Assembly (NCBI GenBank): GCA_964610875.1
Contig: CAZSWP010000029.1
Coordinates: forward strand, 1-32,399
Source: an uncultured archaeon
Lineage (GTDB): Archaea; Asgardarchaeota; Thorarchaeia; Thorarchaeales; Thorarchaeaceae
Direction: 5' to 3'
Length of the DNA: 32,399 nucleotides
In this document: piece after piece, positions 1 to 32,399 of the stretch
How the letters are laid out: each line of letters starts with the position of its first letter
Position numbering within the stretch: position 1 is the stretch's first letter
The notes under the pieces: generated by a model
Seen by the model: only the letters and a program-made list of their open reading frames with translations
What the model was told of the DNA's origin: nothing
The model's database searches: none
Position numbers and translations under genes: made by a program

Positions 1-2
1 TT

Positions 3-452
3 CCGATCTGGATTTCCCACAACTAAACCATATGGTGGTACATCTTTTGTGACAACTGCTCCACTCCCAACCATGCAATACTCGCCAAGTGTGGTGTCAC
101 AGATGATAACAGCATGAGCTCCAATGGATGCACCTCTTTTCACAAGAGTCTTCACTACTTCCCAGCTCTCACCAAATGCTCTTGGATACATATCATTTGT
201 GAATGTCATGTGGGGTCCACAGAAGACATCATCCTCAATGGTCACCCCATGATACACTGATACGCCATTCTGAATCTTTACATTATTACCAATCTGTACA
301 TCCGCATCAATATAGACGCCTTTACCTATATTGCAGCTTTCTCCAATTGTTGCTGTTCCTCGTACATGGGCAAAGTGCCAGATTCTCGTTCCTTTCCCTA
401 TTTTTGCACCCTCATCTACAACAGCTAAATCATGAATAAATGGGTCACTCAT
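3..452 (-). CDS. Hexapeptide-repeat (left-handed beta-helix) N-acetyltransferase, WbpD/WlbB-like; 3' end runs off the window
   Basis: Not in the ORF track. Manual translation from ATG at 452: [49 protein letters not shown]...[33 protein letters not shown]...[10 protein letters not shown]...[21 protein letters not shown], typical of nucleotide-sugar acetyltransferases. Confidence 0.9.
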
Positions 453-487
453 TTAGATTCACAATAGCTGGATATCTAGTAGTTGAG

Positions 488-1108
488 TTAACTCTTCCTC
501 TTTTTCCGTCTTCTACCAGGTGTGAGATCTGACGCCCAGACTGTTCCCCGGTATACTTCAGAAGTTGGACATCCTACGCATTTCTCTGCTTTGAATCTTC
601 GACAATCTTTGCAAACCTGTCCACAAGGTGAATGACTATCCTCTCCTGGAGGTGATAAGTCAAGAGGCAAATATTGAGGAATCATGGGTGAGTTACCAAA
701 CCACGTTTCTGACCGACGAATTCCATCTTCTGTTCGTATTGAGCAAGTACCAAGGATTGACTCTAGTGAAAATGTGTCTTCAGCAACCATCACTGCAAAT
801 AGATTGTATCGCCCAGTCACTGGAGCAAGCATAACTAACCTTGGGCAGTCTTTGTATTTGTTGATCAACTTCTCAGTGATATCGATGTTCTCGGTTTCTA
901 AAGCAATGAATAGTAGTTTCATATCGAGGGATTCTGAATTCACTTCTGCTCCAATTCTCAACAACTTATTATCAGAAACGAGTTTATCTAACCTCTTTCT
1001 TACTGCTACATGTGACATTCCAAGTTCTTTTCCCATATCTGAAAGACTGGTCCTGCCATCTTTTCTCAGAATTGAGATGAGTTCCTTGTCCGTGTTGTCC
1101 ATCTGCAA
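488..1108 (-). CDS. Lrp/AsnC-family transcriptional regulator with C-terminal Cys cluster
   Basis: N-terminal MDNTDKELISILRKDGRTSLSDMGKELGMSHVAVRKRL HTH; RAM-domain VTGRYNL motif; tail CGQVCKDC...CVGCP; GGAGA SD-like sequence upstream of TTG (alternative ATG at 1102). Confidence 0.88.
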   Translation of the reverse strand: MQMDNTDKELISILRKDGRTSLSDMGKELGMSHVAVRKRLDKLVSDNKLLRIGAEVNSESLDMKLLFIALETENIDITEKLINKYKDCPRLVMLAPVTGRYNLFAVMVAEDTFSLESILGTCSIRTEDGIRRSETWFGNSPMIPQYLPLDLSPPGEDSHSPCGQVCKDCRRFKAEKCVGCPTSEVYRGTVWASDLTPGRRRKKRKS

Positions 1109-1166
1109 AATGTTAGCATCTCCTATGATTATCTAAGTTACAACTGTCATCCGTATTGTTCAGTTT

Positions 1167-1185
1167 AAGTTACTTCCTGTAACTT
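1167..1185. promoter_or_regulatory. Inverted repeat, putative operator upstream of the Lrp gene
   Basis: AAGTTAC-ttcct-GTAACTT perfect 7-bp inverted repeat; an additional AAGTTAC half-site at 1135-1141. Confidence 0.5.
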
Positions 1186-1245
1186 TGACATGCTAACGAC
1201 ATTAAAAATCCATCGAATTAGCGTAGTTTTGGTTATGAAATTGAA

Positions 1246-1869
1246 TTATATCTGTGCGGCCTGTTCCCAATCATGTTTGTAGATGTGTGCATTCACTGAG
1301 AGGGTAGTGACTGTTCCTGTATCCATATTCGTTCGTTCTGATACATGAGTAAGCAGCTCTCCAAGAGCATACACATTTGCTAGCCAAGCTCCGTACATAT
1401 CATTCGAACGAATCATGACTGATAGGTCAAGGCAATCCTCTCTAGCCATGAAGACAAAATGATTCAAACAGGGCACCTCGTCAACGACCTCATCTTTACG
1501 TGGGTCCCATGTTGTTGCCACTGCACGTCGAGTATTTGGATCTGACTTCAATTTTTCAATCACATATTCTATCTGATTGATAACTTCTGTTCCCCATGCA
1601 TTCAGTCGCTCGCCATAAGTATAATCAAAATCCATTCTATCTGGATTCAATAGTTGTGTTGCATATTTTTCTCGTAGCACTTTCTCACTGAATGGATAGA
1701 GGTCGGTCACACGGCCTGAGTATGGATAGCCAATATGAATCATAACATTGTCACACCATCGTGTCGCGATTCCTCTCTCATCTACCCTTGTCATCCCTGA
1801 GTTCATAATCATCCTAACGACACGTGTCCATCCATCAACTGGTGTTTTTGCTCTGAGGAATGTAGGCAT
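1246..1869 (-). CDS. thyA: Thymidylate synthase (archaeal ThyA type)
   Basis: YTYGERL, TRRAVATTW, VPCL (catalytic Cys), RSNDMYGAWLAN and HIY motifs. ATG at 1869 chosen; the ORF track starts at TTG 1878. Confidence 0.92.
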   Translation of the reverse strand: MPTFLRAKTPVDGWTRVVRMIMNSGMTRVDERGIATRWCDNVMIHIGYPYSGRVTDLYPFSEKVLREKYATQLLNPDRMDFDYTYGERLNAWGTEVINQIEYVIEKLKSDPNTRRAVATTWDPRKDEVVDEVPCLNHFVFMAREDCLDLSVMIRSNDMYGAWLANVYALGELLTHVSERTNMDTGTVTTLSVNAHIYKHDWEQAAQI

Positions 1870-2288
1870 AATGACCAAGTTGGGGGCATGAAGTTCCCCT
1901 ATCTAACTTTACCTCTCCAAGAAAAATTATCTAAGAATCGAAACAGCCGTCGTTTTGTCGAGAACGGAAGGCGCCAAACGATTCATGATTGAGGTGTTCT
2001 ATAGTTTGATATACTTTACTAGAAATATGGCTACTTGTCGTTGTGAAGATTGCAAAAAACAGAGGTTTTCCGACTTCAGATAGATTCACTTTTTGTATGA
2101 CTATATTAGGAATTGAATCATACATGTAGGTGTGCTCTATATTCACAACCGGGTTCCTTCACAGATGGCATGATGTGGGACTGGGGCCCATTTTGACGCA
2201 TGCTAACTCTTTTATTGGACCGCTGAAATTCTTCACTAGCCCCTCACCTGAGAGGTTGTTGAGTAAATGTCGCCGGGAGGAAATCTGA

Positions 2289-2570
2289 CTGACTATACCT
2301 ATACTATACCTTATTACGCAGGATGGTTGTATAAACTGCCCAGCAGCTAAGGCGATTGTTCAGGAGGCAATCGAAGACACTCCCGTAGTCCTTGAGACTA
2401 TCGACCTAAATGACATGGATCCCGACTTGGAATTTCGATTACTGGAAAACCAGGTCTTCATCGCGTCAACCCCGAGTATCATACTCGAGAACAATGGGGC
2501 ACTCAGGATGCTCTATAGTGGGATCATCCCCACCATAGAAGACGTACGCTCAGAACTGGGAGTGAACTAG
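2289..2570 (+). CDS. nrdH: Thioredoxin/glutaredoxin-like protein (NrdH-like), CTG start
   Basis: Not in the ORF track. (M)TIPILYLITQDGCINCPAAKAIVQEA...IASTPSIILE...ELGVN* has CxxC and the cis-Pro TP motif of the Trx fold. GGGAGG at 2275-2280 lies 8 nt before CTG; the stop is 3 nt before nrdD. Confidence 0.85.
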   Translation: MTIPILYLITQDGCINCPAAKAIVQEAIEDTPVVLETIDLNDMDPDLEFRLLENQVFIASTPSIILENNGALRMLYSGIIPTIEDVRSELGVN

Positions 2571-2573
2571 ACT

Positions 2574-4718
2574 TTGACTGACATTCAGAAATCATTGGCC
2601 AGCAATTTAGAGGAGATGAATGTGCGAGAGAAGAAGCTGCCTAAGGTACGCACAACTAGCGGCACCATGGTGCCGTTCGAAGCGCAGCGTATAGTTGACA
2701 GCCTGATGCTCGAAGCCAATCTACCTCATGGTGATGCACAACTTGTTTGTATTCGTGTGATGGACCGTATTGCCGCATCAGGAATCAAGTTTCTATCGGG
2801 GCCATTGATTCGTGAGATGTGTAACAGCGTTCTAGCTGAGATGGGTTTAGAGAAAGAACGTATCAGATACACTCGTGTTGGTGTCCCTATGTATGACCTC
2901 GACCAGTTGATCAATGCTCCTGGTGATCACACATCTAATGCTAATCTTATGAGGAATCCAGAAACTATTGCAAAACTTGTTCACGATCAAGTGATGGAAC
3001 AACACACCTATCTCTCAATTCCTGCTCATCTTGCAGACGCACACCTTCGTGGTGATATCTATATCAAAGACCGTGAATACTTCAGCACTCGTGACTACTG
3101 TGCAACATGGGACATGCGCCAGATTCTGCAGTTAGGTATTGCTCCTGATGGTCTTGGTGGTCTGCACTCCAGTGCTGCTGGTCCAGCACAACATCTCCAC
3201 GTCGCAGTAAACCATTCAGCTATTTGGCTTGCTGCAGCCCAGAGCTCCTTTGCTGGAGGACAAGGTTACTATTACTATAACACATTCCTTGCTCCCTTTA
3301 TGCAAGGTCTACCATACAAGAAAATCAAACAGGCTGCACAACAACTCATCTTTACACTCACACAACAGTATGTTGCAAGAGGTGGACAGGTCATCTTCTC
3401 TAGTGTAGACCTCACTCCTGGTATTCCCAATATCATGAAGGATGTTCCTGCTGTTCTGCCTGGTGGCAAGATCACAGAGACCACATATGGTGATTTTGAG
3501 GACGAAGCTAACCAGTTCTTCAATGCCTTTATGGAAGTCATGCTTGAGGGGGACTACAAGGGCAAAGGTTTCAACTTTCCAAAACCAAACATCGTACTCA
3601 GAAAGGAATTCATGAAACCTGAGTTCGATGAGTCGTGGCATAAGGTGGCAGAGCTCACAGCCAAGTTTGGCTCTCCTTACTTTGAGAACTATCTCAACTG
3701 GCGTTCTTCAATTGAGGCAGGTTGCAGCAGCTGTTGCTCACACCTCTGGACTGCAAGCAGCGATGAAGAGATGGAAGAGTTCCTTACTGGTAACATGGTC
3801 TTTGGGGCATCACAGATGGTGACTCCAAACTTTGGCCGTGCTGCTTACATTGGCAGGTCTGATGAAGAACGATTCTTCGCTAAGGTTGATGAGTACATCG
3901 AACTCTCAAAGGAAGTCGTTCTTGAGAAAAAGCGACAGATGGAAAAACTGATTGCCAGTGGTAGTGTGCCTTTCTACACACAGCCCAAACCAAATGGCGA
4001 TCCACTCATTGACATGACCAAGCGTGAGTTCTTACTTGGTACTGTAGGTTTTGAAGAGATGGCCTATATAATGACAGGTCATCATCTGCATGAACGCGAA
4101 GGCACTCGTTTTGGAATCAGAGTACTAAAGTATCTCAAGGAGAAAGCCAACGAATTCCAGGATGAGACCGGTCTACACTTTGGTGTGACTCGTACTCCTG
4201 CTGAGAGTGCTGCTGGACGACTCGCTGCTAAGGACTATCGTGCATATCCTGGTATCAGGAAGTATCTCAAGGGCGATGCTCCTAACGTCTACTACACAAA
4301 TAGCACGACTGTCGATGTAGGTGCGGATCTACAGCTGAGTGACCGTATCAAGAAAGAAGGGATGTTCCATCCTTACATGGATGGTGGAGCATTGACTCAC
4401 ATCTTCTTGGGCGAGGCAAACCCTGATCCTGATGCACTCTGGGCTCTTATTCGCAAAGTTGCCACAGACACATTGACCAGCTACTGGGCTATCACCAAAG
4501 ATGTCATGATTTGCAGTAACTGTTCCTATCAAGCTGGCGTTGACTGGAAGCAGATCGACCTCAATACCATCGATGACCTCACTAGAATCCCCTGCCCTCG
4601 TTGCGGAGTGCCTGGTGTTGATATTATTAGTCGCATCACCGGTTATATGCAGTCAATTAGCACTTTTAACAAAGCAAAACGCCAAGAATTCTTAGATAGG
4701 CACAGATATTCCTTGTAA
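2574..4718 (+). CDS. nrdD: Class III (anaerobic) ribonucleoside-triphosphate reductase with ATP cone
   Basis: N-terminal ATP cone (KVRTTSGTMVPFEAQRI); AHLRGDIYIKD; FPKP; SCCS finger loop; TPAESAAGR; YYTNS; CSNC/CPRC Zn site; glycyl-radical SRITGY motif. Confidence 0.96.
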   Translation: MTDIQKSLASNLEEMNVREKKLPKVRTTSGTMVPFEAQRIVDSLMLEANLPHGDAQLVCIRVMDRIAASGIKFLSGPLIREMCNSVLAEMGLEKERIRYTRVGVPMYDLDQLINAPGDHTSNANLMRNPETIAKLVHDQVMEQHTYLSIPAHLADAHLRGDIYIKDREYFSTRDYCATWDMRQILQLGIAPDGLGGLHSSAAGPAQHLHVAVNHSAIWLAAAQSSFAGGQGYYYYNTFLAPFMQGLPYKKIKQAAQQLIFTLTQQYVARGGQVIFSSVDLTPGIPNIMKDVPAVLPGGKITETTYGDFEDEANQFFNAFMEVMLEGDYKGKGFNFPKPNIVLRKEFMKPEFDESWHKVAELTAKFGSPYFENYLNWRSSIEAGCSSCCSHLWTASSDEEMEEFLTGNMVFGASQMVTPNFGRAAYIGRSDEERFFAKVDEYIELSKEVVLEKKRQMEKLIASGSVPFYTQPKPNGDPLIDMTKREFLLGTVGFEEMAYIMTGHHLHEREGTRFGIRVLKYLKEKANEFQDETGLHFGVTRTPAESAAGRLAAKDYRAYPGIRKYLKGDAPNVYYTNSTTVDVGADLQLSDRIKKEGMFHPYMDGGALTHIFLGEANPDPDALWALIRKVATDTLTSYWAITKDVMICSNCSYQAGVDWKQIDLNTIDDLTRIPCPRCGVPGVDIISRITGYMQSISTFNKAKRQEFLDRHRYSL

Positions 4719-4736
4719 GTTAATTTAAAGCATTAT

Positions 4737-4768
4737 GAGGGGTGGAAACCTCTCCGCTCTTACTTTTT
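4737..4768 (+). terminator. Hairpin plus T tract after nrdD
   Basis: GAGGGGT-GGAA-ACCTCTC 7-bp stem (one G-U pair) with GNRA loop, followed by cgctcttacttttt. Confidence 0.55.
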
Positions 4769-5013
4769 CAGATGCATCGTTGTTTGATGGGTCCTTAGCT
4801 AGCCATCTCTCAGGTTCAATATACGGATATATCACTAGTAGAATCAATCCAAGAAGGGGAACAAGAATGAATGGAATCCAAAATTCATGAAACTCATATT
4901 TCACTTCATATAGAAATCTTCGTGCGAATGCATTGTTGATACTTTGTACAAAGCTTCAGTGTAAGCATGACGTGTGTAGTTGCAAGACAGTCTAGCTAAA
5001 CCAGCGTTGATTG

Positions 5014-5340
5014 CTAATCTGACCCATTGGAAGTCGGTAGAGATAGTGCAAGTGCTGCTCCACAATTCATGCACTTCAGAATAGTGACCATGGGTGGATG
5101 TTCTACCATACCTTGCATCATGCGGACCAATGTGCCCTGCATACTTTTTGCCATGCCGGCTGCCATCTTCATCATACCTCCCATCATCCCACCTTGTGCA
5201 GCAGTTCTCTTCTGCATCCGGTCAAGTTCTTCAACATACATATCGACAATTGACGGGTCTACTCGGTCTACGAATTGAGCAGTCATCTCCACTCGCAGGT
5301 CTTCTTTACAGTGTGGACATATTGCAGTCATATTCAACAA
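5014..5340 (-). CDS. Small hypothetical protein with split CxxC...CxxC and Met/Gly-rich centre
   Basis: CPHC near the N-terminus, CMNC near the C-terminus; SD-like GAGTTAGGA upstream; start may be ATG 5331. Confidence 0.75.
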   Translation of the reverse strand: MLNMTAICPHCKEDLRVEMTAQFVDRVDPSIVDMYVEELDRMQKRTAAQGGMMGGMMKMAAGMAKSMQGTLVRMMQGMVEHPPMVTILKCMNCGAALALSLPTSNGSD

Positions 5341-5603
5341 TCCTAACTCACGTTTGTTCTATGTTTGATGCTCTTGAAAGAATAAAAACCTTTGAGCTTT
5401 ATTAGTGTAATCATTTAGCTTACGTGCAGACCTATGCTGAATTAAGTGTAACTCCCCCCTCTCCCTATTTCAATTATCCAGTCTGTTTGAAGTAAGCAAT
5501 AAAGCATACTTGATTCTGTACCGATATTGAAATTTCAAGTAACTGCTTCAATGGCAATGGATAATACATAACCATGGAGATGAGAATCTAGTACGGTGTT
5601 TCT

Positions 5604-6326
5604 ATGAAGTCCATCATTTATCCCTCCCCAGTCTATGGATTCCTACAATTCATATCCCAATATGAAAGAGCGAATGATGTAGAACTTGGAAGAAAGATAC
5701 TGGACTGTGCAGCAGGTGGCAGGAGACCTCCACTTGGTCTATTCTTCGAGCATGGGTTTGAAACATATGGTATTGATATATCTCAGGATCAGATTGACCT
5801 GGCGAATAACTTCGCAAAGAAACACAAAATGAAACTCAATATTTCAGAAGGTGATATGCGCGAGATACCCTTTGATGATATCACTTTTGATTTTGTATAC
5901 GAATTCTATTCCATGGTTCACCTTGTCAAGGATGATATTAGAAGATCAGTAAGAGAAATGCGGCGCGTCTTGAAACCGAAGGGATTTCTCTTTATTGGGT
6001 TCATGTCGAATGAGTGCTGTCCAATTCATGGGGAGGAGAGAAATGATGGTGAGTTCTGGCTTATTGAACACGGTCAGAAGACTGTCCACAGTACTTTCAA
6101 GCGAGAAGAGATTAGACCCTATCTCTCCGGTTTCAAAGTATTTCAAGAGGAAGAGATAGCCCAACGAATTCCATGGAGATTTGAGAAGCTAACTCGTAAA
6201 GCATGGAATGACGAATATAAGGATTATTGGACAAGATACACAAGGAAAGCGTGGGAATCAATGTATGATGAGCTTCGAGAGAAGCAAGTCTACACCCATT
6301 TCTTTTACATTCTTCAAAAGATATGA
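5604..6326 (+). CDS. Class I SAM-dependent methyltransferase
   Basis: ILDCAAGG motif I, GIDIS, GDMREIPF...FDFVY, RVLKPKG. Confidence 0.88.
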   Translation: MKSIIYPSPVYGFLQFISQYERANDVELGRKILDCAAGGRRPPLGLFFEHGFETYGIDISQDQIDLANNFAKKHKMKLNISEGDMREIPFDDITFDFVYEFYSMVHLVKDDIRRSVREMRRVLKPKGFLFIGFMSNECCPIHGEERNDGEFWLIEHGQKTVHSTFKREEIRPYLSGFKVFQEEEIAQRIPWRFEKLTRKAWNDEYKDYWTRYTRKAWESMYDELREKQVYTHFFYILQKI

Positions 6327-6438
6327 TTTAGCATTCCCACTAAGAATTTTGTCTGAAAGATATGGTAAGGGTTAGCTAGGTTTCAGATGCCTTTTCCAGA
6401 AGCCAAAGAATTATAAGAATAATTAACAATAGTTTACT

Positions 6439-6729
6439 ATGAAAAGTCAATTTACATTAATTGGAAAGATCATAGCTAATCAGCTTGGAAAATTTGGATC
6501 AAGGGAAATAATATATGGCTATCTCACTATTGAAGAGGAGACTGGGAAACACACTCGAATTAAAGTGGACTCATACACCGAATGGGATACCCTATCCATA
6601 GGTGATATGGTTGAGATACAGGCCACAGAACTCGGAAATACTGGAATCATTACTGCACGTAGAGTAATCCTAAAACCAGGTCCTTTCTTTAGTTCTGAAG
6701 ACCAATCTGTAGCAGAGATGAGTGCGTAG
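6439..6729 (+). CDS. Hypothetical protein, possible OB fold
   Basis: 96-aa beta-rich ORF with LSIGDMVEI...ARRV pattern common in OB-fold proteins. Confidence 0.7.
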   Translation: MKSQFTLIGKIIANQLGKFGSREIIYGYLTIEEETGKHTRIKVDSYTEWDTLSIGDMVEIQATELGNTGIITARRVILKPGPFFSSEDQSVAEMSA

Positions 6730-7128
6730 TAGAATTGTTGTTGGCACGGTTGTTGACAAGTACTGCCTATGCCATCTATCGAAATCCCCTATTCTTGTAA
6801 GAAATATTGATTTTTCATAAGATTTTCGTAGACATCAAAGATCCATATCAGAATAACAGATGAGATTCTCACAAGAATGAATGATATGGATTTTGATGTA
6901 AAAGAGAATAGTAAAATATTTGATGAACTCCTGATTGCGAGTTTTCCGTATCTTGAAATAACCTCATCAGAATGATTTGTATTGATGATTTACAAGACGA
7001 TTCCAGCTAAGTATCTAGACAATCTCAAATTTCTTTTCTTCATATCGGATACACTTGAGTCTGAAATAGCTCTATTGCAATAGTTATATGGGATAGAACT
7101 TGTATTAACATAAATTGGAGGAAATGAA

Positions 7129-7293
7129 ATGGGACTCCATTGTCATGATATGAAAAAAGGTCAGATATATTTCTGTGCGGATTGCGGTCTTGAGATTGAA
7201 ATCAAGTCGGAATGTACACAATGCTGTGGGGACGAGGACAATTGTGGTTGTTCTTTCAGTTGTTGTGGTGCTGACCTCAAACTGAAAAAATAG
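7129..7293 (+). CDS. 54-aa Cys-rich metal-binding protein (desulforedoxin-like)
   Basis: Below the ORF-track cutoff. MGLHCHDMKKGQIYFCADCGLEIEIKSECTQCCGDEDNCGCSFSCCGADLKLKK*; GGAGG at 7117-7121; downstream hairpin terminator. Confidence 0.85.
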   Translation: MGLHCHDMKKGQIYFCADCGLEIEIKSECTQCCGDEDNCGCSFSCCGADLKLKK

Positions 7294-7302
7294 ACTAAAC
7301 TA

Positions 7303-7335
7303 GCTGGGAAAACACCCAGCACACTTTCTTTCTTT
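7303..7335 (+). terminator. Hairpin plus pyrimidine tract
   Basis: GCTGGG-AAAACA-CCCAGC then acactttctttcttt, starting about 10 nt after the stop at 7293. Confidence 0.6.
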
Positions 7336-7650
7336 AAATCAATAATGAATGATCACATTTCCTGTTCTACATTGTTGAGTTAAAATACAAATTCCTGTGG
7401 AATAATGAAAACACTCAGACGTCCAATTAGAATCGCATTTTTGTAACTTGGATTGTAGATCCAAGTCTGAATCATTCCACTTCAAATGTACTCCCCAATT
7501 TCCGATTTGATAACAAAAATGCTCTAACTATCTTATAAAATACAAATCCTAACTCAGGACAATAGAACGATGTTGTGTATCCAAATACCCAAGTAGAGAG
7601 ATATGCATTAATCGAGCTATAATATGTTTGAGTATCTTTGGGGGACTACT

Positions 7651-9870
7651 ATGTCAAAACAGATCGTCATTGTGGGGATTATTGTATGTCTATTCTCTAT
7701 CTCTCCAAATCAAGTGATTTCAAGTGTTTCAGTGAATTATGAGTATCAGACAGCTAGAATATCTTCTTGGGGTCCCTTCCTTGACAGAATAGTCTATAAT
7801 ATTATTGAAAATGAACAGGATCAGGTTTCTGCTTTAGTTAACGATGAGATTGATATAATTGGTCATCCAGTTAATCTATCCTATTTTGATGGTGTTATTG
7901 GTGTCGAAGACATCTCTCTTGAGTCAACCACGGCAAATTCATACATGGCTTTCATTTTCAATTGTGCAAAATACCCATTCAACATCACAGCATTTCGTAG
8001 AGCTTTTGCATATGCATTAGACAAAGAAGCTATGGCTGAGTTATGGATTAGTGGGAGTCGGACATTCGCAAGACCAATGGATTCATGTATTCCCCCACAA
8101 AATCCGCTCTCAGCTGAAAAAGATCTGGAATTCAGCTATACCATTTCAGATATGGAGAAGGCAAACAGCCTGCTTAACAATGCAGGATTCATGAATTTAG
8201 ATTCGGATGAATATAGGAAGAATCCTGATGGTTCCAATCTAGATATCTCGCTAGAATACTTCTCCAATTGCAGTGCTGTCCAATACACTCTGGCTATGGC
8301 AATGAGTATTTTTGATGATTTAGGAATCAATGTCACATGTGTTTTCAACAATGCTGGCTTCGGATGGATTGACAGTAGTTCTGGAAAAGTAGTAAATGAC
8401 AATTTTGACATCGGATATACAAAGATAGATCTAAGGAATTTGGATGCTGAATGGCTGGGCTATGAATATTGGTCTGAAAATGCCAACAAACCTGGCTATA
8501 ACAAAGCTCACTTTCAAAATACAACCTACGACTCCTTCAGAGATTCACTACTTCACTCAATAAACTACTCAGAGGTTTCTTATGCTGCAAAAAAGATGCA
8601 GAAAATCATTGCTTACGAATGTCCAATTGTTGTGAGTCATGAGATTCTCAATACCTATGCATATCGTACTGATAAGTTTGAGAATCATCTGAATGAGATG
8701 ATTTACGGTGCAACTGGACGGTATAGTCTTTGTAAGGTACAGTTGAAAGCAATTGAAGGTGGACCTTATGGTGGTGCCTACAGAATTGGAATAGGTGAAG
8801 ATATACACTCCTTCAATCTTTTCAAATCTGAATCAATTGAATCCGGACAGATACTGAGCTTGTTGTACGATTCATTATTGACAAGGGATTCGAATGGGAC
8901 GGTCAGATCTCTTCTAGCAATAGATTGGGTCTTGGAAACTCATAATGACAACGAAAAAGTAGCGAGAGGAAACACAAGAATGACGTTCAAAATAGATCCC
9001 ACTGCTGTCTGGACGGACGGCATTCCCTGTACTGCTCATGATGTAGCTTTCTCTATAAACTACTACTTAGAACTAGAGAATCATTGGTTACATGATGCAG
9101 TTTCAAATGTTATTGCTGCTTATACGAATGGTGACTATGTTATTGTAGAGTTCAACAGCGAATCATATTGGCACCTCAATACCGTTGGATTTCTACCCAT
9201 AATTCCAAAGCATAGCTTTCAAGATATCTCTGTTGAAGATTGTTTTGAGTACGAACCTAAACCCCCTGAAACCCCCATGGTCACAATGGGTCCATTCAAT
9301 GTATCAGAACGAGTAACTGATGAGTTCATAACCCTCATAGCCGATTTTTCTTACTATCATCTGGATCCATATGAAACTCAAATCAGAATAACTAACGGTA
9401 CTATATATGAGGGTTTTAATCCAACTAGTTTCTACCACATGTTTGATCCACCAGCTAATATCATTCTATCTGGCTGTGTCTATGAGGTTGTATGGTATGT
9501 CAATGGAGCTATTGGTGGTTATACTATTCATGTTGACGATGAAATTACGAAAGTGTCCTCCAAAGCAGACCATGTTTCGTTTGAACCAAAGTCAAGTGGT
9601 CCATTGGTATTTCAGGCAGGGCTGCATACGATCTCAATATCGGTAAACGATTTTTTTGGTAAGAATTACACTAATGTTGTTGAGGTTTTTGTTCATGATA
9701 CAGTACTACTAGCACTAGGAATTTCGTCATTGGCAGCTACAGGTGTCATTGCCTGTGGTATAGTAATTATGGGCTTCTATGATAGAAGAAAAATCAAGGA
9801 CATATCATATAGAAAATCACGTGACTCAAAGATGGTATTCAATGTCCATAAGGAATCCGAGTATAGATGA
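7651..9870 (+). CDS. ABC transporter substrate-binding protein, family 5 (Opp/Dpp-like), circularly permuted, C-terminal membrane anchor
   Basis: Signal peptide MSKQIVIVGIIVCLFS; FNCAKYPFNITAFRRAFAYALDK; LYDSLL...LAIDW...WTDGIPCTAHDVAFS...GPF; TM segment VLLALGISSLAATGVIACGIVIMGFY. Alternative start 7624. Confidence 0.85.
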   Translation: MSKQIVIVGIIVCLFSISPNQVISSVSVNYEYQTARISSWGPFLDRIVYNIIENEQDQVSALVNDEIDIIGHPVNLSYFDGVIGVEDISLESTTANSYMAFIFNCAKYPFNITAFRRAFAYALDKEAMAELWISGSRTFARPMDSCIPPQNPLSAEKDLEFSYTISDMEKANSLLNNAGFMNLDSDEYRKNPDGSNLDISLEYFSNCSAVQYTLAMAMSIFDDLGINVTCVFNNAGFGWIDSSSGKVVNDNFDIGYTKIDLRNLDAEWLGYEYWSENANKPGYNKAHFQNTTYDSFRDSLLHSINYSEVSYAAKKMQKIIAYECPIVVSHEILNTYAYRTDKFENHLNEMIYGATGRYSLCKVQLKAIEGGPYGGAYRIGIGEDIHSFNLFKSESIESGQILSLLYDSLLTRDSNGTVRSLLAIDWVLETHNDNEKVARGNTRMTFKIDPTAVWTDGIPCTAHDVAFSINYYLELENHWLHDAVSNVIAAYTNGDYVIVEFNSESYWHLNTVGFLPIIPKHSFQDISVEDCFEYEPKPPETPMVTMGPFNVSERVTDEFITLIADFSYYHLDPYETQIRITNGTIYEGFNPTSFYHMFDPPANIILSGCVYEVVWYVNGAIGGYTIHVDDEITKVSSKADHVSFEPKSSGPLVFQAGLHTISISVNDFFGKNYTNVVEVFVHDTVLLALGISSLAATGVIACGIVIMGFYDRRKIKDISYRKSRDSKMVFNVHKESEYR

Positions 9871-10738
9871 TCTGAACAAATCATCGAAATTGTGATGATA
9901 CACGTGCCCAAGTGTGGAGATGAGTTGCTGATATTGCTCTTTAAGGTTGTTTTTGTTTATAAAGAGCAACTTGAAAGCTCACTAAAAATCATAAAACGAC
10001 CAGCAGTTCTATGGCTAGAATCAAATGTGAGCTTACAATATCCTGCAACTCTTTAATCTCCACTCTACAAAATACTCGCAATTAATATTGAATGCTCTTG
10101 TTCATATGGGTACACAATCATTGCCAATACAATTCCACAACTTTTCTATTGAGTTATTCTCCGCCCACCTTTGCACTGCAAAGTACAAAGTGCAATTACT
10201 GATACCACGATGAATATGCTAAGGACTGCGATTTCGTCGCTCCCCCTAGGATTGTTGCAGCAACCATTGGTTTCCCTATTGCACCTGCGAGAATCAGTAA
10301 AGCAAGAAACAAAGTACAATAAATCGTAGTGTTTCTACAATCGTTCCGTGACTGCTGTCTACTATAATCGAATTGATTATCTTCTCCTTCTAGATACAAC
10401 CACTTGGAAGTCAAGATTAGCTCTCCATTAAACTGGCAACTAGATGCAGGTATATGCCTTTACTTCTGCGTAGATTAAAGAAATATGGAAATGCTTCAAG
10501 ACGGGATGGTTTTAAGGATAGAACAACAATGAATAACCAATACCCATGAGTAATGTTTCCGGTTGGATTGACCCGAGAAGGTGGCATGTTATTCCGCTTT
10601 TGGTAAGGCCTTTATCAAATCACTAACTTGCAATGGCATCACCCAAAATATGTCATAACTACGTTCTTAGGAATCTCCAGCCACGTAATGACAACCAGGC
10701 TTGGATTAATATGTAACCGCATGCAGGAGGTAATTCTA

Positions 10739-11668
10739 ATGTCAGCTTTGGTAAGTATTGAGAAGCGAATCCATCCTTTTCGTAGTGATGATGGCGATTA
10801 TTCCTCTCTACTTGAGTTTATGAAAGAAATGGCTGTGCTTTTTTCTGATGAGTATGACCAAGATTTCCCAGAAACAAGTAGAACTCATGATATGGAACCT
10901 TATGTACATGACATTTACAGAATTGTTTTTGAGAAAGATGGATTTGGATTCAATGTATTTCATAAGATGGGCTATGAACCCAAATATAGTGGGCATGCAG
11001 AAGATACGGTCATGGTATCACTACTAGGCCTTGAAAATGACATGCTATTTGAAATTGAGAATACTCGTTATTATCATAATCCACGTTATCTCGAATTACG
11101 CGTTAATGCTCCAGAATCTATTGCCGGAAAAATCCAAAACGCGTTTCTAGGACATTTCGAAAAAATCGATACTATGACTCCTGAAGAGATTAAGACTGCG
11201 CTCCTCAGTGCTAAGGCTGGAGTTGTTCGTAGGGCTTGGTCTGGTGCTGAAAAATATGCCCGGATGATTTTGAAAGCAGACCCTAATAATTCTGAAGCGC
11301 TATTCTATCTAGGGCTCTGTTTGGCAGCACAGGGTCATACTGAATCTGGTGAGGGTTATCTGCAAAAGGCTATAGACTCAGACCCTGAGAATTATGACGC
11401 GTACTATAATCTTGCACTCATATACATAAATCGGAAAGCGTATGCTGATGCGATTGATCTTCTTGTGAGAGGACTTGCTTTATCAAAGGATAATCATCCA
11501 ATCCTCTACCAGCTTGCAAGAGTGTATGAACTCTCAGGAGACATTCAGAACGCCATTAAGTACTATGAGAGAGCTATTGAGACCAGTCCTAATCCTGGTG
11601 GGCATTTTCACTACACAGGTCTGGATTTTACGGAGCAAGCTGAGACGGCGTTAAAGAAAATTCGTTAA
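10739..11668 (+). CDS. Tetratricopeptide-repeat protein
   Basis: C-terminal TPRs (DPNNSEALFYLG, DPENYDAYYNLA, ILYQLARVYE). GGAGG SD before ATG 10739, preferred over the ORF-track start at 10628. Confidence 0.85.
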   Translation: MSALVSIEKRIHPFRSDDGDYSSLLEFMKEMAVLFSDEYDQDFPETSRTHDMEPYVHDIYRIVFEKDGFGFNVFHKMGYEPKYSGHAEDTVMVSLLGLENDMLFEIENTRYYHNPRYLELRVNAPESIAGKIQNAFLGHFEKIDTMTPEEIKTALLSAKAGVVRRAWSGAEKYARMILKADPNNSEALFYLGLCLAAQGHTESGEGYLQKAIDSDPENYDAYYNLALIYINRKAYADAIDLLVRGLALSKDNHPILYQLARVYELSGDIQNAIKYYERAIETSPNPGGHFHYTGLDFTEQAETALKKIR

Positions 11669-11827
11669 AGAAAAGTTACTTCATCAAGATATATGTCCTG
11701 AGCTAATTGAAGATGGGCGCGACGTATTTGATATTCTATATGGTTATGATGGAAAGAAGTGGCTTTTCGATGCGTTTAACACCTTATCAAAAATTAAAAA
11801 ACTCGTAGAGTAGATTTTATCGTGTTG

Positions 11828-12730
11828 TTAGTTTTCCTCTAGATCTCCAAACTTCTCGCGTGCCTTTCTCACTAGCTCTGTAACTCTCTCAGAATATGGT
11901 ATATAGAACTCTCCAAGTTTAACAAGTGAGAGATTATGTTCGATTATCTTTTGCATGGCTTTGTTCTTTTCAAAACCAAGAAAATGTCTATAGGATCCCT
12001 TGGCGGCCACTGCTGTTGTACCGTTTCCCATGAAGGGATCAAAGATGATGGCGCCAGGTCTTGATGTGAAATCGATACATCGCATTACAAGTTCATTTGG
12101 AAGCTTTGTGCCATTCTTCTTCTCACCTTTCATGTATGTTCGATTTATCTCCCAGACATCTTCTGGATAATGCTCGATTTTATTGAAGTAGTATCTCTTT
12201 CTCTTTGTAAGGAAAAGAAGATGATAATGACTTGTCACGAATTTTTTCCTTGTGAATACTCCAAATTGATACTTCCAGATTATATGATTGATGAGATGTA
12301 GTTTTGTCTTCTCTACAGCTTCAAGCACAGGCAGAAGATTTGTCCAACCGCTGAATATCCACGCAGATCCTTTCTTCTTCATAATTCGTGGGAGTTCGGA
12401 GACCCAAGCATGAGTGAATTTACGGTAGTCCCCTTCAATCTCCTCATAACCATCAATGACTAATGACTCGTCTCGATTATAGAGGGCTTCTTTTCCAGAG
12501 AATGAGATTCCAAAAGGAGGGTCTGCTATGACTGTGTCAATGGATTCGTCAGGGAGATGTTTCATTCCTTTTATACAATCACTAAAATGAATCCTATCAA
12601 CTTCGAAACTTGGAATGGACTGTTCATGAAGCTTCCTTGCCTCATCATGACTCCAGTCCTCATTTGGCTTGAACTTTGCTGCCGCCTTATGAGGGATGTA
12701 TTTCCTCTTTCTTTTCTTCTTTGAGGGCAT
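11828..12730 (-). CDS. Site-specific DNA methyltransferase (N4-C/N6-A, beta class)
   Basis: Motif IV DPPF precedes motif I DPFMGNGT (beta order); NHIIWKY; TKLPNELV. ATG at 12730 chosen; the ORF track starts at 12775. Confidence 0.92.
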   Translation of the reverse strand: MPSKKKRKRKYIPHKAAAKFKPNEDWSHDEARKLHEQSIPSFEVDRIHFSDCIKGMKHLPDESIDTVIADPPFGISFSGKEALYNRDESLVIDGYEEIEGDYRKFTHAWVSELPRIMKKKGSAWIFSGWTNLLPVLEAVEKTKLHLINHIIWKYQFGVFTRKKFVTSHYHLLFLTKRKRYYFNKIEHYPEDVWEINRTYMKGEKKNGTKLPNELVMRCIDFTSRPGAIIFDPFMGNGTTAVAAKGSYRHFLGFEKNKAMQKIIEHNLSLVKLGEFYIPYSERVTELVRKAREKFGDLEEN

Positions 12731-12853
12731 CCCGTTCACTGGCTCAAATTCTACGTAGATTCTTATAAGACTCACTGGGTGTCTTTATGAGAACGAAAAA
12801 GGAAAGGTGTTCAAACCATAAAGGGAATGAACACCAAAACATTTTCTTTTTGA

Positions 12854-13552
12854 TCAAGTTAGCCAAGCAAGAAATCTCATTATTGGATTCGTTGATCCTT
12901 CAAGTTTGGGTCCAATGTACTGGTCTAAGCCAACATATCTTCCCGCTTGATACATACCTATTACCATGAATGCAATGGCTCCAACGAAGTTTATTCCAAA
13001 GGTTGATACACTAAGCCAACCAAGGAGGAACAGAAATGTCCACTGCATCACTACTCCACCGATTACACCAAGTCTTGTGAAGCCTCCAACAAGCATTGAT
13101 AATCCAATCAGTAGTTCGCCTACTGCAATTAGAAGTAGGAATGCTTGGTAGTTGGCAAGTAGCATTGTGAGTACAGCTTGAATCCAAGGACTTGGTGCAG
13201 AGGAGGCTCCAAATCCTATCAAACCAGGACTAGCTAAGTAAGTGGTGTCTATCAACTTAGCTATACCTCCATGAAGGAATTCGTAGGCCAATGCAAGTCG
13301 AAGTGGAAGTAACAAGCTCTTTTCAGCGAATTTTTCTGGCCAAGCCCATCTTAGTAGTATGATTGTTGGCACCAAGACAATTGGTAACACCACTAAAGGT
13401 GACATTATCAGGTCAAGGTTGGGTACTAACAAATTCTCATCGCTCAATATCCATTGTGGACCCAATGAGAGTATAGATATCACAATTAGTATGGCGTCTG
13501 TCACAAGTATGAGTATGATTGCTATCAGACTCTTTTGATTGTCAAACATCAA
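12854..13552 (-). CDS. DoxX/DoxD-family integral membrane protein
   Basis: Multiple TM helices; LRLALAYEFLHGGIAK, GELLIGL...GGFTRLG and AGRYVGLD motifs. Confidence 0.8.
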   Translation of the reverse strand: MMFDNQKSLIAIILILVTDAILIVISILSLGPQWILSDENLLVPNLDLIMSPLVVLPIVLVPTIILLRWAWPEKFAEKSLLLPLRLALAYEFLHGGIAKLIDTTYLASPGLIGFGASSAPSPWIQAVLTMLLANYQAFLLLIAVGELLIGLSMLVGGFTRLGVIGGVVMQWTFLFLLGWLSVSTFGINFVGAIAFMVIGMYQAGRYVGLDQYIGPKLEGSTNPIMRFLAWLT

Positions 13553-13569
13553 AATCTCCTATCAATTAT

Positions 13570-13581
13570 TAACAATTGTTA
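13570..13581. promoter_or_regulatory. Palindrome upstream of the DoxX gene
   Basis: TAACAATTGTTA perfect 12-bp palindrome between an AT-rich TATA-like element and the start; AT-rich, so chance is possible. Confidence 0.35.
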
Positions 13582-13620
13582 TTATATAAATTAACTACTT
13601 ACTGCATGGTAAGTGTGTTT

Positions 13621-14310
13621 TTATCGCATAACCGCGTGTAGTCTAGCTCTCCCTTTTTTCCCAACTTGTCTTAGAACTCCCATTTTGAGCATACAATAGG
13701 TTACTTTCTCTGCCAGTCTTCTTGGTATGTGTAAATCCCTTGCTAAATCTGCATTCGTAAAGGCAGATGGAAGCGAATTGGGTAGTAATATTAACAAGTC
13801 CTTCGGGTTATTGAAATGTATTCTATCAACGACTTCCAATAGTCGCGTGTCAACAACGGACCACCCTTTTCTTTTCCAAGACCCTTTGCCATCCTTCCTC
13901 TGTACTTCTTCGGCTTTCACAAGGACTAGTTCTAAGGAGAAATTCGGGTTTTCAAGCAGTCTTGGGAGACTCACAAGTTCAATAAACACATGTAAGAAAT
14001 CTTGCTTCTTGGGTGATTTTCGTCTTCCCATCTGATGACGACCATCAATTGTTTCTCTAACTATCCATTTTTCAGAAACTAGAGGATGAACCAGTAGGAC
14101 ACGATGGTCCTTCACTAAGGTTCTTAGCTTCTTCCGAATTGAATAGAATCTTTTTGTTTGAATCTCAATTAATTGTCCATTCCTCTCAATATCAATGACA
14201 TAGCCATCAACAGGTACTTCCATTGTATCACTAGTGTCTGCATAGATCTCTTTCAATTGTTGGTGCAGACTGCTCTCTTGGAGCGTTCCAATGATTGGGT
14301 CTCCTGTCAT
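13621..14310 (-). CDS. Hypothetical protein, PD-(D/E)XK nuclease-like with C-terminal winged HTH
   Basis: ESSLHQQLK...EVPVDGYVIDI...LIEIQTK; C-terminal FTNADLARDL...YCMLKMG. GAGG SD before ATG 14310. Confidence 0.75.
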   Translation of the reverse strand: MTGDPIIGTLQESSLHQQLKEIYADTSDTMEVPVDGYVIDIERNGQLIEIQTKRFYSIRKKLRTLVKDHRVLLVHPLVSEKWIVRETIDGRHQMGRRKSPKKQDFLHVFIELVSLPRLLENPNFSLELVLVKAEEVQRKDGKGSWKRKGWSVVDTRLLEVVDRIHFNNPKDLLILLPNSLPSAFTNADLARDLHIPRRLAEKVTYCMLKMGVLRQVGKKGRARLHAVMR

Positions 14311-14320
14311 AATTAACCTC

Positions 14321-14785
14321 TCATTCCATTCTCTTGATCCAGATTGTAGCATTGTTCTCCGGATAGAAGTTATTTATCTCGATTACTTCTTCAAAATCCA
14401 TTGATTTGTAGAGATTTCTGGCTGGAATATTGTTGCTCTCCATAAACAAATAGATGACTCTTAGACGAGAACTCCTCTCTTGGAAAAAAGATGTCATCTC
14501 ATGCATTGATGATGTTATCAGTTTTGTTGCAATTCCTTTTCTCCTGAGTACCGGTCGGATTCCCCTCCCTGTGATTTCAGTAACTCCATCTTCTACTCCC
14601 CCTCTTACATCCCATGAAAGAGAACCCAAAAGATGTTCTCCTGAAAAAGCCAGAATAGTTTTCATCTTGTTCAATAGATCATTGGCAAATTGTTCAGCAT
14701 GTTCTATTGACGGAGAAATGTCCTCCCTATACACATTGGCAAGCAGCTGAAAGTCTTCTTCGGTTGCATTTCGGAACTGAATCAT
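14321..14785 (-). CDS. GNAT-family N-acetyltransferase
   Basis: RRKGIATKLI acetyl-CoA motif A; NIPARNLYKSMDF motif B. Confidence 0.88.
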   Translation of the reverse strand: MIQFRNATEEDFQLLANVYREDISPSIEHAEQFANDLLNKMKTILAFSGEHLLGSLSWDVRGGVEDGVTEITGRGIRPVLRRKGIATKLITSSMHEMTSFFQERSSRLRVIYLFMESNNIPARNLYKSMDFEEVIEINNFYPENNATIWIKRME

Positions 14786-14901
14786 ACTTGTAGCTTGTAG
14801 AACTCTGTTAAGAAATGTGGTATAATCTCTACAAAATATGGTCTACATAGCAAGTTCGCTCGGAAAATAGAAAGAGAGCGTGAGAGTTACTGAAACCTCA
14901 C

Positions 14902-15681
14902 CTATTCAAGTATTAAAACAGCATCCACGAACAACTCATAATCTTCGTCTTCATCCAGATTCTTGATGAGTACTCTTTCTACTTCATCTTCTCCTCGTAT
15001 CTCTAGTAATCTGGATTCATAGAGTATCTTTACTGATGAGTTTTGTAATTCCTCTTTCAGTTCATCTGTTGTGATGATCTCTCTCTCAGGAGTCAGAAGA
15101 ACAACTCTATCTGTTACACTGGTAAGTTCTAAGGCCGCATCAACGGACTCATCACCTGAATGGATCACCAAGGTTCGTTTTTCTTCGAATTCATCTGTGT
15201 CCATTACAGAGTTGAAGACTCCTTTGTACATGAATTCCTCTTTTCCTATAACACAATCCGGAGACCCGTCTTCAGCATCTTCAATAGGCTCTTCAAGTTC
15301 CCCACGACCTCGTCTATAATTCTTAATAGCTTCATGTAACGCATCAGCAGCTAGATTTGAACAATGCATTTTGATAGGGGGTAGCCCATCGAGTTCTGTA
15401 GCCACATCATCTCGAGTAAGTTTGAGTGCTTCGTCCAGTGTCATTCCTTTGACCATCTCAGTTGTCATACTTGTAGTGGCTATTGCCGAGCCACATCCGA
15501 ATGTGCGGAATTTCGCATCGGTGATTCTGTCATCCTCAATTTGAATGAAGACTTCCATAATATCACCACATGTGGGGTTTCCTACCTTTCCAATGGCAAC
15601 ATTGTCACCTTCGAGAATTCCTACGTTACGTGGATTTCTGAAATGATCTAATACTTTCTCTGAATACTGTGTAGATTTCAT
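14902..15681 (-). CDS. iscU: Fe-S scaffold IscU/NifU fused to a degenerate thioredoxin-reductase-like domain
   Basis: YSEKVLDHFRNPRN, GNPTCGD, FGCGSAIA, LPPIKMHCS; extra C-terminal domain of about 120 aa. Confidence 0.92.
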   Translation of the reverse strand: MKSTQYSEKVLDHFRNPRNVGILEGDNVAIGKVGNPTCGDIMEVFIQIEDDRITDAKFRTFGCGSAIATTSMTTEMVKGMTLDEALKLTRDDVATELDGLPPIKMHCSNLAADALHEAIKNYRRGRGELEEPIEDAEDGSPDCVIGKEEFMYKGVFNSVMDTDEFEEKRTLVIHSGDESVDAALELTSVTDRVVLLTPEREIITTDELKEELQNSSVKILYESRLLEIRGEDEVERVLIKNLDEDEDYELFVDAVLILE

Positions 15682-16862
15682 TATGTCATCACCCTCTTTG
15701 GTTTATCATAAATTGGAGATAAATCTCTGAGTCTGCTTACCACTTCTGGAATGGCCTCAAGAACAATCTCTATGTCTTCGTCCGAAGTGAACCTCCCCGT
15801 TGTGATCTGGAGTGAACCATGCGCTTCTTCGTGTAGCAGTCCGGTAGCTATTAGAGTACGTGAAGGTTCAAGTGTTTTGGATGTACAAGCGGAACCTGTA
15901 GATATTGCGATTCCTCTGTCTTTGAAGGACAATAGTATCGATTCACCTTCAATGCCATCAAATCTGAAGTGAGAATTATTTGGTAATCGTTGTGTTGGAT
16001 GTCCATTTAGGTAAGAATCTGGAACTGAATTTAAGACAGTTTCAATCATGTGGTCTCTATACCTCTGCAGCCGTTTCGTTTCATCCTTCATTTCATCCCT
16101 GGCGATATCAGCAGCTGCAGCCATTCCTACTATTGCAGGTATATTTTCTGTTCCTGAGCGCAGACCTCTTTCCTGTCCACCACCCAATATTATTGGATTC
16201 GCCCTGAATCCTCTTTTCATATAGAGAATTGCTGCACCTCTTGGTCCATAGATATCATTTGATGAAAGCGTCATTAGTTTGATATGGTCTTTCTCGACAT
16301 CAATTTCCATCTGACCTTCTGCAGCTACTGCGTCTGTATGGAAAGCTATTCTCCTTTCTTCAGCAAATCTGCCAATATCCTCTACATTTTGAATCGACCC
16401 AATCTCGTTGTTGGCATAACCAATCGAGATCAATAATGTATCATCTCTTATTCTACTCTCAAGTTTCTTTAGGCTAACATGACCATACTGATCCACTGGT
16501 ACTTTTGAAACTTGAAATCCCATTCTCTGCAGGTACTTTGCTAAGTTATGAAGTGATATATGCTCAATCTCAGAGATTATCAGATGATTTCCTTTTCTTC
16601 GATTTCTTTCCATGTATCCGATGAGAGCTTGATTTATTGATTCCGTGGCTGATGATGTAAAGACTATTTCATCGGGATGTGCATTAATGAATCGTGCTAT
16701 TCGTTCTCTACTCTTCTCTAAAGCTTCCGTTGCCATATCCCCTATATTATGTAATGCTGAAGGATTTCCAAAATGCTGCCTGAAATATGGCATCATTTCT
16801 TCTAGTACCCTTGGGTCCACTGGTTTCGCTGATTGATAATCCAAATACACTCTGTCTTGCAT
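15681..16862 (-). CDS. iscS: IscS/NifS-family cysteine desulfurase homologue (PLP Lys replaced by Asp)
   Basis: VYLDY, FGNPS, IEH, ANNEIG, HTDAV, SSNDIYGPRG, RSGTEN, STGSAC. ATG at 16862 avoids overlap with the upstream gene; stop overlaps the iscU ATG. Confidence 0.92.
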   Translation of the reverse strand: MQDRVYLDYQSAKPVDPRVLEEMMPYFRQHFGNPSALHNIGDMATEALEKSRERIARFINAHPDEIVFTSSATESINQALIGYMERNRRKGNHLIISEIEHISLHNLAKYLQRMGFQVSKVPVDQYGHVSLKKLESRIRDDTLLISIGYANNEIGSIQNVEDIGRFAEERRIAFHTDAVAAEGQMEIDVEKDHIKLMTLSSNDIYGPRGAAILYMKRGFRANPIILGGGQERGLRSGTENIPAIVGMAAAADIARDEMKDETKRLQRYRDHMIETVLNSVPDSYLNGHPTQRLPNNSHFRFDGIEGESILLSFKDRGIAISTGSACTSKTLEPSRTLIATGLLHEEAHGSLQITTGRFTSDEDIEIVLEAIPEVVSRLRDLSPIYDKPKRVMT

Positions 16863-16875
16863 CTTCTTTCCCCTA

Positions 16876-17229
16876 CTAGAACCACATAGTCGCATCCGCT
16901 TCTAGTGTCAAATCATTTAGCGTAGCTGCTCCAACAATCTTCAGGTCTGGATCCAACTCGACTTTATCCCAGCCAAGCATTTGCTTTGAGGCTTCACAGA
17001 CATATACTGGTATCCCCATCTCTATCGTTTTCTTTAGCATCTCAGACAGACTTGGGAATGCCCCAATCTTTATTCTCTCACCTGCGCCTGGCTTTAAAAC
17101 TCGCAATGCCTGACCTAGATAGTAGACCTTGGCTTCAATATCCATCGCTTTTGCAGCTTGTGCTAGAACTAATGGTGAGTATTGTCTCTCTGGATCTTCA
17201 CTCGTTTGTACGTAAAGTATTGAACTCAT
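16876..17229 (-). CDS. DsrE/DsrF-like sulfur-carrier family protein
   Basis: 117 aa; VYYLGQA, GIPVYVCEAS and IVGAATL pattern of the DsrE fold; lies between tusA and iscS. Confidence 0.8.
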   Translation of the reverse strand: MSSILYVQTSEDPERQYSPLVLAQAAKAMDIEAKVYYLGQALRVLKPGAGERIKIGAFPSLSEMLKKTIEMGIPVYVCEASKQMLGWDKVELDPDLKIVGAATLNDLTLEADATMWF

Positions 17230-17239
17230 TCTATTTCGC

Positions 17240-17485
17240 CTACTGTTTTTTTATCAGAAATCTCTGAACGCCATGTTCCATGCGCTCAAACGAAATTAGT
17301 TCATGGCCGGTTCTTTTGCAAAATCGTTTGATGTCCTCTTCTGCAGCTGGGTCATCAGAGAGCATCTCTAGTACTTCTCCCATCTCTAACTCATCAATCT
17401 TCTCACGTGTTTGAAAGAGTGGTTGTGGACAATACAGTCCTGTACAATCTAGGAGTTTTGTCACTGTTTCGGTCATCTTGGTCAC
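17240..17485 (-). CDS. tusA: Sulfurtransferase TusA/SirA family
   Basis: LDCTGLYCPQP (CPxP) and GEVLEMLSDDPAAEEDI; alternative ATG at 17476. Confidence 0.92.
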   Translation of the reverse strand: MTKMTETVTKLLDCTGLYCPQPLFQTREKIDELEMGEVLEMLSDDPAAEEDIKRFCKRTGHELISFERMEHGVQRFLIKKQ

Positions 17486-17627
17486 AACTAACTATGGTTG
17501 ATTTCAAGTTTACTATAGTTAATATGCTTTATAACTCTATGGATTGCTAGAAATGAGATTGGTTGCCTCATCAGCAAGAACTTATGGAGGTTTCATTTTC
17601 TACAGAATGAATAGGGGTGGTTCTTCT

Positions 17628-18818
17628 ATGTCATCAAAAATACAGAAAGAAAAAACGATACAAGCATGTGAAATCTTGAGAGAGTTAGATATGGATATGT
17701 GGCTAGTCTGGGTCAGAGAAACCTCACAGATGGCTGATCCTGTGCTTGACTTAGTTCTTGGTGGGGATCTTGTCTGGCAATCCGCGTTGATTTTCACAAA
17801 AGATGGTCCAAAGGAGGCGATTGTTGGTAACTTTGATTCTGATGGCATTGAAGCAAAGGGAATATTCAATAGCATCACTCCATATGTCAAGGGGATAGCA
17901 GACCCACTTAGGGAGTCTTTGAAGAATCATGATCCTTCTTCTATTGGAGTTAATTATAGCGTAAATGACGTTGCTGCCGATGGACTCACCTATGGTATGT
18001 ATCAGATTCTAAAGGACTACTTGAAGGATACAAAATATACCGACCGACTTGTAAGTGCAGAAGAAGTTGTGACAAAACTTCGTGGTCGAAAGACCCCATC
18101 TGAGATTGGATATATTCAGAGAGCAGTGGATATCACTGAGGAAATCTTTCAGAAGATAGAATCAGAACTGCGTGTAGGTATGTCCGAACTCAGTATCTAC
18201 AGACTTATGCATGAGATGATGGAAACTTATGGCGTTGGAAATGCGTGGCATGCTGATCATAATCCTGCTGTTGACGCTGGACCAAACAAGCAGTTTGGAC
18301 ATGCCGGTCCAACTGAAAACAAGACAAAAGCAGGACATCTATTGCATTTTGATTTTGGTGTAAAATTCAATGGTTATTGTTCAGATATTCAACGGATGTT
18401 CTTTTTTGGTCCAGAGAACGAGGTACCGTCTGAGGTGCAGGATGCTTTTGAAGCAGTCAAAGGAGCAATCCAAGCTGCAGCCAAATTCATTGCACCCGGT
18501 AAGAAAGGTTATGAAGTTGATGCAATAGCTCGTGACTATGTTAAAGAACGAGGATATGAGGAATACCAGCACGCACTCGGGCATCAAGTGGGTCGTCATG
18601 CTCATGATGGCGGAGGTCTCTTAGGTCCACTCTGGGAGCGTTATGGAAACACACCAAAGATTGCAGTGGAAGAAAGCAATGTGTTTACCCTTGAACTCTA
18701 TGTGACAACTGAGAACTATGGTCAAGTTAGTCTGGAGGAAGATATCGTCGTTACAAAGACTGGATGTAAATTCCTTTCTAAACCTCAAGAAGCTCTAATT
18801 TGTATATCAAATACGTAG
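17628..18818 (+). CDS. Xaa-Pro aminopeptidase (M24 family)
   Basis: DFG...GYCSDIQR, HALGHQVG..HD, TLE and LEEDIVV metal ligands; GGGGTGG SD before ATG 17628. Confidence 0.9.
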   Translation: MSSKIQKEKTIQACEILRELDMDMWLVWVRETSQMADPVLDLVLGGDLVWQSALIFTKDGPKEAIVGNFDSDGIEAKGIFNSITPYVKGIADPLRESLKNHDPSSIGVNYSVNDVAADGLTYGMYQILKDYLKDTKYTDRLVSAEEVVTKLRGRKTPSEIGYIQRAVDITEEIFQKIESELRVGMSELSIYRLMHEMMETYGVGNAWHADHNPAVDAGPNKQFGHAGPTENKTKAGHLLHFDFGVKFNGYCSDIQRMFFFGPENEVPSEVQDAFEAVKGAIQAAAKFIAPGKKGYEVDAIARDYVKERGYEEYQHALGHQVGRHAHDGGGLLGPLWERYGNTPKIAVEESNVFTLELYVTTENYGQVSLEEDIVVTKTGCKFLSKPQEALICISNT

Positions 18819-19060
18819 CAATGCTTTACAAAAAACATATATCTAGTGAAATCATACGCCTATTATTTCGAAAGCCTGATCGGAAAAAGGAAAGAGTTGT
18901 GTTGTCAGAAGCCGCAAAAAAGCTGAGAGAGAAATATCTCCAGTCATACATGATGAGGAATTGGATCTCTAGCAAGCTACAAAAACTGAATCAAAGTCAG
19001 ATACAGGAGATCTATGGATTGGTAAAGGAATGGACTGGTGAAGAAATGCCATCATCCTAA
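18800..19060 (+). CDS. Small hypothetical protein (true start probably near 18899)
   Basis: Helical ORF filling the gap between convergent genes; no recognised motif. Confidence 0.45.
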   Translation: MYIKYVAMLYKKHISSEIIRLLFRKPDRKKERVVLSEAAKKLREKYLQSYMMRNWISSKLQKLNQSQIQEIYGLVKEWTGEEMPSS

Positions 19061-19072
19061 AATCTTGGAAAT

Positions 19073-19867
19073 CTAATCCATTGAACCTGTTTTGTATCCA
19101 TAAGAGTCAAAAGTAATATAATCGAAACCTAGACTCTTGCCTATGTCCGAAATTGAATCAAGCTTTTCTGTATCGAAAAGTAGATGTTTCTCATCATGAC
19201 CAACTTCAATTCTGACAAGGTTTCCGTGAATTCTTGCTCTTACCATTTTCACTCCAAATACAGATTGAATTATATTCTCCAATTCTTCAACAATAGCAAG
19301 CATCTCTGAAGTTATTCTAACTCCATATGGAATTCTTGTAGCTAGGCAACTCATAGAGGGTCTATGTGCAACACTTGGACACCTTTGTTGGAGGAATCCC
19401 CTAATCTCTTTCTTAGTGATATCAGCTTCAAGAAAGGGCGATCGAATATTGTTCTCTTTGAGAGCAGCTAAACCTGGTCTCTCACTATCGATATCACTAG
19501 CATTTGTACCTTCAACAATGATCTCGAAATTGTGTTGTCTTGCATATTCTGACCAGAGTTTAGCAAGTTCGCTTTTACATAGATAACACCTGTTCTTTGG
19601 ATTAGTGATAAGGCTTTCATGCTCAAGCCATTTGAATGATAGAATATCATGGTCTATCCCTAGTTCTTTGGATAGACTCTTTGCATAATCAATCTCTGTA
19701 GCACTGACCTCGCTAGCAATTGTCAGTAGCTTTACATATTCAGCTACATCAGATGCAATGATTGCTAATGCAGTACTGTCTACGCCCCCACTAAAAGCAA
19801 TTAACACTCTCTTATCTCTTAAAGCATCTCTGACCCTATCAAATTTCTTTATTGTACTATCCATCAA
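19073..19867 (-). CDS. larE: ATP-dependent sulfur transferase LarE family
   Basis: PP-loop SGGVDS; NPKNRCYLCK; EGTNASD; RPG; CLATRIPYG; C-terminal GYKTGSMD. Confidence 0.9.
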   Translation of the reverse strand: MMDSTIKKFDRVRDALRDKRVLIAFSGGVDSTALAIIASDVAEYVKLLTIASEVSATEIDYAKSLSKELGIDHDILSFKWLEHESLITNPKNRCYLCKSELAKLWSEYARQHNFEIIVEGTNASDIDSERPGLAALKENNIRSPFLEADITKKEIRGFLQQRCPSVAHRPSMSCLATRIPYGVRITSEMLAIVEELENIIQSVFGVKMVRARIHGNLVRIEVGHDEKHLLFDTEKLDSISDIGKSLGFDYITFDSYGYKTGSMD

Positions 19868-19930
19868 TATTCGATTCCCTCATGATATTGATTGACTTAA
19901 GATTTAACATACCGATAGTGTGAAAAAATT

Positions 19931-21769
19931 CTAGTCCATATAGGGGTCTTCATCACTGAATGTGCCAAGGTAACCGAAATCTTCTAGGATTTCATCAATA
20001 CTCTGTGCAGATTCAGACCAGACTACTTTCCATTCGCCATCCTTCTCAAGAGTTAGATGCACGTCAGGAAGGTCTCCAAGCAGATTGTGATTCATTTCGA
20101 TAACATCTTGATAGGCACCAGTGAGACCTACTACAAAATATGACCCCTGTACATTTTTCAGATATCCCACGGGGATCCCATCACCCATCTCTTGTGTATT
20201 CATAGTGAGTGGACGATAATCTCTCGTGAACCATATCTCTCCTGCTCCTTTGCGATGAAATTGTGAGAACTCTCCATCTGAGTCACAAGTAATGTCTACT
20301 AGACGAATTGTAGTTTCTGGTCTAACATGAAGGTCTCTTATAGGAAATATTGGAAAATGTTGCTTCACAAGAACCCAATCGCCAATACTATTGAAAACAC
20401 TGAAATTACCTATTACTATATGATCCGGATACCAAAGCCTTTCGATGAGTGCATCTGGTTTTAACCCACTAGCTCCAAGACGTACTAAATGCTCGCGGAC
20501 AACTGACCTAAGTAATCCAATCACCGCTTCTCTACTATATAACGCTTCTAGATTATTTTCGATTCCACTATATTCTGTTTGGAATTCGCTCCAAAGGTCT
20601 ATTAATTCGTTGACTGATGTTGTAGCAGAAAATTTGTTTTTCCAATCATTATAAACAGTCTTTTCATCATCACTAAACTCGGAATCTTTTGGAAATACAG
20701 ATCTGACCTCCAGAGCTTTTATGACTATCAGTGAACTGAGAGCTGTGATTCCCCTTCCAGATTCTATCATAATATCTGGTACTACTTCATCTCCCGGTTT
20801 CTTATCAGTGACATCCTGAACGCCATCTACTAGTGCTTGTGCATAAAGTTCGAAGAGATTGGGTTGATGAGTACTTGTATAATCAATAGCTAAGCCTCCT
20901 CCGAAGTCAATCTTTCTGAGTTTATTCAGCCCCATCTCCTGTAACTCAAAAAATGCATGTGTCATGAATGTGGAAAATTTCCTGAAGTCCTCAATCGCTG
21001 TTATTTGTGAGCCCACATGTCCGAGAATTGTAGTCACACAATCAATGTGTCCAGTTTCTTTTAGAAGAACAATCACATCTAGAAGATCATGGATACTCAG
21101 ACCAAACTTTGAATCACGACCTGCTGAATGTGACCAATGCCCTCTGACTGTGAGGTATGGTTTTATTCTTAGCACGATGTTGGTCTTCTCAATAGGGAGG
21201 ATATCCACTATCAGTTTTGCCTCATGCAATGACTCCACAGAAACTGCGATGTTATATCCTTCTTCAATGAACATCTTAATGGTCCGTAGATATTCAGGAT
21301 CCTTTGCACCATTGCATATTATCAGTCTGTGTTTCCCATCATCAAGGACACTCTTGATGAGATGAAGTTCAGCTTTTGTTCCTGCTTCCAGTCCATATTG
21401 TTCATCCGAGAGCAGCACAGGAAGAACTGTGTCCTTTCGCTGGTTTACTTTAACAGGATATACAGCACTGAACTCGCCTTCGTAAGATGCTTCACTTATT
21501 GCCTTTGAAAAGGCATCTTTGATCTTCTTGATCTGATATGCTATGAGCTGCGGAATTCTGAGAGTGAAGGAGGACGTGTATCCAGTCTTCTTTCCGTTCT
21601 CAATGTGGATCATATTTGTGAGCTCTTCAAAGGAGAGAGTCTTTCCAAAAAACCTGATGACAAGTTTTCCTTCATCATCAATGTCTAGGAAATGCAAATC
21701 GTTCTTTCCAATTCCATAGACCAGTTTCGATTTTTCTATTGACCACTCCTCTTTACTCATCATTTCCAC
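19931..21769 (-). CDS. speA: Biosynthetic PLP-dependent arginine decarboxylase
   Basis: YPVKVNQ (PLP Lys), EAGTKAEL, CNGAKD, SKFGL, HVGSQ, DFGGGLAIDY, ESGR, DITCDSDG, GAYQD..HNL. Start may be ATG 21763 or 21760. Confidence 0.88.
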   Translation of the reverse strand: MEMMSKEEWSIEKSKLVYGIGKNDLHFLDIDDEGKLVIRFFGKTLSFEELTNMIHIENGKKTGYTSSFTLRIPQLIAYQIKKIKDAFSKAISEASYEGEFSAVYPVKVNQRKDTVLPVLLSDEQYGLEAGTKAELHLIKSVLDDGKHRLIICNGAKDPEYLRTIKMFIEEGYNIAVSVESLHEAKLIVDILPIEKTNIVLRIKPYLTVRGHWSHSAGRDSKFGLSIHDLLDVIVLLKETGHIDCVTTILGHVGSQITAIEDFRKFSTFMTHAFFELQEMGLNKLRKIDFGGGLAIDYTSTHQPNLFELYAQALVDGVQDVTDKKPGDEVVPDIMIESGRGITALSSLIVIKALEVRSVFPKDSEFSDDEKTVYNDWKNKFSATTSVNELIDLWSEFQTEYSGIENNLEALYSREAVIGLLRSVVREHLVRLGASGLKPDALIERLWYPDHIVIGNFSVFNSIGDWVLVKQHFPIFPIRDLHVRPETTIRLVDITCDSDGEFSQFHRKGAGEIWFTRDYRPLTMNTQEMGDGIPVGYLKNVQGSYFVVGLTGAYQDVIEMNHNLLGDLPDVHLTLEKDGEWKVVWSESAQSIDEILEDFGYLGTFSDEDPYMD

Positions 21770-21785
21770 AGTCCCTTAAACTACT

Positions 21786-23225
21786 TCACTGCGAGTCTTC
21801 GTCTTTGATTGTGTCTAGCATGCCTTGGAAGGCACGGGCTAGTTCTCCAATCTCATCGTCCTTGCTTGTATATTCAGCATCAACTTGCAGGTCTGTTGTA
21901 TCCATCTTCTGTTGCTTTATCATTGCTTCGGCATTACGCATTGCCAATCCCATCAAGTAAGAGAGTGGTTTAGTAATCTGATTGGATACTGCGACAGCTG
22001 CAATTCCTGCAAGTACAATTCCTCCAATGGTAATGAAGAGTATGAATGAGGTTGCTGCAACATTTGTGGTTTGGATCCTTGCTTCTAGTGCTGGTATTGC
22101 AGCTTGTGCCTCAGCTACTGGGACTACGATTATGCAGATGTAATCCCCTTTCTCAAGAGGTGTATATGCAAGAATGTAATCTTCACTATCCTTTTCGAAC
22201 TCAATTACTCCAGTTTCTCCAGATGTAATGTCCACAAGCTGTGCAGTATTTAGTTCCTCAAAATCAGCTAATGCAGGTAGATTTGGATCATAGAATGCAT
22301 AGTCAGCATCATCAACATCTTGGTGTGCAACAATTCCTGCATCGGATGTGATTAGTGCTGCATACCCAGTATCAAGAACTTGAACATCTAGGATCTTGTT
22401 TCGGATATTCTCCACGGAGATGTCTCCCGCGATGATGCCCATTGTTGTGCCATTCTCGAAGTAGACCGCCTTTCCTATTGATATTAGTAAGACATTGTCA
22501 ATCGGGTCATAGTATGGTCCAACATACACAATGTCTCCACCACCAGCACGGATGTCCTGATACCAGTCTTCATCGGTGCAACGGAACTGCTGTGTTGGTG
22601 AATTTCTGATAATATCTGTGTCGCCCACGATGCTCCCCGGATAATTAATCCACATGTCATTCTCAAAGCCTACATAGAGCCATCTGAATTCAGGCATCTG
22701 AGTATGAGTATATTGGAACATATAGTCTAGATTGGAAACACTTCCGAGTAGATCAGAATATGTATCATTATAGTCTTCCCAATTCAAAGAATTAGAACCA
22801 GGAATATACCAACTACTGTAGTTCCAAGACACCTGAATTCCATAGCGTTCATCATAGTATGTATCTTCAGGATAAAGACCTGCGACTTGATTTTCAAAGA
22901 AATAATCATAGTAGGTTTCTCTGGGTGCAAATGTCGAGTCTGAAGACATTATTAATTGACATTCTTCCGCTAGTGCTTCAACCATCCCTTCTGCATTGGA
23001 AAGCTTTTGATCGATTACTAGTGCATTCTTTTCAGCTGTCAATTCTATGTTTCGTTTGATTTGAACCTCAAGAGCGTCAGAACTCTGTTCTGTTGTGTAT
23101 CCTCCAATCAAGTCCATGAAGAACAACGAAACAAAACCTGTTGAAGCCAGCGATATCACTGATATTACAAGGAATGTCACAATCACATTTCTTCGGAAAC
23201 TGCCTTTCTTTTCTGTATACGCCAT
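21786..23225 (-). CDS. Membrane sensor: TM-dCache-TM-HAMP, no output domain
   Basis: TM1 at about aa 13-36; WLYVG..YPG, DWY, GPYYD, GIIAGDI, GYAALI; TM2; ITKPL...DDEIGELARAFQGM HAMP, then stop. Confidence 0.85.
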   Translation of the reverse strand: MAYTEKKGSFRRNVIVTFLVISVISLASTGFVSLFFMDLIGGYTTEQSSDALEVQIKRNIELTAEKNALVIDQKLSNAEGMVEALAEECQLIMSSDSTFAPRETYYDYFFENQVAGLYPEDTYYDERYGIQVSWNYSSWYIPGSNSLNWEDYNDTYSDLLGSVSNLDYMFQYTHTQMPEFRWLYVGFENDMWINYPGSIVGDTDIIRNSPTQQFRCTDEDWYQDIRAGGGDIVYVGPYYDPIDNVLLISIGKAVYFENGTTMGIIAGDISVENIRNKILDVQVLDTGYAALITSDAGIVAHQDVDDADYAFYDPNLPALADFEELNTAQLVDITSGETGVIEFEKDSEDYILAYTPLEKGDYICIIVVPVAEAQAAIPALEARIQTTNVAATSFILFITIGGIVLAGIAAVAVSNQITKPLSYLMGLAMRNAEAMIKQQKMDTTDLQVDAEYTSKDDEIGELARAFQGMLDTIKDEDSQ

Positions 23226-23237
23226 TCATATCCCTCC

Positions 23238-26081
23238 TCAATAATCGTCTGTTGTTCCTCCCATTTCCAATTGTGCCATTAGTACTCCAACTTCTTGGAA
23301 TGCCTTTTGGATATCCAACCTTACATCACGACTATCAACTACTGAGAAATACTGTCCTTCAGGGACTGAGTCACAGACTGATTCCAATAATTCTTCAAAT
23401 GTCATCCTTCTCCCAGTTTCTGGCGAATATACATTAGCTTCTATATGTGATTTCAGTTCCTCACCTACACCTATGATTATCAGATTCGTGTCGAGATGTT
23501 TGTCCCTAATGAAGCCCTCAATAGTTAGAGCTCCTCTTTTCTTTCGTCGGTCTTTCTCAGTGAAGATGCCTTCTAAAGCATCGAGTGAGAACTTGGATGA
23601 AGAGTTATCCTGACCATCCGTCAATGCAATGATCCATCTATGCTCACTTGATTCAATCAGATTGAGGTCTTCGAGAGCCTTCCCTAGTGCATCATAGAAT
23701 GCAGTGGAGTAGTTTGGATATCGAAGGGAGTTGAGTGCTTTGATAATGGGACTATCTTCAGGATCATCATAGTTTCTCTTCCGTGTCAGTGGTAGTAGCT
23801 GTTGGTAGGTGTTGTTGAATACAATAATACTCACTTGGTCCTGTGGGTTCACTTGGCTCTCAAGAATCTCCTTGGCCCCCATAACGGCAGCTTTGATACG
23901 GTCTTGAGCGCGCATACTTCCTGAGTAATCAATCACAAAGACAACACTCTTTCTAAATTGAATTGACCTTCGAAGTTTTTCTGCCTTTCTTCGTATCTCA
24001 TGACTAGGCTCATCTAAGTGGTCAAGAACATCTGCAAGTTTTTTCATTGATGAAACAACAAGCCAGTGTTCTTCAACACGCTCTCCAAGGTTTATCGCTG
24101 CTTGGTAAGCTGCTTTAGCCTTCCTCCAATTTCTATTTTCCTTAAAGAAGTCACCCAGATGATGATTTATGTAAGCGAGACCTCGCTCATACATCTCTTC
24201 ATCAGCAATTCTAAGTGCCTCTTCAAATTTGGACTGGGCTTGGCTTGTTCTTCCTTCTCTCATAAGAACAAGACCCATTGCGTCTAAGCGTTTTGCTAAG
24301 CCTCTATTATTGCCAAGACTTGTATCCACTGCTTCGGCATCTTCAAGAAGTGAGAGTGCCTTTGCATAGTTACCTTTGTCCATCTCCACGAGCGCCATGT
24401 TGTGATAGACTGATGCAATCCTTACCATTGCATCGGTTTCATCATCTCCGTCTACCTTTGCTTTTTCAAGCATCTTTTGAGCTAGATCCAATGCTTTCTC
24501 ATAATATTCCAATGCGTTTCCAACGTCTCCTCGCTGGCGGAACACATTCCCAATATTGAGGTACATGGTCTGGATACCAACTTCGATATTCAATCTTTTA
24601 CTGATTTCCAAGAGATTTTGATAGTTCTGCATTGCTCGGTTCAGGTCACCACGGATGAATGCTTGATTTCCAAATCTCACTGCTTCTTGGAAACTAAGAA
24701 GGGCATCCACAGTTGTACCAATCTCTTCATACATTGCACCCGAAGCAGAAACACTTCTCGTGAAATCCTGTTTCGCCATTTTCTCAACGAGTTGCGTCAT
24801 TTCTTTGATTGGTTCTACAACAGCTTTTCCTCTTCTATAAGATGCCGTTGCAACAACCCCTGCTACAATAAGCAAAACGGCTCCAAGAACAATGGTGAGA
24901 AATGTGGTTTGACCTGTAACTGCGGCCAAGATTTGGGCAGCAGGTTCGATGACCTCAGAATATGGAACCACCAATGCTAAAAGAAATCCTGTGTTGTCTA
25001 TAGTTTCATACGTCAAATACCAAGTTTCTCTATTCTTCGTGTAGGAACTCTGTCCAGAGCCTTCTACAAGGGCAGTCGTTAATATTGTTTCAAATTCTGC
25101 TCTTTCAGTTACACTGTTGGAGCTTCCTGCAAACTCAAGATCATAAATTGTTTGACCTTCCTCAGTCAAATCATTGTGTGCGAGAATATCACCATCATCT
25201 TCAAGCAGGAATGCGTAGCCACTTTCAAGGATTGAAATGTCTAAGACATTGTCTAGTATTGTCTTAAGCATGACATCTGCTGATACGACACCAATTAACG
25301 TTCCATTATCGAAATAGATTGGTCTCCCTAAAGAAATAAGGAGGCCAGTCGATGGGTCTTCATATGGACTTGTAATGGCAATGCTATCATCATTCATTGG
25401 TATGGTTGCAGCATTGTCATACCATTCTTCCTCTGGTGGATCGTAGTCTCCAGCTAGGTCTAAGAAGTACTCAAGATTGTCATAAGGATAGTTTTTGAAA
25501 AGGTGGGAATTGCAAACACCAGGGTCAAATCCCATGTACAACCAGATATAGTCGTTACTCATCTCATGAAGTGATCTAAAAATATTGTCCATATTACTGG
25601 ATACATCTAGAAAGTATTGTGTTGTAGAATCCAAATCGAAAGGGTCACTAGGAGTTGGATAATGATTTCTGGGCATGTAGTAGCAACTTACTTCAAATGA
25701 GATATCATTCGAACCATACCTCTCTACATACCCTATATCTGGTACAAGATATCCGGTATTAGCAAATTCTTCGTCCGGGTCCCAAAAGTATGAGTGTTGG
25801 GGCGTAGCGCTGATTCTGCCGTTGAAAAGGTCTTCAGCATATTTTTCCATCATGTAAACGCCATCAATATAATTCTGCATTCTTTCTTCTATGAATTGAG
25901 ATGTATCATTTGCAAGTCTTTGCAAGTTCTCAATCTCTTCATTCTCAAGAGCTGCTGAAGCATCAACAGCATTCTCATTTGATACATTGAATATCGTTGA
26001 TGCTGATAACGTCGAGATGACAAGTATTGGTATTAACGAAACTGATACGAATATTATGACTATCCTTTTGCTGATATCCAT
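23238..26081 (-). CDS. Membrane sensor: TM-dCache-TM-HAMP-TPR-vWA
   Basis: dCache (WLYMG, EWY, SPYED, GVVSADV, GYAFLL); HAMP (VVEPI...EEIG); TPRs (YLNIGNVFRQRGDVGNALEYYEKAL); vWA VVFVIDYSGSM...TAFYDA...IIALTDG; GGAGG SD. Confidence 0.88.
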   Translation of the reverse strand: MDISKRIVIIFVSVSLIPILVISTLSASTIFNVSNENAVDASAALENEEIENLQRLANDTSQFIEERMQNYIDGVYMMEKYAEDLFNGRISATPQHSYFWDPDEEFANTGYLVPDIGYVERYGSNDISFEVSCYYMPRNHYPTPSDPFDLDSTTQYFLDVSSNMDNIFRSLHEMSNDYIWLYMGFDPGVCNSHLFKNYPYDNLEYFLDLAGDYDPPEEEWYDNAATIPMNDDSIAITSPYEDPSTGLLISLGRPIYFDNGTLIGVVSADVMLKTILDNVLDISILESGYAFLLEDDGDILAHNDLTEEGQTIYDLEFAGSSNSVTERAEFETILTTALVEGSGQSSYTKNRETWYLTYETIDNTGFLLALVVPYSEVIEPAAQILAAVTGQTTFLTIVLGAVLLIVAGVVATASYRRGKAVVEPIKEMTQLVEKMAKQDFTRSVSASGAMYEEIGTTVDALLSFQEAVRFGNQAFIRGDLNRAMQNYQNLLEISKRLNIEVGIQTMYLNIGNVFRQRGDVGNALEYYEKALDLAQKMLEKAKVDGDDETDAMVRIASVYHNMALVEMDKGNYAKALSLLEDAEAVDTSLGNNRGLAKRLDAMGLVLMREGRTSQAQSKFEEALRIADEEMYERGLAYINHHLGDFFKENRNWRKAKAAYQAAINLGERVEEHWLVVSSMKKLADVLDHLDEPSHEIRRKAEKLRRSIQFRKSVVFVIDYSGSMRAQDRIKAAVMGAKEILESQVNPQDQVSIIVFNNTYQQLLPLTRKRNYDDPEDSPIIKALNSLRYPNYSTAFYDALGKALEDLNLIESSEHRWIIALTDGQDNSSSKFSLDALEGIFTEKDRRKKRGALTIEGFIRDKHLDTNLIIIGVGEELKSHIEANVYSPETGRRMTFEELLESVCDSVPEGQYFSVVDSRDVRLDIQKAFQEVGVLMAQLEMGGTTDDY

Positions 26082-26133
26082 TTTTGCTCCTCCATATGAA
26101 TTATGAAATCATAAATTACTTGAAATAATCCTC

Positions 26134-27579
26134 CTATCTTGTAACTGACAACAATTCTCTCCGTAATGTTTTGACAAATTCCTTGGTACTCTGTTTCTCT
26201 CTCAAAACAAATCTATTATCATGAAAATCGCCTTCAATTTGACCGTCTCCCAATAATATTATGAGAGTTTGCCTCAAGATGGAACGATGAACTCCGGTAT
26301 CTCTTTCTATAGCATCTATATCGATTGTACGTTCCTTCCTGAGTAGAGCCGTTAGTACCTTCTCAACTTCCTGTACCTCATCATGCGATGGTTTTTCTGT
26401 CCGTGGAATACGTGTCTTTGATGTCCTCACAAACATATTTCCGTCAATATGTCCATCAATCTCATTCTTCTCAATCATAGCTTGAAGACTTCTTCTAAGA
26501 TTATACGCTGCGGGCCGAGGGAGTGTTCTTCTCAGAATTCTATCTAGATCCTTGAGTTTTATCCGAGAATGTTTTCTTGTCACGGAGTCTATACTCTCTT
26601 TTATGAACTCCTCAATCTTATATTCATCAAGCACCTCGAGAGTTGCCCCACAGGACTCACATCGAGCACTCTCAGGCGAGGCTGGTGCTCCACAATTTCC
26701 ACACACTATTGCCCTGCGATATACCATCGTCTTTGTGGACTCGATTTCCTTTAGTGCTAGTTTTTCTTCACGTGTCACTTTTGTCTTTTCTCGAACCTCG
26801 AAGAATGCAAGTCTTCTATCGTCAGTTGCTATTACCATGTAAGCCATATCTGAAACATCATCTGGCATTCCAGTTGCAATAGATTTTGGTTTCCCTGTAA
26901 GCTCGACTGATTCTATCTTATTACCTTCTATGTCCCAGAAGTTTATGATTTTGGAATGATTGCCAGTGACGAATAATTTTCTTCCTCCAAAGACCAAGAT
27001 TGCAAATATTGTGATGTTCTCACCAAGCTCTAGTCTTTTTAGTTCATAACCAGCAGCGGTCACTATTGTAACTATACCTCGTCGGTCTGCTATGATGACC
27101 TCAAGTTCAGTATCATCGGTAATGTCTTCAAGCCATACATCTGCAATCGGGTTGTCAATCGTACGACTAAACAGAGCGATCCTGTCATCGTTCCAGAGAA
27201 TCACTCTCTTATTCTGTAATGCAACGACTACTTCTGCTGAATCATCTCCATCAACATCTCGCGCATCACAAGCGATTACTGAGCTTTCTAGGTTAATCTT
27301 CCAGAGAACCTTTCCCTTTTGGTCTACGATGAGTACTCTCTTTCCAACTCCTCCAACAAGAGCATCTTCTCCTTCACCCTCAACATCAGCAACTGCAATG
27401 CATCTGACTTTACTGCTCCATGGTCTTGCTGAGGTGTGATTGCCTGATGCATCATACACCCTCAAACGGTCGCCGTAATCCAACGAAAATACCTGCGCGT
27501 TTGCTGCTAGTCTTTGCCGTAGATAGAGACTATAGACATTTGCAGAAACAGGTACATTTGCGACCTCTCTCAGCCTCAA
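26134..27579 (-). CDS. Beta-propeller (FG-GAP-like) + zinc ribbon + winged-helix/PCI-like protein
   Basis: Repeats ADVEGEGED, RDVDGDDSAE, EDITDDTELE; CGNCG...CESCG; EIDGHIDG and GQIEGDF; no signal peptide; TTG start. Confidence 0.8.
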   Translation of the reverse strand: MRLREVANVPVSANVYSLYLRQRLAANAQVFSLDYGDRLRVYDASGNHTSARPWSSKVRCIAVADVEGEGEDALVGGVGKRVLIVDQKGKVLWKINLESSVIACDARDVDGDDSAEVVVALQNKRVILWNDDRIALFSRTIDNPIADVWLEDITDDTELEVIIADRRGIVTIVTAAGYELKRLELGENITIFAILVFGGRKLFVTGNHSKIINFWDIEGNKIESVELTGKPKSIATGMPDDVSDMAYMVIATDDRRLAFFEVREKTKVTREEKLALKEIESTKTMVYRRAIVCGNCGAPASPESARCESCGATLEVLDEYKIEEFIKESIDSVTRKHSRIKLKDLDRILRRTLPRPAAYNLRRSLQAMIEKNEIDGHIDGNMFVRTSKTRIPRTEKPSHDEVQEVEKVLTALLRKERTIDIDAIERDTGVHRSILRQTLIILLGDGQIEGDFHDNRFVLREKQSTKEFVKTLRRELLSVTR

Positions 27580-27653
27580 TTTATCCTAAGCACCATGAAT
27601 TTCTTTATGATATAGCCATATAAGTCTTAGATAATCTATTCTATTCGATACAC

Positions 27654-28727
27654 TTGAGAGAAGGGTGCCGAACAGGCTTCATCTGGAACCCATCGATGGA
27701 AACGTTTGATTTTGGAACACATCATCCGGTTCGTATCGGACGGTTTCAAATGATTCGTGATTTCATTGAAGCATCGGGGTTTCTGCAAGAAGACCTGGTT
27801 AGGATCATCACTCCACGAGAATTGCCTCAGGATTTACTCTATAAGACGCATTCTATCGATTATATAGAGAGAGTCCAAAAGATTTCAAAGAATGGTGAAG
27901 GTAATATTGACATTGACACCCCTGGTTTCAAAGGTATCTATGAAAACGCTCTGATAACTTCAGGAGGGACTGTGACAGGCGTTAGGTCGATCATTGAAGG
28001 TGAGATAGATCACTTCTATTCTCCAACAGGTGGATTCCATCACGCTTTTAGAAATAAAGGGGGTGGGTTCTGTATCTTTAATGATTTAGCAGCAGCTACA
28101 ATTTTTCTAAAATCTCAAGGTTTTGAACGCATTCTTATTGCTGATTTTGATGTGCACCATGGGAATGGTACTCAAAATTACTTCTATGAGGATTCTCAGG
28201 TTATGATAATCTCATTTCATGAAGACCCAGAATGGCTCTATCCTCATGATGGAGTGATTGAAGACATTGGTGATGGACTTGGGAGAGGGCTAAATGTCAA
28301 CATGCCTTTTCCGATTGATGCTGGAGATGCGGTATACCGTTTTGCCTTCAATGAACTATTTCCTCCGTTAGTTGACTACTATTCTCCTGATTTTATTCTG
28401 TTTCTTCCAGGTTTTGATGCACATTACTTGGATCCCCTCGCTCAATTGAACTTGACAACAGATGTCATTGGATATGTCATTTCTATTGTTCATTCTGCAG
28501 CACACAAGTATGCTGAGGGCCGTTTAGCTGTAATGTCAGGTGGTGGTTATCATCCTGAATCTTTCAAATGGGGGTCTGGTTTGGTCATGTCGGAACTATC
28601 AGGAATTTCCTATGTGCCACCCCCTCAGAAGCCTCCCTTTGAGGACGATGAAGAAATATGGACTGAAGTCAGAATGAATGTGGCAAGAGTGAAAGAGATA
28701 GTATTCGATGAACTGGAAATCCAATGA
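27654..28727 (+). CDS. Histone deacetylase family protein (AcuC/acetylpolyamine deacetylase-like)
   Basis: GGFHHA, GFCIFND, DFDVHHGNGTQ, GFDAH..DPL, GGGY. Confidence 0.92.
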   Translation: MREGCRTGFIWNPSMETFDFGTHHPVRIGRFQMIRDFIEASGFLQEDLVRIITPRELPQDLLYKTHSIDYIERVQKISKNGEGNIDIDTPGFKGIYENALITSGGTVTGVRSIIEGEIDHFYSPTGGFHHAFRNKGGGFCIFNDLAAATIFLKSQGFERILIADFDVHHGNGTQNYFYEDSQVMIISFHEDPEWLYPHDGVIEDIGDGLGRGLNVNMPFPIDAGDAVYRFAFNELFPPLVDYYSPDFILFLPGFDAHYLDPLAQLNLTTDVIGYVISIVHSAAHKYAEGRLAVMSGGGYHPESFKWGSGLVMSELSGISYVPPPQKPPFEDDEEIWTEVRMNVARVKEIVFDELEIQ

Positions 28728-28796
28728 TTTTTTTTCGTGCATATAGTAAGGGATTAATTACGCCCTGCAATTCTTCGTCATGGAGGAATAGAAAAG

Positions 28797-30149
28797 ATGC
28801 AGTTAGTAATTGAACTCTGTACCCCCTCTGAATGTGAACTAGAATGCATTCAGGCGTGTCGGCAAATACACGGTGATGATGCACCTTTACAATTCCCCAA
28901 GAACGAACAGTACCCTCTCATCGACAAGAATCGATGCACTAACTGTATGAGATGTCTTCGTGAATGTCCCAAAGATGCAATTAGAAAAAATGAAACCAAA
29001 ATGAAAAGTGCAAAGCAATCACAAAGGTCTCTTCCTATTAGAAGAGAAAAACCATATGAAGTTTCTAAGGATTTTGAGCGTTTCCCAGAATCAAAAATAA
29101 TATTTGCTAGGGTTCATAATGATTCAGAATTTGATAATTATGGTAAGAATGAGTGGACCGGTGCTGAAGGTATGATGAAAAAGGGTATTGATGGATATGG
29201 CGTCTTTGAACACAAACTCGCAGTATCCGGTTGGGCATTATATAGCTCTCGAAACAAGATCCATTCACCACAAATTGCCGTGAGTGAAACAACAGAATCC
29301 CGTATGAAAATTTCTTCTGATCCTAATGCACTAACTGACATGCTAAAGCAGGCTGCGAGATTTTTCGGTGCATCGCTAGTTGGTATAGCTGAGATTGACC
29401 AGCGTTGGATATACAAGATCAATAGACAAAGAGAATCTTATGATATACCGGAATCAATCCAATATGCAGTCGTTATGGCAGTAGAAATGAACTATGATGG
29501 GATTGCTACTTCCCCCGCTTGGACAAGCTCAGCCACAACAGCTTTGGGGTACTCTCAAATGGCTTTCCTCGAAATTCAACTATCTGATTTTATCAAAAAT
29601 CTTGGTTACAATGCATTGCCTTGTGGTAATGATATTGCTCTTAGTGTGCCACTTGCAATTGATGCAGGTCTTGGGCAATATGGTCGACACGGACTTTTAA
29701 TTACGAAAGAATATGGTCCTCGCATCAGACTAGCAAAAGTATTGACAGATGTTCCTTTGATTCCCGATAAACCTGACTTTGCATTTTGTAAATCTGTTAT
29801 TAGATTCTGTGAAGTGTGTGAGAAGTGTGCCCAGACATGCCCCTCACAATCTATTCCATTTGGCAAAGAAAGAAGTTGGGATGGAGAAACTAAATCCAAT
29901 AACCCTGGCATCAAGAAATGGTATATCAATCCAGAAACATGTTATAACTTTTGGATTGAGAATGGATCAGAGTGTTCCAATTGTATTCGAAGTTGCCCGT
30001 ACAACAAACCGAACAACTTTCTTCACAAGATGGTACTGTGGATTGTTCAACACATGCCGTGGATGAATAGACTCATTTTGAAAATGGACGATGTAGTAGG
30101 GTATGGGAAACAAAAAAATCCGCTAAAATACTTACAAAAATTCAGATAA
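28797..30149 (+). CDS. rdhA: Reductive dehalogenase-like cobamide/Fe-S protein with N-terminal ferredoxin domain
   Basis: KQAARFFGASLVGIA..DQRWIY; AGLGQYGRHGLLITKEYGPRIRL; FCEVCEKCAQTCP; CYNFW...CSNCIRSCP; N-terminal CTPSECELECIQAC and CTNCMRCLRECP. Confidence 0.85.
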   Translation: MQLVIELCTPSECELECIQACRQIHGDDAPLQFPKNEQYPLIDKNRCTNCMRCLRECPKDAIRKNETKMKSAKQSQRSLPIRREKPYEVSKDFERFPESKIIFARVHNDSEFDNYGKNEWTGAEGMMKKGIDGYGVFEHKLAVSGWALYSSRNKIHSPQIAVSETTESRMKISSDPNALTDMLKQAARFFGASLVGIAEIDQRWIYKINRQRESYDIPESIQYAVVMAVEMNYDGIATSPAWTSSATTALGYSQMAFLEIQLSDFIKNLGYNALPCGNDIALSVPLAIDAGLGQYGRHGLLITKEYGPRIRLAKVLTDVPLIPDKPDFAFCKSVIRFCEVCEKCAQTCPSQSIPFGKERSWDGETKSNNPGIKKWYINPETCYNFWIENGSECSNCIRSCPYNKPNNFLHKMVLWIVQHMPWMNRLILKMDDVVGYGKQKNPLKYLQKFR

Positions 30150-30309
30150 AAATCGCCGTAATCATTTTAGGGGAGTTTGTTGTATGAGAACATTGACAGA
30201 GCTTATTGACTCGAGCTATCTGGTTAGGATGAAGGGAATTGGAGTATCATTATACTACAATCAGCCTGTGTTCAAAGAGTAGCTCCAATGAATAGGAGTA
30301 AGGCCTATC

Positions 30310-31767
30310 ATGAGTAAAGATGATCCTACTGTGAAATTTCCCAAGGAAAATAATAGTGGAGATTATCTACTAGGTTTGGTTCATCTGAATGAAGATTTCC
30401 TTCAGGAAATCATTGTAGGATCTCACGAGGGTATTGTGATTATTGGTGATGATTATAAATTTGAGTACATTAGCCCAAATGCACACGATATATTTGGTGG
30501 CACTTCTGATGATTTGTTAGGGAAGGATTTCCGACAATATCTAAGGAAAGAAACTGCAGACGACCTTGCTAAACGCTACAGGAGTAGAAGAAAGGGAAAG
30601 TATGAACCCGTTAGTTATCCTCTTGAGATTACCCGCAAAGATGGAGAAAAGAGGATAGTAAAAATCAGAGCATCTGTATTGACGAATGGACTTGGCAAGA
30701 CAAAGACTGTTCTTCATATTTTGGATATTACAAAACAAGAAGAAAACGCACGAGCTCTAAAAGATAGTGAAAGACGGTATCGAACACTTGTAGAAACAAT
30801 GAATGATGGGCTTGTAATAGACGATGAAAATGGTATCATAATCTATGCCAATGATGCATTCTGTAATCTCTTAGGTTATGAAATAAATGAATTAATCGGG
30901 AAACACTCTACCAATTTCATTAAGGACATTGATCCAGAATTCATGGATTCAAAGATTGCAAGAAGAAGAGAAGGGGAGTCTGAAAGATATGAGCTTGACT
31001 GGATACACAAAAGTGGCAGAATCATCCCAACCCTTCTCTCAGCTAATCCTTTCTTCAATGCAAAGGGCGAATTCACTGGAACATTTGCTGTAGTCACTGA
31101 AATTAGTGAACAGAAAGAAGCTGAAGAAGCTGTACAACTCTATCTTGATTTACTTACTCATGATATTGCCAATCAATTACAAGTTATTGTGACATCATCT
31201 AGTTTGCTTGATGAAACACTCCCTTCTAGTTATTTGGGAGATGCAAAGCAAGATATTATGGATGCAGTGGAGCGTTGCAACCGACTTATTACAAAGGTCA
31301 AACGTGCTGCTCAATTGAGGACTCTACCAATATCTGAAGTGGAAATCACAGAAATAGTAGAGGAAAAAGCCAAAGTAGTAGAACGTATTCACTCAGCAAA
31401 TGTGAAGATGAAGGGGTTTTCAAAAGAGGTCTATGTCTATGCAGATACCCTTTTCGGAGAGCTAGTCTGGAACTTACTTGAGAATGCTGCAAGACACAAC
31501 CCCAAACCTGACAAGAAGATTTGGATTACAATGAAGATGAATAAGAAATCAGTTGTTTTGACAGTAGCTGATAATGGTCCTGGGATAAGTGATGCTCGTA
31601 AGCAAGCCCTCTTTGAAACAGGAAAGCGAGCTGGTGGCGTAGGCTTGACACTAGTATCACAAATGACCCGAAAATACAATGGCACTATTAGAGTAGAGGA
31701 CAGAGTGCCTGGCAAGTCCTCTGAAGGTGCAAAGTTCATTCTAAAACTAAAAAGAGTGCAAACCTAG
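30310..31767 (+). CDS. Cytoplasmic PAS-PAS sensor histidine kinase
   Basis: Two PAS/PAC domains; H-box LTHDIANQL; N-box NLLENAARH; DNGPGI; GVGL; no TM segment. Confidence 0.92.
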   Translation: MSKDDPTVKFPKENNSGDYLLGLVHLNEDFLQEIIVGSHEGIVIIGDDYKFEYISPNAHDIFGGTSDDLLGKDFRQYLRKETADDLAKRYRSRRKGKYEPVSYPLEITRKDGEKRIVKIRASVLTNGLGKTKTVLHILDITKQEENARALKDSERRYRTLVETMNDGLVIDDENGIIIYANDAFCNLLGYEINELIGKHSTNFIKDIDPEFMDSKIARRREGESERYELDWIHKSGRIIPTLLSANPFFNAKGEFTGTFAVVTEISEQKEAEEAVQLYLDLLTHDIANQLQVIVTSSSLLDETLPSSYLGDAKQDIMDAVERCNRLITKVKRAAQLRTLPISEVEITEIVEEKAKVVERIHSANVKMKGFSKEVYVYADTLFGELVWNLLENAARHNPKPDKKIWITMKMNKKSVVLTVADNGPGISDARKQALFETGKRAGGVGLTLVSQMTRKYNGTIRVEDRVPGKSSEGAKFILKLKRVQT

Positions 31768-31786
31768 AATCCAATTGTTTCTAGGT
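31762..31786. terminator. Possible hairpin between convergent genes
   Basis: ACCTAGAA-N9-TTCTAGGT inverted repeat overlapping the kinase stop codon. Confidence 0.3.
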
Positions 31787-31823
31787 CTACTGCCGATGAG
31801 TCGAATTTCAAAGACAAATGTTT

Positions 31824-32120
31824 CTATGTGACCTTTCTCTCAAGACGTTCATAGAGGCCTAGATAGAAGTCACGCTTCTTTATCTTGTCTTTGTTAATCT
31901 CCCAAAAGCTAGTGTCTATACGGTACAGCCTACGTTTTATTTTGTCATAAGGTAGGAGTCCATTTTCATCCATTGTCTTTTCAATGATGAATGAAACTTT
32001 TTCAGGAAAATCATCGATGTATTGGCATTGCTTCAGTTGGATATGAAACAACGTACTCTTTAGTATCTCGTCTTTACTAAGACAGGCTTCTGCCATTTTT
32101 CGGTCCCCATCAAGATACAT
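31824..32120 (-). CDS. Hypothetical protein
   Basis: 98-aa ORF with protein-like composition; start may be ATG 32096. Confidence 0.6.
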   Translation of the reverse strand: MYLDGDRKMAEACLSKDEILKSTLFHIQLKQCQYIDDFPEKVSFIIEKTMDENGLLPYDKIKRRLYRIDTSFWEINKDKIKKRDFYLGLYERLERKVT

Positions 32121-32247
32121 GTGAATTCTGAATATTAAGTATTATAGTAAAGCTCTTCGAAAAAGCGTCAAATCGGGCTGAATTTACTCAATGAATATAT
32201 TTAGGGGGCTTTCGTATACAAGAACACTACGCTCAAGGTGAATAGCT

Positions 32248-32399
32248 ATGACTACTGAACTCACTGAGGATATGAAAAAACTCCTTATCATCATTCATGA
32301 GTATACAAAAGGTGAGGATAAAGATCGTCTTGAATGGGTAAAGGAATTGCCAATGATGGCAATCATTTACCATGGTATAATCAATGGTATGTTTGAGAG
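32248..32399 (+). CDS. Hypothetical protein, 5' part (runs off the window)
   Basis: AGGTGA SD, then ATG 32248: MTTELTEDMKKLLIIIHEYTKGEDKDRLEWVKELPMMAIIYHGIINGMFE..., open to the window end. Confidence 0.75.
   Translation, partial: MTTELTEDMKKLLIIIHEYTKGEDKDRLEWVKELPMMAIIYHGIINGMFE

What the first reader, a model, noticed from the sequence alone, without database searches (positions are those of the whole stretch)
14902..17485. tusA-dsrE-iscS(K>D)-iscU operon: possible cysteine-independent sulfur relay into Fe-S assembly
Seen: four genes with 10-nt and 13-nt gaps and an overlapping stop/start junction. TusA keeps CPxP and DsrE keeps a Cys (YVCEAS). Known: TusA/DsrE pairs pass persulfide or thiosulfonate sulfur in sulfur oxidisers, and in E. 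coli TusA receives sulfur from IscS. Inference: with an inactive IscS the flow may be reversed, with inorganic sulfur passing from DsrE/TusA to the IscS Cys and then to IscU.
Basis: inference. Interest (0 to 1): 0.75.

Follow-up and report, generated by a model that had tools for sequence, protein, structure and literature searches.

The report
Sulfur carriers beside lysine-less IscS-IscU
An Asgard archaeon encodes two small sulfur-carrier proteins (TusA, DsrE) in one tight operon with the iron-sulfur scaffold IscU and a cysteine-desulfurase look-alike that has lost its catalytic lysine. The carriers sat next to nearly all lysine-less relatives sampled (Archaeoglobus fulgidus included) and next to none of about 155 normal IscS genes, which gives a testable answer to where such "dead" IscS-IscU pairs get their sulfur.

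Summary
On the minus strand lie tusA (17240-17485), dsrE (16876-17229), iscS (15681-16862) and iscU (14902-15681), separated by 10 nt, 13 nt and a TAATG overlap.

The IscS is the Archaeoglobus fulgidus type. It has Lys->Asp (SSND) and has also lost the equivalents of E. coli Gln183, His205 and Arg354. The mobile Cys loop is invariant.

Across 227 loci, 117 of 126 lysine-less IscS genes had tusA and/or dsrE beside them; 3 of the 9 exceptions lie at a contig edge. None of 101 lysine-bearing genes did, and neither did about 55 further lysine-bearing loci. A. fulgidus itself follows the rule.

The relatedness is deep. An AU test does not reject one origin for all carrier-linked lysine-less IscS, so this is a clade-wide, rearrangement-resistant linkage and not proven convergence.

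A sulfur relay from the carriers to the IscS Cys and IscU is the best reading, but it is untested. "Cysteine-independent" is not required in this genome, which also holds lysine-bearing desulfurases. Archaeoglobi hold none.

I found no report of the linkage in the open literature searched. This scan has already reported the same operon type on other DNA at least seven times.

The parts
17240..17485 (-). tusA: 81-aa sulfur carrier (GTG start; an ATG at 17476 would give 78 aa). It has the CPxP motif with Cys19 and the conserved Asp45 and Asp51.
   Evidence: Pfam TusA 1e-24 at 86.6 bits. The closest solved chains are E. coli TusA/YhhP, 1DCJ and 3LVJ. Cys19 is kept in 106/108 operon-linked homologues. 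NCBIfam's E. coli-type TusA equivalog scores 67.2, below its cut-off of 78.
16876..17229 (-). dsrE: 117-aa DsrE3-like sulfur carrier with active-site Cys78 (YVCEAS).
   Evidence: Pfam DsrE 3.3e-16. The best solved chain is 3MC3, S. solfataricus SSO1125, a DsrE3A according to PMC11094781, with the Cys aligned. Cys78 is kept in 83/83 homologues.
15681..16862 (-). iscS (MisS-like), 393 aa: A. fulgidus-type lysine-less cysteine-desulfurase homologue. It has SSND in place of SGHK and keeps Cys327 in the loop TGSAC.
   Evidence: The best PDB hit is A. fulgidus IscS2, 4EB5, at 3e-134, with the same Asn-Asp. Mapping on real E. coli IscS: Gln183->Ala, His205->Asn, Lys206->Asp, Arg354->Gln; His104, Asp180, Thr76, Ser203 and Cys328 are kept.
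15310..15681 (-). iscU scaffold domain (residues 1-124 of the 259-aa product), with Cys38, Asp40, Cys63, His106 and Cys107.
   Evidence: NifU_N 3e-48; TIGR03419 at 191.9 bits, over its cut-off. Closest solved chains are 7C8M and A. fulgidus IscU, 4EB5 chain C.
14902..15249 (-). C-terminal extension of IscU: an acidic linker plus a degenerate thioredoxin-reductase NADPH-type domain (residues about 145-257). It has no FAD domain, no CxxC and no intact GxGxxA.
   Evidence: Pyr_redox 1.3e-4; TIGR01292 TrxR 3e-14, far below its cut-off; PDB TrxR hits at 3e-8. The fusion is present in 63 of 69 Asgard loci and in the bacterial copies, and absent from Archaeoglobus-like loci.
17486..17543 (-). Upstream intergenic region with an A/T-rich TTATAAAG box (17527-17534) 42-49 nt before the tusA start. 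This is a candidate archaeal TATA element, identified by eye only.
   Evidence: Sequence read. No tool here models archaeal promoters, so this is inference.

Best explanation
The four genes form one conserved module. The IscS is a catalytically dead scaffold partner of IscU, of the type crystallised from A. fulgidus. It cannot make a persulfide from cysteine, because the Schiff-base Lys, the PLP-contacting Gln and His, and the substrate-carboxylate Arg are all replaced. It keeps the mobile Cys loop, which in A. fulgidus ligates the [2Fe-2S] cluster on IscU. TusA and the DsrE3-like protein, each with an invariant cysteine, most plausibly carry persulfide (sulfane) sulfur to this complex. The proposed path is: DsrE picks up sulfane sulfur, passes it to TusA Cys19, and TusA hands it to IscS Cys327 (the reverse of E. 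coli IscS->TusA) or directly to IscU, where the cluster is built. Shown here: gene order and tight coupling, the residue states, and the clade-wide linkage. Shown in the literature for relatives: A. fulgidus IscS is inactive and supplies a cluster ligand; DsrE3->TusA transfer is one-way; TusA Cys19 faces IscS Cys328. Inferred: that the proteins of this operon touch, the direction of flow, and the ultimate sulfur source. That source may be polysulfide or sulfide-derived sulfane sulfur, or in Asgard genomes a separate true desulfurase.
For: The junctions of 10 nt, 13 nt and -1 nt come. All 120 closest database homologues have S-N-D. In an 80-locus sample not chosen by Lys state, 5/5 Asn-Asp loci had tusA upstream and 0/73 lysine-bearing loci had tusA or dsrE. 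In Asgard, 69/69 loci are lysine-less: 43 with tusA+dsrE, 22 with tusA only, 3 with dsrE only, and 1 with neither, at a contig edge. In Halobacteriota, 40 of 42 lysine-less loci have a carrier against 0 of 28 lysine-bearing loci. The overall tally is 117/126 against 0/101, with about 38 and about 17 further lysine-bearing loci also at 0. A. fulgidus: the IscS2 locus (matching 4EB5) has a DsrE-like ORF directly upstream, and the second copy has tusA-dsrE-iscS-iscU. Five Archaeoglobus-like genomes, A. fulgidus among them, hold no lysine-bearing IscS/NifS/SufS-type gene. A deep lysine-less branch, mainly Chloroflexota, keeps the linkage with a different order, iscS-iscU-(dsrE2-like)-tusA: 10 of 11 loci. 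Clade-specific loss of Gln183, His205, Lys206 and Arg354 with Cys328 at 121/121 comes. The bacterial copies (Actinomycetes, Spirochaetota; 60-61% identity) carry the whole four-gene cassette. In 14 Lokiarchaeal loci a CoADR/persulfide-reductase-like protein with rhodanese and TusA domains follows iscU.
Against: No experiment or structure shows contact or transfer between these proteins. Kinship confounds the counts: the tree needs only 4 changes of Lys state, only 3-4 independent contrasts exist, and the AU test does not reject one origin for all carrier-linked lysine-less IscS (p 0.418). dsrE is missing from about a third of lysine-less loci. A few have no carrier: L188, L200, L193, and this genome's own second lysine-less iscS-iscU pair on contig 11. 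In E. coli, TusA and IscU cannot bind IscS at the same time (PMC2854127), so a relay through a stable IscS-IscU complex would need exchange. This genome has lysine-bearing desulfurases that could load the carriers.
Confidence: 0.55

Rival explanations
1. The carriers are loaded from cysteine by a true desulfurase encoded elsewhere and bring that sulfur to the dead IscS-IscU scaffold. The system would be split but still cysteine-dependent.
For: This genome has a SufS-like gene with the Lys (SVHK, contig 32) and a NifS-SelD fusion with the Lys (AGHK, contig 4). All five complete Asgard genomes checked hold at least one lysine-bearing IscS/NifS/SufS-type gene. E. coli TusA is loaded by IscS (PMC2854127).
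Against: Five Archaeoglobus-like genomes keep the same operon but have no lysine-bearing IscS/NifS/SufS-type gene. Their other class-V hits look like an AGXT-type aminotransferase, SepCysS and a decarboxylase. Lysine-bearing IscS genes were never next to tusA/dsrE in about 155 loci.
Confidence: 0.2
2. Free sulfide enters the IscS-IscU scaffold directly, as proposed for A. fulgidus. TusA and DsrE serve another sulfur-requiring pathway (thio-cofactors, tRNA thiolation, LarE-type insertion) and are only co-regulated with iscSU.
For: Sulfide as the source was the published hypothesis for A. fulgidus (summarised in PMC8918507), and sulfide feeds the SMS system (PMC13066941). A LarE sulfur transferase lies 1.6 kb away. 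dsrE is dispensable in many loci.
Against: The linkage is tight: overlapping or 10-13 nt junctions, the same strand, and persistence through gene-order rearrangement and transfer to bacteria. It is also specific to lysine-less IscS. No other sulfur-consuming enzyme is a conserved neighbour.
Confidence: 0.13
3. The module buffers or detoxifies sulfane sulfur, or senses it, and is not a biosynthetic Fe-S route.
For: Some DsrE groups are proposed to act in detoxifying reactive sulfur species (PMC11094781). A persulfide-reductase-like gene follows iscU in 14 Loki loci.
Against: IscU keeps every cluster ligand and the A. fulgidus pair assembles a [2Fe-2S] cluster (PMC13066941, PMC7585200). No regulator domain is part of the conserved core.
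Confidence: 0.07
4. The linkage is inherited gene order without functional meaning (phylogenetic inertia).
For: A single origin is not rejected and only 3-4 independent contrasts exist.
Against: The linkage survives across phyla and domains, with the order inverted and a different DsrE type in one deep branch. The carrier cysteines are invariant. The cassette moved whole into bacteria.
Confidence: 0.05

Closest known systems
Archaeoglobus fulgidus IscS2-IscU (AF0564/AF0565; PDB 4EB5, 4EB7, 4HVK; D199K variant 4R5F)
   Same: Closest solved relative (3e-134). It has the same Asn-Asp in place of His-Lys, the same retained Cys loop, and an adjacent IscU. It falls in the same monophyletic lysine-less clade (FastTree support 0.96). 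The A. fulgidus loci also carry dsrE (IscS2 locus) or tusA-dsrE (the other copy).
   Different: The window's IscU carries a C-terminal degenerate TrxR-like domain that is absent in A. fulgidus. The window has full-length tusA and dsrE, whereas the ORF upstream of AF0564 appears N-terminally short (94 aa from the first start codon) and no tusA is there. In the reviews I could read, the carriers are not part of the published A. fulgidus picture.
MIS (minimal iron-sulfur) system MisS/MisU of archaea and anaerobes
   Same: A two-gene IscS-like/IscU-like core with no HscAB, Fdx, IscA or IscR beside it, in an anaerobic archaeon that also has SufB (SMS). The review PMC13066941 describes MIS as lacking accessory components.
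   Different: MIS is described with a functional desulfurase and no sulfur carriers. Here the desulfurase site is dismantled and two carriers are co-encoded.
E. coli IscS-TusA sulfur relay (PDB 3LVJ)
   Same: Homologous proteins. TusA keeps Cys19, Asp45 and Asp51, and IscS keeps Cys328 and Ala327.
   Different: In E. coli, sulfur flows from active IscS to TusA for tRNA thiolation and Moco. Here IscS cannot generate the persulfide, so any transfer between the two must start elsewhere. The E. coli TusA-binding hot spot Trp45 is Asp here.
DsrE3-TusA relays of sulfur oxidisers (Metallosphaera cuprina DsrE3A/TusA; Hyphomicrobium DsrE3C/TusA with sHdr)
   Same: A small DsrE3-like protein with one conserved Cys next to tusA. 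The best solved match is the DsrE3A 3MC3.
   Different: No shdr, dsr or other sulfur-oxidation genes were seen beside the operon. The conserved partner is IscS-IscU instead.

Membership tests
A. fulgidus-type lysine-less IscS | Group I (IscS/NifS) class-V aminotransferase homologue | tested here: met
   Aminotran_5 8e-67; NifS/IscS models 1e-117 to 7e-137 but below the equivalog cut-offs; 4EB5 at 3e-134.
A. fulgidus-type lysine-less IscS | Asp in place of the PLP Schiff-base Lys (Af Asp199 / Ec Lys206) | tested here: met
   SSNDIYGP aligned to Af SSNDIYGP and to Ec K206.
A. fulgidus-type lysine-less IscS | Catalytic-loop Cys retained; adjacent IscU | tested here: met
   TGSAC, Cys327; iscU overlaps the stop codon.
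A. fulgidus-type lysine-less IscS | No cysteine desulfurase activity; binds PMP; Cys ligates the [2Fe-2S] cluster on IscU | not testable with these tools
   Biochemical and structural properties known only for the A. fulgidus protein (PMC8918507, PMC7585200). The loss of Gln183, His205 and Arg354 here makes inactivity likely.
TusA family | Pfam TusA domain over its cut-off with the CPxP cysteine | tested here: met
   86.6 bits against 28.6; C-P-Q-P.
E. coli-type TusA (NCBIfam NF001423 equivalog) | Score over the equivalog cut-off | tested here: not met
   67.2 bits against a cut-off of 78. It is a TusA-family member, not the E. coli equivalog.
DsrE3-type sulfur carrier | DsrE fold with the single conserved active-site Cys | tested here: met
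   Pfam DsrE at 60 bits against 22.7; Cys78 aligned to the Cys of 3MC3; kept in 83/83 homologues.
DsrE3-type sulfur carrier | Placement in the DsrE3A/B/C subgroup by network or tree with reference sequences; homotrimer | not tested
IscU scaffold | NifU_N domain with three Cys, Asp and His ligands | tested here: met
   TIGR03419 at 191.9 against 187.9; Cys38, Asp40, Cys63, His106, Cys107.
Canonical ISC system | PLP-Lys desulfurase plus HscA/HscB/Fdx/IscA/IscR in the operon | tested here: not met
   The Lys is absent. The neighbours are a GNAT, an M24 peptidase, LarE and a DoxD-like protein.
Low-Mr thioredoxin reductase (for the IscU C-terminal domain) | FAD domain, CxxC redox pair, GxGxxA NADPH motif | tested here: not met
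   Only the NADPH-domain region matches (residues 145-257; TIGR01292 at 52 bits against 343). There is no FAD domain, and the motif positions read HSGDES and NSVMD.
sHdr/rDsr-linked TusA-DsrE sulfur-oxidation relay | tusA/dsrE next to shdr or dsr genes | tested here: not met
   No such genes are among the neighbours in the window or among conserved neighbours in 57 related loci. The whole genome was not searched for them.

The most novel reading that the evidence does not exclude
The lysine-less IscS works as a 'reverse' IscS: a persulfide acceptor and relay whose loop cysteine takes sulfane sulfur from TusA. TusA would be loaded by DsrE from polysulfide or sulfide-derived S0. This would be a carrier-mediated, cysteine-independent route into Fe-S assembly that is old and widespread in anaerobic archaea, including the Asgard lineage, and would answer how the crystallised A. 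fulgidus IscS-IscU gets its sulfur.
Probability: 0.35. Interest if true: 0.8.

Novelty: new variant of a known kind. Interest (0 to 1): 0.62.

Why it matters
The A. fulgidus IscS-IscU complex has been a structural model for Fe-S assembly since 2012, yet reviews still ask how a cluster can form there without desulfurase activity (PMC8918507). The MIS system is called the least studied and is described as having no accessory factors (PMC13066941). A near-constant genomic partnership of this dead IscS type with TusA and DsrE names two concrete candidate sulfur donors. It also turns the open question into a simple in vitro transfer experiment. It would extend the known roles of TusA/DsrE relays from sulfur oxidation and tRNA/Moco thiolation to Fe-S biogenesis. 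It also bears on how early anaerobes and the archaeal relatives of eukaryotes fed sulfur to Fe-S scaffolds.

Tried and rejected
1. Complex prediction with IscS (monomer, 32-row alignment) and TusA (40-row alignment) gave no verdict. In hindsight, E. coli TusA faces Cys328 of the other IscS subunit (PMC2854127), so a dimer should have been sent.

2. I tried to claim two independent origins of the link between lysine-less IscS and the carriers. The free trees separate the Asn-Asp clade from the Chloroflexota-type clade. However, the AU test does not reject one clade (delta lnL 5.1, p 0.418). Both clades share Ser104, Ala181 and loss of Arg353, and most of the second clade also shares Asn203. The claim was dropped.

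3. The independent-contrast test found only 3-4 pairs, so no significance is possible.

4. The metagenome scan seeded with P0171 returned only relatives of 50% identity or less, and every one whose motif could be read carried the lysine. These are useful as extra negative controls but not as a sample of the second clade.

5. I looked for further conserved neighbours in 57 lysine-less loci. None is universal; only lineage-specific ones appear in Lokiarchaeia.

6. I mapped the E. coli TusA-binding hot spots (W45, E49, D52, D65) on the clade. The result is inconclusive: D52 is conserved as Glu/Asp in both groups, W45 is Asp, and D65 is acidic more often than in lysine-bearing IscS.

7. Literature: eight searches found no paper describing the tusA/dsrE linkage to lysine-less IscS. 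Pagnier 2015, Yamanaka 2013 and Garcia 2022 are not held, and the TusA review by Tanabe et al. 2019 was not looked up, so prior mention there cannot be excluded.

8. The singleton Lys substitutions L053 (Leu) and L198 (Thr) keep Arg354 and His205, and L053 also keeps Gln183. They have no carriers. I treated them as recent changes or errors, not as members of the type.
Full report
**What is there.** The window is contig 29 of a 3.75-Mb Asgard archaeon genome with 124 contigs. Its closest IscS homologues are annotated as Thorarchaeota. Four co-directional ORFs lie on the minus strand: 17240-17485, 16876-17229, 15681-16862 and 14902-15681.

Pfam and NCBIfam identify them as TusA (1e-24), DsrE (3.3e-16), a NifS/IscS-type class-V aminotransferase (8e-67; NifS model 7e-137) and IscU (3e-48; TIGR03419 over its cut-off). 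The IscU carries an extra C-terminal region that weakly matches the NADPH domain of thioredoxin reductase.

**The IscS.** Its best solved relative is A. fulgidus IscS2 (4EB5, 3e-134). Both read SSNDIYGP where active enzymes have S-x-H-K.

I fetched the real E. coli IscS and aligned it with 223 sampled homologues. In the 121 sequences of the lysine-less clade:
- E. coli Lys206 is Asp in 117.
- His205 is Asn in 119.
- Gln183 is Ala in 116.
- Arg354, which holds the substrate carboxylate, is never Arg.

In all 102 lysine-bearing sequences these four positions are conserved in 100 to 102. His104, Asp180, Thr76, Ser203, Ala327 and Cys328 are kept in both groups, and Cys328 is present in 121/121 of the lysine-less clade. 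The desulfurase chemistry has therefore been dismantled as a family trait, while the mobile cysteine loop is under selection.

This matches what is published for the A. fulgidus protein. It has no desulfurase activity, binds PMP, and its Cys ligates the [2Fe-2S] cluster on IscU (PMC8918507, PMC7585200, PMC13066941).

**The linkage test.** I sampled five sets of loci.

| Sample | Lysine-less loci | Lysine-bearing loci |
|---|---|---|
| 80 loci from one-genome-per-species contigs, chosen by similarity, not by Lys state | 5 Asn-Asp loci (one Thorarchaeote, one Promethearchaeote, two Actinomycetes, one Spirochaete): all have tusA directly upstream and the IscU-TrxR-like fusion downstream; three also have dsrE | 73 loci: none has either carrier |
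| 69 Asgard loci from many families | All lysine-less: 43 tusA+dsrE, 22 tusA only, 3 dsrE only, 1 neither (contig edge) | none sampled |
| 70 Halobacteriota loci | 42 loci: 40 have a carrier | 28 loci: none has |
| Representatives of near clusters in which the Asp has changed again (Asn-Ser, Ser-Ala) | Still show tusA-dsrE-iscS-iscU | not applicable |
| Controls from a metagenome scan and from Chloroflexota | not applicable | About 55 loci: none has a carrier |

The overall tally is 117 of 126 lysine-less loci with a carrier against 0 of 101 lysine-bearing loci.

The carrier cysteines are kept in 106/108 (TusA Cys19) and 83/83 (DsrE Cys78) sequences.

**Archaeoglobus.** One sampled genome has a single 2,178,400-bp contig. 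It encodes an IscS that matches PDB 4EB5 over all 382 residues (838.7 bits), with one difference seen by eye. I take it to be A. fulgidus.

- The crystallised IscS2-IscU locus has a DsrE-like ORF ending 10 nt before iscS and no tusA. That ORF is only 94 aa from its first start codon, so it may be N-terminally short.
- The second copy, at about 165 kb, has the full tusA-dsrE-iscS-iscU set.
- In this genome and four related ones the only strong IscS/NifS/SufS-type hits are the Asn-Asp genes. By motif, the remaining class-V hits in A. fulgidus look like an AGXT-type aminotransferase, two SepCysS copies and a decarboxylase.

In these organisms the carriers therefore cannot be loaded by a conventional cysteine desulfurase.

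**How independent is the evidence?** The evidence is less independent than the counts suggest.

The Asn-Asp clade is monophyletic (FastTree support 0.96). A second lysine-less group, mainly Chloroflexota, has Lys replaced by Ala, Glu, Gln, Thr or Gly. It keeps the linkage in a different order, iscS-iscU-(a longer DsrE2-like gene)-tusA, in 10 of 11 loci.

The free trees place this group apart from the Asn-Asp clade, and the tree needs 4 changes of Lys state. However, the AU test does not reject a single clade of all lysine-less, carrier-linked sequences (p 0.418). Both groups also share Ser104, Ala181 and the lost Arg, and most of the second group shares Asn203.

The parsimonious reading is one ancient remodelling, followed by retention of the carriers through gene-order change, exchange of the DsrE type, and transfer of the whole cassette into bacteria. 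That still argues for selection on the linkage, but it is not convergence. Only 3-4 phylogenetically independent contrasts exist.

Two singleton Lys substitutions (L053, L198) keep His205 and Arg354 (L053 also Gln183) and have no carriers. The linkage thus goes with the remodelled family and not with any lost lysine.

**This genome.** "Cysteine-independent" is not forced here.
- The genome also encodes a SufS-like protein with the Lys, and a NifS-SelD fusion with the Lys.
- It encodes a second lysine-less IscS (His-Leu) with its own IscU and no carriers, and a SufS-like protein without the Lys.
- It also has SufB, a second tusA/dsrE pair and a DsrEFH-like triplet.
- All five complete Asgard genomes checked have at least one lysine-bearing homologue.

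**Mechanism.** The best-supported model is that TusA and DsrE bring persulfide sulfur to the dead IscS-IscU scaffold. The direction DsrE -> TusA is borrowed from studied DsrE3/TusA pairs, where transfer is one-way (PMC11094781). The step TusA -> IscS Cys is borrowed from the E. coli complex, where TusA Cys19 lies about 4 A from IscS Cys328 of the partner subunit (PMC2854127).

A caveat from the same paper is that E. coli TusA and IscU cannot occupy IscS together.

One supporting hint comes from 14 Lokiarchaeal loci. There the gene after iscU encodes a CoA-disulfide/persulfide-reductase-like protein fused to rhodanese and TusA domains. This ties the module to sulfane-sulfur chemistry.

A co-fold of monomeric IscS with TusA gave no verdict and is not counted either way.

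**Novelty.** The lysine-less IscS is known. I did not find the carrier linkage in eight full-text searches, and the reviews I could read treat the sulfur source of the A. fulgidus pair as open. The primary A. fulgidus papers and the MIS paper are not held, so prior mention there cannot be excluded.

Within this scan the same operon type has already been followed up on other DNA at least seven times, with the same conclusion. My tests were run before I saw those notes, and they agree.

New here, as far as those notes show:
- the mapping of four lost catalytic residues on the real E. coli sequence;
- the two A. fulgidus contexts;
- the absence of any lysine-bearing desulfurase in Archaeoglobi against its presence in Asgard genomes;
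- the rearranged second branch;
- the negative AU test, which tempers claims of independent origin.

Noticed in passing
window 14902-15249 (-): IscU is fused to a degenerate TrxR NADPH-type domain with no FAD domain, no CxxC and a broken GxGxxA. The fusion is present in 63 of 69 Asgard loci, in the Actinomycete and Spirochaete copies and in a few Halobacteriota. Archaeoglobus-like IscU lacks it. Two Halobacteriota loci (L182, L183) have a 461-aa form.
   Followed up: partly
window 19073-19867 (-): A LarE-family ATP-dependent sacrificial sulfur transferase (TIGR00268, 233 bits, over its cut-off) with CxxC and SCLATR cysteines lies 1.6 kb upstream of tusA on the same strand. It is not a conserved neighbour in other loci.
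   Followed up: partly
G000 contig 11, 80059-83010 (L003): A second lysine-less IscS (DGHLVHGP, Lys->Leu; His104 equivalent also lost) sits with a creatininase-family gene and a plain 123-aa IscU. It is preceded by a 148-aa HTH-like gene and has no tusA or dsrE. A similar small HTH gene follows iscU in the A. fulgidus IscS2 locus (L232 4117-4455).
   Followed up: partly
G000 contig 4, 101092-103368 (L002): A 758-aa fusion of a lysine-bearing NifS-like desulfurase to a long C-terminal region that looks by eye like selenophosphate synthetase (SelD). The SelD part was not scanned against a family library.
   Followed up: no
G000 contig 3, 87711-88943 (L004): A SufS-like protein in which the His-Lys position reads Asn-Ile (SGNIGLMGPPG) while the Cys (SGLLCAHP) is kept. 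This is another desulfurase look-alike without the lysine.
   Followed up: no
L141 5640-7997 and 13 other Lokiarchaeal loci: Directly after iscU lies a 786-aa protein: Pyr_redox_2 + dimerisation domain + rhodanese + TusA + rhodanese. It resembles a CoA-disulfide/persulfide reductase. G000 has only an unlinked 458-aa CoADR-like gene (contig 19) and separate rhodanese proteins.
   Followed up: partly
L010, L011, L033: Actinomycete and Spirochaete genomes carry the complete tusA-dsrE-iscS(Asn-Asp)-iscU::TrxR-like cassette at 60-61% IscS identity to the window. This suggests transfer of the cassette between archaea and bacteria.
   Followed up: partly
L193 3897-6635: A lysine-less IscS (Ser-Asp) with IscU is followed by a second Aminotran_5 gene of 400 aa instead of carriers. 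This may be a dead/active desulfurase pair.
   Followed up: no
L232 2204-2488: The DsrE-like ORF upstream of A. fulgidus IscS2 is 94 aa from its first ATG/GTG/TTG (117 codons stop to stop). It lacks the N-terminal strand present in the window's DsrE, so it may be truncated or use an unusual start.
   Followed up: no
window 12854-13552 (-): A DoxD/DoxX-family membrane protein (Pfam DoxD 5e-12) lies 1.3 kb downstream of iscU. No link to the operon was seen in other loci.
   Followed up: no

Follow-up and report, generated by a model that had tools for sequence, protein, structure and literature searches.

The extracellular receptor pair encoded beside the arginine decarboxylase gene speA of a thorarchaeon carries glutamate at the alignment position of the arginine that binds the carboxylate in amino-acid-sensing double-Cache domains, together with the residues that contact the amine. 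We give a probability of about one half to the reading, based on sequence, that these two receptors (P0001 and P0002) together sense cationic amines outside the cell and are coupled to agmatine synthesis, with agmatine and polyamines as candidate ligands. Agmatine or polyamines are the most likely signals because the swapped form adjoined speA in every Asgard locus that was judged. A literature search on Asgard dCache domains, arginine decarboxylase or polyamine sensors returned no description of the module.

All genes of the locus lie on the minus strand of the window (the whole stretch of 32,399 nucleotides that was analysed). P0004 (26134..27579, minus strand), gene 1 of a conserved four-gene core, encodes a beta-propeller, a zinc ribbon and a winged-helix-like domain, with Pfam matches to the propeller and the zinc ribbon. 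The long receptor P0001 (23238..26081, minus strand) consists of a first transmembrane segment (TM1), an extracellular dCache_1 domain, TM2 (residues 392-414), TPR repeats and a VWA domain (Pfam TPR_12 and VWA_2), and the short receptor P0002 (21786..23225, minus strand) consists of TM1 (residues 14-37), dCache_1, TM2 (residues 389-414) and HAMP (26.3 bits). The Pfam dCache_1 (PF02743) scores of 69.7 bits for P0001 and 61.3 bits for P0002 were both above the gathering cut-off of 45, and the two proteins were the only dCache_1 matches in the genome. The Pfam scan showed no enzymatic output domain in P0001 and no output domain in P0002. The speA gene (P0003; 19931..21769, minus strand) encodes a SpeA-type PLP-dependent arginine decarboxylase and begins 16 bp downstream of P0002. 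The earlier note had placed both receptors directly upstream of the decarboxylase gene, which is true of P0002, while P0001 lies one gene further up. P0005 (19073..19867, minus strand) encodes a LarE-like ATP-dependent sulfur transferase (NCBIfam TIGR00268, 233 bits); it followed speA in many close Thorarchaeia loci and not in the distant ones (L016-L019), and it is probably outside the functional unit despite its frequent downstream position. Rfam and tRNA scans of the window gave no matches.

The best solved match of P0003 was the SpeA of C. jejuni (3NZP, E 1.2e-60), and the SpeA proteins of V. vulnificus and E. coli also matched. The PLP lysine motif YPVKVNQ and the motifs HVGSQ, GGGLA, ESGR and CDSDGE aligned with 3NZP over residues 43-600. 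P0003 scored below the SpeA cut-offs (355.4 against 369 bits for NF003763, 333 against 624 for TIGR01273); SpeA was by far its best family, with LysA next at 94 bits, and SpeA-model scores were similar across all Asgard homologues. The genome contained one speA match only, a search of the genome for pyruvoyl arginine decarboxylase found none, and an agmatinase-family gene was present elsewhere. As far as sequence tells, speA is the only arginine decarboxylase, and hence would be the only agmatine source, detected in this genome. Archaea require agmatine for the agmatidine of tRNA-Ile and for polyamines.

Conservation of the speA linkage, which the earlier note had suggested checking, extended across the Asgard archaea. 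Within Thorarchaeia, 71 of 87 genomes had a P0002 homologue and 76 of 87 had speA. In about 62 of the genomes speA began 15-55 bp downstream of P0002, in the same orientation (coordinates read by eye), the exceptions lying at contig breaks. P0004 adjoined the receptor pair in 19/20 Thorarchaeia loci, and the P0002 homologue always adjoined a long receptor in the loci surveyed. The most distant Thorarchaeia loci (36-49% identity) kept the four-gene core intact, with P0002 and speA overlapping by 1-4 nt, while the HDAC, M24 peptidase and LarE neighbours were gone. Asgard-wide, the linkage took three arrangements, P1-P2-speA, speA-P1-P2 (L061) and divergent speA/P1 (L023-L025, L027 and L034), and persisted down to about 30% identity. 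The lost flanking genes and the varied position and orientation of speA in other families weaken the explanation that the synteny is mere inertia of close relatives. The receptors are dispensable for speA, because several Thorarchaeia genomes keep speA without them; one genome carries a decayed P0002 beside an intact speA.

The motif by which the earlier note had read the two sensors agrees with the published AA_motif (PMC8915833), and HMMER alignments to PctA (5LTX) bore out both parts of its claim, that arginine is replaced by glutamate and that the amine-binding residues are kept. In P0001, the motif YDPPEEEWY (residues 213-221; 25419..25445, minus strand) paired with YDPRSRPWY, SPYED with EPYVD and SADV with GGDL, with no gaps across the motif. 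In P0002, the TDEDWY of the motif FRCTDEDWY (residues 214-222; 22560..22586, minus strand) paired gap-free with RSRPWY. Because these alignments pair them, PctA R126 corresponds to E218 of P0001 (codon 25428-25430) and E219 of P0002 (codon 22569-22571). The equivalents of the PctA amine contacts Y144, D146 and D173 are Y240 and D242 (SPYED, 25356-25370) and D269 (SADV, 25272-25283) in P0001 (25272..25370, minus strand), and Y238 and D240 (GPYYD, 22506-22520) and D268 (AGDI, 22419-22430) in P0002 (22419..22520, minus strand). The PctA Y121 position is Tyr in P0001 (Y213) and Phe in P0002 (F214), and W128 is W220 and W221, respectively. Homology to PctA would place the Glu side chain in the pocket. 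In PctA itself, R126A cuts affinity 61-fold and D173A abolishes binding (PMC8915833).

Conservation was scored in alignments of each receptor family. P0001 D242 and D269 were invariant and Y240 was conserved in at least 90% of alignment A1 (D215, D242 and Y213 in domain numbering), and P0002 Y238, D240 and D268 were all invariant in alignment A2. Among the nearest 144 cluster representatives with a residue at position 126 (50% identity clusters drawn from 1.84 billion proteins), 101 had R, 22 had E and six had D, and the canonical YDPRxRxWY was present in many relatives of about 900 aa. Thorarchaeia orthologues of P0001 carried E (18/20) or Q (2/20) at this position, and those of P0002 carried E or D in 19 of 21 cases, with N once and Q once. 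Over 39 speA-linked loci, the P0002 residue was E in 23, D in 14, N in one and Q in one, and some speA-linked long receptors had Q, F, Y or S and not an acid. These comparisons confirm, at the level of sequence, that the Arg-to-Glu change at R126 is real, derived and conserved and did not arise by chance. We rejected a 'migrated arginine' after the PYxD strand (R253 in P0001, K252 in P0002) as a replacement for R126 or a partner of the Glu, since relatives with an intact R126 often carry this R/K too.

The loss of R126 was then compared with the presence of speA. R126 was absent from both receptors in 39/39 speA-linked loci, and none of the six loci that combine an R126 long receptor with visible flanks (L021, L026, L040, L041, L043 and L060) had speA nearby. 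One genome (G151) holds both types, with E and speA at L025 and with R and no speA at L026. In the sensor tree, R126 state and speA linkage each changed twice, together; a sign test on these changes cannot reach significance because there are only two independent pairs and related genomes are not independent. A metagenomic R-type long receptor (P0134) has a 611-aa gene upstream, a place from which speA is missing in its closest genomic relatives (f21, 50-53% identity). Outside Thorarchaeia, weaker P0004 homologues in other Asgard families adjoined both speA-linked and R-type pairs. An acidic residue 126 does not always accompany speA, because the distant Asgard pairs f22/f23, with D or E at 126 in the short receptor and R126 missing from both receptors, have no speA nearby. 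The f22/f23 long receptor has a clearly degenerate pocket, in which Y144 and D146 are missing and E replaces D173.

Net charge of the long receptors showed a strong difference between the two types. The distal module had a charge of -15.4 in speA-linked receptors and -5.5 in R-type receptors and the motif loop -6.3 and +0.2, while the membrane-proximal module was similar (-9.9 and -8.2, respectively). The same held between the paralogues of genome G151, with distal-module charges of -14 (L025) and -6 (L026). Many of the added charges in speA-linked long receptors lay outside the motif (positions 146, 201 and 212), and the Arg at the PctA R124 position was also lost. In P0002, acidification was restricted to the motif loop. 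Whole-proteome acidity was rejected as the cause, since the excess was confined to the distal module and motif loop, was missing from the proximal module and held between the G151 paralogues. Strong acidification of the ligand-binding module is what would be expected for a cationic ligand.

We predicted the structures of both sensors and of their complex. The AlphaFold2 model of the extracellular double-Cache sensor of P0001 (residues 30-392; 24906..25994, minus strand; model m300c05275baf) had a pLDDT of 88.5 and the P0002 sensor model a pLDDT of 87.1. The P0001-P0002 complex reached an ipSAE of 0.86 against 0.01 for the best control, a mark reached by 58/80 solved complexes and 2/110 mismatched pairs. 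At least 97% of contacts agreed between the dimer runs, and partner pLDDT was at least 86. This pass may reflect likeness to known dimers, because solved dCache dimers exist. The heterodimer model supports a predicted arrangement of P0001 and P0002 as two halves of one extracellular double-Cache receptor.

The closest solved sequences were those of the dCache_1AA receptors (PctA/PctB/PctC, Mlp24/Mlp37, Tlp3 and CtaA; Gumerov et al. 2022, PMC8915833), with an E value of 1e-10 when one sequence was used as query and E values from 1e-15 to 1e-17 with the family profile. The fold is the same (VIA-align Z 17-19; 18-19 for the P0001 sensor model against PctA, PctC and Mlp24), W128, Y129, Y144, D146 and D173 are common to both, and the motif spacing is gap-free. 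Both proteins have the Y121/W128 and Y144/D173 residues of the class, with P0002 F214 aromatic and not Tyr, and both lack its Arg/Lys at PctA position 126, the class-defining carboxylate-binding R126 being Glu in each. The two sensors further differ from dCache_1AA in their much more acidic motif loop and distal module, in their larger size of about 360 aa, which includes an insert following helix 1, and in their output, which is TPR-VWA or HAMP alone, whereas dCache_1AA domains are attached to a chemoreceptor, kinase or cyclase.

The dCache_1 chemoreceptors McpU (P. putida, 6F9G) and TlpQ (P. aeruginosa, 6FU4) of Pseudomonas bind agmatine, putrescine, cadaverine and spermidine, and hold the primary amine by the equivalent Tyr/Asp/Asp (TlpQ Y208/D210/D239), while Glu and Asp take the other nitrogens in a highly negative pocket (PMC6234866, PMC8231116); in TlpQ, E170 is such an additional acidic contact. 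SPYED...SADV of P0001 and GPYYD...AGDI of P0002 match this amine triad, by motif and not by direct alignment to TlpQ. Neither 6F9G nor 6FU4 was among the PDB sequence matches at E<=10 or among the 50 matches listed per fold search (Foldseek, VIA-align), and the pair may belong with them all the same. The P0001 and P0002 domains were closer in sequence and fold to the amino-acid receptors than to McpU/TlpQ or PctD. Cerna-Vargas et al. 2023 called the polyamine-binding dCache class still uncharacterised (PMC10589655).

The dCache_1AM class (PctD, PacA, McpX and M. mazei mmHK1S-Z3, 3LIB; PMC10589655) branched off from dCache_1AA and likewise binds amines; its final Asp and aromatic pair are kept, and conservation at the R126 position has been lost. 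The best solved sequence matches of P0002 were 3LI8 (E 4e-9) and 3LIB (E 6e-9); 3LIB has Ser at the R126 position, in contrast to the acid of P0001 and P0002. PctD (7PSG) matched weakly (E 0.014 for the single sequence, 1.3e-6 for the profile) and only downstream of the AM insert region. Quaternary and small amines served to define the AM motif, which has cation-pi aromatics (PctD W155) and, on an extra helical insert, a pair of Arg and Asp (PctD R103/D133); within archaea it was reported in Halobacteriota only (PMC10589655). Its aromatic pair and final Asp (PctD F188/Y189 and D235), equated with W128/Y129 and D173 (PMC10589655), are present in both proteins as WY and the last-strand Asp. The eukaryotic alpha2delta/CACHD1 proteins (VWA plus dCache_1AA) gave the top fold scores and the most aligned residues (Z about 20, as for the P0001 sensor model against alpha2delta; about 300 residues at 20-21% identity), and CACHD1 gave a profile match of E 5e-15. 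They combine Cache and VWA in one protein, as does P0001. However, the alpha2delta VWA is extracellular and interleaved with a Cache whose AA motif is intact, while the P0001 VWA is cytoplasmic and follows TM2 and the TPR repeats.

In the proposed mechanism, the Tyr and Asp of PYxD and the last-strand Asp would still contact an amino group, and Glu/Asp would stand in place of the Arg that holds the alpha-carboxylate, within a strongly acidic loop and distal module. With the triad kept, the Arg changed to Glu/Asp and the module acidic, alpha-amino acids should be excluded from the pocket and a cationic amine free of carboxylate favoured. First candidates would be agmatine (arginine minus its carboxylate), putrescine and spermidine. 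The receptor pair is co-inherited with speA, and its likeliest role would be to match agmatine/polyamine synthesis to external amines. Because a kinase is absent, signals may pass from the receptor to speA by way of the TPR-VWA arm and P0004, the propeller/winged-helix protein. The 'make-and-sense' circuit proposed in the earlier note would work only if the product reached the outside, since SpeA lies in the cytoplasm and the Cache domains face the exterior, and tuning of synthesis by outside amines appears at least as likely as sensing of the cell's own product.

Several of these observations also bear on other readings. The ligand may be a basic peptide, another metabolite or a partner protein, with speA in the operon for an unrelated reason such as shared growth-phase control. 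The f22/f23 pairs with acidic 126 and no speA nearby, the genomes that lost the receptors and kept speA, the restriction to two independent co-transitions and the variability of long-receptor position 126 among linked loci (E, Q, F, Y and S) are consistent with this reading. We nevertheless consider it unlikely, given a linkage that runs through three arrangements to about 30% identity and is absent at every R126 locus with visible flanks, and the translational overlap of P0002 and speA in distant Thorarchaeia. Polyamines and Mg2+ are interchangeable on nucleic acids. An acidic pocket or module could sense Mg2+, Ca2+ or pH, with agmatine and polyamine synthesis regulated alongside, either to supply a compensating polycation or to consume protons. 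In favour of an inorganic signal, three or four carboxylates would converge (E218/E219, the PYxD Asp and the last-strand Asp), about 10 negative charges have been added to the module, many at positions outside the motif (146, 201 and 212), and PMC10589655 cites inorganic ions as signals of some dCache_1 domains. The kept Tyr/Asp/Asp triad is, however, the primary-amine holder in PctA, Tlp3, TlpQ and McpU, acidification of P0002 is confined to the motif loop, and linkage to speA and not to cation transporters better fits an organic amine, so that a sensor of ions or pH seems rather improbable.

Continued sensing of alpha-amino acids such as arginine or lysine, with the carboxylate held by an Arg at R124 or by an Arg/Lys at the T158 position, is very unlikely. 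Many P0002 homologues do read YDPRGE[DY]WY, with the first Arg kept, and an R/K after the PYxD strand is conserved in both families. Yet the R/K at the T158 position is equally common where R126 is kept, which argues against a compensating swap, R124 is also gone in speA-linked long receptors, and the extra Glu would repel a carboxylate; single mismatches to the related AA and AM motifs lower or abolish binding (PMC8915833, PMC10589655). Loss of ligand binding at one or both pockets, leaving the proteins as scaffolds only, would agree with the missing enzymatic output domain and the degenerate f22/f23 long-receptor pocket. This is highly improbable, because across 40-70% identity the speA-linked clade keeps the triad and the acidic residue with little or no variation, which points to selection on the ligand site.

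To our knowledge, very few prokaryotic receptors, and essentially no Asgard receptors, have an assigned signal. Asgard archaea are the closest prokaryotic relatives of eukaryotes. If the pair senses cationic amines, its two sensor domains (about 360 residues each) should bind amines that are decarboxylated or polycationic but no amino acids, and the R126 paralogue of genome G151 (L026) is a natural control. In its widest form, which we regard as a long shot, the proposal is that a heterodimeric Cache receptor lacking a kinase, with TPR-VWA as output and a propeller/winged-helix protein as partner, senses external agmatine/polyamines and sets the sole agmatine supply. It would then be the first receptor system in Asgard archaea whose ligand can be predicted; agmatine might even be a self-produced community signal, and the sensor would be the closest prokaryotic look-alike of alpha2delta/CACHD1. 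If the sensing of cationic amines is true, an acid at the Arg position together with the amine triad and an acidic loop would be a sequence signature for agmatine/polyamine-type Cache domains, and a kinase-free receptor would be tied to the sole gene that supplies agmatine.

The contig came from a Thorarchaeota (Asgard) genome bin of 3.75 Mb (95% complete) and carries five consecutive minus-strand genes in the order P0004-P0001-P0002-P0003-P0005, with intergenic gaps of 52, 12, 16, and 63 bp. Pfam and NCBIfam assignments identified P0004 (26134-27579) as a beta-propeller protein with a zinc ribbon and a winged-helix-like tail, P0001 (23238-26081, 947 aa) as a long receptor with the order TM, dCache_1, TM, TPR, VWA, P0002 (21786-23225, 479 aa) as a short receptor with TM, dCache_1, TM, HAMP, P0003 (19931-21769, 612 aa) as a SpeA-type decarboxylase, and P0005 (19073-19867) as LarE-like. 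Both Cache domains scored above the dCache_1 cut-off and were the only ones in the whole genome. Each is flanked by two hydrophobic segments and is therefore extracellular. No kinase, cyclase or MCP domain was found as a signal output of the receptors in these assignments. P0004 is flanked by a divergent histone-deacetylase-family gene (27654-28727, plus strand), and an M24 peptidase gene (17544-18818, plus strand) lies beyond the LarE-like gene, both being neighbours kept in close but not in distant Thorarchaeia. A DsrE-IscS-IscU (NifU_N) cluster (14902-17229, minus strand) lies downstream of the operon region.

P0003 aligned end to end with SpeA of C. jejuni, V. vulnificus, and E. coli, with the PLP lysine and other active-site motifs kept, and scored just under the NCBI equivalog cut-offs, as did all Asgard homologues tested. 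The genome gave no second speA match and no pyruvoyl arginine decarboxylase, so that no source of agmatine other than this operon was detected in the cell. Elsewhere the genome has a gene of the agmatinase/arginase family and a weak match resembling spermidine synthase.

The earlier note had claimed that both receptor pockets carry Glu in place of the motif Arg and keep their amine-binding residues. The peptides on which this was based were all found in place: YDPPEEEWY (25419-25445), SPYED and SADV in P0001, and FRCTDEDWY (22560-22586), GPYYD and AGDI in P0002. In the published motif for amino-acid binding (AA_motif; PctA numbering), Y121, R126, and W128 hold the ligand carboxylate and Y144 and D173 the amino group; PctA R126A showed a 61-fold loss of affinity and PctA D173A showed no binding (PMC8915833). 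HMMER aligned P0001 with PctA (5LTX) gap-free across the motif (YDPPEEEWY/YDPRSRPWY, SPYED/EPYVD, SADV/GGDL) and aligned TDEDWY of P0002 with RSRPWY. R126 therefore corresponds to E218 in P0001 and E219 in P0002, with the amine side intact in both, as claimed. By homology, the two glutamates would lie in the ligand pocket. Confident AlphaFold2 models of the sensors (pLDDT 88.5 for P0001 and 87.1 for P0002) both matched double-Cache structures, and in the P0001 model E218 (model position 191) immediately precedes a helix (192-198). PctA R126 presumably likewise precedes a short helix.

We searched the P0001 sensor against 1.84 billion cluster representatives. Among the best 144 matches with a residue in the column, position 126 was R in 101, E in 22, and D in 6, and YDPRxRxWY was read in many full-length relatives of ~900 aa with 30-40% identity; the closest relatives therefore carry an acidic residue only in a minority of cases. 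Within Thorarchaeia, 18 of 20 P0001 orthologues had E at the position and the other two Q, and 19 of 21 P0002 orthologues had an acidic residue (E or D). The position was nearly always E or D in 120 database homologues of P0002.

The linkage to speA, whose conservation the earlier note had left to be checked, extended well beyond this contig. In a survey of 87 Thorarchaeia genomes from 17 genera, 71 had a P0002 homologue and 76 had speA. A P0001-like frame of ~950 aa always directly adjoined P0002 upstream, and in ~62 genomes the speA start, read from coordinates, lay 15-55 bp past P0002 on the same strand, with exceptions at contig breaks. The four-gene core P0004-P0001-P0002-speA was intact in 19 of 20 loci retrieved. 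The most distant loci (L016-L019, 36-49% identity) had lost the histone-deacetylase, M24 peptidase, and LarE neighbours, and their P0002 and speA genes overlap, by 1-4 nt. Retention of the core with this overlap and the loss of other neighbours therefore points to a gene set that is probably co-transcribed and under selection, rather than to plain synteny. Some Thorarchaeia genomes had a more divergent speA and no receptors, and G076 kept only a P0002 remnant with stop codons (C7:15034-15339) adjoining an intact speA; the receptors seem to be an added level of control on which the SpeA enzyme does not depend. In the closed genome G058, ~180 kb separate a stop-broken long receptor (L056, C1:192000-204000) from P0002 and speA, which form an intact pair (L007, C1:377500-389000).

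Within the Asgard phylum, at least nine GTDB families had the receptor pair. We retrieved 50 further Asgard loci and scored the motif positions by profile alignment. speA adjoined the pair in 39 loci. Its placement took three forms: co-directional and downstream (Thorarchaeia, families f13 and f10, and L062), co-directional and upstream (L061), and divergent and upstream (L023-L025 and L027 of f11, L034 of f8). R126 was found in neither receptor of any of these 39 loci; position 126 was mostly E, but also Q, F, Y or S, in the long receptors, and E (23), D (14), N (1) or Q (1) in the short ones. Conversely, no speA was found beside any of the six R126 long-receptor loci with visible flanks (L021, L026, L040, L041, L043, and L060); L045 is also of this type, with its upstream flank cut off. 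Both rules, that speA-linked pairs lack R126 and that R126 pairs lack speA, held in every judgeable locus. In the maximum-likelihood sensor tree the R state and speA linkage changed twice each, together, although two concordant transitions are too few for significance and related genomes are not independent. In families f22 and f23 (~25% identity; L063-L069) the long-receptor pocket is degenerate, with Y144 and D146 lost and Glu at D173; the short receptor retains the full triad, and its position 126 is D or E. As these loci showed no speA in their vicinity, an acidic residue does not imply speA.

Several family-specific features were also observed. The propeller protein that comes after the f22/f23 pairs is larger (~620 aa in f22). 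The f14 short receptor (~650 aa in total; L033:293-2290, L036:5610-7360, L037:2700-4655) has an added C-terminal zinc ribbon and HEAT-like repeats; position 126 is Q in the short and F or W in the long receptor, and the contigs end too early to judge whether speA adjoins. In the f13 loci speA is followed, one or two genes on, by another PLP decarboxylase of ~480 aa (L022:14600-16018; same position in L029-L031, L035, L049, and L050), which is LysA-like but scored 184 bits, below the 298-bit cut-off.

We compared long receptors of the speA-linked clade (45, of which 39 had speA seen adjacent and 6 were cut by contig ends) with 24 carrying R126 (R-type). The differences were located at and around the motif: basic residues were lost at P0001 positions 216 (PctA R124), 218 (R126), and 225, and acidic residues gained at 146, 201, 212, 218, and 219. 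Net charge of the distal, ligand-binding module was -15.4 in speA-linked and -5.5 in R-type receptors and that of the motif loop -6.3 and +0.2, compared with -9.9 and -8.2 for the membrane-proximal module. Genome G151 holds both types and its paralogues are a within-genome control: L025, with E in both receptors and speA adjacent, showed distal and proximal charges of -14 and -7, and L026, with an R-type long receptor and no speA, -6 and -8. In the short receptor the shift was confined to the loop (-3.4 versus -0.3). The ~10 extra negative charges would suit a cationic ligand, and the pocket of TlpQ is highly negative (PMC6234866).

Complex prediction, run on the P0001 and P0002 sensors together, gave a putative heterodimer joined along helix 1 and the C-terminal helix, with an ipSAE of 0.86 against 0.01 for the best control, contact agreement of at least 97% between runs, and partner pLDDT of at least 86. 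Of the reference sets, 58 of 80 solved complexes and 2 of 110 mismatched pairs scored this high; because solved Cache dimers exist, the pass may reflect likeness to known structures.

P0001 and P0002 lack the Arg that defines dCache_1AA and are therefore relatives, not members, of that family. The dCache_1AM structure 3LIB has Ser at the R126 position, and the insert and cation-pi residue of the AM motif gave no alignment with either receptor. The P0001 sensor model (24906-25994) also aligned over ~300 residues with eukaryotic calcium-channel alpha2delta subunits (Z ~20, 20-21% identity), compared with 220-250 residues for bacterial Cache domains, and CACHD1 gave a profile match to the sensor family (E 5e-15). 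Like these proteins P0001 has a VWA domain (23238-23950), but a cytoplasmic one.

We propose that the sensors pair as a heterodimer in which each distal pocket would keep its amine grip but present its own carboxylate where amino-acid sensors hold that of the ligand, so that alpha-amino acids should be excluded. The favoured ligand would have an ammonium group, no carboxylate, and ideally a second positive group. Agmatine, which is arginine minus its carboxylate, and its products putrescine and spermidine would be candidates; TlpQ binds all three with the same Tyr/Asp/Asp grip (PMC6234866, PMC8231116). The candidates for signal output are the TPR-VWA arm and P0004, the propeller/winged-helix protein that always adjoins the receptors.

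Other readings were weighed against this one. Retained amino-acid sensing fits poorly with a Glu that would repel the ligand carboxylate, and canonical binding of alpha-amino acids has probably been lost from the pockets. For a dead pocket speaks the degenerate long receptor of f22/f23; in the P0001 family, however, D242 and D269 do not vary and Y240 hardly does, and the P0002 family keeps the equivalents of all three without exception. The acidic module could instead belong to a sensor of a cation or pH, but linkage to speA in particular suits an organic amine better. Lastly, speA might be a passenger beside receptors for an unrelated ligand, as the f22/f23 pairs without speA would allow; the linkage kept through three gene arrangements and absent from the R126 loci with visible flanks favours a real functional tie between receptors and speA, which we consider likely.

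The amine-sensing reading of the earlier note is thus partly supported: the motif swap, speA linkage, and acidic module speak for it. Homology to the McpU/TlpQ polyamine class was undetected in PDB sequence searches (E<=10) and among the 50 entries listed in each fold search, and the likeness is one of shared chemistry. Taken as a whole, the probability that agmatine or polyamines are what the pair senses is put at about 0.5. Our literature search found no paper on an Asgard receptor-speA module. The Arg-to-Glu observation itself is confirmed.

Follow-up and report, generated by a model that had tools for sequence, protein, structure and literature searches.

The analysed window, a 32,399-nt stretch of DNA from the 95%-complete genome of a Thorarchaeota (Asgard) archaeon, carries three co-oriented open reading frames on its minus strand, here called PROP (26134–27579, 481 aa, TTG start), CTV (23238–26081, 947 aa) and CH (21786–23225, 479 aa); all feature coordinates given below are on the minus strand unless stated otherwise. 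Three co-oriented genes with gaps of 52 nt (PROP/CTV) and 12 nt (CTV/CH) had been proposed originally, and the positions of the reading frames match this exactly. The extent of the unit had been underestimated, as a fourth gene, speA (19931–21769, 612 aa), lies 16 nt downstream of CH and had been overlooked. The unit thus comprises four genes, encoding PROP, CTV, CH and a SpeA-type arginine decarboxylase. GGAGG-type ribosome sites were found 6–8 nt 5' of the start codons of CTV and CH. A TATA-like promoter element, CTTATATGG read on the minus strand (27616–27624), lies some 40 nt 5' of the PROP start codon; by-eye alignment of 18 orthologous loci showed it upstream of PROP in 17. A GGTGC element resembling a ribosome site, roughly 10 nt ahead of the PROP start codon, was likewise conserved. 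Counting the flanks, the genes present are PROP, CTV, CH and speA together with LarE, HDAC-like and Fer4 genes.

The product of the fourth gene scored 355.4 bits against NF003763 (cut-off 369) and 333 against TIGR01273 (cut-off 624), both below cut-off, and its best PDB matches (3NZP, 3N2O and 3NZQ) are arginine decarboxylases aligned over residues 23–600, nearly the full length. Judged by these similarities, it is predicted to be a PLP-dependent, biosynthetic arginine decarboxylase of the SpeA type, which would make agmatine. No pyruvoyl-type arginine decarboxylase was found in the source genome, SpeA being its sole detectable arginine decarboxylase.

Architecture of the receptor pair and of PROP

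CTV has the architecture TM-dCache-TM-HAMP-TPR-vWA according to Pfam, NCBIfam, an AF2 model and a hydropathy scan. Its extracellular dCache_1 domain (residues ~30–390, 24912–25994) lies between transmembrane (TM) helices at residues 7–25 and 393–411, and the TM helices of CH (14–32 and 395–413) flank a dCache_1 domain in the same way. Both domains score above the dCache_1 cut-off of 45 (PF02743), with 69.7 bits for CTV and 61.3 bits for CH. The two proteins are paralogous, sharing ~28% identity over residues 5–415 (E 1.6e-34), and the proposed combination of a TM-dCache-TM-HAMP-TPR-vWA protein with a paralogous TM-dCache-TM-HAMP protein was borne out by Pfam, hydropathy and this identity. In CH, the HAMP domain (PF00672, 21804–21989) was called at 26.3 bits (cut-off 25) and at 30.2 bits in a genome search; an acidic tail follows directly, and the protein ends only 5–8 residues past the domain. 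The corresponding HAMP-like segment of CTV (416–470, 24672–24836) was not called by Pfam. It aligns column for column with the HAMP domain of L045 (37.5 bits), contains an invariant P424 and E453 (EEIG motif) and is modelled as two helices, the second of which is continuous with the TPR array.

The cytoplasmic arm of CTV consists of this TPR array (residues 471–688, 24018–24671; TPR_12 79 bits, in addition to other TPR families), a linker loop and helix (687–707, 23961–24023) that form the predicted docking site of PROP, a vWA domain (23262–23951; VWA_2 53.7 bits) and an acidic C-terminal tail (23241–23273). The AF2 model of residues 416–947 (pLDDT 82) contained the HAMP helices, TPR repeats, linker helix and vWA only. 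Using Foldseek, the closest structures to the TPR part were LGN/Pins and kinesin light chain (KLC), which are peptide-binding TPR scaffolds, and those closest to the vWA part were BatB, the vWA domain of CMG2/ANTXR2 and ITIH1. The MIDAS of the vWA domain is complete, with D718-Y-S720-G-S722 (DYSGS, in the form DxSxS), T793 and D822 (the Asp in TDG), and these residues are invariant in 27 CTV orthologues, across Asgard families and in sensor-less forms as well. The acidic tail is conserved (QLE.GG.T.DY in the Thorarchaeota family, E.EG...[DE] in other families) and disordered in the monomer model.

That the output comprises protein-interaction modules only, as had been claimed, was upheld: the CTV arm gave TPR and vWA alone by Pfam, NCBIfam and Foldseek, and no hidden catalytic domain was found in the cytoplasmic region by Pfam, NCBIfam, the AF2 model or the fold search. 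After HAMP, neither CTV nor CH had a Pfam or NCBIfam domain match to HisKA/HATPase, MCPsignal, GGDEF/EAL, cyclase or PP2C. Histidine-kinase models weakly matched the stretch from TM2-HAMP to the first TPR of CTV, FimS reaching 47.8 bits, far under its cut-off of 600. Neither CTV nor CH showed a DNA-binding domain by Pfam and NCBIfam, nor did the fold search of CTV 416–947 reveal one. Across the source genome, CTV and CH were the only dCache_1 proteins, Pfam gave a single HAMP match, and the genome search found no MCP signalling domain (MCPsignal).

PROP is a soluble protein with no TM segment in the hydropathy scan. Its AF2 model (pLDDT 83) shows a 24-strand beta-propeller (residues 1–265, 26785–27579), which presents the predicted docking face for CTV, a zinc ribbon (290–314, 26638–26712) and tandem winged helices (320–385 and 399–459, 26203–26622), each with H-S-H-H-S-S topology. 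Pfam gave propeller matches at 55–269, a Zn ribbon at 293–314 (Zn_Ribbon_1 and DZR, below cut-off) and weak DUF977 and PCI winged-helix matches. All four cysteines of the ribbon are invariant among 21 PROP sequences, and the winged-helix tail carries an invariant basic helix with the motif YNLRR..Q; a profile search of PDB sequences returned no significant relative of this tail. Identity between PROP orthologues was 54–67% in most family genomes and 37–38% in two genera. The propeller, zinc ribbon and winged helices of the original prediction were recovered, whereas the labels 'FG-GAP-like' and 'PCI-like' stayed below Pfam cut-offs here, PROP (P0001) scoring 15.2 bits with PCI (PF01399, cut-off 22 bits) and 16.8 with BBSome/ITFG2-type models (cut-off 27 bits). 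Relatives do pass: P0127 with FG-GAP_3 and BBS2_Mid (31.4 bits with the BBSome/ITFG2-type models), the L043 partner with 33.4 bits, and the distant relative P0130 with PCI (23.2 bits). The top VIA match of the propeller was an NHL domain (Z 22.9, rmsd 2.5, 235 aligned residues) with many ties, and Foldseek returned BBS9, ITFG2/KICSTOR, BBS2 and BBS1 amid generic WD40 and NHL domains. As modelled, the fold is that of a generic propeller.

Distribution of the genes and a predicted PROP–CTV contact

CTV and CH lie next to each other in at least seven Asgard families and on giant-virus contigs, relatives of the pair occurring on one such contig of 569 kb; the ciliate Tetrahymena has a Cache-TPR relative of CTV. 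We found no published description of the Asgard CTV-CH module. The pairing is also kept in a sensor-less variant, where a 575-aa TM-HAMP-TPR-vWA protein lies beside a 154-aa TM-TM-HAMP protein homologous to CH 375–476, and we count this in favor of the pair. CTV and CH most likely form one hetero-oligomeric receptor.

The most widely conserved partner of the pair is speA, which adjoins CTV-CH in six Asgard families and in three different arrangements. It lies downstream and co-oriented in families f1 (14 of 18 loci; the remaining four reach the contig end), f27 and f14, divergent upstream in f22 and f5, and 6 kb off in f12. In f9 and giant viruses it does not adjoin the pair. The gene persists in G001, from which the module was deleted, and in G004 and G011, which lack the module, so SpeA can do without it. 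The module is itself dispensable, as it was lost by deletion from some sister genomes that retain speA.

The order PROP-CTV-CH was kept in all 18 family genomes with a PROP orthologue, so that the synteny expected from the original prediction was found, and five family genomes lack PROP and CTV together. As the f1 loci are close kin sharing gene order by descent, counts within f1 overstate independence, and the linkage argument therefore rests on the rearranged arrangements in other families. PROP-like propeller genes were observed next to the pair in three families, upstream in f1, convergent in f22 and downstream in f9, where such a gene also lies beside the sensor-less module. None was found in one genome each of f27, f5 and f14 using both profiles, or in the f12 genome G130, for which the full-length profile A1 alone was used. 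A universal role of PROP as the output is therefore excluded.

The propeller was predicted to contact the TPR-vWA arm, as had been anticipated. With own alignments and a Mg ion as input, the complex model gave an ipSAE of 0.71 in two of three runs (1 and 3) and of 0.00 in the other (run 2), with partner pLDDT of at least 79 and a run-to-run contact agreement of at least 0%; the best of three controls was 0.00. The ipSAE mark is attained by 58 of the 80 solved complexes and by 2 of 110 mismatched pairs. On CTV the interface covers residues 687–705, in the linker helix between TPR and vWA and away from the MIDAS; H694, R697 and E701 are invariant, and D687, S693 and R705 are each present in 26 of 27 sequences. 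On PROP it involves Y16, Y35 and R59, all invariant, and S56 (20 of 21 sequences), adjoined by the invariant D34. The interface residues are unchanged even in orthologues at 37–45% identity. At the position of H694, CTV has a His in f1, f22 and f9 but none in f27, f5, f14 and f12. The model thus predicts that the PROP propeller docks on the invariant TPR-vWA linker helix.

Cache pockets and comparison with known systems

The pocket of CTV contains Y213, E218, W220, Y221, Y240, D242 and D269. Among 27 CTV sequences, Y213, W220, Y221, D242 and D269 are invariant, while E218 is conserved in at least 90%. In amino-acid sensors, Arg126 (PctA numbering) binds the ligand carboxylate (motif of Gumerov 2022; PMC10589655). 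Alignment with PctA placed E218 of CTV at the Arg126 position; Y121, W128, Y129, Y144 and D173 of the PctA motif are kept in CTV and CH, Arg126 alone being replaced. In CH this site is E or D in 15 of 16 sequences and Glu in the source genome. With Glu there and the other five positions kept, the pair does not classify as a dCache_1AA amino-acid sensor, whose motif includes Arg126. The Y/D/D triad of the CH pocket was kept in every family examined, whereas f9 and f14 have a degenerate CTV pocket. In TlpQ and McpU, a Tyr/Asp/Asp triad in an acidic pocket binds the primary amine of polyamines or agmatine (PMC6234866). Both pockets keep the residues for the amino group and carry Glu or Asp in place of the carboxylate-binding Arg, so that an amine, for example agmatine or a polyamine, is the probable ligand and not an amino acid.

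An acidic residue at the Arg site is compatible with many cationic ligands, which counts against the amine assignment. Giant-virus CTV-like proteins, which have no adjacent speA, retain Arg at this site. The best PDB profile matches of CH were 3LIB and 3LI8, Cache domains of Methanosarcina, and 3LIB is an archaeal amine-binding Cache domain of the AM type (PMC10589655). In that source, dCache_1AM sensors combine the full AM_motif with an upstream insertion bearing an Arg-Asp pair (R103/D133 of PctD); for the part of the motif compared here, the common aromatic pair and the final Asp are present.

The closest topological relatives are the Pseudomonas dCache_1-HAMP chemoreceptors PctA/B/C, McpU and TlpQ, which have the same TM-double Cache-TM-HAMP topology as CTV and CH and share the aromatics and the Tyr/Asp/Asp triad of the membrane-distal pocket (PMC6234866, PMC10589655). 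The Asgard pair differs in the absence of an MCP signalling domain and Che genes, in the change of Arg to Glu or Asp, in its output, which is TPR-vWA in CTV and none in CH, and in being an obligate gene pair. The prototype HAMP protein, Af1503 of Archaeoglobus fulgidus, is also a membrane protein and, like CH and the 154-aa form, lacks a cytoplasmic output domain beyond HAMP; no partner is named for it in the text consulted (PMC3585426), whereas CH always lies beside an output-bearing paralogue, and the likeness noted here concerns the HAMP type.

A membrane anchor with a cytoplasmic MIDAS vWA and TPR, as in CTV, is found in BatA/BatB-type proteins (Bacteroides aerotolerance operon) and MoxR-associated vWA adaptors such as CbbO, NorD and ViaA; the vWA of CTV is closest in fold to BatB (3ibs). 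In CTV, however, the order is reversed, the TPR array preceding the vWA, and the protein has Cache and HAMP in addition. Adaptors of this kind grip client enzymes via the MIDAS; a Bat/MoxR-vWA system was discarded as a candidate, as no MoxR AAA+ ATPase or DUF58 gene was found among the unit and flanking genes. Cache and MIDAS vWA also occur together in the alpha2delta calcium-channel subunits and CACHD1, and Cache sequence matches were obtained to 8s7c (E 9.6e-9) and alpha2delta-1 (E 1e-7). There both domains are extracellular, with the vWA inserted between Cache modules, whereas the vWA of CTV is cytoplasmic, behind HAMP and TPR. An integrin-type alpha/beta head did not fit either: PROP has no signal or TM segment, the vWA follows TM2-HAMP, both are cytoplasmic, and the predicted contact is off the MIDAS.

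A sensor tied to an amino-acid decarboxylase is known from CadC (with LysP), the kinase-free membrane sensor of the E. coli cadBA lysine decarboxylase operon, in which the periplasmic amine product feeds back. The unit would follow the same logic if the pair is coupled to speA as we infer. In CadC the DNA-binding domain is part of the sensor protein and the sensor fold is another one, whereas CTV and CH have no DNA-binding part; with no such domain fused in either protein, a ToxR/CadC-type one-component regulator was rejected. Kinase-free scaffolding or sequestration at the membrane has prokaryotic precedents in MCPs, ToxR/CadC-type receptors, anti-sigma factors and Mlc-PtsG. The signalling logic, which the original prediction held to be undescribed in prokaryotes, is therefore not unprecedented, whereas the architecture has no known precedent.

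Proposed mechanism and its alternatives

We consider the chances somewhat better than even that the four-gene unit senses an external amine without a kinase. CH would be the constant ligand-binding subunit and CTV the transducing subunit of a hetero-oligomer, whose outward Cache pockets would take a cationic amine, our guess being agmatine, putrescine or a related polyamine. The signal would pass from TM2 through HAMP to the rigidly joined cytoplasmic TPR-vWA arm, which would act non-enzymatically by binding proteins. In Thorarchaeota, the flat propeller face of PROP would dock on the invariant helix between TPR and vWA, leaving the MIDAS metal site and the TPR groove free for more clients, and ligand binding might recruit or release PROP. 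The arrangement described by the original prediction is confirmed, and its interpretation receives partial support. The purpose would most likely be to match agmatine/polyamine synthesis by the co-transcribed SpeA to the outside amine supply. The CTV arm may hold or release SpeA itself, a possibility that we entertain tentatively; that it holds or releases PROP, whose Zn-ribbon and winged-helix tail would then act on nucleic acid or another target, appears rather doubtful.

The pair could be real and unrelated to amines or SpeA, responding to another cation, a peptide or a surface cue, with speA present through co-expression or descent. This would agree with the pair lacking speA in f9 and giant viruses, with the loss of the module where speA remains, with the degenerate CTV pocket in f9 and f14, and with a ligand call made from one substituted residue and analogy. 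However, descent alone is insufficient for six families with three speA arrangements, CH has the amine-binding triad everywhere and an acidic residue at the Arg site of amino-acid sensors, and it is the giant-virus copies without speA that retain Arg; we regard this explanation as unlikely. Quite improbable, in our view, is that the module is a membrane-anchored assembly or trafficking scaffold positioning proteins at the membrane, either integrin-like (propeller and MIDAS vWA) or a coat- or BBSome-like adaptor (propeller and TPR), with Cache as an anchor or adhesion part. The conserved HAMP and ligand-competent Cache pockets are signalling parts, the predicted contact uses the linker helix and not the MIDAS, PROP is missing in several families retaining the pair, and downstream of its propeller it has none of the GAE, platform and helical domains found in BBS proteins. 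Yet TPR and vWA are scaffolding modules, the propeller family repeatedly matched BBS2_Mid, BBS7, ITFG2 and PTHB1 (above cut-off in P0127 and the L043 protein), BBS9, ITFG2, BBS2 and BBS1 were among the top Foldseek matches, and a cluster in an Asgard ESP catalogue is labelled BBS7/ITFG2 (bioRxiv 10.64898/2026.10.28.762692), although generic NHL/WD40 domains fit the propeller equally well. The likeness of PROP to the BBSome (BBS1/2/7/9) and KICSTOR (ITFG2) lies in weak to moderate profile and fold matches and in a cytoplasmic propeller beside TPR proteins and a membrane receptor; in PROP the Zn ribbon and winged helices replace the GAE, platform and helical domains, and the unit has no small GTPase.

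The system would not be kinase-free if the TPR-vWA arm recruited a soluble kinase into an ordinary phosphorelay, for example the product of the PAS-PAS-HATPase gene (30310–31767, opposite strand) two genes upstream. Such a gene lies near the operon in 11 of 18 family loci, at varying distance. Its position on the opposite strand, two genes and up to several kb away, its absence at L029 and L030 (the two most divergent genera) and in other families, its persistence where the module was deleted and the lack of a response regulator within the unit make this very unlikely. With sensing of an external amine without a kinase as the preferred reading, a broader proposal would place the pair in an ancient two-subunit, enzyme-free receptor class predating eukaryotes, in which a ligand-binding CH is coupled to a transducing CTV whose TPR-vWA arm recruits a BBS/ITFG2-like propeller adaptor. 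It would be a prokaryotic forerunner of eukaryote-style receptor-adaptor signalling, surviving in ciliates, captured by giant viruses and used in Asgard archaea for feedback control of agmatine/polyamine synthesis; we give this little credence at present.

Among the extracellular sensors of prokaryotes, Cache-HAMP receptors are the most common, and to our knowledge those described signal to a kinase, cyclase or phosphatase or to an MCP array. A Cache-HAMP sensor that ends in a protein-docking arm and is paired with an output-less twin implies a different transmembrane signal route. Agmatine is needed in archaea for tRNA-Ile decoding and for polyamines, and here the sole Cache sensor set of an Asgard genome is tied to the enzyme predicted to make it. 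The pair is common to Asgard archaea and giant viruses, and a ciliate has a Cache-TPR relative of the long subunit. Work on the module could assign a function to HAMP-only proteins of the Af1503 type as well as to the Asgard propeller family listed among eukaryotic signature proteins.

Operon layout and architecture of the receptor pair

On the minus strand of the window, four genes follow one another with intergenic gaps of 52, 12, and 16 nt: PROP, a propeller-Zn ribbon-winged helix protein (26134-27579, 481 aa); CTV, a TM-dCache-TM-HAMP-TPR-vWA receptor (23238-26081, 947 aa); CH, its TM-dCache-TM-HAMP paralogue (21786-23225, 479 aa); and a SpeA-type arginine decarboxylase (19931-21769, 612 aa). 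Ribosome sites of the GGAGG type lie immediately 5' of the CTV and CH starts, and a conserved TATA-like box is found about 40 nt 5' of PROP. An operator search in the PROP promoter region of the orthologous loci revealed no conserved palindrome; only the TATA-like box and a ribosome-site-like element are kept. The start codon of PROP is apparently TTG here, and the corresponding alignment column of the orthologues holds TTG, GTG, or ATG; several of them had been over-extended by 20-80 codons by gene callers taking the first start in the open frame.

CTV contains two transmembrane helices (7-25 and 393-411) with dCache_1 between them (69.7 bits). The second helix leads into two helices resembling HAMP, then TPR repeats, and lastly a vWA domain whose MIDAS is complete. 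CH repeats the layout as far as HAMP and ends a few acidic residues past it. The model of CTV 416-947 (pLDDT 82) gave fold matches of two kinds only: TPR scaffolds, namely the peptide-binding LGN/Pins and kinesin light chain, and vWA domains (BatB, CMG2, ITIH1). Domain searches of the cytoplasmic parts of CTV and CH, and the fold search of CTV 416-947, detected nothing enzymatic. CTV and CH are the only dCache_1 proteins of the window genome, which yields a single match to Pfam HAMP and no MCP signalling domain. The original prediction of these architectures and of a kinase-free output therefore holds: CTV and CH are a conserved Cache-HAMP membrane pair, one of them with a TPR-vWA arm and an intact MIDAS, and carry no enzyme. 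The tail of CTV has no ordered structure in the monomer model, which thus speaks neither for nor against its ligating the MIDAS of the same protein. Its invariant C-terminal Gly-Gly was also considered as a ubiquitin-like feature and rejected, as outside the window genome's own family the motif is Glu-Gly inside an acidic tail, after the last vWA helix.

PROP has no transmembrane segment. In its AF2 model (pLDDT 83), residues 1-265 form a beta-propeller of 24 strands, after which come a helix, a zinc ribbon (290-314) whose four cysteines are invariant, and a pair of winged helices (320-385, 399-459). The labels FG-GAP and PCI, initially attached to PROP, stay below threshold in the window copy and rise above it only in relatives. 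A profile search of the zinc ribbon and winged-helix tail against PDB sequences gave no match below E 0.08, and a wide search (VIA) with the propeller part of the model matched generic propellers. The propeller family is listed among the Asgard eukaryotic signature clusters as BBS7/ITFG2-like; the fold is generic.

LarE is encoded downstream of SpeA, and an HDAC-family gene is divergent from PROP. The latter is the first of three genes on the opposite strand upstream of PROP (27654-31767); it encodes a deacetylase with best matches to HDAC6 and HDAH and adjoins PROP in 15 of the 18 loci fetched from the family. The second, a 450-aa protein with two 4Fe-4S dicluster regions, is present in 9 of 18 loci, and the third, a PAS-PAS-HATPase protein in which HisKA was not detected, in 11 of 18, both at variable spacing. 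A role of the HDAC-like gene as polyamine deacetylase was rejected: its top matches (HDAC6, HDAH, and acetoin-utilisation proteins) include nothing polyamine-specific, and the gene does not adjoin the module in three loci (L024, L029, L030) or in the other families.

Conservation and gene linkage in Asgard archaea

The names of close relatives place the window genome in Thorarchaeota, an Asgard lineage. Orthologues of PROP occur in most genomes of the window genome's own family (f1) at 54-67% identity, and in two genera at 37-38%. Its full architecture has only two further representatives among 1.84 billion cluster representatives, and its propeller is common to a wider set of 320-620-aa proteins. 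In addition, nearly every f1 genome has a single open frame, about 2250 aa long, whose FG-GAP-like repeats give weak matches to the propeller of PROP (for example G022:C45:10365-10925 and G012:C107:61078-61536). The three-gene order, whose conservation the original prediction had called for, was recovered: CTV directly adjoins PROP in all 18 fetched f1 loci, and CH comes next wherever the contig continues. The order PROP-CTV-CH-SpeA is complete in 14 of these loci, the other four stopping at a contig edge, and is the same in the two most divergent genera of f1 despite different outer flanks.

Among 200 genomes searched in the phylum, the CTV-CH pair was found in at least seven families. Downstream of the pair and co-oriented, speA is found in f1, f27, and f14; upstream and divergent, in f22 and f5; in f12 it lies 6 kb away, and f9 is the only one of the families without speA adjoining the pair. 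The speA link is fixed in most Asgard families, and its persistence through rearrangement is the strongest argument for the receptors and SpeA working together. The link to a propeller protein is fixed in some: three families have a PROP-like gene adjoining the pair, which lies upstream of it in f1, downstream of it in f9, and is a convergent neighbor in f22. No such gene was found in single genomes of f27, f5, and f14 searched with two profiles (A1 and A4), or in one f12 genome (G130) searched with the full-length profile A1 only.

Several neighbors of the pair were recorded. In f27, speA is directly followed by another PLP decarboxylase, which belongs to the Orn/DAP/Arg family (L036:15585-17027, L044:5156-5446). 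Small Cys/His-rich RING-like finger proteins adjoin the pair in f14 and directly follow speA in f5 (L038:12958-13305, L039:2441-2716, L037:15973-16791), and the PROP-like protein of f22 (L032:7314-8624) has a C-terminal winged-helix-like stretch and four CxxC pairs; in every family the module is accompanied by a zinc finger of some sort. SpeA homologues adjoining the module in f1, f27, f14, and f12 end in a conserved acidic D-P-Y-[MFV] (window 19931-19975), which was considered as a docking peptide but may be a general SpeA feature.

A sensor-less variant occurs in f9 (L045:4760-9698, L046:6747-11734). Its long subunit is a TM-HAMP-TPR-vWA protein of 575 aa; next comes a TM-TM-HAMP protein of 154 aa with homology to the CH C-terminus (375-476), and then a propeller protein of 610 aa. 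The combination of long, HAMP-only, and propeller proteins therefore also exists where Cache domains are missing. This variant totals four genes, the extra one encoding a 244-251-aa multi-TM protein of no known family, and its propeller protein carries a C-terminal zinc ribbon. Between the propeller and the final zinc ribbon, the PROP-like proteins of f9 (L042:13838-15706, L043:4268-5854, L045:7866-9698) share a conserved region of about 250 aa with the motif RGGQIEG, which has no Pfam match and, judged from its sequence pattern alone, is apparently beta-rich.

The module is dispensable. In G001 a deletion of about 4 kb fuses PROP 1-68 to CH 359-479 with all of CTV gone (L079:5979-6539); speA, LarE, and both flanks are intact, and the sister species G016 retains the full operon. 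Two further genomes, G004 and G011, lack the module but still encode a SpeA homologue, in G004 directly beside the HDAC-like gene. A pyruvoyl-type arginine decarboxylase was not found in the window genome or five relatives, including the module-less G001, G004, and G011. Since speA is kept where the module is deleted or absent, the module appears to behave as an accessory regulatory layer on speA and not as part of the enzyme.

Ligand pockets and relatives in giant viruses

Aligned to the amino-acid chemoreceptor PctA, CTV keeps Y121, W128, Y129, Y144, and D173 as Y213, W220, Y221, Y240, and D269. Arg126, which in PctA-type pockets holds the carboxylate of amino-acid ligands (PMC10589655), is replaced by Glu218 in CTV (at least 90% conserved) and by Glu or Asp in 15 of 16 CH sequences. 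The Tyr/Asp/Asp triad of CH is kept in all families examined; the CTV pocket is degenerate in f9 and f14. In the chemoreceptors TlpQ and McpU, the same triad in an acidic pocket binds the primary amine of histamine, putrescine, and agmatine with nanomolar to micromolar affinities (PMC6234866), and the best PDB profile match of CH is 3LIB, an archaeal amine-binding Cache domain (PMC10589655). The pocket residues and the genetic link to speA are most economically explained by a putative amine ligand, for example agmatine or a polyamine. The pocket pattern further suggests a division of labor, with sensing by CH and transduction by CTV.

Viral contigs were also scanned. Three giant-virus MAG contigs encode a dCache-TPR-vWA protein of 883-964 aa beside a 500-567-aa Cache paralogue. 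A relative, divergent from a 515-aa Cache paralogue, lies on a 569-kb contig that also bears a poxvirus-type core protein P4B, an RFC-like protein, XRN, ubiquitin, and a protein kinase. Neither a PROP-like gene nor speA was found in these loci. In the viral pairs (L051:5106-9473, L049:949-5224, L077:7994-12619), the long subunits retain the canonical Arg and the full amino-acid motif DPRCR.WY with two Cys. The short partners carry Asp or Glu in place of the Arg, and the two pockets within one viral pair thus appear to differ in specificity. The only named eukaryote protein returned by the protein searches was a 1034-aa protein of Tetrahymena thermophila, in which a Cache/PDC module is combined with TPR and whose alignment with the viral clade spans 771 columns (hhalign probability 98%).

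Propeller docking and possible outputs

To model the complex, CTV 470-947 with Mg and PROP were submitted with our own alignments in three runs and three controls. An interface between TPR-vWA and the propeller, as proposed in the original prediction, was obtained in two runs with an ipSAE (complex-model score) of 0.71 and in the third with 0.00, the best of the controls reaching 0.00; the calibration of the tool, in which 58 of 80 solved complexes and 2 of 110 mismatched pairs attained the mark, applies only roughly here. Both partners had a pLDDT of at least 79, and contact agreement between the runs was at least 0%. The propeller is predicted to dock on the linker helix between TPR and vWA, and the model supports binding. 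The predicted contact comprises the loop and helix joining the two domains in CTV (687-705) and, on PROP, residues 13-16, 35-36, 56-59, 100-102, 122, 143-144, 166, 190, and 208. Within it, H694, R697, and E701 of CTV and Y16, Y35, and R59 of PROP are invariant, S56 of PROP is kept in 20 of 21 sequences, and the invariant D34 adjoins it; conservation of the contact residues extends to orthologues of 37-45% identity. In CTV, the three families that have a PROP-like gene adjoining the pair carry His at the H694 position, and the four that lack such a neighbor do not; with so few and related families, this correlation is no more than suggestive. PROP and CTV are also jointly absent from five f1 genomes.

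Regarding the mechanism, CTV and CH would form a heteromer that binds an external amine, and movement of HAMP would alter what the TPR-vWA arm holds. One possible output, which we put forward tentatively, is that the arm grips SpeA or a regulator of SpeA via its MIDAS or TPR groove, so that agmatine synthesis would track the external supply. Such an output would also serve the families without PROP, and vWA adaptors gripping enzymes are known from MoxR systems. That the arm instead holds or releases PROP, whose basic winged-helix and Zn-ribbon tail would then act on nucleic acid, we consider somewhat less likely. Rival readings, each considered unlikely, are a receptor pair unconnected with amines, a structural or coat-like scaffold, and recruitment of a kinase in trans.

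The module resembles several known systems in part. The proposed logic is similar to that of CadC with cadBA. The sensor halves of CTV and CH belong to the dCache_1-HAMP receptors, although the amino-acid motif failed at Arg126, and Af1503 likewise ends at HAMP, as CH does. BatB shows a vWA-TPR combination similar to that of CTV, but the MoxR ATPase is absent here; alpha2delta/CACHD1 join Cache and vWA as CTV does, but their vWA faces the opposite side of the membrane. In the literature we found no description of the Cache-HAMP-TPR-vWA architecture, its HAMP-only partner, or the speA link. While the kind of receptor is already known, what is new in these Asgard archaea is the output and subunit design of a Cache-HAMP transmembrane receptor.
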